Shown piece after piece: positions 1 to 31,706 of a stretch of 31,706 bases of DNA. Origin of the DNA: a virus (Duplodnaviria; Caudoviricetes); IMG/VR virus record IMGVR_UViG_3300035492_000045, positions 1 to 31,706 of that record; one strand, 5' to 3'. Position 1 is the first letter of the stretch, and every line of letters begins with the position of its first letter. Both the position numbers and the translations under genes were made by a program. The notes beneath the pieces were generated by a model. That model had not been told where the DNA came from. It searched no databases and saw nothing but the letters and a program-made list of their open reading frames with translations.

Positions 1-181
1 AAATTCTATCATCCCATTCATATCCATCGCAAGGTGCGTGCATACGACCGAATCGGTCTATAGTAGGAGAAAGGTCATGGTTTGCGGTTGCTGCTTTGTC
101 CATAATACGCTTTTGGACTTTAGCATAATTTTCGTGGGATTGTGCTACGTATTCTTTAATGAGGTTCACTAATTCATTCAT
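1..181 (-). CDS. Hypothetical phage protein, partial (runs off the left edge; not in ORF track)
   Basis: ATG at 181 with GGGAG RBS; reads MNELVNLIKEYVAQSHENYAKVQKRIMDKAATANHDLSPTIDRFGRMHAPCDGYEWDDRI with no stop before the window edge; promoter directly upstream. Confidence 0.8.
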   Translation of the reverse strand, partial: MNELVNLIKEYVAQSHENYAKVQKRIMDKAATANHDLSPTIDRFGRMHAPCDGYEWDDRI

Positions 182-211
182 AATATAAACTCCCTTCACT
201 TAACTTTCACA

Positions 212-240
212 AGTATAAAGAAGGAAGGGGCCATAATCAA
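212..240 (-). promoter_or_regulatory. Sigma70-type early promoter overlapping a terminator-like hairpin
   Basis: TTGATT-17 nt-TATACT on the minus strand. Confidence 0.75.
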
Positions 241-247
241 GCCCCTT
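225..247 (-). terminator. Hairpin downstream of nrdB
   Basis: AAGGGGC-TTGATTATG-GCCCCTT followed by a pyrimidine tract. Confidence 0.6.
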
Positions 248-259
248 TTTTAAGATTTT

Positions 260-1336
260 TTAAAACTCTAGATTTTCTAAGTCTAAATCGTCTGTATCGT
301 CTTCGATTGCTCCGATGTTATAGTTGCTTAACTGTAACTCTTGAGCCGCCGTTTGTACGACACTGGTGTCGATATATTCCAGCATATAAGGTAAAGGCAA
401 TTCTTTAACAATCTGGAAGTCGAATTGAATACCAAACGCCTGATAGATTGGATATGCTAGGTAGTAGATATATTCCTTTAACAGGATTGCATTCAACCCT
501 ACAACCTGGCGACCTTCACTAAACAGGTAATCGGTCCAAGATGTTTCTTGCTCAATGATAGAATCAAGAATCTTCTTAATGTAAGGGCGCAACTCTTCGA
601 ATGCTTCCTTCCACTCAGGGTCTTTTAATAGGTTAACTAATACCGCATAGTCCATACGGGCATGAAGAATCTCATCACGACAAATCAACCCAACCAGTTT
701 ACAGATGCCTTGGTATAGGTCTGTTTCACCAATAGCAAATGTCACCGCAAAGCTACCCATGAAAGAGATTGCTTCAAGCCCCATTAAGGCGAACATGGTC
801 TTAATCAACTCGCGAATCATGACTTTTCTAGGTGTATCAACCGGCATATTGTAGATTGAATTAAACGTGTCTACGATCACTTCTGAGCGTTTCAATACCC
901 GAGTATTAACGTAGGTATCATGCAGCATTTGCGTTGGATTTACAAACGTCTGTTTAATGATATGTGAGTATGTACGGGCATGTATAACTTCAAACAGTGC
1001 CTGTGCTTGGAACATTCCCTCCGCTTCGCTATTGGTACAATGACGAATCAGAATAGACGTGATTGACTTAGCAGCGGCACTATCAACTAAATGCTGCCAA
1101 CTAATGGTTTTAACCATCAAGTCAGTAACTTCTTTAGGGGCATAGAGCATATCCATTTTGTCTTGGGTTAGATCTATTTCGAATTCTGACCAAATTTGAG
1201 ACATTTGAATATTATAAAGTTTCTCGAGCTCAGGATAATTCACGTGAACGGTGTCAAATAACCCCAAGTCATCGCCTAAGAAAATAGGATACTTTCCAGT
1301 TTCATGGCCTTTGTTGTTTGGATTGAATACACTCAT
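260..1336 (-). CDS. nrdB: Ribonucleotide reductase class Ia beta subunit
   Basis: Diiron/radical motifs WQHLVDS, EVIHARTY, LEAISF, RDEILH; adjacent to nrdA. Confidence 0.96.
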   Translation of the reverse strand: MSVFNPNNKGHETGKYPIFLGDDLGLFDTVHVNYPELEKLYNIQMSQIWSEFEIDLTQDKMDMLYAPKEVTDLMVKTISWQHLVDSAAAKSITSILIRHCTNSEAEGMFQAQALFEVIHARTYSHIIKQTFVNPTQMLHDTYVNTRVLKRSEVIVDTFNSIYNMPVDTPRKVMIRELIKTMFALMGLEAISFMGSFAVTFAIGETDLYQGICKLVGLICRDEILHARMDYAVLVNLLKDPEWKEAFEELRPYIKKILDSIIEQETSWTDYLFSEGRQVVGLNAILLKEYIYYLAYPIYQAFGIQFDFQIVKELPLPYMLEYIDTSVVQTAAQELQLSNYNIGAIEDDTDDLDLENLEF

Positions 1337-1351
1337 TTAAAACTCCAATAG

Positions 1352-1367
1352 AGGGGCCGGGGCCCCT
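1352..1367 (-). terminator. GC-rich hairpin between the nrdA C-part and nrdB (weak terminator or processing/stabilising stem)
   Basis: AGGGGC-4 nt-GCCCCT inverted repeat; poor U-tract. Confidence 0.4.
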
Positions 1368-1370
1368 TGA

Positions 1371-1886
1371 TTATAACTTACAACTTGAACAACCATCATC
1401 TTCCTGAATTTCTTCTGGAACGATTTGATCCTGTATGGTGCCACCATTAGAATCTTTGGTATTCAGGTAATATCTTGTTTTGTTGCCTAACTTGGCGTGA
1501 ATGACCCACTCTTTAATCAGTTGTGACATTGGAACTTTACCACCTTCAAAGCGTAAAGGCACAACATAGAAGTCACAGCTAATAGCCTGGTCAGTAAAGT
1601 CTTGAACGCGAGCATAATACTTGGACAATGTAATATTGTCAATATCCCATGCTGGTTTATGTTTGCCTTCAACAAACGATTGACAAATAAACTGAACCTT
1701 ACCTTTACGTGATGCCTTAGTAACAATCTTAGAACGCACTGGGTACAAACCATTAGGTGAACCTGATAATGAACTTGAGCTGTTATGACTAATACAACCA
1801 TTACTCAAAGGATAACATTCCGACTCTTTGACAGTAAAATCCCACGTATGTTCAAGCCCACACTCTTTAATAGATTTGATTCTCAT
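1371..1886 (-). CDS. nrdA: Split NrdA, C-terminal part: 35-aa C-intein fused to a 136-aa NrdA C-extein
   Basis: After ...SHN the protein reads SSSSLSGSPNGLYP (cf. E. coli TSSQISNATNGIEP), then DQAISCD, KTRYY (radical-transfer tyrosine pair) and terminal CSSCKL; AAGGAG RBS; ATGA overlap with the upstream endonuclease stop. Confidence 0.95.
   Translation of the reverse strand: MRIKSIKECGLEHTWDFTVKESECYPLSNGCISHNSSSSLSGSPNGLYPVRSKIVTKASRKGKVQFICQSFVEGKHKPAWDIDNITLSKYYARVQDFTDQAISCDFYVVPLRFEGGKVPMSQLIKEWVIHAKLGNKTRYYLNTKDSNGGTIQDQIVPEEIQEDDGCSSCKL
1782..1886 (-). mobile_element. C-terminal half of split intein (IntC, 35 aa)
   Basis: MRIKSIKECGLEHTWDFTVKESECYPLSNGCISHN|S: basic start, block F (TWDFTV), block G His-Asn, +1 Ser. 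Confidence 0.93.
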
Positions 1887-3109
1887 TTTGACTCCTTAAA
1901 TTTTTCTAAAAGTTCTTCTATCGTGATATCACAGTTCGCTCTTTTTGAGCAGTTTTCACTCGCTGGAATTATTCTTAGATTGTGAATTGATCCTATAACT
2001 TGAGGATTTATTCCATTTTTAAACCCCTCTCTGATAGAGTATATATGATCTAAGTGATAATCTCTACCTCTTAGATCGTAATTATCAAGTAATGATAAAT
2101 CGTTTAAATTTGTATAGAGCCAGACTAATTGATAATACTTGTCTCTTTCATTTAAAGATTCGTCATACTCTTGTATTTTATTTTTAATTATTTCAAGTGC
2201 GTATTTACAGAAATCTAAGGTAGGCATTGATTTAATGTCTAATAGCACTCTTAGTTCTGACCAATCTTTATTATAACAGTGTTTAGCAAATCTTAAAATA
2301 TTCGATGCGTCAATTAAATTAAAATGTTTCAATAAAGTCGAATAAGTTAATTTGTTTATTTTTCTTTTGTTGATATCTTGAATAATCAACCTAGCATCAT
2401 ATTCAGAGTATCCCCTTGATAAGTAATACTCTATATGTACACCCGCGTTCATTTTTTGGTGTTTTGATACCATTTCAATAGCCTGATCTTTACTATACCC
2501 TCTTTTCGTGTAATATCCAACGGTCCTTTTGCTTGTTATTGATTGTTCTTTTAAGAAACTTTCATATTCAGATACTGCCCTATCGTAATCGCCTTTATAT
2601 TTCTCTAAATAATAATCTATTCTATATCTCTTTGAACAGTCAAGTGCAAACTTTTGGTATACCTTTAACCCCTTTTCTGCCCCATGCCTCTTAATGAATT
2701 TTTCTTTTGATGTTGCTTTGTCTGATTTGAACTTTTCCACCTTAGCAACCGCCTCATCATAGGTTACGTTATCTCTTTCCATTACCCATTCGACGTCGTA
2801 GGGAGATTTTCTTTTATTCGATTGAGATTTTCTATAATCTTCATACCCGTCTGGATTATAGATTCGCATTTTGTTGTGGCTATTTGTCATACCTTTGGTT
2901 TTTAGAAATTTCTCTGTTGTAAAATGCCGATGGTACGTTTTTGCGTGTCTTAAATAACGACCTCTTTCTTTTGGATTAAATTTCAAATATTCAAAAAGTT
3001 CATAGTCAAAAGTCAAAGTAATATTGACATCATTGCCTTTTAACCATTCGTCCCATTTTTCGACTTTGTTATCGTTAAAAAGAATTTCCGTGAGTTGTTT
3101 CTTTTTCAT
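1883..3109 (-). CDS. Free-standing HNH-family homing endonuclease inserted between the split intein halves
   Basis: C-terminal YHLDHIYS...NLRIIPASENCSK HNH-like motif; repeated YY.KRGYS...A units; Lys-rich, AT-rich; position inside nrdA. Confidence 0.85.
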   Translation of the reverse strand: MKKKQLTEILFNDNKVEKWDEWLKGNDVNITLTFDYELFEYLKFNPKERGRYLRHAKTYHRHFTTEKFLKTKGMTNSHNKMRIYNPDGYEDYRKSQSNKRKSPYDVEWVMERDNVTYDEAVAKVEKFKSDKATSKEKFIKRHGAEKGLKVYQKFALDCSKRYRIDYYLEKYKGDYDRAVSEYESFLKEQSITSKRTVGYYTKRGYSKDQAIEMVSKHQKMNAGVHIEYYLSRGYSEYDARLIIQDINKRKINKLTYSTLLKHFNLIDASNILRFAKHCYNKDWSELRVLLDIKSMPTLDFCKYALEIIKNKIQEYDESLNERDKYYQLVWLYTNLNDLSLLDNYDLRGRDYHLDHIYSIREGFKNGINPQVIGSIHNLRIIPASENCSKRANCDITIEELLEKFKESK

Positions 3110-3114
3110 ATATG

Positions 3115-3172
3115 CCTCAAATGCCGTTAAAACATTTATTTATAAAAATATCAGTTTTAACGGCATATAAGG
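3115..3172 (-). promoter_or_regulatory. T4-type late promoter TATAAATA (3137-3144) in the loop of an RBS-sequestering hairpin
   Basis: Perfect 13-bp inverted repeat 3121-3133/3154-3166, extendable through the GAGG RBS (3115-3118). Confidence 0.85.
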
Positions 3173-3174
3173 TA

Positions 3175-3507
3175 TTACATAGAGACTATGTCATCCATTG
3201 GAGTTAAATCTTTAACAAAAATATACTCATTTTGACCATTTCTATTCACTAGAAGTCGATGATTAGCGGTAAATTTATAGGTATTCCCATCCTCAAACTC
3301 AATTTCGTATACTTTAGCCAGTCCGTTGTAGTAAACTTCATCACACTTACCTGTTGGAAATTCAATTTCAGGTATTTTAAACCGTTGCCCCTGCGCCATT
3401 GACGAATTTTCTATTCCGTCGACGTCTAGTTTAGATTCTATCAATATCTGACCTAGACTTTTCACGGTGCCATCCGCCAATAAAACTTCATTGGTTTTGA
3501 CTTGACA
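3175..3507 (-). mobile_element. N-terminal half of split intein (IntN, 110 aa)
   Basis: Cys1 block A CQVKTNEVLLADG, VYEIEFEDG, block B FTANHRLLV (TxxH), VKDL...D, then stop. Confidence 0.93.
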
Positions 3508-5289
3508 TTCAGTTGGCATGTGCGCGGAAAGCACCGAATGTTTCCGTTTATGTCCACGTAGGCTTTCCCAATCCAATTCTGTTACACTCTTATTGATACT
3601 GCTATCAATAGGCAGCCAGTCCTCTTTAATCCCTTCTACGTATGTCCTATCGCGTTTGGCTAGTTTTTGTGAAGCCTTCAATAAGTGGAAGTAATGGTGT
3701 TCAGCAATCTTTTGAACTAAATTTAATGACTCTTCTGAACCATCGTAGTCCATACCTTCATTATATAACCGTTCGGCTAATCCGGTAATACCAATACCTA
3801 CAGATCTACGTTGTTGAATCCAGTATGCCATTGAATCCGACATCATAGGAGCACGGTCGATCATAATGTCAACGGCTTCTAGGCCCAATTCGGCAATTTC
3901 GGCATACTCTTCGAACGTGATACGAGAAACGTTAAATGCACTTAATGAACAGAAGGCAGTTTCACCTACTGACTTTTCACCGTACAGGTCTTTCATATCA
4001 ACATAGGCTTTAGTCGGAAGAGCAATTTCAAGGCACAGGTTCGACTCTCTAATTAAATCTTTAAAAGGTGTATGAGTATTCATACGAGTCATATTGATAT
4101 CGTAAAAACGACCTGTCTCGGCACGAACGGTTAAGAATGTTTTCAACAACTCTAACGCATCAATCTTCTTATGAGGAACACCTTTTGCTAATAATTCTTG
4201 AACCTTAGCATTGTATTCTTCTGCAGATGCCTTATGAAAAACTCCATCGTACAATTCAGGTGCATGAAGCAAACTGAACAGGTACCATGGTTGTTTCTTA
4301 ACAACTGCTTCAACGAATGCATCATTATAACCAAAGCTATAATCCAGTTTGTCAATACGAGTCTCTAGGTCAATACGCTGAGATTTCCATAACAGAATTT
4401 TTTCAATCTCTGGATCAATACAAAGCACAGTCACAGTAGCATTACCGCCACGGGTGATTTGTGTCATCGTTTTAACTTCACGGTCAGTAGTCTTGAAAAT
4501 AGGCCATTTACCTAAATGCTTGACTCGACCACCCTTAACAGGATCGTCAATAGAACGAGTGGTGAACTCGATGCCAATGCCTGCCTTTTTAGATGTCATT
4601 TCATACGCAATATGGTTAGCAACACCAATTGATTTAACAGTATCACCACCGCTAATAACACAGCAAGAGATTGTGTCCCAGTCACCGTTGCGTAGGCCGT
4701 TTAATGCAGGTGTAGGTAGGTTGATTTTACCCAATACTAAGGCTCGTGCAAATTTCAATGCTTTGATGTTATCACCGAACAGGGCTAATGCAATACCCAT
4801 GAAACCTAAATGAGGAGTTTCTACCACATTGTCCTCAATTTTCATAGCATATTTGTCATTCCATTGCTTCACTTGCCAGTATTCCAAACGAGTTTCTTTA
4901 ATCTCGTTGTACCACTTTTCCCATCTTGGGTTATAGGCGGGAATTGAAGAACTATCCCATACACCGAAGTCTTCGTATGCTTCCATAATATCTTGGAATG
5001 ATGCGGAATCATCAAGTCCAAAGATATAGCGCATATTTTTACGAATGGTAGCAAACTCTAAACGGGAGGCAACACGGCTATACTCAAGAGACTTTTTATC
5101 CACACAGACATCAATCATTGTTTGGTGGATGTCTTCAGTCTTACATGGGTTGGTAAGACGTTTAAAAGTCTGTAATGCAATATCCGACCAATTACCACCT
5201 ACCTCTGACGCATACTTGGCCCACTTATTCAACTTGTCAGGGTTGAAAGGCTCGACCGTACCGTCACGTTTAATTACTTCTGTTATCAT
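3175..5289 (-). CDS. nrdA: Split NrdA, N-terminal part: 594-aa NrdA N-extein fused to a 110-aa N-intein
   Basis: ATP-cone start (VIKRDG), LPTP, ISCC, SNLCLEI (catalytic N-C-E), FCSLS, RRSVGIG; RNR similarity ends at SAHMPTE. Confidence 0.96.
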   Translation of the reverse strand: MITEVIKRDGTVEPFNPDKLNKWAKYASEVGGNWSDIALQTFKRLTNPCKTEDIHQTMIDVCVDKKSLEYSRVASRLEFATIRKNMRYIFGLDDSASFQDIMEAYEDFGVWDSSSIPAYNPRWEKWYNEIKETRLEYWQVKQWNDKYAMKIEDNVVETPHLGFMGIALALFGDNIKALKFARALVLGKINLPTPALNGLRNGDWDTISCCVISGGDTVKSIGVANHIAYEMTSKKAGIGIEFTTRSIDDPVKGGRVKHLGKWPIFKTTDREVKTMTQITRGGNATVTVLCIDPEIEKILLWKSQRIDLETRIDKLDYSFGYNDAFVEAVVKKQPWYLFSLLHAPELYDGVFHKASAEEYNAKVQELLAKGVPHKKIDALELLKTFLTVRAETGRFYDINMTRMNTHTPFKDLIRESNLCLEIALPTKAYVDMKDLYGEKSVGETAFCSLSAFNVSRITFEEYAEIAELGLEAVDIMIDRAPMMSDSMAYWIQQRRSVGIGITGLAERLYNEGMDYDGSEESLNLVQKIAEHHYFHLLKASQKLAKRDRTYVEGIKEDWLPIDSSINKSVTELDWESLRGHKRKHSVLSAHMPTECQVKTNEVLLADGTVKSLGQILIESKLDVDGIENSSMAQGQRFKIPEIEFPTGKCDEVYYNGLAKVYEIEFEDGNTYKFTANHRLLVNRNGQNEYIFVKDLTPMDDIVSM

Positions 5290-5304
5290 TTCTACCTCTA
5301 AGAA

Positions 5305-5523
5305 TTAGCCATTCAGTTGAGAATGGACACCGTTGACATATAATTGTGGAATACCACGGAAACCTTGCTCTAATAGAAACCCACGCGCTTCTTCATTTTC
5401 GCGAACGTTAACTTCGGTGAATTGAATACCCTTGGCAGTTAATGAATTCTTCAAGGTGGTACAATTAGGACAACCAGGGCCGCTGAAAACGACATAACCT
5501 TGATCTGGAACTTTATATGACAT
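5305..5523 (-). CDS. Glutaredoxin/NrdH-like redoxin
   Basis: CPNC motif, GFRGIPQL; start reassigned to ATG 5523 behind AAGGAG; upstream of nrdA. Confidence 0.9.
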   Translation of the reverse strand: MSYKVPDQGYVVFSGPGCPNCTTLKNSLTAKGIQFTEVNVRENEEARGFLLEQGFRGIPQLYVNGVHSQLNG

Positions 5524-5524
5524 T

Positions 5525-5743
5525 TTACGTCTCCTTAAGAGTTTTGAGTTTATTGTAAGCACACCGCAATACCTTACCTACATGATATTGTAGGTTAGCA
5601 TCGGCTATGATTGCATTGGCAGAATAGTCGGTACTAGGATTTAATTTATAACCCCAATCCGAGCAACATTTTTCAGTGAAAGAAATGACCGACTTAGAAT
5701 CGGTCATTTTAGAAATCAATCTACACGCTTGTGTTTCATTCAC
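5525..5743 (-). CDS. Hypothetical protein
   Basis: ORF fills the gap in the operon; likely GTG start at 5743 behind AAGGA. Confidence 0.6.
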   Translation of the reverse strand: MNETQACRLISKMTDSKSVISFTEKCCSDWGYKLNPSTDYSANAIIADANLQYHVGKVLRCAYNKLKTLKET

Positions 5744-5900
5744 AATCAATTTCCTTGTAATTGGGCCAAGTACCGTCTAGCACGTTTTGGCAGTAATGAC
5801 TCATTTCATTAACCTCATCTTGGTGAGTTAAGGTTAGACCAACGAATAACATTACGATTAATGCTACGACTGTTAAATTCTTTTTAGTTTCTGTTTTCAT
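5736..5900 (-). CDS. Small membrane-anchored protein, 54 aa (not in ORF track)
   Basis: MKTETKKNLTVVALIVMLFVGLTLTHQDEVNEMSHYCQNVLDGTWPNYKEIDCE; AAGGA RBS; promoter upstream. Confidence 0.8.
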   Translation of the reverse strand: MKTETKKNLTVVALIVMLFVGLTLTHQDEVNEMSHYCQNVLDGTWPNYKEIDCE

Positions 5901-5932
5901 GATATATTCCTTAGTCCAAGTTCACAGTTCTA

Positions 5933-5961
5933 AGTGTAACGGACTAGGCTATGGATGTCAA
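5933..5961 (-). promoter_or_regulatory. Sigma70-type early promoter for the grx-nrdA-nrdB operon
   Basis: TTGACA-17 nt-TACACT. Confidence 0.8.
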
Positions 5962-6275
5962 CGTTTGATTTCGCAGATTTTCTCTTTCAAGTCCTTGCGA
6001 TAGAAACATAAGGTTCTATTGGTTTCATTTATATAACGTCGAATGTCTTCCAAGAAGATTCTAAACTCAAGTGATTGGTCATAAGATAAACCAATTACCA
6101 CATCCTGATTTTCTTGAACCACAACCTTCCAATCAAAGGTATATGGTTTGACTGACGTAGGCCACTCTGGGTGGATTAGGGTTTCTTTTTGTGGTGGTAT
6201 TTCGATGTCGTTTGTTTTGCATCCTACCATCAATAGACAAGCAAGAGCAATCATAGACGCTTTTAATTTGTACAT
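5958..6275 (-). CDS. o-spanin (Rz1-like lipoprotein)
   Basis: Lipobox LMVG-C, Pro-rich segment, C-terminal LCFYRKDL...C; overlaps the i-spanin end. Confidence 0.85.
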   Translation of the reverse strand: MYKLKASMIALACLLMVGCKTNDIEIPPQKETLIHPEWPTSVKPYTFDWKVVVQENQDVVIGLSYDQSLEFRIFLEDIRRYINETNRTLCFYRKDLKEKICEIKR

Positions 6276-6667
6276 CTTGTTTCGTCTCCTGTTTCGCAGC
6301 TGATGGATTTACCGAACTGGTCAAACGATCTTTGAATTTGTCTTTGTACAAGCGTAGGTTTAGCGGCAACTACACTCTGTCTTCCTTTAAAATTGTCTAA
6401 TTCGGTTTTTACTTTATTGAAATCCTGCTGCACTTGTCGTTTTTCTGCTTGAAGTTGAGTATGTCGTTTTTGCTCATTAGCAATTTGTTCGCTTAATATT
6501 AGCAAGGATGATTGCAGCGCGTTAATCTGAGTTTGTTGTAATACGTTTTCTTCTACCTTTTGTTTATATAGGTATCCTACAGACAACAGAGCAACGAAAA
6601 GAATTATGCCTATCCATGCAGTAACAGATCCCAATAGCATTTTAATTTTAGTTAGCATGGATATCAA
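6263..6667 (-). CDS. i-spanin (Rz-like)
   Basis: Single N-terminal TM helix, long coiled coil, AKP.LV motif, C-terminal cysteines; paired with a lipoprotein. Confidence 0.85.
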   Translation of the reverse strand: MISMLTKIKMLLGSVTAWIGIILFVALLSVGYLYKQKVEENVLQQTQINALQSSLLILSEQIANEQKRHTQLQAEKRQVQQDFNKVKTELDNFKGRQSVVAAKPTLVQRQIQRSFDQFGKSISCETGDETRCTN

Positions 6668-6671
6668 CCTC

Positions 6672-7097
6672 TTATCGTTTAATATAGGTCATAACACCTG
6701 TTTGGCTATCTGTAACCAACAACTTGCTTGCCTTATAATAATTCTTCTGTACGAAAGAACGCAACTTCTCATCTTCAATCATTCCGGACCAACGTGAGTG
6801 TGGTTTCTTGCCAAACTTGCACTTGGTGTAGGTATCAGAATCTACCTCTATACAATCCATACCAGCAAACTTGCTAACCTTGAACAGAGGAGGGCTATCA
6901 GGGTTGGCAACACCATCAGTCGTAACAGTAGGAGCAGCAGTATCTTCTTTGAACATTTTCCATGCAGTAGAATATAACACTTCTTCCCACTCATCGCCGT
7001 AACGGTCTTTGAATGCTTGTTTGTTTGCCATAATCCATTCTTCGGCTTTTTTGCCAGGTGGAGCAACTTCCACCAAAAATTCAGTTAAGGTTTTCAT
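6672..7097 (-). CDS. Putative virion internal/head protein with capsid-targeting-like N-terminus
   Basis: MKTLTEFLVE resembles the T4 CTS (MKTYQEFIAE); downstream of a late promoter. Confidence 0.55.
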   Translation of the reverse strand: MKTLTEFLVEVAPPGKKAEEWIMANKQAFKDRYGDEWEEVLYSTAWKMFKEDTAAPTVTTDGVANPDSPPLFKVSKFAGMDCIEVDSDTYTKCKFGKKPHSRWSGMIEDEKLRSFVQKNYYKASKLLVTDSQTGVMTYIKR

Positions 7098-7614
7098 TTT
7101 TAGTAAACTCCACTTTAAAATCTGTGAGTGTTGATGTTTCTTTTTCTATTTTAAAACCGTATGAGTCCAACAACGATACAAAGGATTTGCTTGATACCAG
7201 TCGACGATATAACGACGCTAACTTATACTCACCTAAGAAAAAGAATTTGTCCATTTGTTTAATTTTAGGTAGAGCAGTGTACATAACCTTTTGTAAAACG
7301 TCAGCTGCATCAACTGAAGAAACGAATTTCTTTGACTTATCCCATGATGCACTACTATAAACATCCTCTGATGATTTGATTGAGGATGTCTTGGGATATG
7401 TTCTAAAAATGATATTATTATCTTTGGTTATATCAACTACAACATATCTGTCTTGAATTGTGAAGATTGTTGATGTTAGAGCAAAACCTATATAGGTAGT
7501 GTTCTCCCACTTCTTATTATCAAAGTCAGGAAAATTCGTACCATAAGAAGTTTCTTTCGGTTTTAATGCTTCTTCTATTTGCTGTTCAATTAAGAACCGC
7601 TTCAGTGTTTTCAT
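7081..7614 (-). CDS. Putative virion internal protein with capsid-targeting-like N-terminus
   Basis: MKTLKRFLIEQQIEE N-terminus; late operon context. Confidence 0.45.
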   Translation of the reverse strand: MKTLKRFLIEQQIEEALKPKETSYGTNFPDFDNKKWENTTYIGFALTSTIFTIQDRYVVVDITKDNNIIFRTYPKTSSIKSSEDVYSSASWDKSKKFVSSVDAADVLQKVMYTALPKIKQMDKFFFLGEYKLASLYRRLVSSKSFVSLLDSYGFKIEKETSTLTDFKVEFTKNENLN

Positions 7615-7970
7615 GATCGATATTCTTCCATCAACTTGATTAATATTTTTGAATCGAACTTACCATTACCTAATAAAGGCAGTGATAGATACAATAGAAT
7701 AGCATTCATAGTTTCATATTGTTCTTCTAATACACGAAATTCTAATATCTTAGAAGCGGCATGATGTTCAAAGACGTTGAAGGCGCTGATCGTCGTATTA
7801 ACGATCAGCTTAAGATTGTCGTTGCCCTTCCCTGAGTCAAACGACGTCAACAATTTCCTTATCACTTGGAACTTGAATAAATCTGATTCGAATTCCTCTT
7901 CTGTTAGACAGAAAGGATTGTCATAATATTTCGCGGCATAAACGTTCAAGTTCTTTTTAGTGATTTGCAT
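7611..7970 (-). CDS. Conserved T4-like phage hypothetical protein
   Basis: YAAKYYDNPFC...EFESDL...IRKLL...NVF pattern recalled from T4-like (including cyano-) phages. Confidence 0.65.
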   Translation of the reverse strand: MQITKKNLNVYAAKYYDNPFCLTEEEFESDLFKFQVIRKLLTSFDSGKGNDNLKLIVNTTISAFNVFEHHAASKILEFRVLEEQYETMNAILLYLSLPLLGNGKFDSKILIKLMEEYRS

Positions 7971-8000
7971 GAAAGTACCATCAATTCCTTTAGATTACTT

Positions 8001-8008
8001 TATTTAGT
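8001..8008 (-). promoter_or_regulatory. Late promoter variant ACTAAATA
   Basis: Precedes the operon ending in the spanins; same octamer at 24120-24127 (-) and 25907-25914 (+). Confidence 0.65.
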
Positions 8009-8459
8009 TTTTACCTCTAGTCCAACCATCATCCAAGAAAGATTGCAACTCACTCATTTTTACAAGTTTCTTTTGGTCGCCTTTATTAATCCAAGTCTTT
8101 TTGTTAGGGTCAACTTCTTCTAGAATTGAATCTACCATGTTCGCAGGAACATCATTAGCCGTAGTATCAACTTCATCATCGGCTTTAACTGGATCAATCA
8201 CAGAAGGTTCTAAATCAACAGGAACAGGATCAATTACACCTTGAACGACCACAGAGTCAACAGTGACTTCTTCTTTAGTTTCGGTAATGCCTGTGATTTC
8301 TACATTCTTAACACCAAAGTATTCGGCCAATTTAGTTGAAAGGTTTCTAACTGAAACAAGCAATTCGCCTGTTTCTTTTACCACCCAACCTTTCTCAGTT
8401 GCTACAACTTCTTTTTTGTGAGTAGGTTTACGTAACCAACTAGGAATTCTTTCTGACAT
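8004..8459 (-). CDS. Hypothetical protein with acidic linker and C-terminal endonuclease-type repeat module
   Basis: Start reassigned to MSERIPSW (8459) because the track start spans a terminator; ends TWINKGDQKKLV...FLDDGWTRGK. Confidence 0.7.
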   Translation of the reverse strand: MSERIPSWLRKPTHKKEVVATEKGWVVKETGELLVSVRNLSTKLAEYFGVKNVEITGITETKEEVTVDSVVVQGVIDPVPVDLEPSVIDPVKADDEVDTTANDVPANMVDSILEEVDPNKKTWINKGDQKKLVKMSELQSFLDDGWTRGKN

Positions 8460-8485
8460 ATCATTTCTCTCTGTTAGGAAAATAA

Positions 8486-8509
8486 AAAAGGAGCATTTCT
8501 GCTCCTTTT
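8486..8509 (-). terminator. Rho-independent terminator after the HNH gene
   Basis: AAAAGGAGCA-GAAA-TGCTCCTTTT plus further T's. Confidence 0.85.
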
Positions 8510-8518
8510 GTTTATATG

Positions 8519-9700
8519 TCAAATTTTAGCTCTACAATTATCAAAATGATGTTTTTTTGCTACGTTTATTGAAATTAAGCGATTGCAATGTGGGCATAAG
8601 GTCTTTGGACGATTGGTAATGTAATTATCATATTTCTTCTCCTTTTTTGGGGCTTTTCCTAGTTTCCAATGATCTGGTTGTTTTCCTATTGTATATCTTC
8701 TATATACTAGCGTGTCGGGATCATGATAATAAGCAGATCCGTGACCTAAGACCCAACCATCGGGTATTTGAGTCTCATCATATATCCTTTTCCGTTCAAA
8801 CGTTAAAGGGTTATAACAAAATTTAGATTTGTTATATGTTGTCCATCCTTCAGGTTGTCTGTTTTCTGCGAACCTTTTAAATTTTTGTGTATTCGGGTTA
8901 TAATACCAAGAACCACAAAAATTTTCTAGTGAATTTTTTAGTCTACCCAAATTATGAGAAGGGGAAAGTTCGGAAGGGTAAACCATAAACTCATTTTTAC
9001 CGTCATTTACCCATATTCGATCTTTGGATTTATTTGTTGGGTTCCCTCTAACCCAACCTAAAGGTATATTTTCTGTTTCGCACATTTTGTATGTGTCAGG
9101 GTCTTCGGTTGAATGTACCCATACCATACCCAAAGACCCTCTGGTCTTTCTGTTTGGTCCTATTGATTTGTTGTACCCGTCCGGAATATCTTCCCACTCA
9201 TAGAATCTTTTCAATGTTTCTGTGTCGTTGTTCCAATAGTAGTGTTTTCCTGTAGATGCAGACACCTCATTTGGAAGAATGTCGTCTCTATGAGTTCTTC
9301 GAATTTTCTTGGTATCTAAATTTATAACAGTGATTATATTCATTTGATTTTCGGAGTTTATCTTTCTAGCTTTTTCAAAATCTCTTGAAGATATTAGATC
9401 TTTTTTACTATTACTTAATATTACATAAGCAGCTGATATTTTCTGGTTTTGTTTGCATGCACAATATAGAATTTTATGTGCTATGAAATGTTCTCTTGGT
9501 GTTAATACTGATTTGTTAGTGGGATATAAAGCGAATGACTTGTATTCAGGAAATATACTTTTTAGAAGTATATGGTGAGACTCCAGCCCTTTAGATTTTT
9601 TCTTTTTATTTAATTTGGTTACAAATGATATGTATCTATTTAGATAATGAAGATTAATTTCTGGAATTTTTGATTTATATTCTGCTACAAAATCCAACAT
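8519..9700 (-). CDS. Free-standing HNH homing endonuclease (Mob-like) downstream of rIIB
   Basis: N-terminal ESHHIL...N...LTPREHFIAHKIL; about six W/Y-Y-N...P.GW..G repeats; terminal CPHC...HHFDNC; ATG 9700 behind GGAG. Confidence 0.88.
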   Translation of the reverse strand: MLDFVAEYKSKIPEINLHYLNRYISFVTKLNKKKKSKGLESHHILLKSIFPEYKSFALYPTNKSVLTPREHFIAHKILYCACKQNQKISAAYVILSNSKKDLISSRDFEKARKINSENQMNIITVINLDTKKIRRTHRDDILPNEVSASTGKHYYWNNDTETLKRFYEWEDIPDGYNKSIGPNRKTRGSLGMVWVHSTEDPDTYKMCETENIPLGWVRGNPTNKSKDRIWVNDGKNEFMVYPSELSPSHNLGRLKNSLENFCGSWYYNPNTQKFKRFAENRQPEGWTTYNKSKFCYNPLTFERKRIYDETQIPDGWVLGHGSAYYHDPDTLVYRRYTIGKQPDHWKLGKAPKKEKKYDNYITNRPKTLCPHCNRLISINVAKKHHFDNCRAKI

Positions 9701-9743
9701 AACGTGCACTCCTATAAAAATTTTATTTATAAGAATGCACGTT
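9701..9743 (-). promoter_or_regulatory. Late promoter TATAAATA (9724-9731) within an 18-bp hairpin occluding the GGAG RBS
   Basis: AACGTGCATTCTTATAAA pairs with TTTATAGGAGTGCACGTT (two G-U pairs) immediately before the ATG. Confidence 0.87.
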
Positions 9744-9757
9744 TGTGCTTTAATCTA

Positions 9758-10795
9758 CTAATTGTCGAACTGGTCAGTAACGTCTTCTAACACAGTATAT
9801 CCGCTACATCTTGCCTTACTATTATTATAGTCTTTAGGTATAGCCGCTACATCTTTAGGGTTTACCCTTACTTTAACTATTCTATCACTTGACGAGTTAC
9901 TGCCATAGAACTTCATGTAATGTTTTGCTGCAAAATGCAAACCATAACTACAGGTACGGTCACTATCCTCGTCAACCATATTGCGCGGAACACTCAATAC
10001 GTCACCTGGAGCATTTCGCATGGTGTTAGAGTGAATGTCCATATAATCTTCACGGACTTTCTTATAACCAATGAAGTCACCATCTTCGGTAATTTCAATA
10101 CAGCTATGTTCGATAAAACCAAACAGTTCTTTGGTTGCCCGATAACTTGGGTTCTGCATTAGTTTTGCTAGGAAGTTTAGTAAAGGTTTAACTGCGTCTT
10201 TACCACTCTTTGCAACGCCTTCCATAACACGAGTCACAATGGAACCACCCACTTCCATCTTATTGGTAGGGGAATAGTTCCAGTAAATCTTATTCGCCTT
10301 TACATCAACTTCGATTTGGCCTTCGGTAAAAGACTTAACTGCTTCTGCAGGTTTTGCTAAGTGATATGCTTGGGCTAGTGATTCCTGGCTTAAACCCGAG
10401 CTCTTAATAGAGTCAAAGATTTGTTGGAACAATGGATTGCCACTATCAACCACCACGGAATCAACAACAGATTCATTTACCAGTTTGGTTAGACTAATTG
10501 ACTTACGAGTAGCAATAACGCGGTACTCAACGTCTTCTTCAACTTCAACGACTTCTTCATCGTCCTCGACTTCCTGTTCCGGTAAATAATCTTCGCCGGT
10601 CAGTTTGGTCAAGGCAGAGTCAGTGAAGCTTTGCTTGGGTTGCTGTGTTTGGGTTGATGTAGATTCAGCCTTAGCCTTTTCAATCCAACGACTAATGGTC
10701 CGTGGCGATACGCCATACTGACGGGCTAGATCTGTCTTGGTCATACCGAAGGTTAAGAAATCTGCATACGCTAACTGATATTGTTCTTTACTCAT
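9758..10795 (-). CDS. rIIB: rIIB-like protein
   Basis: N-terminal HTH (KTDLARQYGVSPRTISRW), NPS, ITEDGDFIGYKKV, CSYGLH, VNPKDV..IP.DYN..KARC; start at 10795 behind AGGAG. Confidence 0.93.
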   Translation of the reverse strand: MSKEQYQLAYADFLTFGMTKTDLARQYGVSPRTISRWIEKAKAESTSTQTQQPKQSFTDSALTKLTGEDYLPEQEVEDDEEVVEVEEDVEYRVIATRKSISLTKLVNESVVDSVVVDSGNPLFQQIFDSIKSSGLSQESLAQAYHLAKPAEAVKSFTEGQIEVDVKANKIYWNYSPTNKMEVGGSIVTRVMEGVAKSGKDAVKPLLNFLAKLMQNPSYRATKELFGFIEHSCIEITEDGDFIGYKKVREDYMDIHSNTMRNAPGDVLSVPRNMVDEDSDRTCSYGLHFAAKHYMKFYGSNSSSDRIVKVRVNPKDVAAIPKDYNNSKARCSGYTVLEDVTDQFDN

Positions 10796-10817
10796 AATGT
10801 TTCTCCTAAAAAGAATA

Positions 10818-10839
10818 AGGGTGAATTTCACTTCACCCT
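10818..10839 (-). terminator. Hairpin between rIIA and rIIB
   Basis: AGGGTGAA-6 nt-TTCACCCT then TATTCTTTTT. Confidence 0.55.
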
Positions 10840-10845
10840 AGAATG

Positions 10846-13071
10846 TTAAACGGTTTCTTTTGACTTGTCAACTAATTCTATGTAACGGTCTAACTCGTCT
10901 TTTGGTGTTGTAGAGCACAACCATTCTAATAGCGGGTAATCTAATTTCAAACGATCTTTTATGAGGTCAATCGTGTCTTTAATATCATTGATTTTTTGCT
11001 TAACGATGCTACCAAGGGCATTCCTTTTAAAGTAAAAATCAATATCAACTCCATACAACCCTTCATGGATTTCTCTGTATTCTGCCACTTCGGGATGAAT
11101 TCCAATGACTTCATCATAGATACGATCTTTTAGAACGTGTTCACCAAACAACGATGTCATGAAATAGTAACCAACTTCTTCTTTTAAATAATATTTCTTA
11201 ATCATTACATCATTTAGAACCGTTCGGTTTTTGAACATTGTTTCCACTTCAGCGTTAACCGATTGAAACGCCTTAAAAGCATATTTGACTTGTGATGGGG
11301 TCACTACAATAGCAATATCGATGTTATAAGATATCAGGTAGAAATCTCTGGTATACACAATACCATTACCACTGTCGTTATCATTCCAAGGTAGAGTGAG
11401 ATGTCCTCTAGAATCTTCAAGAATTAGGACTCGTTTACCAACCAAATCTGCAGGATCTACCAATACACCACAATCTTTACTGATATAAGGCCCGTCAACC
11501 GTCAACGTATATTTCGTTCTAAACAGGTTGAGGGGTTTGCGGGTGGTGACACCCGGAACATCGCCTAATGCTTCTTTTCTTGCTAGAGCGGCCAGTCGCC
11601 GTTGTTCTTTAATGCGAGCCTTGCGCTCGTCGACCGCTGTTTGAGCATCAATAAACTCAACATTTCCAAAGATAGATGTCAACTCATCTTTCGTTGTTTG
11701 TGAAATGTCACGATATAGTAGCATTGTGGCACGAGCTTGTTTTGATTTTGCGTGTTCTTTCATTGCCGCGAACACACCATCAACATTACCTGTATAGAAC
11801 ACGAATTTAGAATATTTGTTGAGTTTGGCGAAATACATTCCCCAAGAGCCTAGTCGAACTTCTCGTATAGTAGAGGAAAGGTTGTTTTGTGCCCCGTAGA
11901 AGTTATGCCAAATTAGATCTTCAACATTTTCCTGTTCTTTTACAACAGACCCATCTTCCTGGACCGCGTCGATTTCCATTAGCTCATATTTCAGTGTATC
12001 TAGAATGGCTTGGCCCCAATTAGAATCTCTCCACTTGGCTAAAGAAATGCCTTTGAACGTGAAAAGATCATACGCCCAAGAACCAATTTCTCTTTCTACA
12101 TAATCACACGCATCGACAACCGAAATGGCACCACTGTCGACATAGGTTTGAACAGATGCCGTCATGTCTTTTATACATTCTTTCACTTTGTTCACGAATA
12201 CTTCTCTAGTTTCGTCGTCAAATGAAATTGTTTCGCGTGATACGGCAACGTCCAAATCACCAATATCAAAGCGAATAATGAGGTTTTGGTTTTCGAAGAA
12301 TTTCTTTTCACTTAAGGTAAGCTCTTCCTCAAAGGTTTCTCGAACACGACTAACAATGTAAGCCACATTACCCATCACGGCTGTAATTTGGTTAGAGTTA
12401 TATCTGTTACCAGAAGTGGTATATCGCTTCCCTTCTAATGACTCAAAAGACCCACGGCTAATATCAAGGTCGATATTCATCTCAGGTAATACAGTAAACC
12501 ATTGATATACTTTACGAGCATCTTCCTTAAACTGATAAAAGTCTGCCTTTCTTACAGGCAAAGAAATCTTAACACCATTGCCTTCTGTTGTTGGCTTCTC
12601 AGACATTAAGGAAACCGAAGGTTCACCTGAAGCATTGATGAACGCATTGTAATGCAACTCAACACCATCTTTACGTGAACGAATGTTGAATGTATCGGTA
12701 TAGGCAAAAGGAGTTTTAGAACCCAAACCTAATGCACCGATTACATCATTAGAATTTGTTTTAGTGGAAGTGAAGTAGCTAGTGTAGATTGACTCGACAT
12801 CGTCTTTACTCAACCCTACGCCAAAATCTTCTACCGAGAATTCTGGTTCCCATTCATTTGGAAAGTGAATGGAAAACGGCTTTTCTGGACAACCTGCCAT
12901 AACGTGACTGTCGTACGCATTACATGACAGTTCACGAACGATTGCTTCAATTTTACGGGAATACAAGGAATCCGATAGGATTCGGAATGCTTTGGCGGTT
13001 GCATTAATTGTAAATTTTCTTTCATTATTAGTGTTTGAAAGAACTTCAATATCTTCATGGCGTAACTTCAT
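10846..13071 (-). CDS. rIIA: rIIA-like protein (GHKL/HSP90-like ATPase domain)
   Basis: LYS...AIVRELSCNAYDSH, DFGVGL, YFTSTK, IGALGLGSK, SRETISFD; upstream of rIIB. Confidence 0.94.
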   Translation of the reverse strand: MKLRHEDIEVLSNTNNERKFTINATAKAFRILSDSLYSRKIEAIVRELSCNAYDSHVMAGCPEKPFSIHFPNEWEPEFSVEDFGVGLSKDDVESIYTSYFTSTKTNSNDVIGALGLGSKTPFAYTDTFNIRSRKDGVELHYNAFINASGEPSVSLMSEKPTTEGNGVKISLPVRKADFYQFKEDARKVYQWFTVLPEMNIDLDISRGSFESLEGKRYTTSGNRYNSNQITAVMGNVAYIVSRVRETFEEELTLSEKKFFENQNLIIRFDIGDLDVAVSRETISFDDETREVFVNKVKECIKDMTASVQTYVDSGAISVVDACDYVEREIGSWAYDLFTFKGISLAKWRDSNWGQAILDTLKYELMEIDAVQEDGSVVKEQENVEDLIWHNFYGAQNNLSSTIREVRLGSWGMYFAKLNKYSKFVFYTGNVDGVFAAMKEHAKSKQARATMLLYRDISQTTKDELTSIFGNVEFIDAQTAVDERKARIKEQRRLAALARKEALGDVPGVTTRKPLNLFRTKYTLTVDGPYISKDCGVLVDPADLVGKRVLILEDSRGHLTLPWNDNDSGNGIVYTRDFYLISYNIDIAIVVTPSQVKYAFKAFQSVNAEVETMFKNRTVLNDVMIKKYYLKEEVGYYFMTSLFGEHVLKDRIYDEVIGIHPEVAEYREIHEGLYGVDIDFYFKRNALGSIVKQKINDIKDTIDLIKDRLKLDYPLLEWLCSTTPKDELDRYIELVDKSKETV

Positions 13072-13103
13072 TACATTTCACTCCTGTTTCATAAGTCGAA
13101 GTT

Positions 13104-13132
13104 AGAATATACGGTTTCGTTTAAATTGTCAA
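13104..13132 (-). promoter_or_regulatory. Sigma70-type early promoter for rIIA
   Basis: TTGACA-17 nt-TATTCT. Confidence 0.75.
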
Positions 13133-13413
13133 CGTCTCATTCTAGCAACGTCAATGGCGGCTTCTTTAGAAATGATAGGCTGATAACAAGACTTGTGTAT
13201 TAATGCGACACCTCTTACTAGATCGCCTGTATACAATTGTGGCTCATTCTTTGTTGTTAAGCATACGTTGGTATTAACTCTGTTAACGGTGCGCTTAGAA
13301 TCGCGCCAGCTTGGAATTTTAGGCGGTTCGTATGTTGTTTGTAAGGTACTTCTTTTACTAGCACCATCAAAACGACTCCGAAGAGTCGTTTTCAGTTCCT
13401 TTTCGATACTCAT
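13129..13413 (-). CDS. Conserved phage hypothetical protein
   Basis: C-terminal YTG...GVALIHKS...P.......A.DVARMRR pattern; ATGA coupling. Confidence 0.7.
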   Translation of the reverse strand: MSIEKELKTTLRSRFDGASKRSTLQTTYEPPKIPSWRDSKRTVNRVNTNVCLTTKNEPQLYTGDLVRGVALIHKSCYQPIISKEAAIDVARMRR

Positions 13414-13958
13414 TTCTCTAATTCCACCACAGGACAGATCTTAGATTTGAATGATCTGTACCAGCTATAGAAAATTGACGGTTCTTTCTTTGGTTTATCT
13501 TGCACCAAAGATTTCATGGGTTTATTCTTTTTCCAATTATACAACCATGCCACAGAAATAAACCGTTGAAGGTACTTAGGAACCAATGAGTCAGTAAACT
13601 CTTGTAGAGTGATATAGTCGTCAGTGATACGTTTTAGTTCATAAAAGAACCATTTGAATGATGCTACGATACCAAGAACGAAAAGAGATCCTAGAATCGT
13701 GAAGTACATCGCGAATCCCGCATAATTTATCGCTGACTCTGCTATACCAAATAAGGTGTAAAGGAATGGAACTGCTAAACCGAAGATAGATACAATTGAT
13801 ACGAACAGAACGAAAATGACTGTACCTACCATATACCACATTAAAGAACGAGTATATTGACAGAATGATACGGTGTATCCACAATCCAAATCACGAGCGG
13901 TGTCCGAGCCCATAGTGCGTAGAAATTTAAAGTGCCAAGATTTCTTATCAATTTTCAT
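13410..13958 (-). CDS. Membrane protein
   Basis: Two to three hydrophobic segments; SWH, FC.Y and K.KICP motifs. Confidence 0.7.
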   Translation of the reverse strand: MKIDKKSWHFKFLRTMGSDTARDLDCGYTVSFCQYTRSLMWYMVGTVIFVLFVSIVSIFGLAVPFLYTLFGIAESAINYAGFAMYFTILGSLFVLGIVASFKWFFYELKRITDDYITLQEFTDSLVPKYLQRFISVAWLYNWKKNKPMKSLVQDKPKKEPSIFYSWYRSFKSKICPVVELEK

Positions 13959-13959
13959 A

Positions 13960-14151
13960 TCAATTCCCCTTAGATTTACCGAACCACCCGGAACCTTTTG
14001 TGCTAAAAGGAGTAGGGATCATCACGTTCTTTGTTTCACTGCCGCACTCTTCACACTTTGGAAACGGATCCAACATCTTTTTCCGAATTTCTTTTGTTTC
14101 AATGGACATATGGCATTGTTCATTTGTACATAGAATGTTATACGACGGCAT
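13960..14151 (-). CDS. FmdB-family zinc-ribbon protein
   Basis: MPSY...C....C...CEECG...F..KGSGW. Confidence 0.8.
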   Translation of the reverse strand: MPSYNILCTNEQCHMSIETKEIRKKMLDPFPKCEECGSETKNVMIPTPFSTKGSGWFGKSKGN

Positions 14152-14632
14152 TCTGCTTTTCCTCTGTTGTTAACTCTGTGCCTGGTAGGTAGTAGAACCT
14201 GACTGTATGGTCTTTCAGTTCCCAAAGAATCAGCTCTTTGATAACTTCCCAGTCACCGCCCGCTCGATCACTAGCCACACGGTAAGGAAAACCTACGACG
14301 TCATCATCAAGCAAGAAGTATTTCATGCGACGAAGTGCTGATGCAAATGCGCCATAATTAACTTGTCTACGATCTCTACCAAATAAGTCTTGACCGTACA
14401 AATTAACAACCTTGCCGTCTGAGCATAAAGAACAATTACCGAGGCGATTGATATCTAGTGCCACGGCATCGCAATCGGCTTTATATGCTTTTGGTAAACG
14501 CTCACGAATTTCTTTGGCGATGCCTGAGCCAAATGTATTTTGACAATTAGCGCAATGTGCCAGAACATCAATTTCGCAATTTAACAGAGCATCAATTGCG
14601 TTACCTTCTACGAATAAAACTTTCTGTGTCAT
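14138..14632 (-). CDS. Macrodomain protein (T4 tk.4-like; TARG1/DarG-like class)
   Basis: EGN, HCANC...GSGIAKEI, VVNLYGQ, P......AGGDW. Confidence 0.85.
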   Translation of the reverse strand: MTQKVLFVEGNAIDALLNCEIDVLAHCANCQNTFGSGIAKEIRERLPKAYKADCDAVALDINRLGNCSLCSDGKVVNLYGQDLFGRDRRQVNYGAFASALRRMKYFLLDDDVVGFPYRVASDRAGGDWEVIKELILWELKDHTVRFYYLPGTELTTEEKQNAVV

Positions 14633-14664
14633 GATATAAACCTCGTTTGTTAATTCACAAAAAC

Positions 14665-14699
14665 AGTGTAAAGGAAAAGAGGGTTGATTTCAACTCTCT
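14665..14699 (-). promoter_or_regulatory. Early promoter overlapping a hairpin
   Basis: TTGAAA-17 nt-TACACT; imperfect stem AGAGTTGA/TCAACCCTCT then TTT. Confidence 0.65.
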
Positions 14700-15990
14700 A
14701 TGACGCATCTTCTACATCAACTTCTTTTTCGCTGGCAATGCCTTCCATTACCTTGAACACGAAGCTCTTACTTTTAAGGAATAATGGAGTCAATGTACCG
14801 CGATCTACACGAACAATTACACCCTCAGAAACATGGCTTGGGTCATGGTAGTCTTCGGTTAGAACATCTTCGCGCTCTGTTAGTTGTTCTACCAAGGCAG
14901 ATAACTTTTCATAGTCACCATCAAATACGAACGGTTCGACCAAGTCATAAGACGGCTCAATGTTACGGTCTTTGCACCACTGTACCAATTGAGCCTGGGT
15001 CATATCAATATGCGTTCCATCTTCGGTAGTGTAAGTGATACGATAAATATGGAACTTGTTAGTACCTTCAAGACAACCATATTTGTAAATGACATGGTCA
15101 CCATATTTCTTGCTAATGGCCTTGTTCTTTAGGTCTTTGGTGCTATGCGTAGCCATAATAGACTTACCATTCGCATAACCTACAATTTCACCGTAGATTG
15201 TCATGCCCTTAGTCATATAAGGCTTTAAGAATTCTAACCATTCAAAACGGTAACCTTCACTGCCATGGAATCCTTCCTTTTCAGGGCTAGATAGAACAAC
15301 TCGACGAGTTCCACAGACATAGTCCCATTTGAACTCAGGGAAGATAGGCAGAAACTTATTAATGAACTGTTTCCACTTAGGTAGATTAAACATCACTTTA
15401 GTATAAGCATAACGTGCAGACGTACCATGCTTTTTAGATTGAATAGAGATCAAATCCCCTTTCTGAATCTTAGTCATGCAATGGCGGAACTGTTCAGTGT
15501 CAACGTGTTCAACGAATAAAGGTGTTTCTACCGCCTTGCGTTGTTTGGTTGACTTGTTGCCCATAGCACGCAAGGTCTTTTCATTAAAATACTTGTTAGC
15601 AATTTTAATACCGTTCAACTCTTCGAATGAGTCACCTACTTTTAATGCGGTCAAATCATAACCGGTGAATGCCATTGATTGCAACTCGGCAAAGAAGCCT
15701 TCAGATTTTACTTTCAAGAAAGGTTGAGCCCGTACACGTCGGGACTGTTCAAAGAATCCTTTCTTAGTTGGGTCTAGGTTCTTTTCACTGTCACGGTATA
15801 GACAGTTCATACGACAATATTCTTCTGAAAGTTGGGTTCCTGCTGGGAAGAACACACCAATCTTACCTTCGTGCCAGTGTTTAGATACGATAACAGACTC
15901 GCCTAATACCTTAGCAATATGAATGTTTTCGGCACCTGGAATTTCAATAGTTGTATCAATTTTCGCGATAATCGCTTTGTAATTTGACAT
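14698..15990 (-). CDS. RNA ligase (Rnl2/DRB0094-like, with N-terminal OB-type domain)
   Basis: Nucleotidyltransferase motifs KKHGTS, IYGEIVG, EGVIVR, LKSKS; N-terminal IPGAENI. Confidence 0.85.
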   Translation of the reverse strand: MSNYKAIIAKIDTTIEIPGAENIHIAKVLGESVIVSKHWHEGKIGVFFPAGTQLSEEYCRMNCLYRDSEKNLDPTKKGFFEQSRRVRAQPFLKVKSEGFFAELQSMAFTGYDLTALKVGDSFEELNGIKIANKYFNEKTLRAMGNKSTKQRKAVETPLFVEHVDTEQFRHCMTKIQKGDLISIQSKKHGTSARYAYTKVMFNLPKWKQFINKFLPIFPEFKWDYVCGTRRVVLSSPEKEGFHGSEGYRFEWLEFLKPYMTKGMTIYGEIVGYANGKSIMATHSTKDLKNKAISKKYGDHVIYKYGCLEGTNKFHIYRITYTTEDGTHIDMTQAQLVQWCKDRNIEPSYDLVEPFVFDGDYEKLSALVEQLTEREDVLTEDYHDPSHVSEGVIVRVDRGTLTPLFLKSKSFVFKVMEGIASEKEVDVEDAS

Positions 15991-16001
15991 AATGTTTCAC
16001 C

Positions 16002-16226
16002 TTAAAGTGACTGACAACGTTTTGGTTGTAATGTTTCTGAATCAATCACAACCGCCATATAACCTTTATATCCAAAAACTCTTACATAATACTGAACACC
16101 TTGTAGGCATTGAATACTAAAGTCTCTTGATGTGAGTGTTAAAGAGTCGGGATTAGCGCCGATATTTTCTTTTGAACATCCAGTTAACAAAACCAGAAAG
16201 AACAACCCTAAAGCCAGTTTCTTCAT
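16002..16226 (-). CDS. Small lipoprotein
   Basis: MKKLALGLFFLVLLTG-C lipobox; start reassigned to 16226; two further Cys. Confidence 0.75.
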   Translation of the reverse strand: MKKLALGLFFLVLLTGCSKENIGANPDSLTLTSRDFSIQCLQGVQYYVRVFGYKGYMAVVIDSETLQPKRCQSL

Positions 16227-16233
16227 TTCATTT

Positions 16234-16713
16234 CTACAATTCCAATAAAAGATTTTCATAACTTTCTATGATGTCATAACCACCATCATATTCTTCCATT
16301 AATTCCAAACACAACTCAGGTTTAGTTAATGCGAGTCTAATTCGTTTTGCTGCGCCATGAGGTGTATTATCAAAATCTGACCAGAATCCACCAAACATGA
16401 AATCCCATAACCGGTCTTGTTCATCTGTATGACACAATCCATCCTCGTAGGTGATTTCCAAGGAATATTCGCCCCAGTTATCATTCTCATCAGGAGGAGG
16501 AAGTCCTTTAACGAAAGGAGCATGACCAATCGCACAACCAGCAGTACCACAAAAATTCTCAGGCACAAGAACATCTACAGGAAAGCAATTCTTATCTTTA
16601 TATTGAGCCGTATTAAATCGGCTCATATTAAACTGACCATAATTCTCTGGTAGGTTTTCTAAATAGTCGGCCAGTAAGGTCAGGTACTCTTCGTTTAAAT
16701 TGTAATCACTCAT
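16234..16713 (-). CDS. Hypothetical protein (CGTAGCAIGH motif)
   Basis: Acidic ORF with a Cys/His motif; ATGA coupling. Confidence 0.75.
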   Translation of the reverse strand: MSDYNLNEEYLTLLADYLENLPENYGQFNMSRFNTAQYKDKNCFPVDVLVPENFCGTAGCAIGHAPFVKGLPPPDENDNWGEYSLEITYEDGLCHTDEQDRLWDFMFGGFWSDFDNTPHGAAKRIRLALTKPELCLELMEEYDGGYDIIESYENLLLEL

Positions 16714-16922
16714 TTTAAGATCCTCACATTGTATTTCACTTTCTTAAGATTCGATTTAGAAACAAGGTTAACGGAACCAACATTCTTTATCTCTTGAGAG
16801 AACACTGATTCACCTACAGGAGATAAACTTCCATCTACATGAAGAATAAAGAAACGATCATCTAACTGCTTAGAATGCCAGTGGAAGAACGCTTTGATTG
16901 TCGGGAAACTTATAAATTCCAT
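16710..16922 (-). CDS. Hypothetical protein
   Basis: TAATG and ATGA overlaps with neighbours. Confidence 0.65.
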   Translation of the reverse strand: MEFISFPTIKAFFHWHSKQLDDRFFILHVDGSLSPVGESVFSQEIKNVGSVNLVSKSNLKKVKYNVRILK

Positions 16923-17185
16923 TAGAAAAAGTCCATAACGGCGGTATCGTAACCGGCTTCAATTAAAGCGACTTTGACTTCATCCTTACGAGATTCGTAC
17001 TTATTGAATTCGTTTTCCATTCTTTTGGATGACAAGTGGTTGTCTAACTCTTCTTGCCTGGCATCTAATGAGCATTTTGCATTTTCAATATCAAATGAGT
17101 TTTTTGTGACTTGAGCGGCGCTGTGTTTTCTTTGTGCTTCAACCAATGCTAAGTTCAGTGCCGCTAATTTTAAAAATTGTTTCAT
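16922..17185 (-). CDS. Hypothetical protein
   Basis: AAGGA RBS; first gene after an early promoter. Confidence 0.7.
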   Translation of the reverse strand: MKQFLKLAALNLALVEAQRKHSAAQVTKNSFDIENAKCSLDARQEELDNHLSSKRMENEFNKYESRKDEVKVALIEAGYDTAVMDFF

Positions 17186-17200
17186 GATAAATCCTTTCTA

Positions 17201-17257
17201 ATTTCACTTTACACTGACATAGTAAAAGAAAAGGCAGTCTATGTCAACTGCCTTTTC
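17201..17257 (-). promoter_or_regulatory. Terminator/early-promoter cassette, copy A
   Basis: AAAAGGCAGT-loop-ACTGCCTTTT hairpin containing TTGACA, 17 nt to TACTAT, then GTAAAGTGAAAT. Confidence 0.85.
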
Positions 17258-17265
17258 AAATTATT

Positions 17266-18897
17266 TTACTTCCAGAGGCGGTCTCGGATATCTTGGAAAT
17301 ATTCTACCTTCATAATATTACCATTCAAGAATACTGTCTTTAGCTCACCTTGCTTTTCTTGTTCTGGCGTCTGTTGATCATATAATACAAAGTCGTCGCC
17401 TTCTTTCTCGACCCGCAATAAACCTTTAGCAGATTTCTTAGTACCATCATCCGTTTTAGGGTCTTTTGACAATTCGTACCATTTGCCGTTTACCTTAGCT
17501 GCTGTTGCCTTAACCGCCATACCAGCAGAATCGCGAGTTAGGTACTGACAAGTATAACTACCTACGCCTAACACAACGTTGGTAGAGGCGAAGCCTTTAT
17601 GTGCTAGACGCTCAAAGATTTGTTTAGCTCGTTCTAGGGTAATAGAATCACCATAAATCAATCCAACCCGTTCATGTAATTGCTTATAACCTTGCTCAGT
17701 AGTAGTTCCACCAAAGATTTCCCATAGACATTGAACAGCACCTTTCACTTCTGCTTCAGACATTACTTGACAAGCATCTACACGACCATCTAGTTGTTGA
17801 TACAGATGATACCACTTTCCTTGGATAAAGACAACCTCGGGTAGTTTATTAATATCCAAATAATCGTATCTTTGATGTACGTATTCAACTGAATCCCAGT
17901 TAATACCATCATGAAAATATCCAGTTAAAATCTTAACTGGGCAACCTGAATCGGGTCGGAATACAACTTTCGCTAATCCTAACTCATTCGGTTGACGGTT
18001 TAGAATGTCGTCTTTCAACTCTGTTGCAAAATCAATAACAACACGGAAGAAGTCTAGGGTATCTGAAATTATAGAGACAATACCTGTTGGATAGTCTTGA
18101 GTAATCCATTTACGGTAAGTTTCAAGTTCACAATTAACCGCAATACCAGTAGAAGCTAGGCTATGTTCACTTGCTGGAACACTCGTGCCAATAAATTCGG
18201 ATGAAAGATCCGCATCGTAATATTTCTTAACATCAACAATGGCTGGAATATTATCTGTGCCACAACTACTCAGCAGAAACGCACCTCCACAAGCAGCAGC
18301 ATCTTCTGTATTTGACATTCCACGGTAGCTGAAATCGTGGATTTGGAATTCTGTACCTGCAATAGAACCAGTGGTTGTTAGTGCCCATGTATTAGCCAGT
18401 TTACGGTATTCGTAAATGATGGTTGCTACAGTCGTAGGCTTCCATAACTCTGCGGATAACCATGTTTCTAAGTAGTTGGTTAACCAAGCAAAACGCGGAT
18501 GGGTGTTCTGAATTGTAAAGAATGGAACCTTAGAATTAACACGACTACCTTCCGGCAGAGCTTTGATTTCAATAGGTAAATAGCCCAAATTATGCAGCTC
18601 AATGAAATGATCCATCGGTACAGAGTCTTTACCTAAGTAAGCATCAAATACCATCTTGGTTTCTGCGATTACATCATCGCGATAACGAGAAAAGAAATTC
18701 TTATTCCACTCCGTAACTAGCTTACGTAACACTCGCTGTAAACCGTACCATACAACCTTACCATCATGGTCTTCTTTGTTGACTGGTAGATATTTGTTAG
18801 AGCGAGGTGTCATATTGGAATAAATGACTTCCGTACCATCGGTCATAAAACCTTTGTGACTTAATTTGTAACTGTCTGTCTTGAATAATGGGTTCAT
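17266..18897 (-). CDS. nadV: Nicotinamide phosphoribosyltransferase-like protein (probable Namat of NARP1)
   Basis: KTDSYKLSH, HDFSYRG, SVPASEHS, VFRPDSG, LIYGDSIT, GVGSY, KDPKTDDGTKKSAKG. Confidence 0.93.
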   Translation of the reverse strand: MNPLFKTDSYKLSHKGFMTDGTEVIYSNMTPRSNKYLPVNKEDHDGKVVWYGLQRVLRKLVTEWNKNFFSRYRDDVIAETKMVFDAYLGKDSVPMDHFIELHNLGYLPIEIKALPEGSRVNSKVPFFTIQNTHPRFAWLTNYLETWLSAELWKPTTVATIIYEYRKLANTWALTTTGSIAGTEFQIHDFSYRGMSNTEDAAACGGAFLLSSCGTDNIPAIVDVKKYYDADLSSEFIGTSVPASEHSLASTGIAVNCELETYRKWITQDYPTGIVSIISDTLDFFRVVIDFATELKDDILNRQPNELGLAKVVFRPDSGCPVKILTGYFHDGINWDSVEYVHQRYDYLDINKLPEVVFIQGKWYHLYQQLDGRVDACQVMSEAEVKGAVQCLWEIFGGTTTEQGYKQLHERVGLIYGDSITLERAKQIFERLAHKGFASTNVVLGVGSYTCQYLTRDSAGMAVKATAAKVNGKWYELSKDPKTDDGTKKSAKGLLRVEKEGDDFVLYDQQTPEQEKQGELKTVFLNGNIMKVEYFQDIRDRLWK

Positions 18898-18911
18898 ATT
18901 GTTTCTCCTAA

Positions 18912-19799
18912 TTAATATTCAGCGTAAACATAACCATCGTTGAAGTTTTCAACTTCTTCGGCAGTAATATACTTGCCTGCGATTTGATAGTAAAGCAAAT
19001 TATCAATAACGCCTAGGAAAGGATCTAAACGCTTCGATGCAATAAGATGTGTTACATATAAGTCCACCTGCGTTGCACCTAACTGGCGTAGTCGTAGGGC
19101 TAATGGAATGAACGTACCGCCACCATCCAATATATCATCCGCGATTAAAACCTTTTTATCAGTTAAATCTTCGGCAGTGTCTAGGTTTGTTTCTAAAATT
19201 CTACCGTTCGACGGATCGCGTTTCTTTGTTGCGGTGATTATGGGTATATCTAGTAGTTCGGCAATCTTGCTTGCCTTTTCTACCGCGCCATTATCTGGAG
19301 CAATCACATAGTCATATTGTTGTATATCAATGAACATATCAAAGAAACAACTTGCTTGAGATTTCACCGAAATTTCGCCTCCTTCAACCAACAGATGTTC
19401 ATACATCAATTGACGCACCTTGTCATTCAATACATGGGGATCAGTCAAGAACACTGTATCAAACTTAAACTGAATACCAGTCAAGAAACTTCTTAAAGGG
19501 TGAGGATTGCCTTCTTCGAAAATGCGCTCTGCTCTGGCATAAGGTAGGTACTTGAAATTAATACCACTACGGAAATCATGAGTACGAGTAATTTTACCTG
19601 CGATCATCATATTCACCATAGCATCACCTAGCATATTAATGTAGTGTGCTACCATAGAACAAGGTAAACTAGGATCAATGACAATCACTTGAGTAAATAC
19701 TTTTGACTCGTAAGGTGGAATTTTACAAGTAATAGCACCGTCACTAAACTTGTGCCATTTTACGTTAATTATTTCACCATTGAATATCAGTCTGATCAT
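18912..19799 (-). CDS. prs: Ribose-phosphate pyrophosphokinase-like protein (probable Adps of NARP1)
   Basis: FSDG, YLPYARAER, DPH, IAPDNGA, K.RD, LIADDILDGGGTF, LYVTH. Confidence 0.9.
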   Translation of the reverse strand: MIRLIFNGEIINVKWHKFSDGAITCKIPPYESKVFTQVIVIDPSLPCSMVAHYINMLGDAMVNMMIAGKITRTHDFRSGINFKYLPYARAERIFEEGNPHPLRSFLTGIQFKFDTVFLTDPHVLNDKVRQLMYEHLLVEGGEISVKSQASCFFDMFIDIQQYDYVIAPDNGAVEKASKIAELLDIPIITATKKRDPSNGRILETNLDTAEDLTDKKVLIADDILDGGGTFIPLALRLRQLGATQVDLYVTHLIASKRLDPFLGVIDNLLYYQIAGKYITAEEVENFNDGYVYAEY

Positions 19800-19803
19800 T
19801 TTA

Positions 19804-20079
19804 TTATCTCCGATTCAAAACATAGGCTAAAGGTAAAAACACGAACCCAATAGAACCTGGTAACATAGCAGCAACCCTACGATCTTTATTACACTGAGGT
19901 GAATAAATTTCATAATGGCCTAAGATAGTCCTTTTAGTTGGAATACTAGGACCAACATAGATACTGACATGATCAGGAACAAGAATTGACCAGTAATAGT
20001 CTTGATAGACAACTGCTCTATCTTTCGGGACAATAATTTGGTCGATTGGGATATGAATGTATTTCGATAAGTCTACCAT
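19804..20079 (-). CDS. Hypothetical protein
   Basis: GAGG RBS; first gene after the promoter cassette; SPQCN motif. Confidence 0.7.
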   Translation of the reverse strand: MVDLSKYIHIPIDQIIVPKDRAVVYQDYYWSILVPDHVSIYVGPSIPTKRTILGHYEIYSPQCNKDRRVAAMLPGSIGFVFLPLAYVLNRR

Positions 20080-20091
20080 AATATAAACCTC

Positions 20092-20150
20092 ATTTCACTT
20101 TACTTTCTACATGATAAAAGAAAAGGCTCTTATTGTCAAGAGCCTTTTTC
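20092..20150 (-). promoter_or_regulatory. Terminator/early-promoter cassette, copy B
   Basis: AAAAGGCTCT-loop-AGAGCCTTTT hairpin containing TTGACA, 17 nt to TATCAT, then GTAAAGTGAAAT. Confidence 0.85.
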
Positions 20151-20165
20151 ATATTTTAGGTTCGA

Positions 20166-21122
20166 CTATAACCCTTGTGCCAGTTTACGGAATTGGGCAA
20201 GAACGTCGTCCTCTTCCTCTTCTTCCATTGGCTCATTGTTTGTAACAGACTTGCTAGGCTCAGGTGAAGGTTCCTGTGCTTGTGCTAAGTTTGACTGTTC
20301 TTGTAAACGATTTGCTACGGCTTCTGCGGGGTCACCCGCTTCTAACGCATTGTGAGCTTCGCCTGTCACTTTCTTGAAACGCTCAGCCAGTTCTTCGAAA
20401 GGTTTGACCTTAATAAATTCGTTCAGGTCATACGTTTGGTTGAACACCGCTTCACGAGCTTCATCAGAATCCAGGAATTCACTTTCTTTGTCAAACTCAC
20501 TGTTTTCGTAATTAGGAACAACCACTTTCTGGCCAGTTCGAGAATCGGGGATTTCCTTGCCCACGATTTTGATTTTGAAGTTCGCACCAGTCCACATATC
20601 GAACGGGTCCATTGGTGTATCATCTTCAAACTCAGGTTTAGCTACTTGTTCGATCATTTTAAAAATCTGAGGACCGAACTCGTAGATCATTACCTTACCT
20701 TCATTTTCAGGATTGACAGTATCCTTAATCACGTAGACGTTAGCATAATACTTGGTGTTGCGTTTACGTTTACGAGCAACGTTTTTGAACGCTTCATTAC
20801 CTTCGGCTTCACCCTTCTTCCAATACAGAGTATTGGAAATGCCTACTGGATCTTCTTCACCAATAGTTGAACGGCTGTTCTCAATATACCACTGACCATT
20901 GTGGTTAAAGGAATGACTAAAAACACGAACGAACGGGTCACTTGCTTTGGATGGGAGGAATCGGATTACAGCGTAACCTTTCCCTTCATTTTTGTTGAAC
21001 CCTGGCTTGTATAAACGATCATCTTTTTGACCGCCACCGCCTTTGTTCATTGATTCTAACTTCTCAGTTAGTGCAGCTAATGTAGAACCTTTGTTTTTCT
21101 TTAACTTACTAAAATCAACCAT
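20166..21122 (-). CDS. 32: Single-stranded DNA-binding protein, T4 gp32-like
   Basis: GYAVIRFLP, WYIENS, YYANVYVIKD..NPENEGKV, PFD.W.GANFK.K, acidic C-tail. Confidence 0.95.
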   Translation of the reverse strand: MVDFSKLKKNKGSTLAALTEKLESMNKGGGGQKDDRLYKPGFNKNEGKGYAVIRFLPSKASDPFVRVFSHSFNHNGQWYIENSRSTIGEEDPVGISNTLYWKKGEAEGNEAFKNVARKRKRNTKYYANVYVIKDTVNPENEGKVMIYEFGPQIFKMIEQVAKPEFEDDTPMDPFDMWTGANFKIKIVGKEIPDSRTGQKVVVPNYENSEFDKESEFLDSDEAREAVFNQTYDLNEFIKVKPFEELAERFKKVTGEAHNALEAGDPAEAVANRLQEQSNLAQAQEPSPEPSKSVTNNEPMEEEEEDDVLAQFRKLAQGL

Positions 21123-21141
21123 TTTTAAACACCTTTAAGAT

Positions 21142-21708
21142 TTATTTAACGACATTGAATTTGTCAAGTGCAACTTGCCTTAATAGATTAATAGTATCTA
21201 CGCTCAGGTACATAGAGAAAAACCGTTTGTCAAAATCGACTTTGGCTTTGAACTTTTCGTACACGAACGGCTCATTGCTGACAACTTTATTTAGTGTGGG
21301 AATTACTAAGAACATCACTACAATCGTTTCATAATCTATTTTATTATTCTGGTATTCCTCATACAATCTTGGCAGAACAACTCCTTGTCCATGTAGATCC
21401 TTAAAGTCCCTGAAACGCGCCAATGCTTCAGGGAAATCTATTTTAATATGTTCTAGCTTCATAATAAAGGCCTTGTGGTTAGGTCTTATAGAAGCTATCT
21501 TAGGTTTGAAACTACCATTCAAGAATGTAGGGTAATAGAATTTCACTAATTCATTTACGGTGGGATATTCGCGTTCTATTGCAGCAAACTGCCATTTGAA
21601 CGGTATCTCATCAGTCTTAATCTTTTTACGAAAACCATACTTCCAACCATCATAACCTTTTTTCATAAAGTGGAGTTGCATGGCTTGAAATACTTCAAAC
21701 GCTAACAT
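21142..21708 (-). CDS. 59: Helicase loader, T4 gp59-like
   Basis: AM.LHF....YD..KY N-terminus, I.YET; conserved 33-59-32 gene order. Confidence 0.75.
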   Translation of the reverse strand: MLAFEVFQAMQLHFMKKGYDGWKYGFRKKIKTDEIPFKWQFAAIEREYPTVNELVKFYYPTFLNGSFKPKIASIRPNHKAFIMKLEHIKIDFPEALARFRDFKDLHGQGVVLPRLYEEYQNNKIDYETIVVMFLVIPTLNKVVSNEPFVYEKFKAKVDFDKRFFSMYLSVDTINLLRQVALDKFNVVK

Positions 21709-21930
21709 TTACATCAACCTTACGACATTAGAGTTTTTCATAAGACCACGTTCTTCGGCTTCTCTTTGAATGGCATCAATAATCTTTTTATTCAACATTT
21801 TCACAATGTCTTCAATTTCATGATCAGATTCACTATAGAAGTCCGTGATGGTATCAGTATAACTATCAAAGCCTTTTTCTTCTTTTAGTTTTTCAATATG
21901 AAGGCTAAATTCATTTGCATCTTTAAACAT
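21709..21930 (-). CDS. 33: Late-transcription coactivator, T4 gp33-like
   Basis: FSLHIE...Y.D.I......EIE...K...I...IQREAE; start at 21930 behind GGGAG; synteny. Confidence 0.85.
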   Translation of the reverse strand: MFKDANEFSLHIEKLKEEKGFDSYTDTITDFYSESDHEIEDIVKMLNKKIIDAIQREAEERGLMKNSNVVRLM

Positions 21931-21932
21931 TG

Positions 21933-22448
21933 CTACTCCCAGGTACGACAAGCTCTTAATAGTTTAACATAAGAGGAGATTGATTTATAGTATTGTTCCG
22001 CTTTACTTTTGGATTGTTTATCTCTTCTCCAACGATAACCTTCATTGTAAGACATTATCATTTCTTTATAACTACCCCTATCAAAATGGCTAAGGGTCAT
22101 TAAAGCAAGCGTAGCATTCAAGTCATGGTTATGAATTAACTTTTCTGCTAATTCCAGTTTTTCGTAATAACCAGTGACACCTAACTCTTTGGCTGCGGTT
22201 TCTATGTTGATTTGAAACAGTCCAAAATCTTTGCTATGGTAATTGACTTTCCATTTACCAGCATTGGATTCATGTAAAGCAATAGCCATCATCGTAAGCT
22301 GTAATCCATGGTGCGCGCCGTGATTATAAGCAATTCGAAGATTATGTCTTTGCCAGTTTTCTAGTTGATTTAGATCCTTACAAGTTTTATACGAATTCGC
22401 ATTCACACCTAAGCTCACGGTAAGTAATATCATAGCAAATAATTTCAT
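21933..22448 (-). CDS. SLT/lysozyme-like domain protein with signal peptide (T4 vs.1-like)
   Basis: IALHES, DFGLFQIN, SYNEG motifs; N-terminal signal sequence. Confidence 0.8.
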   Translation of the reverse strand: MKLFAMILLTVSLGVNANSYKTCKDLNQLENWQRHNLRIAYNHGAHHGLQLTMMAIALHESNAGKWKVNYHSKDFGLFQINIETAAKELGVTGYYEKLELAEKLIHNHDLNATLALMTLSHFDRGSYKEMIMSYNEGYRWRRDKQSKSKAEQYYKSISSYVKLLRACRTWE

Positions 22449-22456
22449 AGGCTTCC

Positions 22457-23179
22457 TTAGAGTTTAAAGAACATACTACGCTTTATATCTGTTCGATTGT
22501 AATACGCATCTACTAAAATGTCAAGTTCGGATTCTAATGGCTCTAGTTTGAATTTAAACATATCAGAGTTCATAGCACGAAAGTTGCCTACTATTAAAAT
22601 ACCATGTGATGGTTTAGGTAGTTGAGGGAACATTTTATGAAAAGCCCTACCATAACCAGTTGCTTGTAGCATATATTTGTAGAGTTTCTTTCGAGAGTAG
22701 TCTTTATTGAGATCTATTGCGCTACGGGAATTCTTGTGGTCCACTATACATAAATCACCTTGATGGAAAGCGATACAATCCACTCTACCAGCATATTTGT
22801 CATCTACGTTATACAGAGCTTCCTCTATTGCTACAATCGGTCCTAGTTGATCTAAGAAGCGTTTAGAGCGATTGAATAAAACAGCACCTGGGCCTTTTAC
22901 ATCGGATCTTGACAATTCGTTTTTAAGATATCTTTCGGAAAGGTCATGTAGACTATTACCGCGTTTTATGGCTTCTGCCACAATACGTTCGGCCTCTTCT
23001 TCGCCTACCGCTTGTTTCCAGTTATCAATACCACCGTCGTCTAAAATACCTAACATAGAAGTCATTGACGGTAACTTAATATCATCACTGATCTTATAAA
23101 GACGGGTTTCCCCTTCTTCAGTTTCAATTTCTTTAAAGGGAAGGTCTAACCATTCAAACGTTTTAAAATTAAGACTCAT
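22457..23179 (-). CDS. PD-(D/E)xK exonuclease
   Basis: PSMTS.L, RG..LH...E, AGRVDCIA, IVDHKNS, Q...Y motifs. Confidence 0.85.
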   Translation of the reverse strand: MSLNFKTFEWLDLPFKEIETEEGETRLYKISDDIKLPSMTSMLGILDDGGIDNWKQAVGEEEAERIVAEAIKRGNSLHDLSERYLKNELSRSDVKGPGAVLFNRSKRFLDQLGPIVAIEEALYNVDDKYAGRVDCIAFHQGDLCIVDHKNSRSAIDLNKDYSRKKLYKYMLQATGYGRAFHKMFPQLPKPSHGILIVGNFRAMNSDMFKFKLEPLESELDILVDAYYNRTDIKRSMFFKL

Positions 23180-23194
23180 GATTTAACTTAAAAG

Positions 23195-23238
23195 TTGGCT
23201 CAATGTCTTAGTTTAAATGACATTGAGCCAAATGTCAA
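23195..23238 (-). promoter_or_regulatory. Early promoter with its -10 box in the loop of a 13-bp perfect inverted repeat
   Basis: TTGACA (23233-23238)-17 nt-TAAACT (23210-23215); arms 23195-23207 and 23219-23231. Confidence 0.7.
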
Positions 23239-23973
23239 TTAGACTTCGTTCGCAATCATTTTCAACATCTGTTTACATAACGCTGAACGAACACAATCAT
23301 GCATACGGTATTCTACAATGTCAAAAGGCATTTGCTGGGCTCTAAACTGTCGAACTAACCATGACAACCCGTTTTCTTGTTTCTCGTCTAAATCGCATTG
23401 AGAAACGTCGCCGCTAATGAAAACCTTGGTGTTAATACCAATACGAGTTAGAATCAACTTAATTTCTTTGACTGTAAGGTTCTGCGCCTCGTCAATTAAA
23501 ATAACTGCATTATCATAAGATTCGCCCCTCATGAAGTTAATCGGTTCGGCTAGGATATTCTTACCTAAATCACATTGTAATTTGTTTGAACCAATCCTAT
23601 CCGAGATGCCTTTCATAAAAGGTTTGATATAAGGTGCGTACTTTTCATCAATATCACCTGGAAGAAAACCTAACTTCTCACCTGCCTCTACTGCTGGCCG
23701 GGTTAGAATCAGTTGACGAATGTGTTTTTGTGAATACAACTCTGCTGCAACTGCTGCCGAAAGATATGTTTTACCTGTACCAGCGGGACCAATAGCCACC
23801 ACAATATCATCATGAAGTAAAGCATCTAGGTGGGATTGCTGTGTATCTGTTAGAGCTTCAAGAGGTTTATTCGAAGGGTGCCTAAATGGCATTTGATAGA
23901 CGTTGTTTTCGGTTTGCATTTCTACTTCACGATATTGTTTTGCTTCACGTTTGGCTCTGTTATTTCTTGACAT
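23239..23973 (-). CDS. phoH: PhoH-like ATPase
   Basis: GPAGTGKT, LTRPAVEAGEKLGFLPG, FMRG, IDEAQN, LTRIG, GD..Q.D. Confidence 0.96.
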   Translation of the reverse strand: MSRNNRAKREAKQYREVEMQTENNVYQMPFRHPSNKPLEALTDTQQSHLDALLHDDIVVAIGPAGTGKTYLSAAVAAELYSQKHIRQLILTRPAVEAGEKLGFLPGDIDEKYAPYIKPFMKGISDRIGSNKLQCDLGKNILAEPINFMRGESYDNAVILIDEAQNLTVKEIKLILTRIGINTKVFISGDVSQCDLDEKQENGLSWLVRQFRAQQMPFDIVEYRMHDCVRSALCKQMLKMIANEV

Positions 23974-24016
23974 AAAATCAACCTTATGTTGTTGGAAAGA
24001 GCGATACTAAAAACAA

Positions 24017-24051
24017 AAAGCCCCTAGCGACCGAAATCGACTAAGGGCTTT
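24017..24051 (-). terminator. Long UUCG-capped terminator-like hairpin upstream of phoH
   Basis: AAAGCCCTTAGTCGAT-TTCG-GTCGCTAGGGGCTTT followed by TTGTTTTT. Confidence 0.75.
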
Positions 24052-24119
24052 AAAATATCAATTTTCTAGAAGATGTCTAATCATTAGATCTTGTCCAGAC
24101 TTTTTATTAGTATCAAGAC

Positions 24120-24127
24120 TATTTAGT
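24120..24127 (-). promoter_or_regulatory. Late promoter variant ACTAAATA
   Basis: Same octamer as at 8001 and 25907; overlaps the stop of the upstream gene. Confidence 0.55.
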
Positions 24128-24390
24128 TACCTGATGTTATGTGAAAGTCTATCACCGTCGGCTTTTGGGATTTTCTTTCTAATTTCTTTCAGTCTGTCAT
24201 TGAAACTGTCAGTTGTTTTCAGTGAACCTTTCGCAGAGTAGCAAATATTAGGCGCAGAAATGGTATACTTCAATTCTGTTTTACCGCATTCAGGGCAAGG
24301 TTCTTTTTCGGGGTCAAGTCTATTGTCATACTTTCTACTCGATTCAAAAGTATGATCGCATGACTGGCAATGGTAATCATATAAAGGCAT
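24127..24390 (-). CDS. FmdB-family zinc-ribbon protein
   Basis: MPLYDYHCQSC...PCPECG...F.D.L..I; start at 24390 via TAATG overlap. Confidence 0.85.
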   Translation of the reverse strand: MPLYDYHCQSCDHTFESSRKYDNRLDPEKEPCPECGKTELKYTISAPNICYSAKGSLKTTDSFNDRLKEIRKKIPKADGDRLSHNIR

Positions 24391-24554
24391 TACAACCATC
24401 CCATACGAGTTAGAATAAACTCAATTGACAAATACCATGACCAAAATGGAATTAAACAAAACAGAGTGGACCAGAATCCTTTTGCTACAACAAACCCCAT
24501 GATCCATAATAGAAACATAGCAGTTTGGGTTAACGAATACAATGCATCTTTCAT
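24390..24554 (-). CDS. Small membrane protein, 54 aa (not in ORF track)
   Basis: MKDALYSLTQTAMFLLWIMGFVVAKGFWSTLFCLIPFWSWYLSIEFILTRMGWL; AAGGA RBS; fills the gap exactly. Confidence 0.8.
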   Translation of the reverse strand: MKDALYSLTQTAMFLLWIMGFVVAKGFWSTLFCLIPFWSWYLSIEFILTRMGWL

Positions 24555-24557
24555 ATT

Positions 24558-25889
24558 TTAATCCTTAATAGCGTTTAACAATTCAACGAATGAATCATGT
24601 TGTTCAACAATACGTTCGTAAGAGTCTGCTTCGGTTTTATCATTTCTTACTTCAATGAAACGAGGTAAGAATAGTGAATAAACTTCCAGATTAGACTGGT
24701 TTTGAACAATGTCATTTGACCGTACAGTGATAATTTTACCAATCATATCTTCTGTATATAGTTTAACACGATCTTCGTCCTTATAACCACCACCAGCGGA
24801 AACTTGAACTTTACCATCACTTGACTGACATAGTAAAGCACCTAAACGACCTACGTTTTTACCAGTGCCTTCTTTAATACCAACGACTTCTAATTCAACA
24901 TCAAATTCCACTTTACATTTGATTTGATCTTTAGAAGTACCAGGTTTCCAATGACCCTTCATGTTCTTGATCACAGTACCTTCTTTTCCTGCTAACAGTT
25001 TCTCTTTAAAGTGTGCAATGATCTCTTCGGTGGATTTAATAACCTTAGTATCAACCAACCGTAACAGGCTTTCTTTAGGCGCATTGTCAATGACCTTCGT
25101 TAGAGCGCCTAAACGATTTGAGTATTCAACCTTACATAATTTCTTCTTGTAGTCACTTAAAGGAACCATGTCCCATAATACAAATGCAACTAACGAAGGG
25201 TCAATTGAATCTGAGTTCAAGTAACCGTTACCTGCCGTTCTTGCTAGGTATTCACCCGTTACAGGGTCAATTACCAGTGCTTCACCTTGTAAGACATAAT
25301 TGTTAGCATTTGCGGCTAAATAAGTGTCTCGTGTATGGTCGGAGAGTTGAATAAAACTACCATTACGAGTACGATAAGTGACCTTACCACTTTCCACAGT
25401 AATGTCAATATATAATCCATCTTCTTTAGTTTGACTAAAGCAAGGCTTTTTAATATGAGCCAACGACTTTTGGTTTAAACCCGAGCAACGCATATATGGA
25501 TGTTCGTAAATCAGTCCAGGCCAGATTTTGTTAATGGTTTTATGGCTGACACCGCATTTCAAATCACGTGAAATAATACGGTTCAACACTTCAGCATCAT
25601 CTTCACTTAATTGCTCATCTAAAGCAGTCAAGAAATGAATTGCCGCGTTGCCTGTCAAAATGCGGGAAGACAGATTGTTTAATTGCTGAACCGCGTCCAT
25701 CAAGGACAATGACCCTTTATGAGATTCTACTCTTGGGTATTTCCTTACAAAGAAATCAATCGAAGGCGACATTGTTAATACCGCAATATCTTGAAAATCC
25801 TGTAAGGCTTTCCCTGTCAAAGAAGTTAATTTCTCTTCTTTAAAAGTGCGACTCGAGTTACTTGCTAATTCATTTAAAAATTCTAACAT
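24558..25889 (-). CDS. 30: ATP-dependent DNA ligase, T4 gp30-like
   Basis: RDLKCG, KEDG (KxDG), LQGE, EGTVIK, C-terminal OB fold with SLFLPRF...R.DK. Confidence 0.95.
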   Translation of the reverse strand: MLEFLNELASNSSRTFKEEKLTSLTGKALQDFQDIAVLTMSPSIDFFVRKYPRVESHKGSLSLMDAVQQLNNLSSRILTGNAAIHFLTALDEQLSEDDAEVLNRIISRDLKCGVSHKTINKIWPGLIYEHPYMRCSGLNQKSLAHIKKPCFSQTKEDGLYIDITVESGKVTYRTRNGSFIQLSDHTRDTYLAANANNYVLQGEALVIDPVTGEYLARTAGNGYLNSDSIDPSLVAFVLWDMVPLSDYKKKLCKVEYSNRLGALTKVIDNAPKESLLRLVDTKVIKSTEEIIAHFKEKLLAGKEGTVIKNMKGHWKPGTSKDQIKCKVEFDVELEVVGIKEGTGKNVGRLGALLCQSSDGKVQVSAGGGYKDEDRVKLYTEDMIGKIITVRSNDIVQNQSNLEVYSLFLPRFIEVRNDKTEADSYERIVEQHDSFVELLNAIKD

Positions 25890-25906
25890 AAGAGTTTCCT
25901 TTGTTC

Positions 25907-25914
25907 ACTAAATA
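25907..25914 (+). promoter_or_regulatory. Late promoter variant ACTAAATA for the tail gene
   Basis: Octamer about 60 nt upstream of the ATG at 25976. Confidence 0.6.
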
Positions 25915-25930
25915 TGAGTTATATAGTCAC

Positions 25931-25959
25931 AGTTTATACAGAGTTAGAGTGATTGTCAA
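25931..25959 (-). promoter_or_regulatory. Sigma70-type early promoter for DNA ligase
   Basis: TTGACA-17 nt-TAAACT. Confidence 0.8.
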
Positions 25960-25975
25960 CTCATAAGGAAAATCA

Positions 25976-28900
25976 ATGCAAATCGGTGATATTCTAAACA
26001 AAACTACCACTCCAGTTGAAGTTGTTGGCTTTTTTGAGCAAGGATTCGTTTTTACCGGTGAAGATCAAGTAGGTATTGACAATGCGGGTTCGGCTTGGGG
26101 TTGGAATGGTACTTTTCCTTACACGGTACAACCAAACACGGATCCCGAGTCTAGTGAAAACTTTATCTTCGTTGCAATAGATGAGTTCAAAGACGATCTA
26201 TCAGTTGAAGATAGCAGTATCCTAATTGCAGGTGTTCTTGCAAGAGACCTAGTTCAAAGATTAAAGGATATCGAGGCAGGTGGCGGGCCAATTGGCGATA
26301 TCAATCAAGAGCTAGAAGAGCTTAGGGACATACTCGAACAGGTCAATTTAGATTTAGCGAATAACACCATTGTCCTGGGCCAACTGAACGATGATTTGGA
26401 TGTTCTCAATAACCAAACCTTACCTCAAGTTCAACTTGATTTGGCCGAAAACAGACAGATTATAGATCAGCTAAATGACGATCTTGCTTATCTTAACAAC
26501 ACGACTTTAGTTCAGGTCAATAACCAATTACTTCAGTTGAATACCGATATTCAAAATATCACTGATGTCGCTTCCGACTTAGACCAAGAGCTACAAGATT
26601 TAGTCGTCTCTACGGGTAACGCAATAGATGGTTTAAGAAATGATACTGAAGATGCTATACAACAACTCAGTGACAATACTACTACTTCTATTGGAACAAT
26701 TAACACAAGCCTAACCAATTTAGATAATAAGATAGAAGGTTATAAAACCGATTTTGATAATGAAGTCATAGTCATTAGAGGCGAAATTGATGACCGTTTA
26801 AGCGAAACTGAAACAGAACTTAACCGTGTACGAGACTCATTAAAACTCGAAATTAATACTGAGATGCTAAATCGAAAAGAAAGTGACAAACTTCTTTTTG
26901 AAACTACTGCACTTGCTGTTCAACTACGTCAGAATCAATCCAACATCACTAATGCTTTATTTGAAGTTGATCCGGCAACAGGTACTATTCGTAACCTTGC
27001 TTACGCTTATACAGACAGTCAATTCACTCAGGCTGGATTATTAATTGATGGTGTTAATGCTGAAATTCAATTACAGGCTCAACGAGTCACATCAACAGAA
27101 GATAGAATCACCAATGCAGAATCTGAGTTACTATTACAAGCTGGTCAGATTGGTTTACGTGCTACGTATACAGAAGTAAATCAGGCGATAGCTGGTGCCA
27201 TTGATGCGGTACTACCTGCTTACTCTTTTGGTTTCTTTAACTCAAATGAAGGTTGGACTGCCGTTAATGGAACACTTACTCCAGCAACCTCTAAGATTAA
27301 TTTAACTTGGGGTGATATTGAAAACCAAAGTCTATCTTATGTCGCAGACGAAAACCCAATTATCTCAATCTCTATTGAGCGCACTGGTGGTACTGGCTGG
27401 GTCGGTGATTTAATTGTTACATTTGATGATAACTCAACTCAAACTTACACTGGAGTTATACAAGACATAGCCTCTGGAACTACATTTGTACGAGTACTAA
27501 ACCTAGATGGCGAATCTACTTACACAGGCAACGTAACAGGTATCCGCTTGGTTTTAGGTACGTCAGTAGCTGACACATTTACAATCAACTCAATCACTAT
27601 CGGTAAGCCATCTGCTGCTCTTACAGAGTTAGAAGGTATTACTGCACAGATTAACCAAGTTGGTATTGATTTAAACGCATTAGAAGCCAGTTTAACAAGT
27701 TATGTTACTGTAGATACTTATACAGCAGAAGCTGTCACTCGTAGCAATGTAGAAACAGTTTTAGATGGTATTGATAGTTATGCTGCTATTACAGCTACAC
27801 TGCAAGAGTTCGATACAAACGATACCTTAACTAAAGCAAACTACGCTGCCCAATGGGTAGATGCTGCCACTGCAAATATCCGTTCAGAAGTCCAAGCGTA
27901 CAAAACCGAAGAAATTGATCCAGAATTAAATACGATTAGAGGTGACTTAACTACTGCATCTTCTTTAATTGATGCGGCTAATGGTAAAATTTCTGACCAG
28001 TTAATTTCAATTTCAGGTATTCAATCTGACTCTAAAGACTTATCAAAAATTGCATTACAGGCAGAATACCAGTTATATCTGTCAAAGAAAAATCAAATCG
28101 AACAAGGTGTAGCTATTGCTATTGCTAAAAACGAGTTGAACACAATTTCTAATGAGCAGTTAGCTTTAGCAGAAGAAATCCTTTTACTAGAAGCCAAGTT
28201 TGGTACAGATGTAGGACAGGTCAATGCAACTTTGTTTGAGCTGAATCAAACTATTGCTAATGAAACCGAGGCTCGTGTTCAAGCGTTACAATCATTAGAG
28301 ACCGATTTCAATCAAGCTATTACCGCTTCCGCAACATCAATTCTTGATGTTGTTAGTAATACAGAACAATCTTTATCACAACAGATATTAAATTTACAAA
28401 CTGAGTTTGATGGTGAGATCACTGCTACGGTCAATCAGTTATTACAAGCCATAAGCGATGAAGAACAGGCACGAATTACACAATACAATGAATTACAAAC
28501 ATCATTTGGCGATGAAATTAATGCTGTCAGAACAGATCTAACTCAACTTGTTTCCGATGAGTCATCTGCTAGAGCTTCTGTTATATCAAATTTAGAAACA
28601 AGTATCGGCAATACATACGCCACCAAAACTGAGGTAACTAATGCTATATCATCGGAAGAACAATCTCGTATTGATGCATTAGAAACATTAGAAACAAGTT
28701 TCAATAACACTGTTAACGCTACACGAACAGAGTTGACTGAACTTGTATCAGATGAGTCAAGTGCAAGGGCATCAGAAATTTCTGCACTATCAACGTCAAT
28801 TGGTAATACTTACGCTACGAAAACAGAAGTAACAAATGCTATATCATCAGAAGAACAAGCTCGTATAGATGCTATTGAAAATTTAACCACCAATCTAGAA

Positions 28901-31706
28901 GATAACTACGCCACATTAAACGAATTGAATACCGTTTCTAGCGATATCGAAGGAACGAAAGTTTTAGCACAAACGTCAGCTATATCAATTTCGAGTATAA
29001 AGAAAGCAACAGAAAACACAGGACTTGAGCAACTACTTGAAAGTTACCGTACCTACCTAACAGAAAAAAATCAACTTGAATTAGGTGTTTCGATTGCTAG
29101 AGCAGAAACAAATTTATCTACCCTTACAAACGAACAATTAGCACTTGCACAAGAGGTGACTGTACTAGAAGCAAAACTTGGTACTGCTGAAGGTACATTC
29201 ACAGCGGAAGTGTCAAGATTAGATAGAGCAATTACAGATCCTGATGGAGCAGTAGCATCCTCTATTTTAGAAGCTACTACGGTATTAGAGGGGGATACAA
29301 GAGTTCCTGTAGCAACTATTGCCATTGATGCAAAAAGCACAGCAAATGATGTGCAGGAAGCCTTAGCAACATTTTCTACTGAGATTGCAGGCGAAGGTGG
29401 AAGTCTTAGTCAAGCCAGCGTGATATTAAGCACAGCGGTAGATGAATTAGGCGAAGTTGGTAGTAGGGCCTTTTTAGGGACTTCTGTATTACAACCAGGT
29501 CAAACCAAATATACCATTACTGGTTTGACAGTTGATAGTGTTGAACGTGGAATTAGATTCCAAGGTGATTTGTTTGAATTAGTTAATGGTGCTGGTTTAA
29601 GAAGATTATACTGGCAAACTGATACTAATGAATGGCAAATTGATGGTAATGTTTTAGTTTCAGGATCGGTGAGAGGTAATGCTTTAGTTGCTAATACAAT
29701 CACAGGTGATAAAATAGCTGCTAATACTATTAATGCAGATAAAATAGTGGCTAATAGTATAGGCGTAGACCAATTAGCTGCTAACTCTGTAAATGCGTCT
29801 AAGATTGTTGCTGAGTCTATTACTGGCGATAAAATTGCTGCAAATTCAATAAGTGCTGATAAAATTATTGCAAACTCCATTGGCGCAGATAAATTAGCAG
29901 CTAATTCAGTTAATGCAGACAAAATCGTATCTAATGCAGTTACTGCTGATAAAATAGCAGCAAATGCTGTATCCGCAGATAAAATTTTAGCGAATGCAAT
30001 TACAGCAGATAAGATAGATGCTAATGCGTTAAATGGTAAAACTATTACAGGTTCTTTAATTAGAACTGCTGCATCAGGAACAAGGGTTGAAATTGGAAAT
30101 GCTACTTTACCTATTTGGTATGGTTCAGGTGCAGTAACCACGGCAAATGGTTTATTCTATGTTGATAATAACGGTAATGTAATTGCCAAAAATACATTTA
30201 AAGTGAATGTAGATGGAAATGATCTGTTTTACTATGATGAAGTAAATAACACCTTAACAATTAAAGCGAAATTAATTTTAAATGATAATTTTGCAGTTGA
30301 TGGTGAATCTGACATTCGTGCATTAGACGGCAAAACCACAGAAGTTAGATACTCTGCAAGTTCAACTACACCTACCGGAACTAACCCGTCTGGTTGGACT
30401 ATAGCACCACCAAGCACAACGAATCCTATTTACGCTTCTAGAGTAACCAGATTAAGTAATGGTGCAATCGAAGGGGCTTGGTCTGCTCCTGTAAGATGGA
30501 ATGGGGTTGCGGGTAATAATGGTTTAAATAACACTACTGTCTACTTATACAGACGTAGCGCATCAGTACCAGCTCTACCAACTACAACAAGTACATACAC
30601 ATTCTCAACTGGTGTATTGACAGGGTTTAATAACTCTTGGTCAACTTCTGTTCCATCTGGTACAGACCCGCTATATGTAACTGTAGCTACAGCAAGCTCA
30701 AGTACAAATACCGATACTATTGAGGCAAACGAGTGGTCTAGTCCTGTTATTCTTTCACAAAATGGGGCAGCAGGTGCGGCTGGTTTAAATAGTGCTACAG
30801 TGTTTTTATATCGCAGGAGTGCATCAGTACCGGCATTACCGAGTGCGACAATAACGTATACTTTTGCAACTGGTGTAGCAACTGGGATTAACAATAGTTG
30901 GTCACAAACCATCCCGACAGGTACTGACCCTATTTATATTACCACCGCAACTGCTGCTTCTACTTCTGCCACAGATACTATTACGGCAGGGGAATGGGCG
31001 ACAGCTAGATTGTTAGCTAAAGATGGTGCAGACGGAGCTAACGCATCCACACTAAATGTAGCATTGACATCTCAATCTATTGTGTATCGAAAAGATAATA
31101 CAAGAAGTACGAGTGCAATTACTGTAAACACCGTTGGAACTAATTTACCCGCAGGAGGTGTATATGAATATGAGTTACAAGCATGGAGAGCAAATAACAC
31201 TTATTCACTAAACCGTGTAACAAGTGATGGGTCTCAGACTAACGAAAGATGGACAGTAAATGGTTCTAGTGCGACACTCGATGTAAGTAGTAGTTATTCT
31301 GTTTTTAATCCAAATAACGAATTTATTAATTACAGAATCAGAGTCAGATACTTAGTTGGTGGAAGTCCAGTAGTAGAAGATACAGTTTCTATTGCTAAAA
31401 TTTATGACGGTAGTGAGGCTATTACTGTTGTACTGAGCAATGAGGCACATACGCTACCAGCTAATAACTCAGGTGCTGTGTCTAGTATGGTTGGTTCTGG
31501 TACAACAATTAAAGTTTATCAAGGGGCTAACTTGCTAACGTTTAGGGGTACTGGTTCAAGTGGTAGTGTTTACCCGACACAAAACTCAAGCTATCAAATA
31601 AACCGCACATATAGTACCAATATGCGCAATGCTGGTACTATGTCAGGTGATGGAACAACTACTGCCACACAGCCTGATTACGGTGATGTTGTAGGTGATG
31701 GTAGTG
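25976..31706 (+). CDS. Very large tail fibre/receptor-binding protein, partial (>1,910 aa; not in ORF track)
   Basis: AAGGA RBS, ATG CAA ATC GGT...; frame stays open to the window end; tailspike-anchor-like N-terminus (GFFEQGFVF...WGWNGTFPYTVQPNTDP), long coiled coils, ANxIxADKI repeats, Thr/Ser-rich beta modules with short Gly-X-Y linkers. Confidence 0.88.
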   Translation, partial: MQIGDILNKTTTPVEVVGFFEQGFVFTGEDQVGIDNAGSAWGWNGTFPYTVQPNTDPESSENFIFVAIDEFKDDLSVEDSSILIAGVLARDLVQRLKDIEAGGGPIGDINQELEELRDILEQVNLDLANNTIVLGQLNDDLDVLNNQTLPQVQLDLAENRQIIDQLNDDLAYLNNTTLVQVNNQLLQLNTDIQNITDVASDLDQELQDLVVSTGNAIDGLRNDTEDAIQQLSDNTTTSIGTINTSLTNLDNKIEGYKTDFDNEVIVIRGEIDDRLSETETELNRVRDSLKLEINTEMLNRKESDKLLFETTALAVQLRQNQSNITNALFEVDPATGTIRNLAYAYTDSQFTQAGLLIDGVNAEIQLQAQRVTSTEDRITNAESELLLQAGQIGLRATYTEVNQAIAGAIDAVLPAYSFGFFNSNEGWTAVNGTLTPATSKINLTWGDIENQSLSYVADENPIISISIERTGGTGWVGDLIVTFDDNSTQTYTGVIQDIASGTTFVRVLNLDGESTYTGNVTGIRLVLGTSVADTFTINSITIGKPSAALTELEGITAQINQVGIDLNALEASLTSYVTVDTYTAEAVTRSNVETVLDGIDSYAAITATLQEFDTNDTLTKANYAAQWVDAATANIRSEVQAYKTEEIDPELNTIRGDLTTASSLIDAANGKISDQLISISGIQSDSKDLSKIALQAEYQLYLSKKNQIEQGVAIAIAKNELNTISNEQLALAEEILLLEAKFGTDVGQVNATLFELNQTIANETEARVQALQSLETDFNQAITASATSILDVVSNTEQSLSQQILNLQTEFDGEITATVNQLLQAISDEEQARITQYNELQTSFGDEINAVRTDLTQLVSDESSARASVISNLETSIGNTYATKTEVTNAISSEEQSRIDALETLETSFNNTVNATRTELTELVSDESSARASEISALSTSIGNTYATKTEVTNAISSEEQARIDAIENLTTNLEDNYATLNELNTVSSDIEGTKVLAQTSAISISSIKKATENTGLEQLLESYRTYLTEKNQLELGVSIARAETNLSTLTNEQLALAQEVTVLEAKLGTAEGTFTAEVSRLDRAITDPDGAVASSILEATTVLEGDTRVPVATIAIDAKSTANDVQEALATFSTEIAGEGGSLSQASVILSTAVDELGEVGSRAFLGTSVLQPGQTKYTITGLTVDSVERGIRFQGDLFELVNGAGLRRLYWQTDTNEWQIDGNVLVSGSVRGNALVANTITGDKIAANTINADKIVANSIGVDQLAANSVNASKIVAESITGDKIAANSISADKIIANSIGADKLAANSVNADKIVSNAVTADKIAANAVSADKILANAITADKIDANALNGKTITGSLIRTAASGTRVEIGNATLPIWYGSGAVTTANGLFYVDNNGNVIAKNTFKVNVDGNDLFYYDEVNNTLTIKAKLILNDNFAVDGESDIRALDGKTTEVRYSASSTTPTGTNPSGWTIAPPSTTNPIYASRVTRLSNGAIEGAWSAPVRWNGVAGNNGLNNTTVYLYRRSASVPALPTTTSTYTFSTGVLTGFNNSWSTSVPSGTDPLYVTVATASSSTNTDTIEANEWSSPVILSQNGAAGAAGLNSATVFLYRRSASVPALPSATITYTFATGVATGINNSWSQTIPTGTDPIYITTATAASTSATDTITAGEWATARLLAKDGADGANASTLNVALTSQSIVYRKDNTRSTSAITVNTVGTNLPAGGVYEYELQAWRANNTYSLNRVTSDGSQTNERWTVNGSSATLDVSSSYSVFNPNNEFINYRIRVRYLVGGSPVVEDTVSIAKIYDGSEAITVVLSNEAHTLPANNSGAVSSMVGSGTTIKVYQGANLLTFRGTGSSGSVYPTQNSSYQINRTYSTNMRNAGTMSGDGTTTATQPDYGDVVGDGS
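28530..28885 (+). repeat. Two 65-aa (195-nt period) coding repeats
   Basis: LVSDESSARAS...TSIGNTYATKTEVTNAISSEEQ.RIDA twice (GATGAGTC at 28556 and 28751). Confidence 0.85.
29690..30019 (+). repeat. Eleven tandem 10-aa (30-nt) coding repeats, consensus ANSITADKIA
   Basis: GCTAAT...GATAAAAT recurring every 30 nt. Confidence 0.92.
30521..31040 (+). repeat. Two 87-aa (261-nt period) coding repeats
   Basis: GLN..TV.LYRRSASVPALP....TYTF.TGV.TG.NNSWS...P.GTDP.Y...EW starting at 30521 and 30782. Confidence 0.9.

Follow-up and report, generated by a model that had tools for sequence, protein, structure and literature searches.

We find that the class Ia RNR gene nrdA of an uncultured, T4-like phage is very probably split by a cassette made of an N-intein (IntN), a likely homing-endonuclease gene and a C-intein (IntC), and that the two halves are likely trans-spliced into a protein of 730 aa. 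The locus is a fractured gene of the type described by Dassa in 2009 (PMC2677866), and is located on the minus strand of the window, i.e. the whole stretch of 31,706 nucleotides of viral DNA that was analysed. Its order is NrdA(1-594)::IntN, an RNA hairpin, a 408-aa ORF, IntC::NrdA-C and then nrdB (Table 1).

Layout of the nrdA locus

Table 1. Positions of the features of the fractured nrdA locus in the window.
Feature	Position	Strand	Remarks
nrdB, small subunit	260..1336	(-)	terminator-like stem at 225-247 after the gene
NrdA C-extein, 136 aa	1371..1781	(-)	Ser+1, Tyr-Tyr pair, C-terminal CxxC
C-intein, 35 aa	1782..1886	(-)	basic first strand, block F W-D, terminal His-Asn
Putative HNH-type homing endonuclease, free-standing, 408 aa	1883..3109	(-)	GC 0.31
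RNA hairpin upstream of the nuclease ORF	3115..3172	(-)	contains TATAAATA at 3137-3144; GAGG ribosome site 3115-3118 is paired
N-intein, 110 aa and stop	3175..3507	(-)	Cys1, block B T80-A-N-H83, net charge -7
NrdA N-extein, residues 1-594	3508..5289	(-)	ATP cone, all-alpha domain, barrel; C-terminal HMPTE
Glutaredoxin-like gene directly upstream of nrdA-N	5305..5523	(-)	72-aa syntenic gene in L008

The initial annotation had described NrdA similarity ending at SAHMPTE, followed by a 110-aa N-intein with Cys1 and a TxxH motif. This is what was observed: the Pfam match to the RNR barrel ends at residue 594, and the 110 aa beyond it carry Cys1 and T80-A-N-H83, in a first-gene ORF (3175-5289) of 704 aa. 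The 35-aa C-intein ending in His-Asn, followed by Ser and the rest of NrdA, was found as described in ORF 1371-1886 (171 aa). The catalytic cysteines had been assigned to one gene, the Tyr-Tyr pair and the CxxC to the other, and the residues were located accordingly (C210, N417/C419/E421 and C447 in the first gene, Y139/Y140 and the terminal CxxC in the second). All the features of a class Ia RNR alpha subunit were found, namely the ATP cone, the three active-site Cys, the Asn/Glu, the Tyr-Tyr pair, the CxxC and an adjacent nrdB.

That the joined exteins make a protein of normal size also proved correct. Their 594 and 136 residues add up to the 730 aa of the intact NrdA encoded in a syntenic sister contig, L008, with which the joined sequence is collinear. 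The alignment runs without gaps over the break, with 82% identity for the N-extein and 93% for the C-extein (L008 residues 595-730). An intein-free junction was also detected in run X3, as a loose end at 1768. Protein identity to L008 is 90-100% in residues 1-320, drops to 59% in residues 421-500, and is again 90-100% over the final 56 residues of the C-extein. Exon co-transfer would give such a mosaic, and either phage could have been the recipient of the foreign DNA. Nucleotide identity over residues 1-320 is 78-84% where protein identity is 89-97%, a difference that points to purifying selection on this part of nrdA.

A contig from run X1, possibly the source run, covers positions 1515-6000 with zero differences, and run X2 has contigs that are identical at both the extein/IntN junction and the nuclease/IntC overlap. 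Because these contigs agree across it, the locus is not evidently an assembly artefact. The cassette is richer in AT than the exons. The nuclease stop and the IntC start overlap as ATGA (4 nt), and the IntC gene has its own AAGGAG at 1892-1897. A sigma70-like site lies at 5933-5961, farther upstream than the glutaredoxin-like gene; promoter and terminator counts were no higher than in shuffled sequence, and a tRNA scan was empty.

The intein and its insertion site

The class 1 splicing residues are complete (C1, T80, H83, H34-N35 and Ser+1), and the block F histidine is absent from IntC. Among 11 aligned relatives Cys1 and His83 are invariant, while Thr80 and Asn82 are at least 90% conserved. 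Both intein halves score under the Pfam and NCBIfam cut-offs, word-indexed protein searches gave no close relative of either half, and phmmer with IntN against PDB gave no match below E 0.09. The IntN model (pLDDT 89.5) has the Hint fold that the initial annotation required: it matches solved inteins (best Z 9.4, rmsd 2.6 A, 102 residues aligned), and in a search of 48,161 chains the top 33 matches were all Hint-type domains. Foldseek with the same model returned nothing at E <= 0.001; its top matches were nonetheless inteins. In the structural alignment IntN shares 16% identity with NrdJ-1 and 15% with gp41-1, and the family as a whole is 12-22% identical to solved inteins. IntC has local identities of 43-55% to the IntC of phages KP13-7, F336 and WX1. 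The net charges are -7 for IntN and -1 for IntC, of which the first strand is basic; judging from sequence, charge complementarity between the halves is thus only local. The presence of intein motifs at the NrdA break is not due to chance, because they are placed precisely where NrdA homology ends on either side, because the IntN model matches solved inteins, and because dozens of RNR loci hold the same intein at the phosphate loop.

The break, after E594, corresponds to E623|T624 of E. coli NrdA, in the substrate-phosphate loop, where the flanking Ser622 and Ser625 of the E. coli enzyme hydrogen-bond the substrate phosphates (PMC4728125). The fractured genes reported in PMC2677866 are gp41-1, IMPDH-1, NrdJ-1 and NrdA-1 to -7; in NrdA they are inserted immediately before the thiyl Cys (Cys+1) and in NrdJ one residue on, whereas the break in the window comes 175 residues after the NrdA site and has Ser+1. 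An NrdA-1 to -7 or NrdJ-1 allele is ruled out, as NLCLE is uninterrupted at 417-421 and the break is at E594 (inteins of the Dassa supplement, part 1 of 3, were compared by eye). Comparison with these alleles distinguished the site from them; it is shared by the Campylobacter phage F336. Neither the site nor the nuclease family was found in the papers searched, though an allele name for the site may exist in InBase, and the word 'intein' is absent from the main text of PMC2853527.

In other respects the resemblance to the 2009 loci is close: three ORFs on the same strand, the canonical split position, a phage origin, an RNR host gene, a hairpin with TATAAATA before the endonuclease and an endonuclease stop overlapping the IntC start. 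The dimensions differ slightly, with a spacer of 65 nt against 27-51, an overlap of 4 nt against 6-69, and an IntN of 110 aa against 88-105. The endonucleases are GIY-YIG or Vsr-like in the Dassa loci and HNH-like in the window, and fracturing of inteins by HNH enzymes was merely suggested in PMC2677866. The proposed fractured-gene architecture was consistent with every sequence test run. Phage Aeh1 offers another parallel: an HNH gene lies between two nrdA genes (nrdA-a / mobE / nrdA-b, PMC3045599), the endonuclease overlaps the downstream gene, and there is hairpin control (as cited in PMC2677866). Unlike the window, Aeh1 has no intein, its pieces assemble non-covalently via tails (PMC3045599), and its break falls between C431 and the second redox Cys. 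The full set of splicing residues and the Hint fold set the window apart from an Aeh1-type RNR in pieces, whose tails lack splicing residues.

The intervening gene and competing explanations

The 408-aa ORF named HNH in the initial annotation is real; 'HNH' itself comes from a motif and weak profile matches, with no curated family behind it. A YHLDH..N..N..K pattern lies near the C-terminus, and a helical-repeat N-terminal region spans residues 90-260 approximately. H352, D354, H355, N377, N386 and K389 are invariant in 9/9 and in 48/48 aligned domains, and the PHROG endonuclease VII profile gave weak matches in 10 of the 48 members (best E 1.4e-5). Pfam and PDB gave no significant match, and the ORF showed no profile similarity to T4 MobE or I-TevIII and no match to the second homing endonuclease of the window. 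Atlas searches provided leads only, an HNH row at 0.83 and, for the N-terminal region, a match at 0.76. We consider the ORF a putative HNH-type homing endonuclease.

Upstream of it, the hairpin has a folding energy of -26.3 kcal/mol (z -7.0), and 0 of 200 shuffled sequences were equally stable. The TATAAATA it contains is a T4-type late-promoter motif; the window has 3 matches against a chance mean of 3.3, so that only their positions are informative. The same combination of hairpin and TATAAATA is present at the window's other homing-endonuclease gene, and it matches a control element in PMC2677866. A comparably strong hairpin was not seen at the IntN ends of KP13-7 and WX1. Apart from this hairpin, repeats in the locus look like chance matches.

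The following scheme takes its splicing steps from standard class 1 intein chemistry. The acidic IntN would capture the basic first strand of IntC, Cys1 would form a thioester with Glu594, Ser+1 would attack it and the terminal Asn would cyclise, so that the substrate-phosphate loop regains its Glu-Ser bond. The hairpin would silence the nuclease on early operon transcripts, from which nrdA-C would still be made with the help of a separate ribosome site, and a late promoter inside the hairpin would later free nuclease expression. The nuclease could then cut the intein-free nrdA of co-infecting phages, and the whole cassette would be copied together with flanking exon DNA.

Rejoining of the halves by protein trans-splicing is the likely outcome, and we weighed it against three other fates. 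The intein halves might merely clasp the NrdA pieces in the fashion of the Aeh1 tails, splicing being dispensable: PMC3045599 reports a split NrdA that functions without splicing, and binding of intein halves precedes splicing in any case. We hold this very improbable, as all splicing residues are retained here and conserved in relatives, a 145-residue Hint domain would occupy the substrate-phosphate-binding loop, and contiguous versions of the intein exist, which would have to splice. Slightly more improbable still is a decayed locus in a phage that uses the host RNR. The three ORFs are intact, as are the catalytic residues, nrdB and the glutaredoxin, and the L008 comparison indicates purifying selection over residues 1-320. 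Degeneration was suggested for Campylobacter phage nrdA genes in PMC3653736, and the CP21 record has frameshifts in the nuclease and the C-half; yet the CPt10 'pseudogene' that the paper cites turns out to be a split intein, located at the thiyl-Cys site. The least credible fate is rejoining at the RNA level, where an intron or ribosomal bypass would remove the nuclease region, leaving either an intact NrdA or one with a contiguous intein. Phage nrd genes frequently contain group I introns that carry HNH ORFs (PMC3653736), but here the gap between IntN and the nuclease ORF has only 65 non-coding bases, which form the promoter hairpin, translation of the C-half has a start and a ribosome site to itself, and 11 relatives stay split without a full gene in the gap. 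The same 65 bases and the 0 Rfam matches at gathering threshold in the whole window also speak against a group I or II intron.

A different doubt, unlikely although well above these three, accepts trans-splicing and takes the middle ORF for a passenger, a dead nuclease or a cutter of another site. Besides the missing curated family match, 72 of the 78 loci with the catalytic domain have no RNR or intein match nearby. The N-terminal region speaks against this doubt, being present in 3 of the 78 loci, all inside this same RNR intein, and the invariant D-H..N..N pattern and the late-promoter hairpin fit an active homing nuclease.

Relatives in phages and metagenomes

The RNR intein family is widespread; of 145 profile-matched representatives, 118 terminate directly behind IntN. 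A split form with IntC was found in 38 of 58 non-duplicate intein rows; 13 of these 38 hold the nuclease family of the window, and in 11 the gap contains no full gene (locus counts are taken from viral contigs and GenBank phages only). The closest complete relative found is 51% identical. In the intein tree the window intein falls in no well-supported clade, and no donor is therefore named.

Among cultured phages, Klebsiella phiKp_21 (LC768485) and KP13-7 (OP617745) have the same site (MPGE|TSS) and an IntC of 35 aa as in the window, and an IntN about 25% identical to the window's; their halves are separated by a related nuclease (28% over 339 aa). The two-piece layout of phiKp_21 is exactly that of the window, whereas KP13-7 has additional breaks upstream. 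Campylobacter phages CP220, CPt10, WX1 and CP21 carry the same family in the same loop, inserted one residue on, after the T624 equivalent, and WX1 has a related nuclease gene in the gap. Of their near-identical inteins, those of CP220 and CPt10 are contiguous and those of WX1 and CP21 split. In F336, where the position is that of the window, the intein is contiguous, as it is in PC14. The CP220 intein is annotated in its record and mentioned in PMC3653736; the available part of that paper does not describe the split form. Elsewhere the pieces are labelled 'hypothetical' or 'pseudogene', the former in phiKp_21, KP13-7 and WX1, with the intein unannotated in the first two, and one survey read decay. 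Judging from the sequences, such fractured nrdA genes are more likely working enzymes.

Part of the suggestion that the pair is a new split intein holds: the phosphate-loop site, the split form of the intein family and the nuclease family appear undescribed. The architecture was already published, for nrdA itself, and the intein is split in cultured phages and many metagenomic contigs. The window locus adds a new and divergent case, with the split at another site of NrdA, and is not a new kind of element. We tentatively extend this to a wider proposal, for which we would give slightly less than even chances: the RNR phosphate loop hosts a large, undescribed and mostly split mini-intein family that repeatedly switches between split and contiguous forms. 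It would travel with a homing endonuclease of modular build, in which an N-terminal domain recognises the loop coding sequence and the nuclease domain is exchanged (HNH-like in the window, Vsr-like in sisters), and the window pair (<=51% to complete relatives found) would act as a Ser+1 split intein that is efficient and orthogonal to gp41-1, NrdJ-1 and Npu DnaE. If so, the cultured carriers phiKp_21, KP13-7 and WX1 would allow a direct test of RNR trans-splicing in vivo and of gene breaking.

Naturally split inteins form a small and heavily used toolkit. Because its family is only 12-22% identical to solved inteins, the window pair is a reasonable candidate for a new orthogonal tool. Every state that the 2009 gene-breaking model comprises is also represented at the RNR loop: it occurs empty, with a contiguous intein, and with a split intein accompanied by nucleases of several types, by a nuclease remnant or by no nuclease; some carriers are cultured phages, so the model can be tested there.

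Organisation of the fractured nrdA and identity of the inserted halves

The initial annotation had described an nrdA split by an N-intein half (IntN), a free-standing ORF and a C-intein half (IntC), in that order. This arrangement was confirmed at the ORF level on the minus strand, with all pieces intact (see the table of features). IntN is 110 residues long, has Cys at position 1 and contains T80-A-N-H83, and the stop of the middle gene shares an ATGA with the start of the IntC ORF. A glutaredoxin gene lies upstream of the locus and nrdB downstream. C210, N417/C419/E421 and C447 lie in the N-extein gene, whereas the C-extein gene encodes the Tyr-Tyr pair and the CxxC at the terminus. In sequencing run X1, possibly the source of the sequence itself, one contig spans 1515-6000 with zero differences. 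Run X2, from a different study of the same year and habitat label and possibly the same campaign, contains identical contigs over the junction of extein and IntN and over the overlap of the nuclease and IntC genes.

Features of the nrdA locus and of the rest of the window
Feature	Positions	Strand	Remarks
NrdA(1-594)::IntN ORF, 704 aa	3175-5289	minus	ATP cone, all-alpha domain, barrel, then 110-residue IntN
Middle gene, 408 aa	1883-3109	minus	65 non-coding bases separate the IntN ORF from its start
IntC::NrdA-C ORF, 171 aa	1371-1886	minus	first 35 residues are IntC ending His-Asn, then Ser and remaining NrdA
Second free-standing homing-endonuclease gene, 396 aa	8519-9745	minus	after rIIB; phrog_655 and phrog_12434
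TATAAATA of the second endonuclease gene	9724-9731
NAD salvage pair	17266-19799	minus	nicotinamide phosphoribosyltransferase and phosphoribosyltransferase-domain gene
Segment of about 3 kb	25890-29070		no ORF of at least 80 aa, no tRNA, no Rfam match

Both halves scored under the curated cut-offs of intein profiles (Pfam, 19.8 versus 35.8 bits; TIGR01445, 17.5 versus 24.5); the assignment is supported by the modelled fold of IntN. An AlphaFold model of IntN, built on a 62-sequence alignment (pLDDT 89.5), was searched against 48,161 chains, and Hint-type domains filled the top 33 rows. The best match had a Z of 9.4 (rmsd 2.6 Å over 102 residues); unrelated rows began at a Z of 3.1. Identity in the structural alignments was 16% to NrdJ-1, 15% to gp41-1 and 18% to Npu DnaE, so that no near-identical solved intein was found among these chains. 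From the predicted fold of IntN, we conclude that the inserted halves are an intein.

Insertion site, alternatives to splicing and signs of exchange

A syntenic sister contig, L008, encodes an intact 730-aa NrdA that aligns without gap across the break (82% identity to the N-extein, 93% to the C-extein), and places it between E623 and T624 of E. coli R1. Two contigs of run X3 have a loose end at 1768 whose sequence reads as a further intein-free junction. The neighbouring Ser622 and Ser625 make hydrogen bonds to the substrate phosphates (PMC4728125, excerpt). Left unspliced, a Hint domain in this loop would very likely keep the substrate from binding, an argument for obligatory splicing. In the sections available of Dassa et al. 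2009 (PMC2677866 and supplement), NrdA inteins sit immediately ahead of the thiyl Cys, whereas the window intein interrupts the substrate-phosphate loop; it is therefore a different allele.

Trans-splicing by standard class 1 intein chemistry is, with high confidence, the best reading of the locus as sequenced. The two NrdA pieces might instead hold together non-covalently, by a clasp only, as in phage Aeh1 (PMC3045599, excerpt); this would leave a Hint domain in the substrate loop, and we regard it as very improbable here. Decay into a non-functional locus is likewise very improbable, all three ORFs being intact, and rejoining by RNA splicing deserves no greater weight than these two.

Other alleles were seen among the homologues. 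The intein-free nrdA of locus L011 has Ala at +1 of the break where others have Ser or Thr, an allele from which, judging by this residue, the window intein could not splice. In four close relatives (L009, L012, L013 and L014) the NrdA ORF ends at an N-L-C motif near residue 418-419 and restarts 250-730 nt further on; no intein tail was found at these breaks, which are probably group I introns.

Compared with L008, the window's NrdA shows protein identities of 90-97% (residues 1-320), 59-76% (321-594) and 88-100% (C-extein); over residues 421-500, L008 (59%) is no closer than six distant homologues (59-65%). At the DNA level, the two contigs are 73% identical on the upstream side of the cassette and 91.6% on the downstream side. 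The pattern fits a nuclease gene at an exchange boundary with exon co-transfer, a theme of PMC10448857 (excerpt), with donor and recipient either way round.

The middle gene and its proposed control

The GC content of the middle gene is 0.31, against 0.41 and 0.39 in the exteins. Its C-terminal domain has H, D, H, N, N and K invariant in all 48 aligned relatives, which we take to be the HNH pattern. An endonuclease VII profile matched, with weak support, in 10 of the 48 members; no significant Pfam or PDB match was obtained for the gene, nor any profile similarity to T4 MobE or I-TevIII. Among 78 viral loci retrieved with the nuclease domain, 72 had no RNR or intein match nearby, and the N-terminal region accompanied the domain in only 3, all within this RNR-loop intein. 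Five loci of the same intein family (L029, L031, L100, L103, L110) have this N-terminal region joined instead to nuclease domains of Vsr-like or other types, and it is probably the target-recognition module. A homing role for the ORF is probable, though less secure than trans-splicing. At L115 (2204-4304), a different nrdA break, near residue 300, contains a relative of the nuclease domain, flanked by seemingly long intein-like tails at a site that differs from the window's.

The 65-nt spacer forms a predicted hairpin (-26.3 kcal/mol, z -7.0, none of 200 shuffles as stable) that encloses TATAAATA and ties up the GAGG ribosome site by base pairing. A transcript beginning past TATAAATA has negligible folding (-0.2 kcal/mol), so that late transcription from the motif would release translation of the nuclease. 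Three copies of TATAAATA in the window is a number at chance level; every copy is in coding-strand orientation and lies 15-28 bases ahead of an ORF. For two of them that ORF is an endonuclease gene, and the copy sits within a hairpin covering the ribosome site. A hairpin element with TATAAATA before the endonuclease gene is shared with the fractured loci and Aeh1 as described in PMC2677866 (excerpt). The hairpin of the second homing-endonuclease gene buries its ribosome site and GTG start. That gene is missing from the L008 gene set, where the next gene directly follows rIIB.

Distribution of the intein family and phage context

When 1.84 billion representatives were searched by phmmer with the IntN region, 189 proteins passed E ≤ 0.001, of which 150, the window's own among them, were listed. 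The IntN profile matched 145 of those listed: 118 end at most 25 residues past IntN (some possibly at contig ends), 22 are contiguous and 5 other. A census of 77 intein loci, 58 after duplicate removal, comprised 38 split with IntC, 10 stopping after IntN without a parsed IntC (several show one by eye), 9 contiguous and 1 truncated. By our own motif rules, the gaps of the 38 hold the middle-gene nuclease family (13, window included, two being near-duplicates), a Vsr/EDxHD-like ORF (5), other HNH-like (5), GIY-YIG (1), unassigned ORFs (3) or no full gene (11). Two of the latter, L087 and L104, have gaps of 150-161 nt that retain an apparent nuclease-gene 3' end, and are apparent intermediates of endonuclease loss. 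Hosts include class I RNRs and, judged by the flanking motif, also class II enzymes, with insertion at 0 to +2 within the same loop. From these counts, the RNR-loop family is large, with split members in the majority. When 47 complete inteins were placed in a tree, several supported sister pairs joined a split and a contiguous form (L100/L101, L103/L109, L089/L092), and phages WX1 and CP21 (split) grouped with CP220 and CPt10 (contiguous), also with support; the window intein has a long branch and falls outside every supported clade (nearest identity 51%).

By tblastn, IntN matched 24 of 50,697 phage records. Klebsiella phage phiKp_21 has exactly the window's layout at the same site, its pieces labelled nrdA and hypothetical proteins; KP13-7 has this layout with additional breaks upstream. 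Campylobacter phage WX1 is split one residue further along, as is CP21, whose record has frameshifts. The intein is contiguous at the shifted position in CP220 and CPt10, and at the window's position in F336. The CP220 intein is annotated in its record and discussed in PMC3653736, which regards these Campylobacter phage nrdA genes as undergoing degeneration; for the IBB_35 gene, two inteins are noted in PMC3322345 (both excerpts).

The KP13-7 nrdA (L001, 140-5670) is in four pieces: one break, near residue 292, surrounds a small HNH-like ORF, the next is a split intein at the thiyl-Cys site with a GIY-YIG-like gene, and the last is the window-type split intein with its nuclease. In WX1 (L002, 643-5800), two different split inteins divide nrdA into three pieces. 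What is annotated as a 'pseudogene' in CPt10 (L005, 644-4711) is a thiyl-Cys-site split intein whose halves are separated by two ORFs, neither nuclease-looking; the contiguous second intein is also there.

The suggestion that the split intein is new holds in part. The fractured-gene architecture, nrdA included, has been published since 2009 (PMC2677866, excerpt), and the same split is present in cultured phages. Several such inteins have been made into tools (PMC7090010), and the PolB split intein of CP21 has been mined (PMC12707363; both excerpts). The insertion site is apparently undescribed: in the mostly open-access papers searched, neither a split intein at this loop nor the middle-gene nuclease family was found described. 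PMC5259590 adds none, and a term search of PMC2853527 was empty.

The window is a 31.7-kb fragment of a T4-like phage (rIIA/rIIB, gp32, helicase loader, RNA and DNA ligases). Its gp32 shares 65% identity with the counterpart in Pseudomonas phage pf16, a phage described as having a late sigma factor and, ahead of structural genes, three TATAAATA sites (PMC5587285, excerpt). Both runs holding at least half of the stretch's words carry the label tar pit metagenome. Over 200-1544, X1 and X2 contain a second strain with many differing positions in nrdB, and summed X1 depth is higher over nrdB than over the cassette, so that this segment is common to related phages.
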